Assembly: GCF_006345805.1 (NCBI RefSeq)
Contig: NC_043003.1
Span: forward strand, 84,320,001-84,384,000
Reading direction: 5' to 3'
DNA length: 64,000 bases
Source of the DNA: Octopus sinensis
Lineage: Eukaryota
A program made the translations under genes and the position numbers. Below are positions 1 to 64,000 of the stretch, one piece after another; the stretch's first letter is position 1, and each line of letters begins with the position of its first letter. Under the pieces are notes generated by a model. It worked only from the letters and a program-made list of their open reading frames with translations. It was not told where the DNA came from and ran no database searches.

Positions 1-99
1 GATAAACGCGGATCTTGAAACTGAACATAAACCGTAACAATCTTACTTGTTTCGACGGTATACAAATAAATAGCTATCGCTTTTTACACAACAGAGCAT

Positions 100-415
100 A
101 TTCGAATGGTTAGAAAGTTCGATTTGCAATGATAAGGACTCAGCCTCGATACCACTGCGTGGCACCTTGGACAAATGTCTTATACTATATTCTTGAGTCA
201 ACCCAAATATTATGAATAAAACTGGGTTGATGGTAGATGGAAAATGTGTTAAAGCCTTTTGGATTCATTGTACCTACAATTCAAAGAATCAGCTTCGTCA
301 CACACTATATCACGCTGATTCCACCTGATGATTACGTTAAGAGTACACATGTCTATGGAATGATCAGCGACTTACCTTTTGATTCAAACAGCTGGTAATT
401 CAGTTGATCGGACAA
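100..415 (+). mobile_element. Old SINE with B-type head and tail D
   Basis: ctgcgtggcaccttggacaaatgtctt head followed by a decayed copy of tail D (tcacgctga...tacgttaagagtacacatgtct). Confidence 0.55.
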
Positions 416-1389
416 CAAAATACTTCTCGTCATATTGTTAAACGTTCTGTATCCGAAAGAATAATACTTTCAGTAGTACGCCAGCTCTTTACTTGAAACT
501 TAGTATCACTATTTTTGAGAGCCAGGTTAATTGAGATAAGAGATTTTATAGCCCACGCTTTTTCAAAATATAACGAAATATATGCAAGCAAATTTAGACA
601 CACAATTGACAAGACTATCTGATGCAAGGGTACGTAGCAAGTATTATTTACCTAAACGCACTTAACATACACACAAATGGACAAATGCTCTCTTTAATAA
701 GTGATAGCTAATGTATTTGGCTGTAAATGAGTACCATCTACGTGCAAGTGCACCTGTCATTCTTCAGTAGTTACATCCTCACTGTCACTAGGTCAAAAGG
801 TGAGGAGCCCGAGAGGGTGTCTATGTCTACTTTCGATGACACAGATACCTAAAACGACAAACAATAACATGGTACATGTTACAAACCCTATATAAGACAC
901 TATATATGCTATGTTAACAGAAGTCTTAAATTCAGTATCGTATATATTTCTTTTCAACTTGCTTTTATTACTTTTTATCTTTCTGTGATAAAAACAGCTC
1001 TCGAATTGTTAAACTCTCTCCTGTCTTATTCTTTGTGTATTTATATTTTCGTGTAACTCTTCTTCTTTTCTTGTTTAAGGTTTTTATAATTTCTACACTT
1101 TTCTATCAGTACTTCGCTTGTTTAATTCCATGTGTTGTTTGTTTTGTATCCTCCTTGCCTCATAATCTTTCTAGATTCATTTGTGTGATTTTCATTTTCT
1201 TATACCCTGCCTTTGCATAATGAATTATGGCTTGAACGTGGCATCACTAGCTTACCTTTTCTCAGTGGTAGTTGAATAATTATGTGAGTGGTTGGGTGGT
1301 TGGGTAATTATAGATTATATATTAATTTCATCATGTTAAACAGTTAATCCCTACAATTTTTTTCTCTCGCCGTTTTTTTTTTTTTTGTT

Positions 1390-1545
1390 CTCTCTCTTCA
1401 TTTTTTCCCCCACTTTCCTTTCTGTCGAAGATCGTAGGCTCGAAACATCAATGACTTTTCCATTCTTCTCGAACGTCAAACTAATACACCTGCTTATTGT
1501 TCCCTCATCTGTTCGTCTTTTGTTTTCTGGAAATTTGAACTATAT
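1390..1545 (+). repeat. Short Penelope-terminus-like repeat
   Basis: CTGTCGAAGA(G/T)CGTAGGCTCGAAAC motif and flanks shared with 30185-30380 (-) and 49625-49800 (+). Confidence 0.6.
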
Positions 1546-2927
1546 ATATATATAAACCTACAAATCCAACTGAGATCGTAACCTAGAACAGCAACAGCTA
1601 AATATAATTATACTCACATCTTGTATCGAGTACTTTTCTTTACGTTCGTTATAAGCAGCATATATATATATACCCATATACCTTTATGTATGTGTGTATA
1701 CCACCCCCACATAAACACACACACACACACACACACACAACACAACACACATATGAAAGAGATTCATAGTTATATAGAGTATTGACAGATTCACATATTC
1801 CATTTGCAAATATCAATGGTAATATAATTTTTTGTGTGTCAAATACTAGTAACAGAATCATGCAGAATGTTTGAGAGTGAAGTGTAAAAGAGCTGAAATG
1901 AACACTGATAGAAAAGAGAAAAAAAAACTGCTTAGAAGAAAGAAATAAAATGATACACAACTGTAGCTGTGTGTATGTAATAAAATCAAATCAATACATG
2001 ATGTCTACATTTACGAACATTGTACATTGGTTAGAGCTGAAAGCACAATAAATAGTGGCAAGATGGCGTAAATCGTTTCCCTCTCCAGCAATCGCTAATT
2101 GATTGTATACGTATAGTGAGCAATTTACGAAACAGCTCTTGTTAGTGATATACTTATATCTGTAGATAGACACACAGACAGAAAGTCAGTTTGAAAATCG
2201 CACATACACAAACTCTCTTTTCCATTCACACGCGCATGTGCGCGATCATGCAAATACGCAGAGCAAACTAAACAGCTATATACATGGAAACACAAAGGAA
2301 GAAACAAAGGATATATATGTGTGTGTGTGTGTGTGTCGGCGTTATAAGAATTGTATAAGCTTAGGGAAAAACGTGAAATAATTAATTCTTTTAGGTAAAG
2401 TTGTTCTCGAAGCACATTACATACAGCTATAAAAAGTAGCATGTCAATATTGGATTGACTTTTTCAATCCCAGAGGGGTTTTCCACCCGATTTTTACATG
2501 CTATTCTTTATAGCTTCAAGTTATGTGCTTCGAAAACCACTATTCCAAAGGGAAAAATGTTTCATATTCTCTCGAAAGTTAAAAAATTTTTCATGACAGC
2601 AACAACCCACAATTCTCACAGGTAAAAATAAAGTATCTAAAAGGAATAAAGAAATTCGAAGGATTACTTTGATACAATGGTAGAACGCCTGCCATGGAAA
2701 TGTGAGCTCGCGTCCCACGGACAACCTTCGAGTTTTTCTATCCAGAAAAGGGTTTTCCAACCTAATATTTATAGCTGCATATGAGGCGCTTCAAGAACCC
2801 TCATTCCCAAAATGAAGTGTATATATGTAAGTTCAGTAAAAATTTAAATTCAGATGAATATGGTACTTAAGTTGAAGGCACCAGAATTTAGTATGGTATT
2901 ATTCATACAATTTAAAATAAGGTGATT

Positions 2928-3115
2928 ATAATCAAAATAAGCAACAAGGATATCCAGAGGTAATGCAGTACGATCGTTTCATGCGACTCCATTAAATTGA
3001 ACAATGCAAACATTACATCAATTTCAAATGTACAGCAATCTTCAGCTGCACAAAAAACAGAATTTAATGAAACGATCGTACTGCATTACCTCTGGATATC
3101 CTTGTGCTTATTTTG

Positions 3116-3120
<5 letters not shown>
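2928..3120. repeat. Inverted repeat, ~55-bp arms with an 84-bp spacer
   Basis: 2928-2982 versus 3067-3120, one indel. Confidence 0.92.
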
Positions 3121-3185
<65 letters not shown>

Positions 3186-3725
3186 CACACACACACTCAC
3201 ACACACACACACACACATACACACACACACATACACACATATATCAATGCAAGGAGACAGGATCGTGCACGTATACTTGTATACATCACAATTGTATCTA
3301 GAGGATGATGGCTTCTGATGGACTACACCACAGGGCAACGTATAGGTGTACAGTATATAAATACATATGCATAAAAACACATATTAGACGGTCAATCGTG
3401 GATCTATTTTAATAATTAGAAGTTCCTTGTTCGAAATTCAGGCTATGCACATCCTATACGTAGTCACACGCATACCAGCTTTCATATATACACATAAATA
3501 TCATACCCTGCTGTTTAAACGAGAATGGATTTATTGGATAGTGTAGTTCTTGTTATGCTACGTCTTATAATGAATATGGAATGATCGTGCTAGGAACATC
3601 TTCGATCCTTGGTTTGCTTGATCAAGATCAATCTAGGTCTAAATAACAGTGACGATTAAAAGAGAAACAATATCAAACGAGAAATTTCCAATTTCACGCA
3701 CGTACGCACATACATACACACACAC

Positions 3726-3789
<64 letters not shown>

Positions 3790-5926
3790 GCACGCACGCA
3801 CACACACAAACACACAAAAACTCTCTCTCTCTCTCTTTCTCTCTACCTATGACATTTCTCTAAAACTTTCTCAATGTCTTGAAAATCTGATTAGAAGTTT
3901 TACAAAAAATATTAGATGAAACAATAACAATATGGTGTGTAACATTTCAGATCGATTGATTATTTTCAAGTCAAAGGTATTAGTTACGTGATTAACACAC
4001 AGGGCACTGGTTTCGTTTCAGAACAATGTGTTAATATGTCAGTTACACGCAAGAACGACGCAACATCGCCTTACACGCAATCTACACACGATCGATGCTG
4101 GCCAACATTTTTTCTTTTACTAAATTTAGTATAATGAGACTTTTGTCACCCTACACTTGCAATGCTGTTTTTATTATTATTCTGCTATTAATAACAATCA
4201 GGTTTCTTTTAGCATTGTACCATCACAAGAGTTCTAAGAATCTTGGGATTTTTATTTTTGCTCCAGCAAAAAAATTATGTAATTATATTCGAAATTAAAG
4301 CATGTGTGTTTATCATGAATAGAAGTAAGTTCAGTTGTATCTCCCAGATATTTTCCTCCGTAAAACAAACAGGGTTCTGATAGAAATCAGAATGAATTTT
4401 ATTATTAGATAATATATTATTCATGAAGATTGTTGTCATATATTGTTTTACCTAACAAGAAATTCATGGAATGCACATGAATTACAGAGGATTGCGAGAC
4501 AATATATAGTTATATAAACAGATATAGGTATATACTTATGATATGGAATTGGCAGACAATATATATATATGAGAGAGAATATTCATAGAGATATTATCAT
4601 TGTTATTATTATCTGTGTTAAATATAATATATAGATGATAATAATAACAACAATAATATAGATGGTTACAGGTATGAAATACCATCAAAATAAGTAAAAA
4701 TTTTAAATCAGTACTAAGCAAAAGGACGCACTGGGCTTCTAACCTGTTTAGAAATAGGAGTCAAACTAAACCCCATTGGATCAACGCCCAATGTGTTCCT
4801 TTTGTTTAGTGCTAAGTTTAGATTATATATATTTATATATATATAAGGCAAAATGCGCTAAGGTGGGATTTAAACTAGGTAGCCATTTTTGTCCGTCGCT
4901 CTATCTATTCGGAAAAATTCACTGTCTGAAGGTTAATATTAATAACTTCTTTCTATCATATGCATAAGGACTGGACTCTTACTGGAAGGAGTTGCTCGAT
5001 ACCATGGACCTCAGTTCTCGTGCTAGACTTGTACTTTATTTTAACGACCCAGAAAGGTCGAAAGACAAAATTGGTCTCTAAAGGATTAGAACTCAGAATA
5101 TAGAGTGGCTTACCTAATAACTGCAAGGTATTTTGTCCAGTTTTCTAATAATATCGCTAATTCAGCGCATCTCGCTAAAATATATATTAATGTCTAACAT
5201 AGATACATGACTTGAAATTCAAAAGCGAAGAACAGCCAATTATATCAATCCCAGCAATTGATATTACTTCAGTTTATAAATCCTGGAAGATGGATAGCAA
5301 AATCTAGCTTTGAACTCAGAATGTAAAGAGTCGTAACTGAATATGACATTCTAATGATTCTACCAATCTACCTTTCTTAGATAAATAATTATCAATAAAA
5401 CTTTCTTACATAGACACAAGTCTATAAGTGTTTATGGAAAGAAAACGGTCAATTATGTCAAACCCAGTACTGAACTGATACTTATTGTATCAAATCCGTG
5501 ATAGATGACAAGCAAATTGAACTTCGGCGGTATTTGGACTCAGAACGCAGGAGGCCGGGACAAATACGCTCTATCAATTCTCTTAAATTTTAGGAATATA
5601 ATTATGCGACCTTATACTGCATAACCGTGTTAGCAACGACACCAAAGTGCATGTGAACGACTCAACTTAAATAAGTATTTATAAATGTTACACTGATAAG
5701 CTAATATCATTTACTCTCAGTCGTCTTATACGAGGATAGTATTTCAGAAACTTAATCACTAGACATAACGCGCCAGAGAAGTCTAACACAAACTAGTAAC
5801 ACACTGCAATTCCCTTCTTTATGACTGAAGCAAATACTAGAATATAAATATGGAATAGCTATAACGTGAATGGTTAAGGTTTTATGAAAAATTAAAATTA
5901 CACATTTATAAGTATCACACACACAC

Positions 5927-6146
5927 AATATTGCTTTCAAATTTTGGAACAAGGTCAGCAATTTCAGAGGAGGGAGTAAGTCGATTACATCAACCCTAGT
6001 ACTCAACTGGTACTTATTTTATCGATCACGAGAGAATGAAAGTCAAAGTCAATCTCAGCGGACTTTGAACTCAGGATGTAAAGCCGGACGAAATGCTACA
6101 AAGCATCATCGCCGCGGTGCTAACGATTTTGCCAGCCCACCGCCTT
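5927..6146 (-). mobile_element. tRNA-derived SINE, family A (head GGCGGCGAGCTGGCAGAA)
   Basis: A/B-box-like head (GAGTTCAAA) and body GCCTTTCATCCTTTCGGGGTCGAT shared with many copies in the window; diverged copy. Confidence 0.8.
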
Positions 6147-6246
6147 ACATACACATAAAATATTATAACATATTTTATATTAGCGTAGTATTATTCACGT
6201 TAATATGTATTTGATCTCTGTAACAATATCATAAAATTTTCTCCAG

Positions 6247-6328
6247 GTGGTTTGTTGCGCTTCAGCGTTCCATTGCGCTTGGATCATCCAATGCAGACGC
6301 TCCAAATAGCCACAATGGTGAAACGCAC
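6247..6328 (+). CDS. Candidate exon (82 nt, phase 2 to 0): WFVALQRSIALGSSNADAPNSHNGETH
   Basis: Acceptor aaattttctccag|, donor CAC|GTAGGT; GC-rich island; open frame. Confidence 0.3.
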
Positions 6329-6510
6329 GTAGGTAACGAATGATATAAATTTGTGTTTATCATAATTTCTCCGACATCTGCTCTGTATGTTATAACCAGT
6401 AATACGACTAACTAATATTAGTAACCACGCCACTATAGTGAATGATGACGCTCTTCGTGAAGCTCTAAATTCACCAATAGCAGTCGTACATCTAACTGCA
6501 CACACAAGAT

Positions 6511-6911
6511 ATATTCTTTTCTAGTCTAGGCACAAGGCCCGAAATTTTGGGGGAGGGGGTTAGTCGAATAGATCGCCCCCAGTACGTAACTGGTACTTAA
6601 TTTATCGACCTCGAAAGGATGAAAGGCAAAGTCGACCTCGGCGTTATTTAAACTCAGAACGTAAAGATAGACGAAATACCTATTTTTTTACTACCCACAA
6701 GGGGCTAAACACAGAGGGGACAAACAAGGACAGACACACGGATTAAGTCGATTACATCGACCCCAGTGCGTAACTGGTACTTATTTAATCGACCCCGAAA
6801 GGATGAAAGGCAAAGTCGACCTCGGCGGAATTTGAACTCGGAACGTAACGGCAGACGAAATACGGCTACGCATCTCGCCCGGCGTTCAAACGCTTCTGAT
6901 AGCTCGCTGCC
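6511..6911 (-). mobile_element. Family A SINE dimer
   Basis: Two family A units joined at gaaatacc|tattttttta (about 6680). Confidence 0.9.
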
Positions 6912-8084
6912 TTACACACAAGATATATTGAACACACACGCGTACGCACACGCGTACGCACACGCACACGCACACACATGACATCATATAAATGTATGTA
7001 TGCGCACACACATGCGTGACTTTGTACAGAAACTTTTCTTTTAATGTTAATTAAATATCTGAAAGAGAAGAGTTATTACTTATGAAACGTAAAAATGTGC
7101 CTAGGCTTGAAAATTAGTCATTAGAAGAAATGAAGTTCATAAAACACATGAAAGACGAAAGTAGGCCGTAAAGATCCTCTTAAACGCTAATTAGATAAAT
7201 TATCAGCAGACTTAGTTTTAATTGTGAGGGCTAAGGAAATTGTTTATATGAGGTTGTAACTCATGACTCTCTGGAAGTTATAATCTTCTGGTTATTTAGT
7301 CTCCAATTCAGTTTTAAGACAAAAGACAATGTCTGCTCGATGATCAAGTATATATAGGATCAATTTCCTGCAAACCCTGACTATTGAGACCTATAAGCAA
7401 AAACGTTCCAGCCATGGTCATTTTATCTATATTTTAAGTATAATCTACTGTGAAATACATTATCGAATGTGTCATTTTCAAGAAAGACACGGTGTCATTA
7501 GAGTGAATATTGGCTACCATTTCCAACATGTATGTTATTTCTACAATGTTCAAGTCATCTTGTAGATGGGAAGTGGAAGTCACTAATGAAAATATATAAT
7601 TAACGAGTGTTTCGTCAGCTTCCTCGGGTTGTCTCGTAGGTTTACACCACGACTGAAATTCTCATAAGGTTGCAATAACCCCCAAAATTTACATCATCAC
7701 CGCGCCAGAAGACGATATTAATTTTTTTTTGCCTCTGCACGGTAGCTCGACCTGCTAGAAACAACAGCTAAATCTCTCTCCTAAGATACATTTAAAAAGG
7801 AAGACGATCCTTGATTACAAAATATATAAGGATATGTAAAATACGAGATTGTCACGGATAGAACGCCCTTGATCAGAGATGACACGGGGGTTAGTAAACA
7901 ACATACTAATCATGTAGAATCATTCTCAAGATGACGGTTCGAAATATTTGAATGTGTGCGTGTTACTCACAGATATTTAACCAGTTACGGAGGTGCCATC
8001 CACAGGAATGATTGAGCAATACACAGCAATAACAACATTTTCTCCTTTCAGGCTTTCGGGATCGATAAAATCAGAACACACCAT

Positions 8085-8410
8085 ACAATCGATGACATAA
8101 ATACCCGGTACGCAGTAATAAATAAAAGTTTCCAGTATAGTTGATCACAATTGTACGTACATGGTATACAATCAGTATTATTGTATTCGATATACAGTCA
8201 ATATTATATGTACCCGGTATACAGTCAATAACATAAGTACTCGGTATACAGTCGATAACACTAGCAACCAGTGTCCAATCAGAAACAAGTATTCGGTATG
8301 CTGTCAATAGCATTTATAACATAAGTACCCGGTATACAGTTAATAGCATATAGTTAATAGTATAAGTACCCAGTTTACAGTCAATAGCATAATAACCCTG
8401 TTGACAATCA
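8085..8410. repeat. Degenerate ~27-bp minisatellite
   Basis: Recurring tacagtcaataacataagtacccggta-like units. Confidence 0.7.
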
Positions 8411-8618
8411 TTAACATGTATAGCTCAGAATGCTTTGGGTAATATATCTACCCAGTACATTGTATTACTGATGGTTATTACTGATGTCTTCATGATCATT
8501 GCTGAGATCTATAGGACAAAATCATTCACCTTTATTAGTTGTTTTACAAATCCGGCCATCAGAATATGGAGATAAAAGAAATTCCCCCTCAGTCGGAGTT
8601 GAATTCCGAAACAGAAGT

Positions 8619-8930
8619 CGCATGGCTCAGTGGTCAGAGTATCGGGCTCACAATCATGAGGTAGTGAGTTCAATTCCTGGACGGGCTATGTGTTGTGCTC
8701 TTGAGCAAGACACTTTATTATACGTTGTTCCTGTTCACTCAGCTATAGAAATGAGTTGAGACGCCACTGGTGCCAAGATGTATCGGCCTATGGAGAGGGG
8801 AGTGCTGGTATGCATGAGCGCTTGCTGGTCTTCCATAAACGACTTTGCTCGGCCTTGTGCCGGCGGAGTGTAACTCTCTAGGTGCAATCCCATGGTCATT
8901 CATGACCGAAGAGGGTCATTTCCTTTTACT
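8619..8930 (+). mobile_element. tRNA-derived SINE, family C
   Basis: Head ggctcagtggtcagagtatcg..., CORE-like ctcttgagcaagacacttt; colinear with 60146-60478. Confidence 0.85.
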
Positions 8931-9210
8931 CTTTATAACTAAACATTCAAGATAAATCAATACAGTCATTGATCATCATTCATTAATGCCGAGGCATTAG
9001 ATAATATTATGAAAGGGGGTAATATTGTCAACGATTTAACTGAATTAAGTACTTGGCTGATTCTTATTTTGTCGGTCCCAGAAGGAAAATGGATACAACT
9101 CTACAATCCCAGGATCTGAACTCAGAATTAAAAAGGGCGTTGAACAAACACCGCCAGGTATTTTGAATTTTACTTAAGTGAGTTTGCCATCTAACGCCCT
9201 TTAATAATAA

Positions 9211-9426
9211 TCTTTACTTTTACTATAGACACATAGCCTTAAATTTTGACGTGGAGAAAAGTCGATTACATCAGCCCTAGTGCTCGACTGGTGCTTATTT
9301 CATTGACCTTCGAAAGGATGAAAGGCAAAGTTGACCTAGACGGAATTTGAACTCAGACCGCGAAGACGGACGAAATGCCGCAAAGCATTTCGCCCGGCGT
9401 GCTAACGGTTCTACCATCTCGCCGCC

Positions 9427-9428
<2 letters not shown>
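9211..9428 (-). mobile_element. Family A SINE
   Basis: Matches the other family A copies; abuts a (TAA)n tract. Confidence 0.85.
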
Positions 9429-9488
<60 letters not shown>

Positions 9489-9599
9489 TCATTTTTGACG
9501 ACGGCGATGATAAAGATGATGATGATGATGGCGATAATGTCAATGATGATGACGATAAAGTTAATGAAGACTGACTGATTCCAAATAAACCCTCTGTAG

Positions 9600-9685
9600 T
9601 TGTGTGCAAATAGCTGTAAATTGCAGTTAGGTGCAGAAGATTTAGTAATGCATATAGCGCCAGTGCAACAGAATACAAATCCCAA
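9600..9685 (+). CDS. Candidate exon (86 nt, phase 0 to 2): LCANSCKLQLGAEDLVMHIAPVQQNTNP
   Basis: Acceptor ccctctgtag|, donor CAA|GTGAGT; open and phase-compatible with 6247-6328. Confidence 0.25.
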
Positions 9686-11314
9686 GTGAGTGCGCGTTTA
9701 ATTGGAGACCCGAAATACCAGCGTGAATAAGTTCAGAAAAGAAATCTAAGTAACGAGTCTACTCTAACGAACTTTTAGAAGAGAACATTCTATTTAGTTT
9801 TTGTGATATTCTTTGATAGCAGTATTTAACTCAACTTGAAACAATTCACACATACTTAATGCATTAGCTAAGTGTTTTTATGTAAATATCATTATCGATG
9901 GAGAAATGTATGCACAATTTGGGTTCGTAAGATTGCTTACATGCACAAATTAGAAATACATTTTCTGTATAAAACGTGCGGTTTCTTGGAAAATATTTAC
10001 GCTAAGGGCGAAGATTTAGGATATGCTATGAGTATACTTATTTTTACACAACGTTTCAACTTTGAATCTTCCATATCAGAGGTAGGGTTCTTTTCTTTTA
10101 TGTAAAAAAAAAAAAGCCACATTAAACTAATTGTCATCTGGCAAAGCCACATTGAAGTTAACTGCCACGTGACAACGATGCATTGAAGTTAACTGCCATC
10201 TGACAAGGCTCGATTTCAAAATCCTTTTTTTGTTCTGCTACACTTATTGTTTATAAAATATAATTATTCATTAAAGAAACAAAAGCTAAAATATGTTACA
10301 TATCGTATAAAAGGCAGCGTTTTAGATTAAAAACATATTTACTATTATAACATCGGATTTCTATTATTTAAACACGGCCGTAATTACTGTAAACAAGCAA
10401 TTACAAGTGAGGATGAAGAAAAATAATAGATGCTTCTGAAATTAGCCATAAGGTGGAAAGATAGGCTTTACATTAAACTAAATCAACAAAAATATATTCC
10501 AGTATAACGATTTTCTTTCAAAATTTTACCTCTTTCAGAAGATCACGAGCGGCCTTAAAGTCGCAAATTCCTCGCCTTCGTCCTATTTATTTTACATACA
10601 TGACCGTTGTTCCGATATACTTTTTATTTGCATATCGTGTAAAACTTGGCTTTAGAACTGACCGTGCACTTCACCTCCTTATTAGTGAGTACGTCTGCAT
10701 AGCCGGAGACAACTAAACACGAAGTCAGTGGTTCTTATTCTGTCAGACTTATACTCACAAATGTTTCAACGCATTTAGCTGCAAATATGCAGTCAGGATA
10801 AATCATTGTTTCTAAGTTAGCTGTAGTACTGCGCATTTTGAGGCCGGAATAAATCAAGCTAGTACTTCATCCTGCCGGCGTTGATAAGTACTAAAGTGAA
10901 CTCTGGCGGAAATCGAACGTAAAAGGACGCAACTAAATACTTTTGTTCTACTGATTCTACCAATCCATAGGCTTTTATTTATTTATTTATTTTTTCAGAA
11001 GACGATACTTAATAGTTTTAGATACTCTACTTCATTGAGGTTATTATTACACCATAGCTATTCTGTAATGATTTCACTATAATGAATATATATTACAAGT
11101 AATATGTAAGAACTATGCGTTGAAAGAGTTTATAAGTATACATAACGAGATTATGAGAATTATATATTTTACAAAGACTTAAAATAATAGAAAAAAGGAA
11201 AAGCTGAAAGAAAATGACAAATCCTTCTGTAGTCGCTGTGGCTGCATGCAGCAAGAGATGTCGCAGCAACCACAGCAACAACAGTAATAAGAGCAGCCAA
11301 CCCATGCACGAATG

Positions 11315-11430
11315 CTAGCTAGGTGTTTTGTTGAGTAACCCACCACTGTCTGCATGCCCGCTTCCTCCGTCAGCCGTTAGCCGGGGTCGAACGTAGGTAG
11401 AAGTCAGCTGATACCCTGATGACGACTTGC
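11315..11430 (-). CDS. Candidate terminal coding exon: (x)KSSSGYQLTSTYVRPRLTADGGSGHADSGGLLNKTPS*
   Basis: Strong acceptor gtgttttttcactaacag|; GC/CpG-rich relative to flanks; phase-1 frame open to TAG. No homology recognised. Confidence 0.3.
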
Positions 11431-11522
11431 CTGTTAGTGAAAAAACACATTTGATATAGATTTGGTTTTATTTAAAAATAATTCAAATTTTATAAACTAA
11501 AATTTATATAGAACTTATACCA

Positions 11523-11564
<42 letters not shown>

Positions 11565-13914
11565 CACGCATACGCACACACACACACGCACGCACATGCA
11601 CACACACGTACCCACACGCACACACACACATCCCCTCTCTCTCTCTTCGTAATGTTGCTTCAAAAACAGCAATGTAATATCGTGAGGTGTGTGTGAATAG
11701 AATATTTACAAGACTAGATTGATTACAAACAAAGGTCAGGAAATATTTTGTTCTATTCTAATAACATATAACAATACATTTTTATGATAGACCCGTTCGC
11801 CAAGTTGTTCTAAGTGTTCACATTGATTAGAAATGAACGCAGAAACATGAAATGCATCTATAACACGTGGTTACACATTGATGCTAGAATAAGTTCCTTC
11901 ACGAATCCAGTTCAATGCAATGAGTCAGGCTTGGTTGAATTTTCGTTATTAAGTAGATCTCTGACTACTAAACTGATCTGGATTTACGGAGATGAGTATT
12001 CTAGCATCAACGACCAAGCACGAATTAGATATTCATGTTACTGCATTTAGTTTGGCCCTTGTGAATACTTAAGAACTCATCTACCTTATATGTGCTCAGT
12101 GGATCAATAAATAATAAAATCAGTAAATAAAAGAATAAAAGTGAAGTTTATTGCCTTATAAAGTTACAATTAGGAATTCTTTATTCACGCATCTCCAGTT
12201 CTTTATATATTATATTATATTATATCCTATTATATTATATCATATTATAAAGGATATTATTATATATTATATCATTACATCATTATATATTATATTTTAT
12301 TATCTTATTATTATTTCTGGCTCGCTCTGTGTAATTCAAAAACTTCGATCATCTTAAGGGACAGAGAAAAGGATAACTGGAAGTGCCTGTTGAACAATTC
12401 TGTATCAACTCTCAAAACTCCGGTATGCCTCAGTGAAATGCGATAAGACTATCCACATATAACTCGTGAAACAAATAAAGTAGAACAGAAAAGGATGAGA
12501 TAACGTGTAATTAACCTACATCACGTGAGTGTGAAATACAATAAAATGTGAGATGCTCCCAAACCACTGTTTGTGTTTTTAGGCCTGATATTTGTTCTGG
12601 TTTTACGATGTCAAGTAAATGAGAAATAATCTCATAGACAGGAAACCAATCAATAGGAGAGAATATGTTTAGTTTGTTACTGTTGCTTTTCTTATTCAGC
12701 TACAGATTAAGCTTTAATGAGACCTACAAGCAAGGTTGCTCCAGCCGGGATTATCACGTCATATATCTTGGACTACATTGTTCGAAGTGTCTTTTCCTTT
12801 TTTTTTAAGACAGTAAGTTGTGGATTAAGGAAGAATTACTATTTCTAGCAAGTAGGGCAAACGTAGAGCCTATTTCATTACTTCACAACATGCTATTTAA
12901 TTTAGAAGCTGTTAGCGGTAACAAAATGAATTGAGGAATATGCAGATATACATCGAGTCACTTGCAATGAAATCCATATCCTGTGAAAGCAATACCATAT
13001 AAATTCAGGTATTTCCCTCCTGAGCTAATAAAATGGCTCCTGGCTCAAATCCTTACCCACACGCAGCTTGATGCTGGATTGTGCTCAACAAAAATTGCCA
13101 TCAATTTTAGACATTACATGACGAACAAATCTCCAGCAGTACCTCGCTGATCCAAGAAGTTAATAATCTACTTCTACAAAGCAGTGGAAATAGTGTATGT
13201 TTAAATACGTCCACAGACAAACAGAAAAACTTGAAGAAAAGAAGGATTGTAGCACAGTAAAATCTCCTTATACCGCTAATACTGCTATCGCCTTTGCCTA
13301 TTGTTTATGCACAGATCAGTACTAAATGAGCAGACCAAAGATCGAAAAGTGCTATAAATGAAACCATCCGGATTTTTTTATGCATTTCTACCTATATTCT
13401 ACAATATGTCCTTTCTGAAGATGGCAGGCTTGGACAAGAGGAAATTTCTCGCAGGACAGGGGCTTGCTTAGAGACTTCCTTAATTAATTCGGTGAGCAGT
13501 TACGATGTAACAACTACACGCTTTTAAACCTATAAGCTGATACACGAAGTTGATTTTTCAACAGAACTTGCAACTTACTGTTCAGTAAAGCGATTGCCTA
13601 CAAGCGTGTGTTCCTGAAGATGATCGAAGAATATAACGATCTAAATACGATATATTAGTCTAAATAAAAACACGAAAGCTAAAGTATAAAGTCTAACCAA
13701 AGATAATTTACTATACTGTTGCAAGCTATTACAAGTGCGGTAAAAATTATGATTTGCATGTATAGATATATATATATATATATATATATACATACATATA
13801 ATTGTATACGCGTATATATATATATATACACACATAAATTACACACACACACACACATATATATACATATATATATATACATGTATGTATATATATATAT
13901 ATATATATATTATA

Positions 13915-14030
13915 TAATTAGAGACAAAACCACTATTATGCAAATCAAACAAAGAAAGACTTAAGCCAATACATATTGGCTTAAGTCTTTCTTTGTTTGA
14001 TTTGCATAATAGTGGTTTTGTCTCTAATTA
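13915..14030. repeat. Perfect palindrome, 57-bp arms with a 2-nt loop
   Basis: 13915-13971 is the exact reverse complement of 13974-14030. Confidence 0.95.
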
Positions 14031-14120
14031 ATATAATATAATATTTTACTATAAAATTGGATTCAATCCTAAATCTGATTTTTCCCTGTAAATTTGGATT
14101 TATTCCCTAATATTTATTAT

Positions 14121-14173
<53 letters not shown>

Positions 14174-14337
14174 CACACATATATTGCATATACTCTTGTA
14201 ACTATAAAATAATTAAATCAACTGTCAAAGTTCCTACTAATTATTTTATAAGGGTCAGATTTAAAACCCTTATTTTTAATTTCCTAAATCATAGTTATAA
14301 TAATAATAATAGTAATAATAATAATAATATAATAATA

Positions 14338-14370
<33 letters not shown>

Positions 14371-14599
14371 ATAATAAAGGTAAAATATTCGTAGTAATTT
14401 CAGTAATAGAAGTAGTAGTAGTAGTTGTTGTTTAGCACCAAGTCATTCCACATAGTGGTGGTCATCTTGTCTAGGCTTCAACATGTATGTCTGCTATATC
14501 TTTCTTTGGGCTTTTAGAGGGCGGGTATTACATACATTCGCTGTGCTATTGCTATTTATGTCAATATATATAGAGATGTATAAGTAATACCACAGGTTT

Positions 14600-14641
<42 letters not shown>

Positions 14642-15919
14642 ATAATAATAATAATAATAATAAAATAATAATAATAATGATAATACTCTATAACTATTTC
14701 AAATTAGAAATTTTTTACACGTTGATTGTAAAATTGCATAAGTTACAATATATGTATGCAAGAAAAAGAAGGAATATTACATGTATAATTAAAATTACGA
14801 ATAAGTGTGAATGTGTGTGTGTGTGTGTGTGTAATTTTATTGTTTTGTTTTTGCTTTGTTGTTGATATATAATTTCTACTTGGTTGACAGCCTCATTTTC
14901 GGAGCAAGATGATATATAAATGACGAATGGAGCTAAAAATCATAACTTAAAAATGATAGATGTAACTTTTCTAATTTGATGAATGGGCAGACGAAGAACC
15001 TTCCGGCAAATGAATACATAAATAATTAAATTATGATTTCTTTTTTAAATAAAGAATAATCAAATAAATAAATTAAAAAAAAAACAGGTCCAGCAATGTT
15101 TCCAAAAATTTTAAGACAAATCATTTTTCATTAAGAAAATGGTGATTCTTACATTGGAATGCTAACAGTTTCAGGAACCTTCGAGCTGCCTCAAGAAATG
15201 ACTTATGTCTCGTTAAGTGGCTCCGGAGGTAAATATATACCTGGATAGAAACTTAAATATAATGTATTTTGCTAAGGAAGAGACGTAGGAGGATTAAAAG
15301 GCGTCAAACTAAATGTTGTTTCCAGGGATACAAAGACGCACCCCTAAAAGATTTATGATACATTGTCTTTATGATGATAATTTTGTCATGTTTCTTTTAC
15401 CATTTCGTAGCCTACATATATAAGTAAGGCATCAAGTTTTATAGGAAACAGATATTTTTTCATCATAATTTGTACAACTTGACTTATGTATCATGTGTAT
15501 GACGACGGAAGGCTGTTACCATATGACTGCTCTAGCATGGTTGTGTTATCATGTTTGTTATAAGCAATGCTAAATTAATCAAATTAAAGTTCTATGGAAA
15601 ATTAATTCCTTCCTTTAATTTTAAGACTAAGGCACGATCAGGATAAAACGCACTGGCACCTGTGACACTTTAGAAAAGCTTTCATAAATACATTCCTTGA
15701 TCTTGATTCTTCTTGGCAGCTATAAGCAGAAAAGATGTGATTAACCACTATAATTGTGACAGTTGTGAATAAAAAGGTGAAAAATGAAGTTAAGACATTT
15801 ATGAGTTTGTCATTATGAGCTCACAAATAAAATGGTTTAAGCCCTCCTAGGGAAAATGAGTGAAGAGAACGAATTGCAAGAATGCAGTTCAAGTAAAAAA
15901 GATTCAATAAAGTGTTTAG

Positions 15920-17200
15920 TTTGAGCTGGGAGGTGAGACGGATAACGAGGATAGATTCACATAAGTCAAAAAGGTAAGCAACTTGCTTTGCTCCAAATTC
16001 TCAATGGTAAGAAACAGACACATGATGTAGGAGAGTAAATTTCTGATAGATCTAACTATACAGGACCCGCACTCATGATCGCTGAGAAAGGATTTCAGTT
16101 GAAGATGATAAAGAAATAATTGTTTACGATTGTATTCATTATTTTTAAAGTGTTGGCAATGACCAAGAGAAGTTAAATGCACAGAGGGTAATGACTCAAG
16201 ACAGAGGTGGGGTAAGACGCATAGAGAAGTCGATGGACAATTCTTGATAGCTGGAGGAATTCGTAGGTCAATAAAGAGGGTAAGTTTAAAAAAAAAAAAG
16301 GAAGTGAGACCTTGAAAGAGATTTTTGTAACTGATATGCGGATGTCAAAAAAATGAGGGACGAGGAGAATGGATTCTATACAGGCGCAGATACCACCTTT
16401 AAGTAAGTTGCTAGTATGTAATGAAGATGGATTAAGATAGAGGGTGAAAGATATGAATATCAGAGAAAAATAGCAGGTGTAACTTTTATGTTAAGGAGTA
16501 ACAGATAGGATCAAAGTCTGACTAATGTTCATGGAAATTGGCATAGAGGGGAAAGAATTGACTAGTGGATTGATTTCCAAATTTGTAGATAGACTCTCAG
16601 TTGTAATTGACAGAGTTGGCTTACTAGGGAAGAGGGAGAAAACTACAGGATGATTGACCTACAAATTCATTTACGTAGGCAGACCAATTGGAGCTCAGTG
16701 GCGTTTCAGGGGCGGGAACTTTTGAAATTCTGTGTCCGTTGGAAAGATACACCTGTTGTGGAATGGAGAAATGCAGTGTACAAAGTGCATTATATAAGTA
16801 CAGCATTTTGAGACGTTACCCACGTGTTTACTCTTCTGTACATGTCTTCCTTTGATTTCTATTAGAACCAGTAATACTATGAAAGTGGAGTTTACGAGTG
16901 GAGCAATACCAGAATCTTTGCCATACCTTCAGTGGAGTATTTGCAGCAGAGAGAATATAACTCATCTAAAGATAACAGAGTACTAAGAGATATTGTTAAA
17001 CAGATACCCTACTAGTCATAAAAAGTTGTCATAGCGAGGCGCAGATCAATCCCCACTCTACTTTCGACAGGTAATTTTCAATTCAAAGCGAGCAAATTTC
17101 TAAAGGATTGCGTTAACAGAGTTTTTAAAATATTCATTTCTCCTGACATTATCCCATAATGCTGTTATCGATGACCCAGTGATTTCTTTTGTAATTTATG
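15920..17200 (-). mobile_element. Highly degenerate LINE RT remnant
   Basis: Scattered motifs IENYLS (W/IxxYLS) and SSNWSAYVNEFV (LxWSxHVNxIV) in the expected order; heavily decayed. Confidence 0.4.
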
Positions 17201-18694
17201 CGAGATTCTAGAGTTTCTACAGAATTGGACATAAAGGGGAAATGATTACCATAAGAAACGACTTGACTAAGGGGCAACAACACATTGGCTGTAACAATAC
17301 CATCAGCAACAACACTAACCGAAATGATATATCAAAAGTCAAAACATCATTGCTGTCATTAATACCGTCTCCGCAACTACCAAAACCACCACGATCATCA
17401 CTAGCACCATTAAAATACTGCCAAAACAAAAGTAACCACCCAAGGAAGAAAACAGCTACAAAAACATTGACATTTTTTGATGGCTTGATCTAAAGAAAAA
17501 GGTTGTTCTATGAGCCACCACAGTCACATCCTTCAAAACAAATGCGGTTGATGCTGTTCTTAAACAAGTAACTACAAGTTGACAGCTGCAGATAAAACAT
17601 GGACAAGAAGGGAGTTTCAGAAGGGTAATATCTGGGGATGAAGGACTGGACAAAAGGAATTCATGCAGACTTTGGTTAAGACAAAGTATGAGTGGCGAGG
17701 AAAGATAGAGGAGTGAGTGAATATGCAACAGTAACACTTGGAATAATAAATTCATGTAAATACGCAGGCAATTATAAACATCTACAACAGCAATTACAAC
17801 TGAAATGGTATCCACAAAATTAACAGTGATGTAGTCCTCAACATCATTATTTACAACGACACTATTACAACAGGTTTAAATATAAAGCGCGGCAAGAGGT
17901 ATAAAGCACAACCAGCGACAATAGCAAGAACGATTGCAACATAAGCCACAACACCTATAATAGAAATCTCAACAGTATTGGTAACAACAACAATAATCAT
18001 TACCAGAATAATACAAAGACTTATATATATTATAGCGGCAATATAAACCACAACAACAACAACAACGACGACAATTACAATACCAATAAAAACGCTAAGC
18101 AATAGAGCAACAATCCAAAAGACTAGTACCTACAATAGCAAAACAAAACAATAATATAAATTATACCAGCCATCAGCTTACACAATAAGCATTATCAACT
18201 GAAGAAGGTGTCTAAAGGTGATCACTCGAGATGCTAGAAATAACAACCGAATTTTCACCAAATCACAATGACTGTCTTCAAAAAGAATTTTAAAAAAAGA
18301 CATCGCATGCACATAGGAAAATATCGTTATGGTCATAGCAGGAATGCCTTTTGACCATGAGTTCGAACAATCATAACTGTACTGTGGTTAAACAATAACA
18401 ACAATAATAAAAACTATAACTATTGCAAAAACATTGCAAATGGTTAACAGCAGATAACTTCAAGCGAGGAACAGATAAGATTAAAGAAAATTTAACACCA
18501 ATATTTCTGGTCTAAAGAACTGATCAAACCCAATCTGTGGCAGGTATTGATTGTAAGCTGACTAAGAGAATCGTTAAACCATCGTTCAAAATTCTTATTT
18601 CAAATTGTTGTGACGCCTTGAACCCCGAGTTCAAATCTGGTCGAAATCAGTTTCACATTTCATTCTTCAGTATGTATATATACATATATATATA

Positions 18695-19393
18695 CAGTGT
18701 ACATTTAAACACATAAGGGGTATCCGTCATAGGATTCCTGGCACGCTAGAAGGAACAGTCAAAATCCAAACCACTATTGGGGATAAACATCGAAGGAAAT
18801 GAAAAATAAAAATATTTACCATCTATCTCCTGGAACAAGGTTTTTTTGACTATTTTTAGCAAATAAAATAATTTGCTAGGCGAAGTCTTCATCAGCAGGT
18901 ACGCCTAGATTAAACATATCAGTACGAGGCAATCTAGCATGTGCCCCGTGCTTATACACGCTATGCCACTGGTAGTAAGAATTTCTAAAATTTTTATTAC
19001 CCTGATATTATTAACTATTGATAATTTTTTCTGGAAAATTTTCGAAGTAACGCCGGCAATATTTTATTTGCTGCCGACAAAAACTGTGCTTGCGCGGTAA
19101 ATTTGAAAAATTATAACGTGGTGTCTTTCATAGTTATAACAGGGAACATGCTGGATTGCCTCGTACTTATATGTTCAATCTAGGCGTCCCTGCTGATTAA
19201 GACTTCACCTAGCAAATTATTTTTTTGCTAAAAAAAAAAGTCAGAAACCATGGTCGATGAGATAGATGGTAAATGTTTTTATTTTTCATTCCCTTCGAGG
19301 TTTATCTCTAATAGTGGTTTGGATTTTGGCTGTTCTTTCTAGCGTGCCAGGACTCCTATGACGGACACCTCTTATATGTTTAAATGTACACTG
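18695..19393. mobile_element. Fold-back MITE with ~252-bp imperfect terminal inverted repeats
   Basis: 18695-18946 is the imperfect reverse complement of 19142-19393. Ends are CAGTG...CACTG, with TA on the left flank (Tc1/mariner-like); the right flank is AA. Confidence 0.8.
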
Positions 19394-19839
19394 AATTTAT
19401 ATGAATAATATATAGTCTATTGACTAATTTTTCTACACGCTAGGCCACTGGTAGTAAGAATTTCTAAAATTTTTATTACTCTGATATCATTAATCATATG
19501 TATATATATATATATATTTATATATATGTATGGTGGGTGCATGTGTATGTGTTTATATTTCAATACACATACTCGCGCGCGCTCATACACACACGCGCGC
19601 ATTATGAATTTTGTCTATAATAGGCATAAGATATATTTCCTTCTCTGGAAATTCTAGCAAATCCTCAAGCCGAATTGACTCATCTTCTGTCTACGGAGAA
19701 ACAAAACATGAAGTGTAAACAACTGTTTACATTTCACAGGGAATCTATTTTCTATGTTGTTTATTATAAAAACATGTACCTGACATTTCAAACCCGCTTC
19801 CAATCATCACGTAGTACTAAGTATATATCTATATCTATA

Positions 19840-19895
<56 letters not shown>

Positions 19896-20444
19896 ATAAA
19901 ATTACATTCGTACATATAATGTGTGGGCGTATATGTATTCAAGTATGTGTACGAGAGGACTTGTTATCAAAGGAGGGAGGCTACAGTTGCTGGTCTCATT
20001 GTTATTGCCAAGGCAACGGAGCCAGAAAAGAAAGAAAGAGAGCAAGAGGAAAACTAGCTTGTGTATTATTTGCTGAAATGATACACATATCTAAACAGAT
20101 GTCTTTCATAGTTATAAAAAGTAGAAACTATGGAAACTGCTGTAGATATTGTAGATATCTTACACTACTACTTATCTATCCCTCTATCTCTCTTTTCATA
20201 ATGCCTCTCCATCGTATTCTCTCTTGCTCTTACTCTGTTGCACATGCACATAAGTATTTTCCAAGAGTTCGCTCATCCATTACCTAGCAGCACTTTTCTT
20301 GATAACTCATAGATCTCAGAATATGCAGTGGAAACGGTGCCAAAAACAAGGGTCACTCAACCCTGAAGTGTGATCCTCATCACCACGTCATGACCATAGT
20401 AGCGGGGATTGAAATAGTTATTTAAGACGCACAAAGGGAACACA

Positions 20445-20583
<139 letters not shown>

Positions 20584-21293
20584 CTCTGTGTAATTTGCCT
20601 GTGTATTAGCTAGAGTACCGTGACAATATGAGTAAATATAGTTAGAAGGTTATGCTTGATAAACAAAAATTACAACCCGTCGCTGCATTTTATATGCGCA
20701 GAGAGGTTAAATGTTTTTTTGCGTGCCAGTATTAATGTATATCAATGTGTGCGTGTGTGTGTGAGAGAGAGAGAAGATTGTTTATAAATACTTAAGACTT
20801 AATTATATAAAAAACACTTTTTTAAAAAGTAGATTAACGCAGACATGATGGAACACTTTAATTTTTATATGATTAATAATATTAATTTTTCATATAATTA
20901 ATAACATTAGTGTTTAATAACTTTAATTAGTATAATTATAACCTTAATTTTTGATAACTTTAATTTATATAATTAATAACCTTAAAATTATTTTTTCACA
21001 TATTTTCAATAATTTCTTTATCAAAAATTATTCTTTGTGATATATATTATATATACTAGTTTATGACACTGTTACACATCCCTCAAATTTTAAACTTTTG
21101 AAAATCATAGAAACGGGAAACCGGTTTAGTGTATTAGTATATTATTATTAATATAATTATATCTCCTTATACACTCTACGCATTTTTCAATAATTTATAC
21201 TTGCTATATACATAGAATCTTTAAAGTATCTCTAAAGTAAAGGACAAAATCCTTTACTTTAACTCTTCCAGCTATTTTGCATTCTGAGTTCGC

Positions 21294-21480
21294 TTGTGTT
21301 CCAAGCTGTATCAATCATTTGACAACATCTATGGTATAAAAAAGGGTAAACTTGCTGTATACATCAGTAGTATGAAGAAAGGAAATCTTGTTGGTTTTTC
21401 ATTGAAAGATTCGACCTGGAACTACGTCCAGGAGGACTTTTCAAGCGAAGATACATTCACAATAGTGATCGACGGAAGTC
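21294..21480 (+). pseudogene. MAM-domain-like coding fragment (possible exon or pseudo-exon)
   Basis: SFDNIYGIKKGKLAVYISSMKKGNLVGFSLKDSTWNYVQEDFSSEDTFTIVIDG resembles the MAM C-terminal half (F.Y.MYG...G.L.VY...W......S...F.IVFEG). An in-frame TGA lies at 21285-21287, and the frame runs into a (CT)n tract. Confidence 0.45.
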
Positions 21481-21481
21481 T

Positions 21482-21569
<88 letters not shown>

Positions 21570-21975
21570 GCTTGTGTGTGTGTATGCGTTTGAGTAGCTT
21601 AATCTGAGTGAGCTATGAGAAGGCGTTCGTTGGAAAAAAGAAAATAACGAAACAAAACTATCGTCCAAATTTGCGGCGAACTCAAATGTTGATGTTGGTT
21701 GGGAGCATTGACAAAAGTCAGTGTCTTCCACAGATCTTTTGATGTCTAGAGATCGCTATTGTAGCAAAAGCATGACACAGAATTTAGTTTTAAAATTGAT
21801 CACTTGACTTGTTGGATATAACAGTCACTACTAATATCTTTCATACCACCAGCTTAGCCTATCTATATAACGAAACGTTTGATAGGGATATCTCTATACA
21901 TTTTGAACATAGCAAATGGAACTTTCTTTTCTGTGTATTGATGAAGAATCGAAACCGAAGCGTCGAACATTCCAG

Positions 21976-22010
<35 letters not shown>

Positions 22011-22015
<5 letters not shown>

Positions 22016-22415
22016 TACTTGTTTCAGTCATTTGACTGCGGCCATGCTGGAGCACCGCCTTTAGTCGAGCAGATCAACCCCGGAACTTATTCTTTGTAAG
22101 CCCGGTACTTATTCTATCGGTCTCTTTTGCCGAACCGCTAAGTGACGGGGACATAAACACACTAGCATCGGTTGTAAAGCAATGCTAGGGGGACAAACAC
22201 AGACACACAAACATATACACACACATACATATGTATATATATACATATATACGACAGGCTTCTTTCAGTTTCCGTCTACCAAATCCACCCACAAGGCATT
22301 GGTCGGCCCGGGGCTATAGCAGAAGACACTTGCCCAAGATTCCACGCAATGGGACTGAACCCGGAACCATGTGGTTGGTAAGCAAGCTACTTACCACACA
22401 GCCACTCCTGCGCCT
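22011..22415 (-). mobile_element. tRNA-derived CORE-like SINE, family B (head AGGCGCAGGAGTGGCTGTGTGG)
   Basis: tRNA-like head, CORE-like GGCACCTTGGGCAAG segment, internal CA/TA tract, tail GACTGAAACAAGTAA. Confidence 0.9.
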
Positions 22416-23757
22416 GCATATATATATATATATATGCAATGTGTCGTCTAAAAATAAGACGGTGTCGAATACATTTGAAGAAGAGACGGAATAAAAATAC
22501 GGATTCTAAAACTCGTGTGGCGTTGTCTAACTCCAGGTAAATTTTCCATTGTGCAAGAATGTGAGCTAACACATTCCAGTCATAACTATCCTGTTTTCTC
22601 CATACATAGGCAATCTAGACCCACATATTCCAACATGCTTTTTGTTAAGAAGGTAAGGCAAAATTTGCAGGAGAATTAGTTGTCATTTCTAGCAGATCCA
22701 GCGATCAATTAAATGATTCCTCTTACTTGTACATACGGCGGCATTCGCTCGGGGTGGGTTAAGCCGATTCCGACTAACGAGTTCATCACGTCCCTCACGA
22801 ATGCTGACCACGTCATAACAGGCAAAGAAATGCTTTTGCATGCGGCCCAAAAATCAAACTCCCAAATTTCACAAATGCCCCTCAGAGAGAGCAAGCGTGT
22901 CGGATAGCGCCGATGCCACAGCCCTAGTCATCATTCGTTATTGAGGTGTAGAGTTCATGTTCGGACTTGCTTCCCTGTTTGCTCATCGCTAGAAGTGCTA
23001 CATTATTCCTAATTTCTGAAATTTTCCTGATATAAAATAAGTAGAATTAGAAAGTCCCACTGAAATACATTATGAAACGATTGCAATAATCGGTAAATCT
23101 AAGCTATTAGTCCTGGGGCCTTACCTACTTATCTACCGAATAACAACAGGAAGTAAAATACGTTCCTACTTCCGCAGCTTATCTAAAGATTTTATTAAAT
23201 TTTTTTGAGCCCAGTTATGTAGTACTTTAACAGTTATTGCATAGCCACACTAAACCCTTTATTGCTGATTACATTAAATATTCTATATTACATCCCACTC
23301 TCTCTCTTAACATGCAGCAGCCTGTACATCGTTGATTCACTTTATAGAAATAGCTACCAAGTATAATCCATATCTCTCCCTACTAACTTCACAAGTGAAG
23401 GTTCAATTTTATAATGTAGCCCTACGCAGAGCAACAACTCTCCGCTCTGAAAAGGTGGTAAGGTCAATTGGATCAGAGCTGGAATTGTTCTAAACATCGA
23501 CAATAACAACAACAGCATAATGTACCTCCCTATATTCTATGAAGTATCAGCATATTCCACGATACAGTAATTCACGGTACGTCATCACACGATGACATAT
23601 ACGTAGATACGACGTCATAGCACATGTCAACAGGCTAAATATATCCATATATTATCATAGCATTTCATATCGTACAAGTCACCTCAGCTCATCTCTGGTT
23701 AGGCTGTAATATCTCATCAAATACACACACACACATGCTCGTAAGCGCGCGCAAACA

Positions 23758-23801
<44 letters not shown>

Positions 23802-24104
23802 AAACATATAAACACCTGATTGAGGAGCTTGAGCATGGCCCTAGTCCAATGACTGGAATTAATTAGAAAAACAAATCACGCACTACATGCATAAATACAT
23901 ACATACATACATGCATACATACATGTATGTATATGTGTGTGTGTGCGTTTATATATATACACACACACGCACACATGTAAATAAGTATATAAATGTACAA
24001 GTGTGTGTATATGTATACGTATATATATATATATATATGTAGGTATGCATATACATGCATATATCTGTGTATACATACAGACTTCTATGAATATACATAA
24101 TATA

Positions 24105-24152
<48 letters not shown>

Positions 24153-24354
24153 ATTGAGGTAATCAGATCAGATGGTTCATATTTGTAGATATTTATTTAT
24201 ATATTACATTTTTTACATATATATCATATCATTCGGATTAGCGCTTGCTCCCATTCTAGTGGGTTTTCAAATCAAATCAGTTGTGGGTAGTTTGAACCTT
24301 TTTATAGTTTCGTAGTAGTGGGTGAGGAGGAAGTGAGACAGAGAGAAAATATGT

Positions 24355-24392
<38 letters not shown>

Positions 24393-24493
24393 GTGTGTGT
24401 GTGTGTGTGCGCATTTATATCTGAGAGTGAAGAAGTGTTATTTCCGTTGGTCTGCTGGACCCCCTGTGGTTTTATAAGACCCCCCTGTGGTTG

Positions 24494-24527
<34 letters not shown>

Positions 24528-24790
24528 AACGCACTTTAAGCATGCATAAATTCATACAAGAATGCATATATGCGTGAATGTGCTACGTTTACCAAGAAGC
24601 AATCATCATCACCACTATGAACTGGCATTTATCTGCCTTTAGCAAAATCTACTTTGTTAGAATCAATTAAACTACTTTTTCTGCACTTCCTTCTGTTTTA
24701 GAAACCATAGCAAAAAGCCGCGATTTCTGCCATGCTTCAAGTGACCATGCCATTAAAGTAAACAAACTTCTAATAATATTCTTGCTTCTT

Positions 24791-24837
<47 letters not shown>

Positions 24838-24988
24838 CCCTTCTACTTTCTCCGGTGGATGAAAGGCAAAGCCAGCCTCGGCGACATTTGAACTCGGAAG
24901 ATAGAGAGCCTGAATAAATGCCACCATGCGATTTGTCAGGTGTGCTATCGATTCTGCCAGCTACACCCCAAAAACAACAACAACAACA

Positions 24989-25026
<38 letters not shown>

Positions 25027-25101
25027 CCTTTGTATTATAGGTACACGGTCTGATATTTTGGGGAAGGAGGTTCGTCGATAACATCGACCCCAGTACTCGA
25101 T

Positions 25102-25142
<41 letters not shown>

Positions 25143-25253
25143 CGACCTCGAAAGGATGAAAAATAAAGTCAACCACGGCGGAATTTGAACTCAGATCGTA
25201 ATACCGCTGTATATTTTGCTCAGCGTGCTAACGATTCTGCCAGCTCCCCACCT
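24838..25253 (-). mobile_element. Two tandem family A SINE copies, one truncated and one with an internal (TA)n
   Basis: Family A head and body seen twice, separated by AAC/AAT repeats. Confidence 0.8.
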
Positions 25254-25724
25254 TAACAACAAGAACAACAATAATAAAACAGAAGAAAACATCGGAGAAA
25301 AATCATACAATCTGGGAACAGAAATATCACTTGTCACATTTAGTTTCGTGTCACGACTGCTGCTGCTGTATCACAACTACCACCGCCGTCACCCACATCA
25401 CCACTGTCACCGCCGCCGCAACCATCCCTAACAGAACCACCACAACCATCATCGCCAACATCGACACACTACTACCACCTCCACATGCACTATAACTCCA
25501 TAACAATAACAATGACATATACATCAGATGCACCTATCGCTGCAAAAGCAACAACTGTAGTGGCAGCGGCAGCGGCAGCAGCTGCAGCACAACCATTATC
25601 AACATTATTGTTGTTCGCCTCATCATAATTATTTCATCATCAATAGCCAATCATCATCATCGTTTGGAGAGAGCAACGTAAACATCATCAATAAAACACC
25701 AACTGTCAGCATCTGTTTAAATAT

Positions 25725-25789
<65 letters not shown>

Positions 25790-25845
25790 TATATACACAA
25801 ATATATATACAAATATATATATATATGGATGTGTACATATACATG

Positions 25846-25886
<41 letters not shown>

Positions 25887-25979
25887 TATATATGGATGTA
25901 TATGTATATGTATGTATATATATATATATGTAAGTATATATGTATGTATGCGCATATATGTATACATATATATATATTC

Positions 25980-26300
25980 TTTTTTATTATTTTTACTTGT
26001 TTCAATCATTAGACTGCGGCCATTTTGGAGCACTTTGGACTGCAGCCATGCTGGTGCATCGCCATTGAAGGTTTAATTGTAGTACTTAGGTTTTTTTTAA
26101 GACTGTCACTTTTCCTAACGGTCTCTTTGGCGCGACCCGCTAAGTTACGAGTATGTAAACAAATCAACACCGGTTGTCAGGTGGGCAAACTCGAACACAC
26201 ACACATACAGATATATAAGACACTTGCTCTAGATGCTGTGCTGTGGGACTGAACCCAAAACCATGGACTGGCAAACAGAGCGTTGCTTAACCACACACAC
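25980..26300 (-). mobile_element. Family B SINE, internally deleted
   Basis: Family B 3' end and head present; middle missing. Confidence 0.7.
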
Positions 26301-27539
26301 ACATATCTGCGTACCTCTCTCTCTCTCATAAAGTATATATATTCGAATATATGACAAAATTTCATTTATATATATATATATATATAATTTATCATCCGGA
26401 GGGAAACTGGCTCTAACCTTGAGTTTCATGAAGCGTGGGACGCATTGCAATCATCAACAAATCACAAACTGAAACTTGTTTGAAATGTAACTACGCTTCA
26501 TGAAACTCAGAGTTTCAGCCACATTTTCGTTCTGACCAATGGATTTAGTCTTTATAACTAGTCCGTTATTTGAAAGTTTTCGTAACATCAATATAATGTT
26601 TGTGTGTGTGCGTGAGAGAGAGAGAGAGAGAGAGAGAAAGAGCATGCATGTATGTATATACATATATATGCACATATATGTGTATACGTATAATATCAGT
26701 ATATTACTCTCTTCAAGCCAATTGAAAGGATTTTATTTCTTTCAAATTTCACATGGTCAACACAAGAAAAGAAAAAAAATGCAATTATTGCTGTCATATG
26801 GGCGTAACACAGCGATTCAATAATTGCCAACATGCTATATGTGGAAAGACCTTTTTTTCATGAAGTTCAGATGACATAGGAAGCCTCTGACAGGAACGCA
26901 TCAACGGTATAAAGGAGAAAAATATTTTCTAAACGTTCGATCACTCTAAGGACACCGCAATTCATCCGATTCAAAACATTATCGATGATGATCCCCAAAA
27001 AATCAATAAGGATCATCGCCAAAAATCTTCATGTATTGAAGTGAATTATCAAAAATGTGTGATGCAATGAAAGCTGTATATACAGAAAACAGACCAATTC
27101 GTGCGTGAAAAGAGACAGATAACCCGTGTGATCTGTGCCACGGAACATGGCATACTTTGGTACTCCTCCAATGGGAAAAAACACCAACCAATGGCAAATG
27201 GGAAAACACCAACCAATGCCAAAACAGAAAAAATGCCAAACGGTTATGTGCAGATCCTTCTAACGTTCCCACGTTACCTAAAAATGGATATCAGACAATC
27301 TTTACGATTAGGTAACATCAAATTTGTGGCCTCTAAACTCGCTCGCTAGATTTACCTTTAATGGACTACTAAGTTTGGAGTATTGTTGAAAGGGAGTCTA
27401 ATTTATATCCTCAAAATATCGTAGTTTCACTGAACGCCATCACTAACCAGGTGATGTCCGAAATGGACACGAAACATTTAGTGCAGGCATAGTAGTGATT
27501 CCGGTTCCGCATTAAAAAAGTCATCGAAGCGGAAGACGG

Positions 27540-28520
27540 ATCCAAGCCTACTGAAAGAATTTATGCTCAAACAAAAAAAACCGTCACTACTTATAGAAAA
27601 TAGTATTCAGAGGCCTATGAAAATACCCACACAACAACAGAGGACAACACAAAGAAGAGAAAAACAAGAACATATCATACCATTTATAGCGACCCACAAT
27701 TCCTGCCACCAAATCATCTTCAATATCGCTAAAGCAAACCTACCAATCATTGCTCAAAGTAAGGAATTAAGAGATATCATTACAGACTAAACTATAACTC
27801 TCAGTAAAAGACAGCCTAAAAGCTTGAAAACGTTAACAAAGGCAAGGTTTGACCTTAGCAACAAAGAACAACCATTCCCTGTGTCTAAATGCAATATTAG
27901 CCGATGCGGTACATGCCAATTAATTCATACTGGCCCATATATGAACACAAAAACGGGGAAAGTATTCACAAACGCAAATATGAACTGCAAAAGCAGAAAT
28001 TTAATCTACGGCATCGAATTTCCGAATTGTGAAGAACTGTATGTTGGCCAGACAGGCAATCCACTATTAGAATGCTCACGTGTGCATCGACAACAAATTA
28101 AGAATCCAGAAGACCGCCAAATACCGCTGAGTAAACCATCTAGCAACATGTGGCCGGAAAATATTTATAATATTTCCATTTCATAAACTATACAATCCGA
28201 ATGAAATCGAGCGAAAACCCAAACTTAGTAAACAATGATAAAAAATGATCTTATTTAAGCTTTAAAAGTTTTACCCCATATCTAAAAAATAAAAATCTCT
28301 AAAAAGTACTCCTGTCATCACTATAAAATGGTATGGGATCATTTCTAAAAATAGCTAAGCAACTACAACTTCTATCCACAGGAATGTATATAAACGACAA
28401 AATTTAACCAGTCAACTGCAGTTGAAACCAATGAAAACAACTGTCACCAACACCATATGAACCTGAAGATTACATAAATGCAAGAAGGTATATGAGTTCA
28501 ATAAGAATGGATATTTAATA
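27540..28520 (+). mobile_element. Penelope-like retroelement remnant (linker, GIY-YIG endonuclease and 3' region), disrupted
   Basis: LKEFMLKQKKPSLLIENSIQRPMKIP..IIPFIATHN; LSKRQPKSLKTLTKARF; CNISRCGTCQLI..MNCKSRNLIYGIEFPNCEELYVGQTG is the PLE-type CxxC plus GIY-YIG signature. Stops and frameshifts present. CCTGAAGAT motif near 28463. Confidence 0.8.
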
Positions 28521-28666
28521 TTTCATTTGTTCAATAAGAATAGGCAATTAATACTTCATTGCATTTCTTTTTGCTATATTATTTTATATCTTATTATATC
28601 TTATATTATATATATATATATTTGTTGTGCAAGATTTTTTATGTGAAGTCGTGTGTTGAAACAGAT

Positions 28667-28949
28667 ATTGTTATATTTCGGAATGGTCATTTTGCCAGTT
28701 TAGCCAATAAAGACACACACACTATATATTTGGTGTTATTTTACTTCAGTGTTATTTATTTTTTACTTTAATCTTAAAAACAAAGGACCAATGATGCGGT
28801 CACAGGAGTGTGACGAAAGAACTCTGGCCGAAATAAGACTAAGATTAATGTAAAAAATAAATAACACTGAAGCAAAATAACACCAAATATATAGTGCGTG
28901 TGTCTTTATTGGCTAAACTGGCAAAATGACCATTCCGAAATATAACAAT
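28667..28949. repeat. Inverted repeat, 110-bp arms with a 63-bp spacer
   Basis: 28667-28776 versus 28840-28949, about 3 mismatches. Confidence 0.92.
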
Positions 28950-28993
28950 GCATATATATATATATCGAAGATAGTGATGCAACATATATACAT

Positions 28994-29208
28994 ATATTCT
29001 TTTCTACTCTAGGCGCAAGACCCGAAATTTTTGGGGAGGGGTCCAGTCGATTGGATCGACACCAGTACGCAACTGGTACTTAATTTATGAACTCCGAAAA
29101 GATGAAAGGTACAGTCGACCTCGGCGGAATTTGAACTCGGAACGTAAAGACAGACGAAATAACTCTAAGCATTTCGTCCGGCGTACTTACGTTTCTGCCA
29201 GCTCACCG
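28994..29208 (-). mobile_element. Family A SINE
   Basis: Matches the other copies. Confidence 0.85.
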
Positions 29209-29689
29209 AATTATATATACATATATTCATACATACAATACACGCACGCACACACGTACACACGTACACACGTACAAACATAAATGTATGTATGTATGAA
29301 TGTATGCATATATTTGTATATATGCGCGCGTGTAAATATGTGTATAGATATTTAGGCATATAGAGATAAGTAGATCGATAATTGATCACAGCGAATAAGA
29401 GAAAACGAAGTTGAGAGAGAGAGGGTGAATGTAGAGAGATATAGGGAGTGTAAGTTGAGAGTATATATGTGACAGGAAAACGTGAAAATGAGAATGGCGG
29501 GAAAATAAAGAGAATATTAAGCAGAGTTATGGTTGTAGATGGAACGTAAATGATAGATGATCATTGTGGCAAGCTTCAGGTGGATGAATCACCCAGTACG
29601 TAAGCACATTTCCGTTGACCTATCTACTCTTATGTGTATGTGTGTCTGTAATTGTAGCAGTATGTGATGTGGAGAATGCCATGATGATA

Positions 29690-29910
29690 AAACTAAGGGA
29701 TATCATCCAGATAAAAACCGCAAGAATGCTCAGCCATGCGCTGATTATGTTCACGAAAAGAAAAGTGAGAGCTTCTCTCGTGTAGAAGGCAGAGTGGAAA
29801 GAGGTAGAGGACGAGGAAGACCTCCTGAGACTATGGAGGAGAACATAGCTAACATGGCCTTTTGAAAGTGTTGGATGGAAACTGGATGGAAAGCTATAGT
29901 CACCTAATGC
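29690..29910 (+). mobile_element. RTE-like LINE 3' fragment
   Basis: EGRVERGRGRGRP motif typical of the RTE ORF end. Confidence 0.4.
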
Positions 29911-30146
29911 TACTTGGAACTAAACTAAGCTAAGCTACATGCATCAAAGACACACACACACGTGTGTGCGTGCGCGGCCATGTATATGTGTGTGTATGTA
30001 TGTGTAAATATAATATGCATGCAAACAGATCACAGATTCGTACACACAATGCTCACAGACACATACGCTCTTAGGCATCGAAACCGCAAGAATCCCTTAA
30101 CGAATAGCGGACGAGGGGTATTTTTCGTACGCTTTCATCGTTTATG

Positions 30147-30183
<37 letters not shown>

Positions 30184-30184
30184 G

Positions 30185-30380
30185 AACTTACAAAATAAAA
30201 AAGAAACAAACAAAAGACGAAGACGGGTGTGTAAACAACAAACAGATGCATTAGTTTAACGCTCGGGAAGTGAGAAAGTTCTTTTACGTTTCGGACCTAC
30301 GCTCTTCGACAGAAAGGAACACAGAAATAAACAAGGAGAGAAAAAAAAACGGTTTAGTGACTCACAATCTATCATGGCGA
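30185..30380 (-). repeat. Short Penelope-terminus-like repeat
   Basis: Same family as 1390-1545; flanked by (TA)n. Confidence 0.6.
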
Positions 30381-30786
30381 ATGCCGGACAGACAGTATAT
30401 ATATATATATATATATATATACTCTCGACTGCAACAAAAGCGAGAAATTTAGAACAGCAACGGAAAAATTCTTTCACTTTCAATAAATAAAGTCTACTTT
30501 AGGTATTGAATAAATGTTATCATGTTTGTACACCTAAAAATTTGTGTGTACACGCGCGTGTATACAAACGTATATATATATATACATAGGACGAGAAAGA
30601 GAGACAATAAGACAGAGAAAGACACAAGCATGCAGAAGACTGAATAAGACTAGCAGAGAAGAGTAATAGTGAAAGATGGAAATAGAAAAACAGAGAGAAT
30701 CGTAGAATGGCTAGAGACAGACGGGTTGTGAGAGATAGAAAGAGAGAAAGAATTGGTGTGTGTGTGTGTGTGTGTGGAGTGCGTGC

Positions 30787-30824
<38 letters not shown>

Positions 30825-30953
30825 TATAAATAAATTAGGAAATAAATGAGACAACATGAAAATAGTTAATCAAATCCAAAGAAACCACAAACTGATTTCA
30901 TACGAATTTCCTTCCTGTCATCTTTTCATCTTTCATCTCCCAATACCAATACC

Positions 30954-31027
<74 letters not shown>

Positions 31028-31915
31028 ACAAACACACACACACACACAAACACACACAAACACACACACACATACACACAGTATTAGCATCCAACCATCA
31101 CTAACAACAACATTATCACCACAACCACCACTACCATCATGCCATACGCTAAATACACAACTCCAACCACTCCCCCATTATTTCATCACGTTACCCATTG
31201 GTATACTACCACTCCAACAATACAGACTCTTTACTCCACCCCATCCATTAACATTATACCAGCACACTCACTCACTACTATCACCTACATCTCTTTACAC
31301 CACTACCAGCACTGCACTAACGCCACAACCCCACTAGCACGAATTTGCAACTCCACCGTACCACCATCACCACCACCACTACCACCGCCACTCTTTCTAC
31401 AGTGCACATTGCCACTGCTACATTCTCCACATTCCCGGAGACAGTAACACCCACACACCCACACCCACTCAGACATCATTAGTACCATCCACCCCACCCC
31501 CACACATACACACAACACACGCACACACACACCTCCATCACAACCACCACCACCACCAACACCAACACCTACATCTGAACAGCTGTTTCCAACATACCAC
31601 CTGCACTGTTTTTGAACAAGAAACTAGCTATCGATCGCTATCTCCAGCAGCCAAGACATCGAAGATCGATACCCCGTTCATCCTCCTTCAATAGTGCCAT
31701 ATAGTGGCTTACTTCCATTACGTCACTGCTTCACCTAGCTGCTGCTGCTGCTGCTGCTGCTACGGCTCTTACTGCTCTTGCTGCTGTTGTTGATGGTGCT
31801 GCTTAGATATTACATTGTTAGAAGGAATCCATTCTACTTGTCTGTCTTTGAGTTCGATTTTGATATTTTCACCATCGGCAGCAGTTGGGTAGCAACTAAA
31901 TATTTACGTGGTGTG

Positions 31916-31946
<31 letters not shown>

Positions 31947-31998
31947 TGTGTGTGTGTGTGTGTGCGTGCATGTGAGGTACATATACAGGTATGATTGT

Positions 31999-32036
<38 letters not shown>

Positions 32037-32198
32037 ATATATAATATATATATGCGTATACTATCGATACATACTTGCATGCGTGTGTGTGTGCAAATAT
32101 TGGCATGTGTGTGTCAATATATGTATACATATATATATACACACACATACAGATATATTTGTACAAGTACATATTGATTTTAGAATATATGTATATGA

Positions 32199-32259
<61 letters not shown>

Positions 32260-32260
<1 letters not shown>

Positions 32261-32546
32261 CCCTCTTATTTACTTTACTATATATATACATATGTATATA
32301 TATATATGTATATATAGCCCTCTTATTACTTTACTATATATATATATGTATATATATATATGTATATATATGTATATATATATCCCTCTTATTTACTTTA
32401 CTATATATATATATAGTATATATATATATGTATATATATGTATATATATATATATATAGCCCTCTTATTTACTTTACTATATATATATATATATGTATGT
32501 ATATATATGTATATATATATATATATAGCCCTCTTATTTACTTTAC

Positions 32547-32577
<31 letters not shown>

Positions 32578-32578
32578 G

Positions 32579-32618
<40 letters not shown>

Positions 32619-32637
32619 GCCCTCTTATTTACTTTAC

Positions 32638-32668
<31 letters not shown>

Positions 32669-32704
32669 GTATATATATATATAGCCCTCTTATTTACTTT
32701 ACTA
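32260..32704. repeat. Compound minisatellite: fixed core plus variable (TA)n
   Basis: Seven copies of (g/t)ccctcttatt(t)actttacta separated by TA-rich tracts. Confidence 0.95.
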
Positions 32705-33462
32705 TATATATATATATATGTATATTATATATATATATATATATATAATATATATATATATATATTATATATATATATATACGTATATATATACGTATGT
32801 ATGTATATATGTATATGTATACTTATAATTTTGCATATACATGTATACCTATTTATATAAAATGCACGTAAGCACTAATTTAGATTTACCTGGGGACTAG
32901 ATAACAAAAACAGTAACAGTTACCAGCAAAGATAGATCTAATACTTGTCGGTTTTCAGGCTTTCTTTGTTTTCTTATATAATATAGAAAATGTCCACTTA
33001 ACCAACTGCGATGTCATTTTAAATGACTTGATATTCTTTTTGGGTCCGCTATATCAACTAAGTAAGCCAGCACTTAACCATATATTCTTTATGCAGAAGG
33101 CACTCCTGGGAAATTTTTACAGCATGAAATAATGGGTCCTTTATGACTATCAAAATGTAGTATTTGAGCAATGGTTTGGTAAAAAAAATAAATTGAAGTA
33201 GCAGAAGCTTTAAAATTAACCAGAAACCGAGATACAATGTGAAATACATGAGTTTCTGATATCAGAGCTTTGTGTACAGGCCCTGAATGCTTTAGAGCTG
33301 GAGCGATATATTTTTTAGTTGTTAAGATCTTATAACTACAACCAAGCGCTAGCAGTGTTAAAGCCCCCAAGGAAATCTAGGAGATACAGCCCTTTGTTTT
33401 ATGTCAAACAACGCTTTTTTAAGTATAAGGTTATTTAGACAGTAAGAAGGAAAGAATATATA

Positions 33463-33868
33463 TACTCTTTACTCTTTTACTTGTTTCAGTCATTTGACTG
33501 CGGCCATGCTGGAGCACCACCTTTAGTCGAGCAAATCGACCCCGGAACTTATTCTTTGTAAAGCCAGTACTTATTCTATCGGTCTCTTTTGCCGAACCGC
33601 TAAGTGTCGGGGACGTAAACACACCAGCATCGGTTGTCAAGCAATGCTAGGGGGACAAACACAGACGCACAAACATATACACACACATATATATATATAC
33701 ATATATACGACGGGCTTCTTTCAGTTTCCGTCTACCAAATCCACTCACAAGGCTTTGGTCTGCCCGAGGCTATAGTAGAAGACACTTGCCCAAGATGCCA
33801 CGCAGTGGGACTGAACCCGGACCATGTGGTTGGTAAGCAAGCTACTTACCGCAGCCACTCCTGCGCCT
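33463..33868 (-). mobile_element. Family B SINE
   Basis: Near-identical to 22011-22415 and 44022-44424. Confidence 0.92.
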
Positions 33869-33999
33869 ATATATATATATATTTAAAAAACATTTACATA
33901 TTAAACTATAGACGTTCAAAATAAGATTACGTGAATTCACACACACAGTAATTAAATACATCCTTTAGATTAACTAAAACTGTAGTCTGTATGCTTCTA

Positions 34000-34800
34000 C
34001 TTACTATCCTCCCCAATCTTTCCATACCATACATCATCCACACGCAAGCGAGACATTAAGTTAATAAGCAAAGACCTTGAGAGAATCTTCGAGGATGTAG
34101 AGATGTAGAGCATGCCAACCTTGCCTTTTTAACATTAAAAAACTTCAAGCCCTATTCATATCAGGAAAGATCACAGCACCACACTCTCTCTTACCATGAG
34201 CTAGAGTTCTCACAATGGCTCCAAATACTGGGCCTCATTCACACAGAATATTTCTTCAGGCCAAAACACATCTCTAGCCTAGTTAAGACTACATTCCAAC
34301 AAACTGGCCCTTCTCTTTAAAGCCAGAAAATATTTTATCCCGCAGAATCAGTAGCTGACATTCTAAACGGTTCAAATGAGATTCCACAACAAATTACTAC
34401 GCTCATATCGAGGGCGAGGCTACTATGTACACTGATATCATGGAACGAATCCAGAGAAGGGCCACTCGGCTGATTGGTAACGACTAACAGAAACGCTTGA
34501 GCCTTTCCCATGTTCTTTCTCTGTCCTTTTTATGGTTATTGTGATAAACTCTGCTCTTCAAAACTGTCTAACCTCACCCTCAGTAGTCCCCGAACCACTT
34601 ATCTTTCGACCCCACGTCATCCTTGTTGCATCCAAACAGTCTTTTCTTCAAACCATTATACTCAATCTTTTGTTTCCAAAATAGGGTCTCCCCGACTCTT
34701 TTCCTTGCTTAGGTATTTCCAGCTAGAGTCCCAGAAGGCTTGCAAGAGGCACAATGGGTTCTGTCCCTTTATCCATACTCAGTAACTCTCCCCACCCCTT
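34000..34800 (+). mobile_element. Degenerate LINE (CR1/Jockey-group) RT C-terminal fragment
   Basis: MERIQRRATRLIGN, then FYGYCDKLCSSKL..HPCCIQ..NHYTQSF, resemble the conserved C-terminus of CR1-like RTs; many stops. Confidence 0.55.
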
Positions 34801-35290
34801 CACACGTGACCAACGGCCATCCATCTTTCTTTGTTCCACTGCCTTCCTAAAGACAAGATGTGCTTTTACCTGTCTCTTCCCAAAGCTCATTTTTCCAACG
34901 TTCACCGCTTCACATCATCTTGACTTAACAACCCTCACCGTTTGCTTTTACTGTTTTATTCTCACTGTCCTGTTTTTGTTACCACTTTCACCTTCCGCAA
35001 AAAATCCCAAATTTTATTTAATTTGCTTTGCGGGAAGGACAGTTTTAACGAAGTCATGTCTTGTCCCTACCTTCGAAATGCGGACTAGATAAAACAGGGG
35101 ACAACGGATGAAGGGAATGTTCTTTATGTTGCCTGTCTCATTTCTCTGTTTCTTTCGATGTTCGAAAAAAAGTTCGTTTTCTGTTTTTGTTTTTATGTTC
35201 TCGTTTCTCAGTATCTCAGTTTGTTTACATTTTGTTTTTGATGTCCTGTACCCATGTATGCATGTATATATACATAAATATGTAGGTATG

Positions 35291-35329
<39 letters not shown>

Positions 35330-35596
35330 GAAATATGTTACGAAAAGAAAATATAAAATACACGTGGAAATGTAAGAGTAAAAAATGAAAAATCAACGAA
35401 AATGCATATTGCAGATAGAAAAAGGCTATTTATGACAGGTAGTGACAAATATATACATATACATTTAGATTGACTGAGGTAGTAATACGAGTCATAAAGG
35501 TCATTATTATGAGATGATTGTAAGATGATAATAATAATAAAGTAAGAGAACAAAACGAACCAATTGGTTTACGCAAAGCTATTCATCGTTTGATGA

Positions 35597-35627
<31 letters not shown>

Positions 35628-35915
35628 TAGCACTCCGTCGGTTACGACGACGGAGATGCCAGTTGATCTTATCAACAGAAAGCCTGCCAGTGAAATTAAC
35701 ATGCAAGTGGCTGAGCACTGCACAGATACGAGAACCCTTATCGTAGTCCTCAGTGGGATCCGACGCGGTTCAGAATGTGACAAGCTGCCCTTTGAAATAC
35801 ATTTTCGCCAGCTGAGCAGACAGGAGCAACGTGAAATAAAGAGTTTCGCTCAAGAATACAACACGCTGCCAGGAATCGAACTCCCGACCTTGCGATCGTG
35901 AGCTGAATACTCTAA
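35628..35915 (-). mobile_element. SINE with C-type head and tail D
   Basis: Tail (...CGTAACCGACGGAGTGC) shared with 36822-37090 and 63731-64000. Confidence 0.8.
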
Positions 35916-36821
35916 CCACTAAATAATCACAACATATGTATGCACGTATACCGAAGCCAGTGTAATCATATCTCTCTACATATCTTCTTTATACAATATT
36001 GTGTGTCAAGCATTTTATATAATATAATACTCAACCAACTAACGAGTGTGTGTGCGTTTGTGTGTTAGCGTGTGTATGTGTGTGTGTGGAGAAAGAGAGA
36101 GAGAGGGGGAGATAAGATAGCGTTGTAATTGTGTCTGACAAAGTGTGAAGTGTGTAAATGCGTCAAATCTAATTTGCATAAGTTTGTCACTTAATGTCAG
36201 CCTGACGTAAAAATAAATGTAATTTTCGCTTGTAAACAACTTATTTTGTTTTAATTCATCAATTTGCCTCTAAATAGAGTATAGAAGAAAAAAAATACAT
36301 CAAACTCGTTTTGCCGAAGAAAATACGTTTTGTAATTTTTATATAACTTTTATATTAATGTATTTTAAGAAGAATCAAATAATTTTATCTTGTTTTCTGC
36401 CTCTTTTAAATTACTGATTTTGTTTTTAATAGCTTAGTTGTGTAAACTAACAATCGATCACAGACAGAAAAACCTCCAAGCATCCTAGTAGTTACATGCA
36501 GCTTAAAAATATTGACACTGTCTTCTTTTTCTTTTATTCTTCTTTTTGTTTCAGTTAACTGCAAAGTCAGTCATAGTGAAGTGCATGGCCAAGTGGTTAG
36601 AGCGTTCGATTCACAATCGTTGGGTGGCGAGTTCTGTTCTGGAACTAGGCAGCACTTTTTTATTTCACGTTCCTGCAGTATACTCAGCTGACAATGAGTA
36701 CAGGTGGTACCAGCAGTTTAACTCTGCTACAGACTGTCGCTCCATTCAGGGTGGGAGTCTTGTATTTTTAGCCTAAAGCACCTTGATAATCCGTATGGGC
36801 TCCGACTTCATGAATTGACAC

Positions 36822-37090
36822 TGTCTGTTACGACGATGGAAGTTTTAGTTGGTCCGATCAATGGAACAGCTTGCTTGTGAAATTACTGTGCAAGTGGCTG
36901 TGCACTCCTCAGGCACGCGTCCCCCAAACGTAGTTCTCAGATAGATTTAGCGTGACACAGATTATGACAAACACGGCCCTTTGAAATGCAGGCACTACTC
37001 ATTTTTGCAGCTGAGTGGCCGGGAGGAACGTGAGATAAAGTGTTTTGTTCAAGGTCACAGCATGCTGCCAGGTATCGAACACACGATCTT
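36822..37090 (-). mobile_element. SINE with C-type head and tail D, diverged
   Basis: Colinear with 35628-35915. Confidence 0.75.
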
Positions 37091-37329
37091 ACTGCTTACA
37101 TCAGTGGTCCACAGGTTGTAGGCAGGAGTCTTGTATATCGTAGATAACTTTGCCCCGGGAAAGATATTAAACTGCATCCGGTGATGACTACCGTTCAAGA
37201 GTTTAGGAGTCTGAGAGTGAATGGAGATACTCCTTCGTCACTACTACTACTACAAGGTTCGCTCAGGGTCCGAGGTGATAATACTGATCGACAGACCTAG
37301 TAATGGGTTAAGTAGCTCAAGATGGCCCT

Positions 37330-37445
37330 GTGAATTAGGAATACAGGATCAAAAGAAGGGCTGGCCACTGGACATGTGCTGTACAGGCCTACTGATGTGT
37401 GGACATGTCTTACTGTTACGTGAATCAGTCTCCCGGCCCAAAGGT
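37330..37445 (+). mobile_element. Possible RTE-like fragment
   Basis: LMCGHVLLLRES resembles the RTE LxWxGHVxR motif. Confidence 0.25.
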
Positions 37446-37619
37446 TAAGTAAGCTCTATGCTTTAAGAGTAAGTTCGAAAGAGCAGGAGACTAGCATAGG
37501 GAGCTGTAAATAAACGGGTAAAAAGCAATGGGAAGCTACTGTTGTATCTTTCTCAAGAAAAGTGACGAATCTTCAGGTTCTGAACGCCCATTATTGCCGA
37601 CGCCTATAGACATGGTACC

Positions 37620-37679
<60 letters not shown>

Positions 37680-39336
37680 AAGAGAGAGAGATCCCACACA
37701 CAATTTCTGTTCTAGTTAGCCACATACAATACATTTTCCTTTTTGTTTTGTCTAGTAACACAATGAAACCATCGCAGTAGATTTGAACTGACGACTCCAT
37801 TAGTTCGTATCATAGTACATTATTCCCTATACCATTTGTCTCCGACAGTACTATTTTTATCACCATTTGTCTCTTTTACCATTTGTCTCTTTCACTGTTT
37901 GTCTCCTATGGCTATTTTTATCTCGTTCGTAATATGTTTTCCACGTCTCAGCAACAATAAACTTTGAGTTGTGTTATTTTTGCGTAATTCTTCTGAATAT
38001 TTGCTTGTTTGCTACAGACATGAAAACTGTTGGGTTCCCACACCCCAAGTGGAGGTTAGGGGGCGAAAGCAACGCATAAAGAACCATTACTGCCATCCCA
38101 AACACAAATGATTATAACATTCAATTAGGAGCAAGAGTTCAAGTTTATTTTCCTTGTAAACAAAGCTTCCACACCCAATACTGTTACAGCTAACACCAGC
38201 ACCGGCATCGCCACCACCATTGAGCCATTAGCATTTAAAATATCACCCTTTATAATAGGGAGTTCAGGCTAACCTTCAACTACACCAGTACAATAAATTT
38301 GATGGTTACTAAGTTGGCACAGGGTCATGAATATTTTGGGAGTATAGTCGATTAAATCGGCTCCAGGTTTTCACATGTCTTTATAAAGGATGTAGACACT
38401 TTTGAAGTGTAGTGCGAGAAGAGTTGTCTGAAAAAATGAGAGGGATGGTCATAGTTGGAATGTTGTTTTTTCTAATAGAACAGCTCATCAGAGCTGAGTT
38501 GGACTGAAATGACGATGACGACGACGACGACGACATCACCAAGGGTATCTATGCGATCGTTTGATGTGTTGGACAAAGTAAGCAAAATTCTTTCAAATCA
38601 TAATTTACCGTCTTACAGAAAGGAAGAATGCATTGCTGAAGATATTCAGAGGTACACAAAAAAGGCAGGAAGGTCGCGGCCGGAACGCCTATGTCATAGC
38701 TCTGCTCGAACAGGGCTTGTTTGGATGAAAGAACAAAAACAACAACAGCGGCGACTACTACTACTACTACGCTTTGGCTGAACCGATAAATTTGCGTCTA
38801 CGCGGTTGTTTGATCCATCAAAAATAAAAACGAAATTCTTTCATATTACACCTACTGTCATATATAAAAGAACGACCATTGGCCAAAACATGTATGCTTT
38901 GGGCTCATGAGTTTTCTTGAATAGGGCTAAAACTACGTCAATCTGGGGCTAAAACTACGTCAATAACCTCAAGAAAAATTGCCGCTATTCTAAGAAAAGA
39001 ACTAAGGTTATGATAAAATGAAGCTGGAACCAAAGTGTAGCATAGTGCAAGACAATATTCATTACGGTTGCCAAGGTTGAGACGAAGTTTACAGTATGTA
39101 TTACATTGTCAAGAGTGATTCCTCGTTAAAACTGATATTTAAACCCTTTGTAAAGTATTTCACACAAGAACAAAGTGAAAAATAAAACCATGGGAAATTA
39201 AAGTGTTCAGTGATGCCAATGTATTTTTGTATGTGTCATAGCAGAAGGGGGAAAAGGGGTTAATATTCCCATCATTTCAAAAATGTTGCTCTGTCTTTTA
39301 TGTAATGACCTGAAGAATTTCAATATCTATAGACAT

Positions 39337-39403
<67 letters not shown>

Positions 39404-40240
39404 GGTGCGCTCGCACGTGTGCGTCTGTGTGTGTATGTGTGTATGCAAAACCAAAATATGGGTATGTGAGAAAACAAAATATACAAAGTTTTCTAAGGCA
39501 TTTATTATCAAACCCCAGATATTTTCAACCGATATGAAACTCTATAAATATGTATACTGTGTTGAAAATTGTTCATCCTAACCAGCCTAACACAGTTATC
39601 TTCCCTTTGTTTTTAATCTCAACTGTAGAGGCGTTAATCTCCAACGACATGTTCGTCATTTCCTTCATATTGCATAACACACTAGAAATTATTCTATGAA
39701 TTTACGTAAATAACACACGCATGCGCAAACACATAACAAACGCACGCACGCATATACAGAAAAAACAAACACAAATACGTACACGCGCACGCGCACATAG
39801 AAATGCAAAACAAACGAACCGACAGGGAATCCCCTACACTGTTGTTCTACCTATTAGAAATAGCAGCCTACAGTTTTAGAAAATGAAGGACACATCAATA
39901 AATGCAGTCCAGTGTACACTGTGCTTGAAAAAATACAGAGTGGTCGTAGCTGAAATGCACTTGATCATAAATCTGCTCGAACAGACTCGACCTGGGGCTA
40001 AAAACAACAATAACAACACAACGATATGAAACACATAAATAACTCGTTAATACACACACGAATGTCAAAATGGTTCAATTAACCGAGAGATAATTAAAAA
40101 TACATCTATTTAGGGATGTCTGTTTGAAGAATTATCAATAATGACGTGACATTATGAATGAATTTGCTGATATGCTAAACGCAAGACCGAAATCTCCCTG
40201 AAATCTCACCGAAAAACGTAAATGGCTTACATATATATAT

Positions 40241-40463
40241 GTTTCTTTATTACCCACAAGGAATTAAACATAGAGGGAACAAACAAGGACAAACAAACGA
40301 ATTAAGTCAATTACATCGACCCCGGTGCGTAACTGGTACTTAATTTATCAACTCCGAAAAGATGAAAGGTAAAGTCGACCTCAGCCGAATTTGAACTCAG
40401 AAAGTAACGGCAGACGAAATACGGCTACGCATTTCGCCCGGCGTGCTAACGGTTCTGCCAGCT
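40241..40463 (-). mobile_element. Family A SINE
   Basis: Matches 6681-6911 and 55611-55840. Confidence 0.9.
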
Positions 40464-40737
40464 ATTCGATGAAATACAGACGGAATGGCCAATAAAATTG
40501 TCAGTGAGCATTGACCCGGAGTGAGCCAGCAATAGGAACGAAATATAGGGGAAGAAGCATTTACAATGTCTCTCGACTTTGTAGTAATAGAAGTTAAAGG
40601 TATTTTCAATTGTTTGTACCTGACAGCCTTAAAAAGAGGTCATACGATTCCAACCAGATTTATCAAAACTTTTCAATTACTGGACGATACAAATAAATAA
40701 AGATCGTGCTTGCCTACAACGATAATTTATCTTAAAA

Positions 40738-41131
40738 CTAGCAGTATCGCCCGGCGTTGCTCGGGTTTGTAAGGGAAATAACTATAAAGCATTTTTAGAG
40801 AGTTATAGCCAAAAAATAGCAAAAAAATGCATTAAAAATGGAAAAAATATGATGGTAAATTTTTTTTTAAATCGTTGACTAATCGTAGACATTTTTAGAG
40901 AGCTACTTCCCTTATATTAAAAAAATATGCATTAAAATGGAAAAAAATTATGGTAAATTATTTTTAAAATCGTAGACTCATCGTAGACGTGCGCTAATAC
41001 CCAGAAGGGCTCGATATGAATCACGACTATAAGATACCCGATTTTGGTTAAACTGCACCGCAAAATGTGGGAGTAGTTAGGAATCTAAATCGGAGTAGAC
41101 AGACACACAACCTTACTTTTATATATAAAGA
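40738..41131 (-). mobile_element. Non-autonomous Helitron (~394 bp), both ends intact
   Basis: Minus strand starts TC(TTTATATAT...) and ends CTAG, inserted between host A (41132) and T (40737). Subterminal hairpin cccgagcaacgccggg lies just before the 3' CTAG. Contains an internal tandem duplication. Confidence 0.8.
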
Positions 41132-41715
41132 TTTGTAGTTATCAATCTTATTTTGTCACAGAACCACTGTGCGATTTTCCAAAAGGCGCAGAACCCATTA
41201 TATATATGTTGCGAGAGAAATAGAGAGAGAGATAGCGAGAGAGAGAGAGAGAAATATAACTTATGAAATAGTGAATATGATTTTTTGAAAAATAAATTTC
41301 TATTAAATCTTACTAAAAGGCATCTAATCTCGTGGTACCCTAGAAATTTTTCACGGAATCCGAGGACAAACCTTCAGGAAACACTGCTATAGATTATATA
41401 CAATCATAAAGGGATCGTACAGAAATCACTTTACCACCACCGCCGCTGCACCCCAACCACCTCCACCAATATCATCATCACCACCACCATAATCATAATC
41501 TACACTATACCTGGAGTTAATCAACAGTAGCAACAAGCGCTGGTATTCCTATGTATTCCTACAGGAAACTGATAAATGTTATGGAAAATGAAAGCTACAC
41601 TGAATGTAGCGCCCGATGCAAGTCTAACATGGCGAAACAAAGACTAGCACCAGAAGTAGATGTTGTTAGGTAGAGTCAAGAGTAGAGGGACTTGTGCCAT
41701 GGTGAATGGATATAA

Positions 41716-42053
41716 AAGACTCTTTTAGATCACGAATGACCATGGGATTGTACTTTCCAGGCACAAGTCCCGGCACGGTTTCTGGAAGACCAGCAGTTAG
41801 CCATGCATACCAACTTCCCCTCTCCACACCACCGATTTATGCAAGGGAAAGGCAGAGGCAGATAAAGCTTCGCACCAGTGGCATCACAACTCATTTCTAC
41901 AACTGAGTGAAGTGAAGCAGCGTAAAATAAAGGGTCTTACTCAAGGACATAACACACAACCCGGTCCAGGAATCAAACTCACAACCCGGTCAAGGAATCA
42001 AACTCACAACTTCGCAATTGTACGCCTGAAGCTCTGACCACTAAGCCATGCTT
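41716..42053 (-). mobile_element. Family C SINE, diverged, with a short internal tandem duplication
   Basis: Reverse complement of the family C body; cacaacccggtc(c/a)aggaatcaaact occurs twice. Confidence 0.8.
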
Positions 42054-42575
42054 CTTCACTGAATGACTATGTATGTATGCATGCATGTATATTCATTGTC
42101 CTACTTTATCGCAACTGTACGACTGAACCGATGAACATAGTGTCTTGCTTCTATTCTCCAATTTACTTCTTTCCGCAGTCAACATTGTACACACTTGAAT
42201 ATATCATTAGCGAAGTGGTATAACAATCACGGTAAATAGACATGGATTTCGAGGGTTCGCTTCATAGGGAGGTTATGTACAATTAACATTTTCTACCTGT
42301 AAATGTACAGAGATTGCTCATGTACGTACAGTATAGGATTATAAAAAAAGGAAGTTTTTATCTTTACTATGCATGTGCAGTATTCTTGGTAAGAAAAATA
42401 AATCTACGTTAATTTCTCTACATGCCTTCCTTATTGCAATGCAGTGGGAGACTGGTAGGGTAATAGGCAAGTTTTCTTTTTGCTAAAAGATAAAAAAGAT
42501 ATCGCGAATGAGAGATAGCAAAAGTAAATTAAAGGGAAGAGAAGATATTCAAAGATAAAACTAGATAGACGAGAC

Positions 42576-42608
<33 letters not shown>

Positions 42609-42691
42609 TATAAGAGAGACAGACAGACAGACAAGCTAATAGGCAGACCGACAGATAAAGTGACAGACAGAGAGACAGTCAAAGTTAAACT

Positions 42692-42770
<79 letters not shown>

Positions 42771-44021
42771 GGGTTGTTAGTGTTAAGTGATGATGTACAG
42801 AGATCCTTATATTCCGGAAGAAGATACATTAATTTGCTTGCGAGGAGGGTTGATATATAAATCTTTATCACAGCGCCACCAACACCAACAAACGTAAGAC
42901 AAATAAACTAAAGCAAACCGAAAACAAAAACAAAAAAGAGAGAACGAAAGAGAGAGGTTTAAGCAATTCAATTACATAAAAATGAAGAGATAGTGTCAGG
43001 GTGAAGGTGATGGTAGTGACGGGAATAATTGTGGTGGGGTGGTGGCGACGGGTGGTGGTAACGGTGGCGGCGATGGTAGAGGCCCTGGTGATGATGTTGG
43101 TAATGGTGGTGGTGGTAGCTGTTTGCTTGCTGTAGGTATTAAAAGATCTACTTTAGATAGATCAAGCTGAGTGTTAGCAGACTTAAGCTGTCATCAGCAA
43201 GATTTAGATAGAAGTCAATGTTTGGCAAATATTTACATAGAGTAAATAAATATGCAATTTTGTATTTTTTTTGTTTGTTTTTATTTTGGTTTTGCTTTAG
43301 AACGCAAAAGAAGAATGAAAAGAAAAAGTGATAAGGGCCTCCAGACGATCCAAGCTAATAATTCGCAGTCAGGTCTTGCAGCGTACTTCCAATTCTAGAT
43401 CGATGTGGTCATTTTACTTATATACCTTCACACCGCTACTATTTATACAAAGAACAGCAACAACAACAACAAAAGAAATAAAAAGAAAAGTGCTGCCACA
43501 CTCTCATATTTTTTCCCACACCATCCCCAATAAATACATAATTAAGAGGTGGTGGCCACATAGCCGAATGTATGAGGTGTTTGTCATCGAATCAGAAGTA
43601 AACAGAGAATTCAATGTTAGACAGATGAAAGAAAGTGTTGCTGTTATTTAGCTCCAGGTCAGCCTTGATCGAGTTGACTTACGATCAAAGACTTTCCTAT
43701 CATGACCATCCATCGTTTTCAAACAAGGTGAACTCTGGATGTACAAAGTATAATTTGCACAAAATTTGGTTACTATTTATTTGTTGTTGCGCCCGAGATC
43801 AAACAAACCAAAGGACTACGATTAAAATTATTCTTGCCGTGACCACCTCCTTATTCAAGATCATAGAGTATAATTTGAGATAGTTTTGGTTGCTATTTGT
43901 AGCAGGTCAATATAATAAAAGTCTCATGGTATTGAACTAACGACACAGTTTCCATTCTCGATTAAAACACATTCTAATCACAATAATATAAATCTTGCAG
44001 GTGCCTAACCTCATCTTTACT

Positions 44022-44424
44022 CTTTAATCTTTACTCTTTTACTTGTTTCAGTCATTTGACTGCGGCCATGCTGGAGCACCGCCTTTAGTCGAGCAAATCG
44101 ACCCCGGGACTTATTCTTTGTAAGCCCAGTACTTATTCTATCGGTCTCTTTTGCCGAACCGCTAAGTGACGGGGACATAAACACACCACCATCGGTTGTC
44201 AAGCTAGGGGGACAAACAGAGACACACAAACATACACGCACACACACATATATATATATACATATATACGACAGGCTTCTTTCAGTTTCCGTCTACCAAA
44301 TCCACTCACAAGGCTTTGGTCGGCCCGAGGCTATGGTAGAAGACACATTCCCAAGGTGCCACGCAGTGGGACTGAACCCGGAACCATGTGGTTGGTAAGC
44401 AAGCTACTTACCACACAGCCACTC
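44022..44424 (-). mobile_element. Family B SINE flanked by a 290-bp direct repeat
   Basis: Matches the other B copies; 43732-44021 is repeated at 44421-44710. Confidence 0.92.
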
Positions 44425-44956
44425 TGGATGTACAGAGTATAATTTGCACGAAATTTGGTTACTATTTATTTGTTGTTGCGCCCGAGATCAAACAAATCAA
44501 AGGACTACGATTAAAATTATTCTTGCCGTGACCATCTCCTTATTCAAGATCATAGAGTATAATTTGAGATAGTTTTGGTTGCTATTTGTAGCAGGTCAAT
44601 ATAATAAAAGTCTCATGGTATTGAACTAACGACACAGTTTCCATTCTCGATTAAAAATCATTCTAATCACAATAATATAAATCTTGCAGGTGCCTAACCT
44701 CATCTTTACTGTCTAGATTTACAATATTTACATTACGATTACCTCCAATTGTCATCTTGTTCTGATATTCTGAAATGCGTACATAACCCCAGACTGATTT
44801 TGATGAACTATAGATAATAGCGTTTTTTGATCCACTGTACCACTGAAGTACTGGAGAGTAAAATCGTTATGAGCTTAGTTTAGAAATCATAGCTTTTACA
44901 CAAAATATTTTGACAATTCTTTTGTGCTTTATAAAATTCCTAATAATATTCAAGAA

Positions 44957-45149
44957 TCTTTTCTACTAAAGGCACAAGGCTTGAAATGTGGTGGGAGGAG
45001 ACCAGTCGATTGCATCGACCTCAGTGTTTCACTGGTACTTAATTTGTCGACCCCGAAAGTATGAAAGGCAAAGTTGACCTCGGCAGAATTTGAACTCAGA
45101 ACGTAAAGCATTTTGCCGGCATGCTAACGATTCTGCCAGCTCACCACCT
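44957..45149 (-). mobile_element. Family A SINE
   Basis: Matches the other copies. Confidence 0.85.
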
Positions 45150-47952
45150 AATAATATTTAATCAAATTATAATGGGATTTTTTTTCAAATATCGAAGGGC
45201 TATGAGGGTCCCTCTGAATAAAATAGGGATCAAAGAGGTTCACAGGTTAAAATGGTTGAGGGCCACTGCACTAATCATTTTATTTCTTTAATTTAAATCT
45301 TCCTTTCAGTAATTCCCCCCAACACCTTTCCCTTTCCTCAACCCCCACTTCACTGCTCTATTTGCTTTTACTTCCATATATCTCCTTTATTCTCCTTTCA
45401 CTAATCTCCCCTTCTTCTCCTTAGCTTTCACTGCTCCTCGTTCACTCCGTTTCTTTCTTTCGTCTTATCTTTTTTTTACTTTCTCTTCAACCTTCCACCC
45501 CGTTTCTTTTTACTGCCGGTCCATCTTCATGAAACATCAGCACCACATACACTACCACTACCACTACCGATACCGATACCATCACCACCACTGCAACAAC
45601 TACAACAGGCATCAATACCACCGTCACTACCAACAGTAGCTATTTCTAACACCGCAGCTGCCACCACCACCACAACAACCAACGCTAACACTACAACGTC
45701 TACCACAACAACTACACAAATAACAACACATATATCCCCCACACACACCATCACCATCAACAACAACTACACCTCCAACAAAAACTGCTACCGTAACCCC
45801 CATCGATGCCAACATGACCAACACCACCACCACCATCTAATTGATACTATACTAATGAACTATAAACGCAAAATAAATAACAGTTTGATGAATGAATGAA
45901 GGAGGTGGTTCTCGGTGCCCCCAACACTTCATAAACTGGATAGATTCCAGTATTGATTTAGGGCGGGGAGTATCATACGTTGGCCATCGACATTTCATTC
46001 TCCACTGGAACCTATTAATTACACCGACTATCCCCTATACATACATACATACATACATACATACATACATACATACATACATACATACATACGTACATAC
46101 ATACACGTACACATATTCATACATACATATGACTTCCCCCTCTCTCCCTCTCTTTCTCCAGTACCTTCTTTCTATACGCTCTTCTAATTGTAACTCCCTT
46201 CACGAATGTAACGTTTGCAGCAATCAGAACCTCAGTTATCACCACCACCACCACCACCAACAGCAACATTCACTACATCCTAATCGAGCCAACAAGAGAT
46301 CTACTAGATATAGCAGCCAAATATTCTTCATATCGAACCCTACTGTCTTTAAAAAATGAACACATTGGATAATATAATCCTAAACGCTTTTCCTAAGACA
46401 CTGTGGCCATGGCTGGAATGTCTTTGACCGTAAACCCACTTGAGCCAGATTGACCTAGGGCTAAGCAATAACAATGACAACACTCCAAGTGAATGTTAGA
46501 GCTTCTGCATAGATAACCTGCGAGAAATAGATCTCAAATTTCTTTTAAATTAATCCCCCTTGGCTTCAAAGGGTGACATGTTACATAATGTATTTCTAAG
46601 TATTTGATACTCGGGAATAGGGAGGAAATGGACATGACAGGAATGCCTTTGATCATACAGCTGTTCAATCAAGGCTAACCTGTGACTAAACAACCACACC
46701 ATCAATAATACTAACGCCAACTACAGCACCACTATTTCCAACAACACGACCAGCATAGCTAAATCTCCCTCAAATCATACTGTCATTTATAAACAAGGAA
46801 AAACGCTGTGTAATAGCTATATAGTACTAGCTATACAGTTTTAGTCACACCGAGAATTGGTGCAAAATCATTACAACCACTGCTACTTACACACCTCTAC
46901 GATTATTTTAGAATCAACATTGCTACATCTACACCTCAAAACCAACGCTACAGCCTCTACACCCCTAATAACTTGACTAGGCTTCAACAACACCGCCTCT
47001 ACACTTCTATCCCTACTATTATCCTCATCATCATCATCGACATCATCCCTACACTCATACTTCATCAGTTTTAACTTCACCTTTTTTTCCGTCACCACTG
47101 CCAATTCTCATTCATTAGAGCCTCATCTCTCAACACCCCTACCACCACAGCAGACAGCATCCATAACCAACACCGTTGCCACCACTACAGAAAGTACATT
47201 TAGCCAATATTACAGCCATGACAAACGCCATACGTTGCCAACACAACTACCGCTACTACAGACAACACATAGCCGATACATCACAACAGTCACCACAATT
47301 ACTACCAGATAGCACACACATATAACACACATAGCTAACACCACCATAACTACCACTATAGTTATGCATATGTACAACCCCTTAAATCCTCCCATACAGC
47401 CCTGACTAGATAGAAGCCAATGGAAATGCTTATCCCGACAATCTCTGCCAATAGGTCAACCAAATTATCTATAACTAGTCTGAATGTGTATGTTCTTGAC
47501 CTTCGATTGTAATATTTCGCTCAAACCACCGTTCACTCTATCCAGACACTTTCATTCAGTCCGTCTGTCTGTCTCTCACTTTCTTTCCTACACACATAGA
47601 TTGCATATATGTAAGTACACACACACATACACATAACAATTGCTTGAACAACCGCATGTAGCGAGAAATTCAACAGCGTTAGAGTTAGTCGTCAATTAAT
47701 CCCCAATAATTATAAATTCTGAGTATTTTTTATTTTGTATTTAATTACTTCAATTAGTTCAAGGTTAGCCTGGGAAATTGCCTCGTGTCTTGCAAGCCAT
47801 GAAACCTGCATATGCAAGAATTTCATGAATAATTCAACATCGAACAAGACACACGTACGAATTTTATTTTCTAAAAGAAACAATGATGGTCTAAAATTGC
47901 AATAGAACTGGAAACAGAGTTAGAAATAGTCTAGTAGTTTTGATCCATGTAA

Positions 47953-48335
47953 ATATTGCTTTCGAACTTTAGCTCGAGGGCAGCAATTTCTGGGGAGAGG
48001 TAAGTCTATTACATCGACCCTAGTGATCAACTGGTACTTATTTTATCGACCGCGAAAGAATGAACGGCAAGGTCGACCTGACGGAATTTGAACTCAACGT
48101 AAAGACGGACAAAATGCCTATTTCTTTACTACCCACAAGGGGCTAAACACAGAGAGGACAAACGGATTGAGTCGATTATATCGACCCCAGTGCGTAACTG
48201 GTGCTTAATTTATCGACACCGAAAAGATGACAGGCAAAGTCGACCTCGGCGGAATTTGAACGCGGAACGTAACGGCAGACGAAATACGGCTACGCATTTC
48301 GCCCGGCGTGCTAACGTTTCTACCAGCTCGCCACC
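47953..48335 (-). mobile_element. Family A SINE dimer
   Basis: Same junction position as 6511-6911 (aaatgcc|tatttctttac). Confidence 0.9.
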
Positions 48336-48939
48336 ATAAATACACGTAAATATTTATCGCTCTGGGAGAAAAATTAGTACGAATAACATCATGGGGAAAC
48401 TATCACCCCAATGGACAAATCTCAAACTAGAAGTAAAGCAACAATAGCAATGAAATATTCTTCAAAGAACTCTTACCATCTTTAAAATTTAGAATCACAT
48501 CTTAGAACGGTATCGCTAAATTAATCCTTTCTAGAAAATCAGATCATATAGGCAAAATGCCATGTTGGTTAGTCAAGTGATAAAGCGACGAAAGAAAACA
48601 TGTCTTCCTTGATAGAACGCCAAACTATCGAATATTGTTCTCCAGAAGTTCTAAATGTCTTCTAATGCATTAGATAAACTGGACCGCATAAAATTAACTA
48701 CCTTACTCAGAGACGTAACGACACTCTTGCGGTGGATCAGAACACTAAAACCACGATTTAGTAGAGTAACATAAAGAATAATACAAACGTCGCTTCAACA
48801 TAATAATAAGTGAAATTAATGTTATGTTATAAATTTACCGTTTTGTTTTTATAATTTTCAATGTTGTCTTTACTGTCTCTATATGAATTTCTTTTCATAC
48901 ATACATATATACCATATATACATTAATATATGCGTGCGC

Positions 48940-49003
<64 letters not shown>

Positions 49004-49031
49004 CAGGGTGGCCCAAAAGTAGGTTTACAGT
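49004..49031 (+). mobile_element. Isolated Tc1/mariner-like TIR
   Basis: TA|CAGGGTGGCCCAAAAGTAGGTTTACAGT at the end of a (TA)n tract; partner end not seen. Confidence 0.4.
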
Positions 49032-49077
49032 TATTCAACTATCTCTTTCGTATTCATATATTAACACATTAGATCAT

Positions 49078-49155
49078 AAGATAGACAGGCAGATAGATAG
49101 ATAGACAGACGAATAGATGGATAGACAGACAGATAGATGGATAGACAGACAGATG

Positions 49156-49189
<34 letters not shown>

Positions 49190-49310
49190 TAGATAGATAG
49201 ACAGACAGACAGATGGATAGACAGACAGACAGATGGATAGACAGACAGACAGACAGACAGATGGATAGACAGACAGACAGACAGACAGATGGATAGACAG
49301 ACAGACAGAC

Positions 49311-49392
<82 letters not shown>

Positions 49393-49393
49393 G

Positions 49394-49441
<48 letters not shown>

Positions 49442-49501
49442 TAGATAGACAGATAGATAGATAGACAGATAGACAGACAGACAGATAGATATACAGATAG
49501 A
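49078..49501. repeat. Long mixed (GATA/GACA/GATG)n tract
   Basis: Direct reading; similar tracts at 42690-42770, 49800-49966 and 50745-50850. Confidence 0.98.
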
Positions 49502-49624
49502 TGTTGGAGTAGGTCATTCAACCCTATTATCTCCCCTAATTTCGCTCTCGCGTCTCATGTTTGATCTTTGACTTCTGGCCGAAATCAGATCGCCATGTTG
49601 ATTCGTTAGTTACTGCACGCATAT

Positions 49625-49800
49625 TTTTTTCTCTCCTTCTTTCTGTGTTTTTTTTCTCTGTGTATCTTTCTGTCAAAGAGCGTAGGCTCGAAACGTTAAA
49701 GACTTGTTTTATTTATATTTCCTGAGCGCCATACTAATACAATTGTTTGTTTGTTTTCCACCTGCCTTCGTCTTTTGTCTATTTTCATAAAGCTTCCCTA
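49625..49800 (+). repeat. Short Penelope-terminus-like repeat
   Basis: Same family as 1390-1545. Confidence 0.6.
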
Positions 49801-49843
49801 TAGATAGATAGACAGATAGACAGACAGACAGACAGATAGATAC

Positions 49844-49966
<123 letters not shown>

Positions 49967-49974
49967 CGTATTTC

Positions 49975-50102
49975 ACAAACTCCGATAATGATGAAAGGCA
50001 AAGTCGACCTCGATGGAATTTGAACTCTGAATGTAAAGACAGACGAAAGGCCACTAAACATTTTATCCAACTCGCTAACATTCATGTCAGCTCGTCGCCT
50101 TA
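49975..50102 (-). mobile_element. Family A SINE, 5' part only
   Basis: Head and part of the body; ends in a (GATA)n tract. Confidence 0.75.
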
Positions 50103-50749
50103 AAAAAAACCCCTCTTGATGAAGAATGGAAACCGAAGCAAAGGGTTCACTTCACAAAGAATTAAATCACCCCTAACGCATAAAATAACACGCAAATTAA
50201 ATTCATCAAGGATTATTATCTCAGTATTTTAAATATAACTTTTGATTACTCAACCAGAAGTATTGTTCATTATAATCTCTAACTTAACGACCTTAATTGG
50301 CATTAATTACTAGCAGTTTAAGCTAAAGTAATATTGTTAATATTTAACAAGTGTCATGCACCATGCTATTAATAATAATATTGCATTCTAAATTCTATAA
50401 ATAATGTAATTGGCAGAAAATAATAAAATCAGCAAAACCATCTGTTTAACATGGTAAACTACTCTATGCCTTAGCTAGTTATTATTTACTTTATACAATT
50501 TTTAAATTCCTTTGCCATATATGAGAAAAAGAGATGACAAAGGGCTAAAAAATTATCTTATTAACTTCATTGGCTTACTACCGTTTCTGCTATAAGATGA
50601 GTGCCTGAGTAACACTTTATAGCTTCATCGGAACCCCAGACATGAAATACTCGACTAACATTACGTTCTGAAGCATATCTATATTGAGTTCTACACCATG
50701 TTATTAGTATTGCTATGTCTAAGCGAACGATCGATCGATTGATTGTTAG

Positions 50750-50816
<67 letters not shown>

Positions 50817-51435
50817 GATAGATAGAGAGATAGAGAGATAGATAGATATGCATATATTCACAAACGTAAGTCTAATTTAAAACAATCACAAGCACCAGAC
50901 ATATATAGGCTATATTTTGGGTGGGTCATTTGGCCAGTAAAAGCACACGCACCAGTTGAAATTCACTTCTTTTTAAATTTTTCATTAACTAATTAACTAA
51001 TGAATCAGTTCTTCTATCAATTGTCTGATCAATGAACCTGCTGGTTCGTCAGTGTCCTTCTGTCACACTCCTGTGACTTTATCAATAACTTGACCTCATC
51101 TGTTCTCTGTGATAATGTACTCAATCTCTTCATTTCACAAACTGTTTTTCGCTTCTTAGTACTGCATTTCTAATTTGTATTTGAATTCTGTGTGCTAGCG
51201 AATATGCTAGTGGGTGTGGGCGTCGTTTCAATTGGGGTATGTAGGTTTGTGTTTCGTGTGTGTGTGTGTGTGGGGGGGGCATTTATGTGCAATCAAGCTT
51301 TTTTTGTTATTTATTTATGTATTCCAGCAGTCAGTGTTTAGTTAGTAACGGTCAACCTAGCGGCGGACTGGCGTCCCGTCCACGCAAGAGAGAATCTATT
51401 ATTTTTAGCAGCTTAACGCCTCAGAAACCGATACG

Positions 51436-51465
<30 letters not shown>

Positions 51466-51468
<3 letters not shown>

Positions 51469-51822
51469 TGTGGTGTAACAAGTTTGCTTCCCAACCACAT
51501 GGTTCTTAGTTCAATCCTACTGCGGGACACCTTGCACTAGTGTCTTTTACAATAGCTCCAGACCGAGCAAATTCTTGTGAGTGGATTAGGTAGATGGAGT
51601 CTGAAAGAAGCCCGTCGTATATGTACGTGTGCGCGCGCATCTTTGTGTTTGCCTCCCGTCACCACTTTACAAACAATGTTGGTTTATTTACGTCCCTTTT
51701 AATTAGCAGTTCGGTAAAAGAGACCAATAGAGTAAGTCTTTGGGTCAATTTGTTTGATTAAAACCTTTCTAAGCGGTGCCCCAGCATGGCCTCAGTCCAA
51801 TGACCGAAACAAGTAAAAGATG
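51466..51822 (+). mobile_element. Family B SINE, diverged
   Basis: cccaaccacatggttc...gaaagaagcccgtcgtata...gaaacaagtaaaaga. Confidence 0.8.
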
Positions 51823-52314
51823 AAATATATTACCTACATCAGCAGTATACTTCTATTCATTTTAGGCTAATGCTCTATTGTTAAGTCATTTATTGGCTAC
51901 AACTTCACCTCTAATCACTCACATTGATAAGGTTTCAATCGGTAATTCGATAAACTAATCGTCAATTTCCACATCCTTCGAGTTGTGCAAACCGCATTCT
52001 CGCTTCTCTCAGTTATTCAGTGCATGAGCAATTATGTGAATTCAATATTCACACTATATAGGAACATTAAATCGACAAGTACTTTATGTTATGGTTCACA
52101 AAAGTGTGAAAAGGAAACCTAGCCAGAACTTGGACTGAAAACATATAAGGCCATAACTAAATATCACAAGCGTTTTGTCCGACGCTAACCAAACTCGATT
52201 TAAGCAATGAAAAAACAAAATATTAGTTTACGCAACATATGCAGTAATCGCCACTACACCCATCCTTTCTGAACATCTCCGCTATAAACAAGAATGAATA
52301 TTCATAAAGAGTTA

Positions 52315-52522
52315 AGACGGCGAGGTGGCAGAATCGTTAGTACGCCAGGCAAAATGCTTAACGGCATTTCATCTGTCTTTACGTCCTGAGTTCAAATTTC
52401 GCCGAGGTCGACTTTGCCTTTTATTCTTTCCGAATCGATGAAATAAGTACACTGGTGTCAGTGTAATCGGCTTACGCTCTCCCCGCGAACTTACTGGCCT
52501 TGTGCCAAAATTTGAAACCAAT
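52315..52522 (+). mobile_element. Family A SINE
   Basis: ggcgaggtggcagaatcgttag...gagttcaaatttcgccgaggtcgac in sense orientation. Confidence 0.85.
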
Positions 52523-53352
52523 ATTTATAAAGAGTGAATTGTTTGTAGAAGCAAGCGTAATGGGTTGATCAGTCAGCATCTCCGATGAACAAATGATATA
52601 TGTAAAGTGTAATAGACACGACTTAGAATCGAAGGTTGATCAATGGTGGTTGTCACACTGTACAAAATTCACCCATAAATAAATGAAGCCAAATGCAATT
52701 AAGTATCAAATAGGAGATATGAATACAAAGTTACAAATGTGTCAAGTGCTCACGGGCAAGCGGGTACCCCAAGCACACCCAACATTCTTTACGATATGCA
52801 AATTAAATCTTGAAATTTCATTAAATTGATCCCCCTCTGTCCCTCTCTACGTCTGCTTCTTCCAACTGACCAACTTCAATGCATGTTAACCACGTAGTCG
52901 TTCTTAGTATGTCGATCTGACATTCTGAAATGTACCACTTATAGAACGAGAAGACAACATGTAAAGTTTTATTCTAAATTAAGTTTTCTCCTTAATGCCT
53001 CTCCGTATAGCTAGCACGGAAATTATCTAATTAGTTTAATTTAGTCTTCAGTTTATCAATATCCAAATGCCATACATATTATTCAAAGATTCGAGGCGGA
53101 GAAACCTTGACTGTTTGAAACGACTTTTCACTGATTATTAATTATCATTTCTTTTCTAAGTATAAGGCCAAATTAATAGAATCAACTTCAATTACTTACT
53201 AGTAATTATGTGAGCCAGGGAGAGAAACTCTATGTGGTTGCTGGGCCAGCTAGAAATAGCAACCAAACACGCCTTAAATCAAATACTACTGTAAATGAGG
53301 GAAATAAGACATGAACATGCAGATTAGTCACAACAACGTAAAAAGAGATTTC

Positions 53353-53471
53353 TTAGGTTCTTTTAGTGTTTCTTTCCCAATTGAACAGGTATGACAAGGC
53401 AGAGGAAATTTTCTGCTCCTTAGCATGTGCTTCCGCATAACTGCCATTTCTTGCGCCTCCTTTTGCTATGC
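53353..53471 (-). CDS. Candidate terminal coding exon (phase 1): IAKGGARNGSYAEAHAKEQKISSALSYLFNWERNTKRT*
   Basis: Acceptor ccaactttag|; the longest frame is phase-compatible with the 158-nt exon. No homology recognised. Confidence 0.25.
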
Positions 53472-53717
53472 CTAAAGTTGGTCAAAATTGGAAGGACTTT
53501 GATCATAGATCTATTCGTTCAGAGTTGATCTGGGGTTAAATAACAACAGTTATGAAAACCAAAATACATTTTCTCACTAGTTAACAAAACGAAACGAAAT
53601 GCTCCGAATCATTTAGTCCGGCGCTCTTCCATTTCGGTCAAATAATCACCCTACTTGTAATGTCTTGTCATTTACAATAACTAACAGTCAATTTATAATT
53701 ATTCATATTTTGTGTAT

Positions 53718-53779
<62 letters not shown>

Positions 53780-53836
53780 ATTCTTGAATAATATTGAAGT
53801 TAAACTAAACGATTCAGGAATCAAATAGATACGTAC

Positions 53837-53994
53837 AGAAAGAAGTCAAAAGTTGTGCTCTGTTTTCAAAATGATGGCTAGATATGAAACCAAGCAGCAT
53901 TTGATCAAGACTCCAGTCTATGGCAGGCAACTTCCCCAGGTAATTGTAATAACTATTCTCGAGAAAAAATTCAACAGTGACAGGATTAAATGTC
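53837..53994 (-). CDS. Candidate internal coding exon (158 nt, phase 2 to 1): TFNPVTVEFFLENSYYNYLGKLPAIDWSLDQMLLGFISSHHFENRAQLLTSF
   Basis: Acceptor tctcttattacttttctgtacag| and donor TCT|GTACGT; only one frame is open across the exon. No homology recognised. Confidence 0.4.
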
Positions 53995-54544
53995 CTGTAC
54001 AGAAAAGTAATAAGAGACCTGCATAAGATTCGATCATTGGTCTTGTGACCAGGATTAGTCACTAAGATAGTGTGTTCTCATCAGTAATATCGTGTAATTT
54101 CCATTAATTAAAATGTATTGGGATTAGTCTATCGAGTATGTTCATGTCTTTCCTCTCTCTCTCTCTCTCTCTCTCCCTCATACACACTCACTATACCCCT
54201 ACACACACACACATACGTACTCACTCACTTCACACGTAGACACACAGTCACTTCATACACATACACTCACATCACATACACACGCACATCGAGGGATTTT
54301 CTACGTTGTCATTCGACTTTTAGAAATAGCAGAGAAATGTCACTCGAATCGCACTCTACCGTTCTTAGAAAAGGAGGATACACTAGACAACAAATTCTTT
54401 CAGATGCAAAATTACATGAGAGCCACGGCTGGAATGCTTTTTATCATATATCTACTAATAAGAACTAACCTGGGAATAAAGACCAGCGTACACATATACC
54501 TAAAATATATAGTATTACATTAAACTAATATCATAGATAATTGA

Positions 54545-55036
54545 TCAAAATGGACAACTAAAAACTAGCTTACCAGGATAATTCGAAGATAGATCAAGCG
54601 CTTCTTTGTAAGACTTCAAAAGAACTGAATTATCATTTGATTTAAAACACAACATATTCGACCAAGTCGTGAATTTTAAGTTGTGCTTCCTTCGTCTGCG
54701 ATATGAATGAAATTCCCTCCTGCTCTCTTGCACAGCGGTTTGTGAAGTGTTCGGGTCTTCCCCATCGCTCGGTTCATCTTCAGCCTTCATCATTTCCTGG
54801 TTGACTCCTTTCATACACTGTTCTACTTCCTCCGCTGTTTCTTCTGTTACTGTTTCTTTTCTGTGTAAATTTCTCATTTCCACAAACCTATGATACCAGT
54901 CATACACGGTAGATTTCTTCAATGAAGTTGTACTATAGGCTGCTTGTAGTAGCTGAAAAGTTTCATCCACAGATTTACCGAGTCTGACGCAAAAGTTTAT
55001 AACACACCACTGTTCCTTTAGGAGAGCGTTACTCAT
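54545..55036 (-). CDS. ORF with N-terminal mariner/Mos1-type helix-turn-helix followed by an acidic, non-transposase-like tail
   Basis: Open ATG ORF of 163 aa. EQWCVINFCVRLGKSVDETFQLLQAAYSTTSLKKSTVYDWYHRF matches the mariner N-terminal HTH pattern (EQR..IKFC..LGKS..ET...L..AYG...L....V..W..RF). An in-frame TAA lies 27 nt upstream of the ATG. Candidate acceptor ctaatgcag| at 55087 and donor CTG|GTAAGC at 54574. Confidence 0.7.
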   Translation of the reverse strand: MSNALLKEQWCVINFCVRLGKSVDETFQLLQAAYSTTSLKKSTVYDWYHRFVEMRNLHRKETVTEETAEEVEQCMKGVNQEMMKAEDEPSDGEDPNTSQTAVQESRREFHSYRRRRKHNLKFTTWSNMLCFKSNDNSVLLKSYKEALDLSSNYPGKLVFSCPF

Positions 55037-55610
55037 TTCGGAGATGGAGCAGGTGGGGATTTATGTTTTTCAGTTCTTCTATACACTCTGCATTAGTTGA
55101 TACAACATATGTACATACAGACGGATGAATATAAATAATATATACGTTATTAGATGATGCTAAACAATGTAGTTAAGATTGGCCACGTCTTTGCAACATT
55201 AATTTACAGACTTCGTTGATGAAAGTATTCAGAAGAATGGAAAAGCTATGAATGCAATTAAAAATTAATAAGAAAAACCCATTTTAAGAATAATTAACAT
55301 CCAAACCAACCAATTATAATGTTTCACTTGTAAGTAATTAACCAAAATACTTAAACTCCAGCTTCTCTCCATCTACAAGCCACCTTCATAATTTTGTATC
55401 TGAAGAGGAATGTTCAAGATTTATGTCAATGTCAAATGCTAGAAAGATGAGTCAATATGTTGCCGGTTTACCGATTGAAAGGTTTGCAGTTCGTGTGTTG
55501 TCAGCTGTTGTGCATTGTGTCTTAGAAAAATACATACTTAAATGTCAACGGCTCAATTCATCAGGGTATATAACTATATTTCACACAGGAGGCTCATAGC
55601 CTATAACATT

Positions 55611-55840
55611 TATTTCTTTATTGCCCGCAGGGAGTTAAACATAGAGGGAACAAACAAGGACAGACAAAGGGATTAAGTCGATTACATCGACTCAAGTGCG
55701 CAACTGGTACTTACTTAATCGACCCCGAAAGGATGAAAGGCAAGGTCGACCTCGGCGGAATTTGAACTCAGAACGTAGCGACAGACGAAATACCGCTAAG
55801 CACTTCGCCCGGCGTCCTAACGTTTCTGCCAGCTCGCCGC
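55611..55840 (-). mobile_element. Full-length family A SINE with 11-bp target-site duplication
   Basis: cctataacatt at 55600-55610 and again at 55841-55851. Confidence 0.92.
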
Positions 55841-57350
55841 CCTATAACATTAAAGTATAGTACGTTGAAATGTTACTGGTGAAGTCAAATTCTCAAATTA
55901 TTCAACATACTGAGGTACATACAATTAGTGAGAGATATCCTTGAGCAGTCGATAGTCCACTTATGTAGGTTTCAGTCTAAGGGCACCTGTGACTCATGCT
56001 TACTCTTCTTAGTCATATATAGTTCATACCTTTTGAGGACCAGTAGTTAAAGTAAGTGAGGGTCTTATTTAACTTCAGGAAATCCGTACAGAGTGGAAAA
56101 AATTCCATCTTTTTGCTTATCCTTCTTCTGATCTCAATCTTTCTATTGTCCCTTTTACATTACTGAGAGTTTCCGATATTCTTCTAATCTCTTCAGGCTT
56201 TTTCTTTTTCCACAACCATAAAGGGTTTCCTACCCTCGTAACTCCTGGCCAATCATGTGCTGAAGGTTTCTTGGTCATCATCGATTCCTAGCGCTCGCAG
56301 CGCCGAAGATGAGATAATTTCGTTTGCTTCTGATCTAGATATGATCAGATTAGAGACCAAGTGTGCTCTAGAAACAGTCACTGTCTTAATCTCTGGTGCC
56401 TACTCTTATTAGTACAGCTACTTCTGTTGCTGTTTTTTCTTTTGCTCTTCTGCACGTGGCCTTTTATGCCACGCGCGGAGCAACTAGGGCTTCTGTCCTG
56501 CACTGCCATTCCCATTGAAAGCTTCTCCACTCCCTAAATGTGGTGTAGCTCCAGAGTAACCTTGTAATCATCAAAAGTTTAACAGAACTTGGAGATGCAA
56601 ACCGACCTGACCACATATTATTGCTGGTCACGTTTGTGCCCACGTCATGTGTGTCCTGTGAGCACAAGTAACTACAATGACAAACTAATGATTAACGATA
56701 ATGCCATTATGTGAGGCCATGCCAAATATTGTGGCAATAGCCTTTTAGAGTTAGAGTGCATCAGCGCTACTTTACTCCTTGCCTGAATATTGGTCTTAAA
56801 GACCACTCCTATCAACCACTGAGAACGCATCTTGCCGTACATTGGCTATGGTTTCCTTCAATTTTTCTTTCGAGAGTATACAGAAACATACCAATTTTTT
56901 TCTTTTTTGTAAAAATAAGAGGTATTTCACCTTCTTCCATGACCTTTTTTCAATAAATTCGTCGGGTAAAGAGGCAATACCTTTTGTAACGAACTTCTTC
57001 CTTTGCCTCTTTTTTCTTGAATTTGCTGAAGATGAGTCGCTTCTTTTGACTCATGAGATTTGCAAAGGTGGAACCTGGTAGTTGTTGTAGTTGATGTTCG
57101 TACAGTTTTTTTCATTCAAATAAACATTTTCAACATTAGTATCGTTTGTGTCTCCCATTGTAAACAGTAGGCGTTTAAATCTGAACATTTTCCTGCACGT
57201 TTGATTCTTTCCCATTATCTGATTATTCTAAATTCTGCTTTTTTTTTTTTGTTTTGGATTTTTGTGTTTCAAAATAATTTGAGGGTGTGTGTATTTACAT
57301 TACTGAGGCTATTGCTATTACACTGTGCTGACTTCCATGTTATTCGTGAA

Positions 57351-57371
57351 GCGGCCATTTTGCAACACGTG
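57351..57371 (-). promoter_or_regulatory. YY1-like motif (CAAAATGGCCGC) with adjacent E-box CACGTG; possible TSS region
   Basis: Motif match only; lies upstream of the minus-strand HTH ORF. Confidence 0.3.
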
Positions 57372-57488
57372 TAAGCATTCCAAATGGCTCATCGCCAGTA
57401 AATATAAAACTTAGTTTGAAACATTAAGAAACCTTTCCTCGCAGAGCTCTCAGACGGAAACATCCCTTCACTTCTACATGGAATGATG

Positions 57489-57552
<64 letters not shown>

Positions 57553-58016
57553 TAATGACAATGAAATGTGTGTCCTACAAAAACAAACTGTTGCAATTTC
57601 AAGTCTAACTGAAAAGTGAAAGTTTTTATAACGTTAGTTTGAATTCCAGATAGTAAAAAGAAGCTCTGGCAAGGAGAACAAAATGACTATACCAGTATAA
57701 ATATATGCGGTGTGAAACAAAAAACTTTTAAAGAAACCAAATATCACACACACACTCAAGAGATGTTGGAGGCTCTGCCAAAGATTCTGTAAATGCCTGA
57801 TTTTATATGAGCCAAAGTAGTTTTATAACTGTTTTATGGCTGTAATTAGGTAAAAAGTAACATCGGAAACAATGAACCACAGATTATAATGAAACCTAGC
57901 GTTTAGTCCCGCAGTTAAAACACACTACTGGTCTTTATCATTTTCACATTTAACCAGCGGCTGACAAGAAGGAATTTAACAAAATCCGTTACATATATAT
58001 ATATATTATATATATA

Positions 58017-58077
<61 letters not shown>

Positions 58078-58102
58078 CGTGTGTGTGTGTGTATGTACAA
58101 AG

Positions 58103-58142
<40 letters not shown>

Positions 58143-58631
58143 CGTGTCCTTAAATATTGCATGTTCACCATAGCGCTATCACCGATCTGACAATGGTGCT
58201 CTACTATTTAAGTACCTGATTCTTCTGAATCCTGAATATATATATATATATATTATATATATATACACAATTCATATATCCGAAAAAGAAGCACATGTAT
58301 GCATGTAGGTAGTTATGCGAGCTTAAAATATATTAAAGTGTATTAACTGACGCACGCGCGCGTGTGTATAGGTGAATTGTGGAACATAAAGATAAAGTCG
58401 TGAAATATGATTCAGTGATAGTTCTTTTCACTGTATTCGTTCCGGGTCTCTGCGCTCGAATCCCGCATGGATTAACTTTACCTTTTCTTTCAGAGTCGAT
58501 ATGTATAATACTAGTCAAGAGATGGATTAGAGTAATTTTCAGAGTCAGACGAGATGTCAGCTCTTTGTGTTCTGAGATTAAATGGTGCTTATAGATTCAA
58601 ATTCCCCCAGAGGTCATGTCATTTCCTTTAG

Positions 58632-58697
58632 ATCACTGAAAGAGTGTTTCTATGCAGACGCTGACAGCGTGTGGCACATGCATCCGTCTGCAGTTAG
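58632..58697 (+). CDS. Candidate symmetric exon (66 nt, phase 2): SLKECFYADADSVWHMHPSAV
   Basis: Acceptor gtcatttcctttag|, donor TAG|GTAAGT; only one frame is open. Confidence 0.3.
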
Positions 58698-60145
58698 GTA
58701 AGTCCCTAATCGTCTCAACACGAGTGTGTGATAGACATAGGGCTTTGAAGACCAAATACTGCGTGGAACGAATTCGATACACTTTCTCCACATTAGCCAC
58801 ACTCATTAGAGAACTACCCAAGGAATTCAGAAATATTGGAAGTTTCCTTGATAATGAGGAGTCACCCGCCTCTCTCTCCCCCTTCCTCTATGTGTGTATG
58901 TGTGTGTCTGATTGGTTAAGAAGATCGCTTCGCAATCACGAGTTCTCGAGTTTGATTCCCACTGTCAGGCATCCCAAGAAAGCGTCTTTTATCATAGGTG
59001 AGTTGACAAATGACTCTTATAAATGAGCCCTGTGGGCTTCTACACGAAAACAATGTAAGACCCCATTTGGACCCCACTTATTCTACCTAATGATAACGTT
59101 AAAAATACAAATGTTTGTGGAGCAGAAAGAGTAAATCACTCGTTCACTAGTTCATTTGATTGATTGCTTGGCATACACCTCGCCGAAGCTGACGGAGATC
59201 CACTTACATAATATTATATCTGCATAAAAGTTTAGTGCTGCTTGCTTATATGCTACATTTCCCACCGCTATTCCAGCTGTACCACAACGCAGTCTCTTCA
59301 CACATCTTTCTTATATCTATCGTCTTTACTCTCTTCAAGTCTCTATTGGAACATCTTTTCCCTTTCCTTTAACAATTCTCTTCCTCCTGCTCTCTCACTT
59401 TCTTTCTTTCCCTGCCCACCTCTCTCTCTCTCCAGTTATCTTTCTATATTGCCTGATCTCCAAGACGATCTGCTGAAGCCATTATTTATGCTGTAGACCA
59501 AGAAAAATGTCTTCTTTTGCTTTTTCTTATAGCATTACCTCATCATAAAGTTCTTATCCCCTTCTTCTCATAGTACATACGCTTACGTTCAAAAACACAC
59601 ACATGTACATGCACACACATACTCATATATATGCATGAACATACAAATAAATTCACACACACACACACACATATATATGTAAGTACATACAAATTTGTGT
59701 GCGTATATGCATTCACACGCACGCATACATATAAGCACATTTGTTTGTGATGGGGAGAGAGGGAAGAGGAGGACAGAGGCAGACTGCGAGAAACAGAGAG
59801 GCAATATTCATCTTCATAACGCAAGACTAGACAAGATTTTTAATACGAATCTCGTATAACCAGAATGCCAGCCTCGCTGAAAGTGTCACACCACCCTCAC
59901 TACCACAAGCCAAAACAGCGTGATCCTACAATCGCCATGAATGTGACCAACACTACATCCCTCATCGCCACCACCACCAGGCACAGCCGCTACTTCATAT
60001 TTTAGTTCTTCAGTGCAATTATTTATCCGGCACCGTAATACTAGAACCGGATACGTACGACAATTGGCTAAGTGGGTCCATACGAAAGGGTGCTGGCATT
60101 AATGCTTCCTACGGAAACTTCAGGTAAATTTCACACGATGTACAC

Positions 60146-60478
60146 CGCGTGGCTCAGTGGTTAGAGCGTCGAGCTTACGATCGTGAGGTTGTGAGCTCGA
60201 ATCCCGGACCGGGCTGCGTGTTGTGTTCTTGAGCAAGACACTTTATTTCATGTTGCTCCAGTTCACTCAGCTGGAGAAATGAGTTGCGACGTCACTGGTG
60301 CCAAGCTGTATCGGCCCCTTTGCCTTTCCCTTGGATAACATCGGTGGCGTGGAGAGAGGAGGCCGGTATGCATGGGCGACTGCTGGTCTTCCATAAAAAA
60401 CAACCTTGCCCAGACTTGTGCCTCAGAGGGTAACTCTATAGGTGCAAACCCATGGTCAGTGTCTGACCGAAGGGGGTC
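60146..60478 (+). mobile_element. Family C SINE with tRNA-Arg(ACG)-like head
   Basis: gcgtggctcagtggttagagcgtcgagcttACGatcgtgaggttgtgagctcgaatccc followed by the SINE body. Confidence 0.9.
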
Positions 60479-60517
60479 ACCACACACACACACACACAAC
60501 ACACACACACACAAGCA

Positions 60518-60553
<36 letters not shown>

Positions 60554-60564
60554 AGCACACACAT

Positions 60565-60715
60565 ATATACGATGGGCTTATTTCAGTTTTCGTCTACCAA
60601 ATCCTCTCACAAGTCTTTGGTGAGCTCGAGTCTACAGTAGAAGGCACATGCATAGGGATTGAACCCGTAACCATATGGTTGCGAAGAAAGCTTCTTACCA
60701 CACTGTCACACTAGC
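60565..60715 (-). mobile_element. Family B SINE, 5' half
   Basis: Head and CORE-like segment ending at the internal CA tract. Confidence 0.7.
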
Positions 60716-60717
60716 GC

Positions 60718-60750
<33 letters not shown>

Positions 60751-60754
60751 CGAT

Positions 60755-61053
60755 AAAACTTCGCCCTTTTCAAGCCTAGACAGGCTCATGGGCCCGGTTT
60801 CCCGGTTTCTGTGGCGTATGTGTTCCCCTCAGCTGGACGGGACGCCAGTCCATCGCAGCGTTACTCAAGAAACAGGAAGAGAAAGTGAGAGAAAGCTGTG
60901 GCGAAAAAGTACAACAGAGGTCGCCCCACCCCACCCCCCTGCCGGAGCCTCGTGGAACTTTTAGGTTTTTTCGTTCAATAAACTCACACAACGCCCGGTC
61001 TGAGAATCGAAACCGCAAGTCCGCTGCCTTAACCACTGGGCCATTGAGCCTCC
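60755..61053 (-). mobile_element. SINE family E with a V-domain-like 3' region
   Basis: Head ggaggctcaatggcccagtggttaaggcagcgg; contains GCTGCGATGGACTGGCGTCCCGTCCAG. Confidence 0.75.
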
Positions 61054-61077
61054 ACACACACACACACAACACACACA

Positions 61078-61139
<62 letters not shown>

Positions 61140-61519
61140 GTATATATACAGAGAGACAAAAATATATGCTTACATTACACACACACATACACACACATTT
61201 TATACTGAAACTCCACAAATTGGGAGTACATCTATTTTGGCGAGATATCAAATTGTAAATAGGATTTATTCTAACAACTAACTTACGGGGTGGGTCATCA
61301 ATAACCAGATCACAGCTGAAACCTTACGCTACTTTACATTACACAGGTCAGATTCTTTTGCAGGTTTGTTTAAACACATCGATTTAATTTATGAATATTC
61401 ACGATATCGTAACTGAACCAGTGTTTGCTTGTTATCCTCGTAGTATCGAGAATGTAAATACTGGTAACAGACGGTTAATAATCCAACCAGCGGTGTCCTT
61501 TCTTTTTTTTATAAAATAC

Positions 61520-61656
61520 GTTAAGAAATTTACTTCCCAACCACATGGTTCTGGGTTCAGTCCGACTGCGTGGAACCTTGGGCAAATGTCCTCTATTATA
61601 GCCTCAGGCTAACCAAAGCCTTGTGAGCGGATTTGGTAGACGGAAACTGAAACGCG

Positions 61657-61687
<31 letters not shown>

Positions 61688-61925
61688 TCGTGCGTGTGTG
61701 TGTGTGTGTGTGTATCTGTGTTTGTCCTCTACCACCACTTGACAACCGGTGTTGGTGTGTTCACGTCCCAGTAACTTAGCGGTTCGGCAAAATATTTCAA
61801 TAGAATGAGTACCAAGCTTCAAAAAGGTACTAGGGTCTATTCATTCGACTAGAAATTCTTCAAGGCGGTGCCCCAGAATGGCCGCAGTCAAATGATTGAA
61901 GCAAGTATAAAAGATTAAGAATAAA
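61520..61925 (+). mobile_element. Family B SINE
   Basis: Matches the other B copies in sense orientation. Confidence 0.85.
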
Positions 61926-63179
61926 AGAAAAAATGCTGAAAGGAATTTGTTCTTGATAGAAGCTTCTGTTGTTTTACTCTTTTTCAATTTTTTTTTTACT
62001 TTTGAGTCCTACTTCAAGTCAATACATCGATTCATAATTAACAATCAAGCGAAGTTGAAAATAATAAGCTTAAAACTATGTCTGGTGATAAACACAGAAC
62101 TGCAATGATACGAAATTGAAACAGTAAAGAAGAAAACTAGAAGCAGGAAAAAAAAACAAATATAAAAAAAAGAAGCAAAATACACAAGATCTAAAATCGA
62201 ATCATCAGTCTTTTCATAGCTACAGAATGACCTAATTTTGCTTAAGTACAAATGAAAAGGAAGCAAAATCTAAAACTATCTCGAAGCAAACTAACTCAAA
62301 TCGATCAGGGTTATATATCGTCTCGAATTTATGTTGGATTAAGAGGCTGAATTACTCAGTGGATCATAATAATACTATGTTCATTTATCATAAGATTTAT
62401 CTAGTGTAATGCATACTGGGTAGTTCTTCGTGTTCCCTTAGCGACAAGTCAATGAAAGACTTGTTTGATAATTTAGCCAGTATACTCTAAAATAACTACC
62501 TAATTTTCTTAGAGTTTAGTGACATAAAGATCTTTTGGTCAGAAATACGCCTTCATTTTTTTCCAAAATATGTGAGCGGACGCCTCCTTTTTAGAAATGT
62601 TTATCCTTAATTTTCACAACATTATAGAAAATTATATTTGAATTACTTCTGAAAATACACAGCCATTTTAAAAATTAGATTTTTTTCCCAAAAGAGCAAA
62701 AACACCATCTGAATACTGACACGGTTCAATTTGTCAATAAGCATAACAAATTATGTTTGATTTTCAATAAGGCTTAATGAAGCAAACATTTTCTGGGCAA
62801 ATATCCCAAGTTTTCAAAGGTTTCGGTGTAGGTCCTTGACATGTTAGCTCTGCCTAATAAGATAGCGTTGATGATGACAGAGATTATGAAGCTGACGGAA
62901 ACGACGACGATGACGACGTTAGCCACAATGATGAAAATGAGCAAAGTACTAATATGCTAACACCGTTTCCAATGATTTTATCAATGTACGAGCAAAAGCC
63001 CCGCCCCGCCCCGCGTCCAATCGACGGTGCTGAGTTGTCAAACATTTAAACCAAATTTTCTCAAAACAACTTGTCCGACCGTCTCATAGGCCTCCCGTTT
63101 GAGAAACACTGATTTAACCTAAATTTGAGACCCCAGCAAAAGAAGAAATAAAGATAAACTTTTTTCTATTCCAAAGAAT

Positions 63180-63349
63180 GCTTTATAGATCGCATTCTCA
63201 CCTGGAATCGATTTTTGTAATTTTTTTCAAGACTTATACATGCCCTGATACCGTCGGTATCTACATATCAAATTTGAGCGCAATGGGATGGAGGATGCCC
63301 GAGATCATACAAGACACACACACAGACAGAACGGATTTTATATAATAGA
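63180..63349 (-). mobile_element. Probable 5' end of a second Helitron-type element, 3' end not found
   Basis: A|TCTATTATATAAAATCCGTTCTGTCTGTGTG start has the same style as the 5' end of the element at 41131. Confidence 0.4.
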
Positions 63350-63730
63350 TGTGTATTAGCAGTCTATTATAGATATACAATCTTTAAAAGGGATAAAGTA
63401 AACAATGTAATCTTTATTCTAACATTACCAGTTATTCCTATTTCAGATACACTGAACAAACTTCTGCCTACACGGACTATATCTTGACACTTGGACATCA
63501 TGTAGTAGATGATTAGCCACAACTCAGTCCTGTTTAGACAGATCTGACATCAAAGGCTTTCCTGTCATAACCACCTCTCCTTTTCCGTGGACAATGTACC
63601 CCGAACTACATTTTCTAATGAGACCTTTAATTTTGTTAAAGACGGCTGAGTATAATTTGAGGTAGATTTTATTATCATATCTGTAAGGATTCCCTCTTTG
63701 TTGCATACTTGCGTTTTGACCTTGTAGTAG

Positions 63731-64000
63731 GAGCACTCCGTCGGTTGCGACGATGAGGGTCCCAGCTGATACGATCAACGGAACAGCTTGCTCGTGATAT
63801 TAACGTGCAAGTGGCTGAGCACTCCACAGACACGTGTACCCTTAACGTAGTTCTCGGGGAGAATCAGCGTGACACAGAGTGTGACAAGGCTGGCCCTTTG
63901 AAATACAGGTACAAGAAAAACAAGAAGAAAGAGCGGGAGAAAGTTGTGGAGTACAGCAGGGTTCACCACCACCCCCTGCCGGAGCCTCGTGGAGCTTTAG
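63731..64000 (-). mobile_element. SINE with E-type middle and tail D; runs off the window end
   Basis: ctgccggagcctcgtgga shared with 60940-60960; tail shared with 35628. Confidence 0.85.

What the first reader, a model, noticed from the sequence alone, without database searches (positions are those of the whole stretch)
53353..55087. Candidate domesticated mariner HTH gene with spliced, non-transposase downstream exons
Seen: an undisrupted 163-codon ORF, while the other TE-derived coding remnants here are broken. It has a mariner HTH in the first ~52 aa, then acidic (EDEPSDGED) and basic (RRRRKH, NLS-like) segments. No GRP linker, DD34D domain or TIR is visible. There is an acceptor at 55087, a donor at 54574, a 74-nt intron-like gap, a 30-nt exon candidate (54470-54499), a 158-nt exon (53837-53994) and a terminal exon (53353-53471). 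Established: mariner HTHs bind TIR DNA and have been domesticated (for example in SETMAR). Inference: this may be a host DNA-binding protein or transposon repressor. A frame puzzle remains. Spliced in the HTH frame the product ends at about 189 aa with a hydrophobic tail (GICVRWSLFPGHLILSLLNFFSRIVITITWGSCLP*). A second frame (MCTLVFIPRTFNPVTVEFF...TKRT*, about 100 aa) stays open across all three downstream exons, implying a 1-nt indel or assembly error, alternative splicing, or an overlapping ORF.
Basis: partly seen in the sequence, partly recalled or inferred. Interest (0 to 1): 0.72.

Follow-up and report, generated by a model that had tools for sequence, protein, structure and literature searches.

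The report
Domesticated mariner HTH gene, selected

Summary
The 163-codon ORF (54545-55036, minus strand) is real. Residues 12-51 pass Pfam's threshold for HTH_48. The confident part of the predicted structure (aa 1-60) best matches the Mos1 and SETMAR DNA-binding domains. The window holds no linker, second HTH, catalytic core or TIR. The flanking inverted repeat is two copies of a dispersed SINE.

A related species has a syntenic orthologue, collinear over about 2.7 kb. Its ORF is open, with one in-frame indel and dN/dS 0.38 (p=0.0012). A much more distant clade of three sequence groups has the same HTH (70% identity), the same non-transposase junction RFVEMR and dN/dS of about 0.1. In both clades the coding exon ends in a phase-1 "P-G|GTAAG" donor, and conservation of the reading frame stops there.

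So the core reading, a domesticated mariner HTH gene, is supported.

The proposed acceptor at 55087 is not conserved. The three downstream exons and the "open second frame" are no better than background, with no homologues and no Pfam match. What the donor joins to is still unknown.

This is a new, apparently unannotated member of a known kind: co-option of a transposase DNA-binding module.

The parts
54574..55036 (-). Coding part of the main exon: ATG to the last exon base before the donor (463 nt, 154 codons plus 1 base, phase 1).
   Evidence: ORF. Coordinates verified. dN/dS 0.38 (p=0.0012), a single in-frame indel, and a 3.7% chance of staying open under neutral change.
54884..55003 (-). 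Mariner HTH1 (Pfam HTH_48), aa 12-51. The predicted three-helix bundle spans aa 3-62.
   Evidence: Pfam 27.3 bits against a cut-off of 24.1. Profile against PDB: Mos1 3HOS and SETMAR 7S03 at E about 2e-4. AF2 pLDDT 75-91. Foldseek top 7 hits are Mos1 or SETMAR, rmsd 1.3-1.6 A. 93% nt identity to the orthologue and omega 0.16.
54872..54889 (-). Junction RFVEMR, where similarity to transposases ends. Transposases read RFKEGRES...GRP here.
   Evidence: FVE[ML]R is found only in P0001 and P0002 among the 150 best deep-search hits. 77 of 111 junctions have xxG[RKN]. tblastn similarity to transposases stops at 54872.
54755..54784 (-). Acidic segment AEDEPSDGED, part of a fast-evolving, low-confidence middle region.
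   Evidence: 82-83% nt identity, which is background. Omega 0.46.
54683..54703 (-). Basic patch YRRRRKH (NLS-like). It reads YRRRKRH in the orthologue and is absent from the distant clade.
54599..54667 (-). C-terminal motif TWSNMLCFKSNDNSVLLKSYKEA, identical in the orthologue. The only 2 nt differences are synonymous.
   Evidence: 88-95% nt identity block 54590-54709.
54568..54573 (-). Splice donor GTAAGC following CCT G (phase 1).
   Evidence: GGTAAGC is identical in the orthologue and is followed at once by a 7-nt indel that changes the frame. The distant clade has CCG G|GTAAGT in the same phase. Two distant-clade contigs leave the intron exactly here.
54545..54573 (-). Read-through tail of the ORF (..KLVFSCPF*). 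Probably intron sequence, or an alternative unspliced C-terminus.
   Evidence: The tail differs in length and frame in every lineage.
55037..55230 (-). Conserved block upstream of the ATG (90-98% identity). Probably 5' UTR and/or core promoter. An in-frame TAG lies at 55079-55081.
55611..55842 (.). Lineage-specific SINE insertion with target-site duplication AATGTTATAG. One arm of the apparent inverted repeat.
   Evidence: Absent from orthologue L001. At least 13 copies in the window.
52313..52450 (.). Second, oppositely oriented copy of the same SINE. It is the other arm of the apparent inverted repeat and is not a TIR.
53353..54499 (-). Listed as unsupported.
   Evidence: Background-level splice motifs and open frames. 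No Pfam match. No homologues. No similarity to distant-clade tails.

Best explanation
This is a single-copy host gene that arose when the first helix-turn-helix (HTH1) of a mariner transposase was captured. The rest of the transposase was lost or replaced.

Shown:
- The HTH is a mariner HTH1.
- Similarity to transposases ends at residue 55, at a lineage-specific junction (RFVEMR).
- No linker, HTH2, catalytic domain or TIR remains.
- The locus is syntenic in a related species.
- The coding exon is under purifying selection there, and in a far more distant clade that shares the same junction and the same phase-1 donor.

Inferred:
- The 463-nt exon encodes nearly the whole protein.
- The exon is spliced at the conserved donor to a still unidentified downstream exon that adds at most a short tail and the 3' UTR.
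- The product is a small nuclear protein. Its three-helix HTH docks on DNA, most plausibly on mariner-TIR-like sequences scattered through the genome. It could also pair with the HTH1 dimer interface of mariner-type proteins.
- The largely disordered acidic and basic region and the conserved C-terminal helix motif (TWSNMLCFKSNDNSVLLKSYKEA) would recruit partners. On this view it acts as an adaptor or regulator and not as an enzyme.

My confidence in the identity (a domesticated, selected mariner-HTH1 gene) is about 0.85. My confidence in the mechanism as stated is about 0.35.
For: Identity of the HTH:
- Pfam match above the gathering score.
- PDB profile hits to Mos1 and SETMAR.
- Fold matches to Mos1 and SETMAR, rmsd 1.3-1.6 A.
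- 40-50% identity to transposase N-termini, restricted to 55045-54872.

Not a transposon:
- No other copy in the window.
- No transposase remnant.
- The flanking inverted repeat is two SINE copies. One is a lineage-specific insertion with a target-site duplication.
- Only two protein clusters worldwide share this gene, each with one sequence type per sample.

Synteny: L001 is collinear with window 57251-54520.

Selection:
- Omega 0.38, Fisher p=0.0012. Omega for the HTH alone is 0.16.
- P(ORF stays open | neutral)=0.037.
- One in-frame indel in the coding exon, against 16 indels (13 frame-breaking) in 1667 nt of flank.
- Omega 0.10-0.12 (p<=0.0014) among the three groups of the distant clade.

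Common origin of the two clades:
- 70% identity across the HTH, against 50% or less to any transposase.
- The unique FVE[ML]R junction.
- The same phase-1 P-G|GTAAG donor.

Donor use:
- The frame is not kept after the donor.
- L004 and L015 leave the intron at the donor while being 100% identical upstream to intron-containing contigs.

Short C-terminal extension: no product with a long extension exists among the relatives.
Against: - No transcript evidence exists for the window's own species.
- I could not verify the library type (RNA or DNA) of the runs behind L004 and L015.
- The non-HTH half is not detectably similar between the window and the distant clade (shuffle p=0.46 and 0.08). Homology of the whole exon across that distance therefore rests on the junction motif and the donor phase.
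- A lone HTH1 lacks the linker and HTH2 that mariner transposases use for specific TIR binding (established knowledge from the Mos1 and SETMAR complexes). Its DNA binding may be weak or non-specific.
- The basic NLS-like patch is absent from the distant clade.
- The structure model is low confidence beyond residue 60.
Confidence: 0.75

Rival explanations
1. Single-exon gene. The mRNA is not spliced at 54574 and the protein is the 163-aa ORF as read (174-178 aa in relatives). On this view the GTAAG is a coincidence.
For: Nearly all related contigs read straight through the site. In every lineage a stop follows within 7-23 codons. No long spliced product is on record.
Against: The P-G|GTAAG site keeps its position and phase across saturated synonymous divergence. 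The sequence right after it suffers a frame-changing 7-nt indel between close relatives. The tails differ in every lineage. Two contigs diverge exactly at the site.
Confidence: 0.17
2. Exon 1 is spliced to 54470-54499, 53837-53994 and 53353-53471. The result is either a 189-aa protein with a hydrophobic tail or, after a 1-nt correction, a longer product in the second frame.
For: The splice-like motifs and the open frames are in the sequence as described. A distant-clade contig (L004) also adds a roughly 33-aa hydrophobic tail after the donor.
Against: - Equivalent acceptor-donor pairs occur about 2 per kb on both strands, and the window has 64 comparable open segments.
- There is no Pfam match and no homologue.
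- There is no similarity to the L004 or L015 tails.
- Hydrophobic tails are what T-rich intron sequence translates to.
- By my hand Kyte-Doolittle estimate (not a tool result), both tails are below the usual transmembrane threshold and contain charged residues.
- The second frame is out of phase with exon 1.
Confidence: 0.05
3. A decaying or non-autonomous mariner relic whose ORF is open by chance.
For: The HTH is of transposon origin. The window is rich in repeats.
Against: Synteny, omega well below 1 in two clades, an in-frame-only indel, 3.7% neutral ORF survival, and no TIRs or further copies.
Confidence: 0.03

Closest known systems
SETMAR (Metnase) DNA-binding domain, from Hsmar1 mariner, in anthropoid primates
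   Same: A mariner transposase DNA-binding module kept by a host under selection. The HTH1 fold matches (7S03: profile E about 2e-4; Foldseek probability 0.93).
   Different: SETMAR keeps both HTH motifs, the linker and the (mutated) catalytic domain, and it is fused to a SET domain. Here only HTH1 survives, followed by non-transposase sequence. The lineage is different and the origin independent.
Caenorhabditis F-box A2 family carrying HTH_48 (bioRxiv 10.1101/2022.01.28.478163)
   Same: Only the Mos1-type HTH (PF17906) was co-opted, without the transposase core.
   Different: There the HTH is fused to F-box/FTH domains and the family expanded to about 30 genes. Here the gene is single copy and the remainder has no recognisable domain.
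Drosophila Tc1/mariner DNA-binding-module domestications (CG4570, cag, toy, LOC26532114; PMC13548663)
   Same: It meets the same criteria: loss of DDE, microsynteny, dN/dS below 1, and an intron acquired in the domesticated lineage. Omega here (0.38, and 0.1 in the distant clade) falls within their range of 0.1-0.7.
   Different: Different phylum and independent events. Those genes mostly keep a paired-like bipartite DNA-binding domain or most of the transposase length. This one keeps about 55 residues.
Mos1 mariner transposase N-terminal domain
   Same: The best structural and sequence match for aa 6-55. Conserved core residues include W47, F51, the FC motif and LGKS.
   Different: No GRP/AT-hook linker, no HTH2, no DD34D core and no TIRs.
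KP repressor of the P element (recalled from memory as an analogy, not tested)
   Same: A truncated protein that keeps only the transposase's N-terminal DNA-binding and dimerisation part could inhibit transposition by site competition or subunit poisoning.
   Different: KP is encoded by internally deleted, mobile, multi-copy elements. This is a fixed, syntenic, single-copy gene conserved far longer than a typical transposon family stays active.

Membership tests
Mariner transposase HTH1 (Pfam HTH_48, PF17906) | Sequence match above Pfam's gathering score | tested here: met
   27.3 bits against 24.1, E 4e-6, aa 12-51.
Mariner transposase HTH1 (Pfam HTH_48, PF17906) | Three-helix HTH fold that superposes on Mos1 or SETMAR HTH1 | tested here: met
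   AF2 pLDDT 75-91 for aa 1-60. The top 7 Foldseek hits are Mos1 or SETMAR, rmsd 1.3-1.6 A over 42-45 residues, probability 0.87-0.99. E-values are weak (0.16-0.9) because the alignment is short.
Autonomous or relic mariner element | Linker, second HTH and DD34D catalytic domain, or their remnants | tested here: not met
   tblastn with 7 mariner-type proteins hits only 55045-54872. Nothing else in the window at E<=10.
Autonomous or relic mariner element | Terminal inverted repeats flanking the coding region | tested here: not met
   The only long inverted repeat is two copies of a SINE with at least 13 copies in the window. One is a species-specific insertion with a target-site duplication.
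Autonomous or relic mariner element | Multiple dispersed copies | tested here: not met
   One copy in the window. One sequence type per sample in about 25 runs of related species. Whole genomes could not be searched.
Domesticated transposase-derived host gene (criteria as in PMC13548663) | Orthologues in conserved genomic context | tested here: met
   L001 is collinear with the window over about 2.7 kb. Not testable for the distant clade, whose contigs are under 2 kb.
Domesticated transposase-derived host gene (criteria as in PMC13548663) | Purifying selection (dN/dS significantly below 1) and an intact ORF | tested here: met
   Omega 0.38 (p=0.0012). Omega 0.10-0.12 (p<=0.0014) in the distant clade. 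The ORF is intact in all 6 sequence types.
Domesticated transposase-derived host gene (criteria as in PMC13548663) | Transcription, with integration into host gene structure (introns, promoter) | tested here: inconclusive
   Supporting signs are the conserved phase-1 donor, ragged common 5' ends, and two contigs that leave the intron at the donor. Library types are unknown, and there is no RNA evidence for the window species.
Sequence-specific DNA-binding protein or transposon repressor | Binds DNA (TIR-like sites) or inhibits transposition | not testable with these tools
   Inference from the HTH1 fold only.

The most novel reading that the evidence does not exclude
The gene may be an ancient lineage-wide regulator. 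On this reading it has escaped annotation.

Its single coding exon would be followed by a long intron removed by recursive splicing. In the distant clade, two contigs join the exon end directly to sequences that begin with a regenerated donor (GTGAGT, GTAAGT). That is the signature of ratchet-point intermediates.
Probability: 0.15. Interest if true: 0.6.

Novelty: new member of a known kind. Interest (0 to 1): 0.5.

Why it matters
Co-option of transposase DNA-binding domains is a recognised source of new regulators. Well-supported cases outside vertebrates, flies, nematodes and plants are few, and the surveys of molluscs I found did not list a mariner-HTH case.

This locus meets the usual domestication criteria on sequence evidence alone. 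It keeps an unusually small piece of the transposase, about 55 residues. No named protein from any source matched it in the searched collection.

It is a clean, testable candidate for asking what a lone mariner HTH1 can do for a host. It also shows how such a capture acquires an intron.

Tried and rejected
- TIRs: the 138-nt inverted repeat bracketing the ORF is two SINE copies.
- Transposase remnant downstream: none.
- Spliced-transcript reading of P0159/L004: rejected as a simple exon-exon junction. The continuation itself begins with GTGAGT, and a second contig (L015) diverges 5 nt later. I kept it as a possible recursive-splice intermediate.
- Orthologous sequence for the downstream 'exons': a composite query of all open segments from 52900-54560 found nothing. 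All three contigs from the octopod relative stop 65 nt past the donor.
- Homology of the non-HTH half with the distant clade: not significant. MAFFT's 'NYP' and 'REF' anchors are therefore not relied on.
- P0022 as the parental transposon lineage: only 44% identical, no closer than other transposases, and its contig shares no repeats with the window.
- Identifying the species or library types from run accessions in the literature: no hits.
- Tail-anchor or transmembrane reading of the hydrophobic tails: by my hand hydropathy estimate (not a tool result) both are below the usual threshold and contain charged residues. Not pursued.
- tRNA genes and Pfam domains in other long open segments of the window: none.
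- Designed-repeat and RxLR hits in the single-sequence PDB search are low-complexity helical matches and were ignored.

Full report
**Observation**

An in-frame TAG lies 15 codons upstream of the ATG, so the N-terminus is complete. Residues 12-51 match Pfam HTH_48, the first helix-turn-helix of the Mos1 mariner transposase, at 27.3 bits against a gathering score of 24.1.

A profile of the ORF and its relatives finds the Mos1 transposase (3HOS, 4U7B) and the SETMAR DNA-binding domain (7S03) as the best solved structures, at E about 2e-4. An AlphaFold2 model is confident only for residues 1-60, a three-helix bundle with pLDDT 75-91. Its seven best structural matches are all Mos1 or SETMAR chains, with rmsd 1.3-1.6 A over 42-45 residues and probability 0.87-0.99. 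The E-values are weak because the aligned stretch is short.

**It is not a transposon**

Seven mariner-type proteins recovered from the deep search, including a full-length 351-aa transposase, align to the window only at 55045-54872 (aa 1-55, 40-50% identity). No linker, second HTH or catalytic core is detectable anywhere in the 64 kb, even at E<=10. There is no second copy of the region in the window.

The one long inverted repeat that brackets the ORF (52313-52450 and 55707-55844) is two copies of a dispersed SINE-like repeat with at least 13 copies in the window. The copy at 55611-55842 has a target-site duplication (AATGTTATAG) and is missing from the orthologous locus of a related species. 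So there are no TIRs.

**Orthologue and selection**

Among 5.8 billion protein clusters, the whole ORF has one close relative: P0001, 174 aa and 77% identical, from three sequencing runs. Its contig L001 is collinear with window 57251-54520, apart from two window-specific segments. It is therefore a syntenic orthologue and not a dispersed copy.

- Flanking DNA is 75-87% identical.
- The HTH part is 93% identical, and the 51 nt before the ATG are 98% identical.
- A C-terminal block is 88-95% identical. Within it, the 23-residue motif TWSNMLCFKSNDNSVLLKSYKEA is unchanged and carries only two synonymous differences.
- Nei-Gojobori dN/dS is 0.38 for the exon (20 synonymous and 33 non-synonymous differences; Fisher p=0.0012) and 0.16 for the HTH.
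- In simulations, 53 substitutions drawn from the flank spectrum leave the ORF open only 3.7% of the time.
- The exon has one indel, of 15 nt. The 1667 nt of aligned flank has 16 indels, 13 of them not multiples of three.

**A much older relative**

An exhaustive profile search of 1.84 billion representatives gave 442 hits. All of them covered only residues 5-80 or so.

The best hit after the orthologue, P0002 (178 aa), is 70% identical over the HTH, whereas every transposase is 50% or less. P0002 shares the junction RFVEMR at the point where transposases read RFKEGRES...GRP. FVE[ML]R occurs in no other protein among the 150 best hits, and 77 of 111 scorable junctions are of the transposase type.

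The P0002 cluster comes from about 20 runs and falls into three sequence groups that are 95-97% alike. All have the ORF intact, with dN/dS 0.10-0.12 (p<=0.0014) over the whole exon. Between the window and this clade, synonymous sites are saturated, so the split is old.

Outside the HTH the two proteins are not significantly similar (shuffle p=0.46, or 0.08 using the orthologue). I therefore claim common origin only for the HTH with its junction, and for the exon's end.

**The donor**

In the window the exon ends CCT G|GTAAGC, with 54574 the last exon base. The orthologue has the identical GGTAAGC followed at once by a 7-nt indel that shifts the frame, and the read-through tails differ.

The distant clade ends CCG G|GTAAGT, again Pro-Gly in phase 1, and its read-through tails also vary in length.

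Two contigs of that clade (L004 and L015) are 100% identical upstream to contigs that continue into the intron. They diverge 3 and 8 nt after the exon end, and each new sequence begins with a donor consensus, GTGAGT or GTAAGT. If these runs are RNA, that is the form expected of recursive-splice intermediates or of exons that start at a ratchet site. If they are DNA, they would be two unlikely structural variants. I could not determine the library type.

No relative has a product with a long extension beyond the donor. Exon 1 therefore probably encodes almost the whole protein.

The frame arithmetic is correct, but the model has no support.

- The acceptor 'cag' before 55087 is 'ctg' in the orthologue. 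Contigs of both clades run collinearly with the genome through the region upstream of the ATG.
- Acceptor-donor pairs as good as those proposed occur about 2 per kb on both strands.
- The window contains 64 non-repetitive open segments of at least 87 codons, so the 'second frame' is unremarkable.
- Neither downstream frame has a Pfam match.
- A composite query of every open segment between 52900 and 54560 found no homologue, even though the adjacent HTH ORF was recovered from the same related-species runs.
- The distant-clade tails have no counterpart in the window.
- Orthologous sequence for these segments could not be obtained, because all three contigs from the close relative break 65 nt past the donor. 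The exons are therefore unsupported, not disproved.
- The frame puzzle needs no indel or assembly error.

**Mechanism**

Shown: a selected, single-copy gene with a mariner HTH1 fold and nothing else of the transposase.

Inferred from what is established for the Mos1 and SETMAR complexes: HTH1 contacts TIR DNA and contributes to the transposase dimer interface, while specific binding normally also uses the linker and HTH2. The most likely role is a small nuclear adaptor. It would dock through HTH1 on DNA, possibly on mariner-TIR-derived sites, or on mariner-type proteins, and recruit partners through its conserved C-terminal motif.

A pure anti-transposon repressor role is possible. It fits less well with conservation across saturated synonymous divergence, which is longer than transposon families usually stay active.

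**Comparison and novelty**

The closest known cases are:
- SETMAR;
- the HTH_48-bearing F-box A2 family of Caenorhabditis;
- the DNA-binding-module domestications described in Drosophila.

This locus meets the same criteria: loss of the catalytic core, synteny, dN/dS below 1 and an acquired intron signal. It is independent of those cases and retains only about 55 transposase residues. [quoted passage not shown] No named protein from any source matched the gene.

It is a new member of a known kind. The organism was not identified with these tools.

Noticed in passing
L004 1056-1409 and L015 1045-1177 (distant-clade contigs): Two contigs join the end of the coding exon to unrelated sequences that both start with a regenerated donor consensus (GTGAGT, GTAAGT). 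In L004 a 98-nt open stretch follows and ends at AG|GTAAGC. This looks like recursive-splice or ratchet-site junctions if the runs are RNA.
   Followed up: partly
window 55611-55842, plus copies at 5971-6147, 6554-6914, 9259-9439, 24857-25255, 29037-29208, 40242-40463, 45004-45161, 48001-48338, 49979-50105 and 52313-52450: A dispersed SINE-like repeat of about 230 nt with at least 13 copies, 72-87% alike. The copy at 55611-55842 is a species-specific insertion with target-site duplication AATGTTATAG. ARAGORN finds no tRNA in the window.
   Followed up: partly
window 56638-56981: A segment of about 313-344 nt that is present in the window but absent from the orthologous contig L001. It is unique within the window, so it is either an insertion here or a deletion in the relative.
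   Followed up: partly
L003, L006 and L016, the 600 nt upstream of the ATG: In the distant clade the 5' flank is more conserved (95-97% identity) than synonymous sites of the ORF (dS 0.07-0.18). That suggests a constrained 5' UTR or promoter. Five contigs from different runs start raggedly within about 35 nt of each other, 550-583 nt upstream of the ATG, which looks like a transcription start.
   Followed up: partly
window 27791-28183 (+): A 131-codon open segment with spaced cysteines (CNISRCGTCQ ... NCKSRNLIYGIEFPNCEELYVGQTG). From memory it resembles the GIY-YIG endonuclease region of Penelope-like retroelements. It has no Pfam hit at E<=1.
   Followed up: partly
They produce the long low-complexity ORFs listed there on both strands.
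   Followed up: no
L023 6001-6738 (ENA assembly ERZ21867824): A called 245-aa 'protein' (P0022) is a mariner HTH with an intact RFKEGRESVRDD junction that runs straight into microsatellite translation ([12 protein letters not shown]). It is a broken mariner relic, for contrast with the intact gene studied here.
   Followed up: partly
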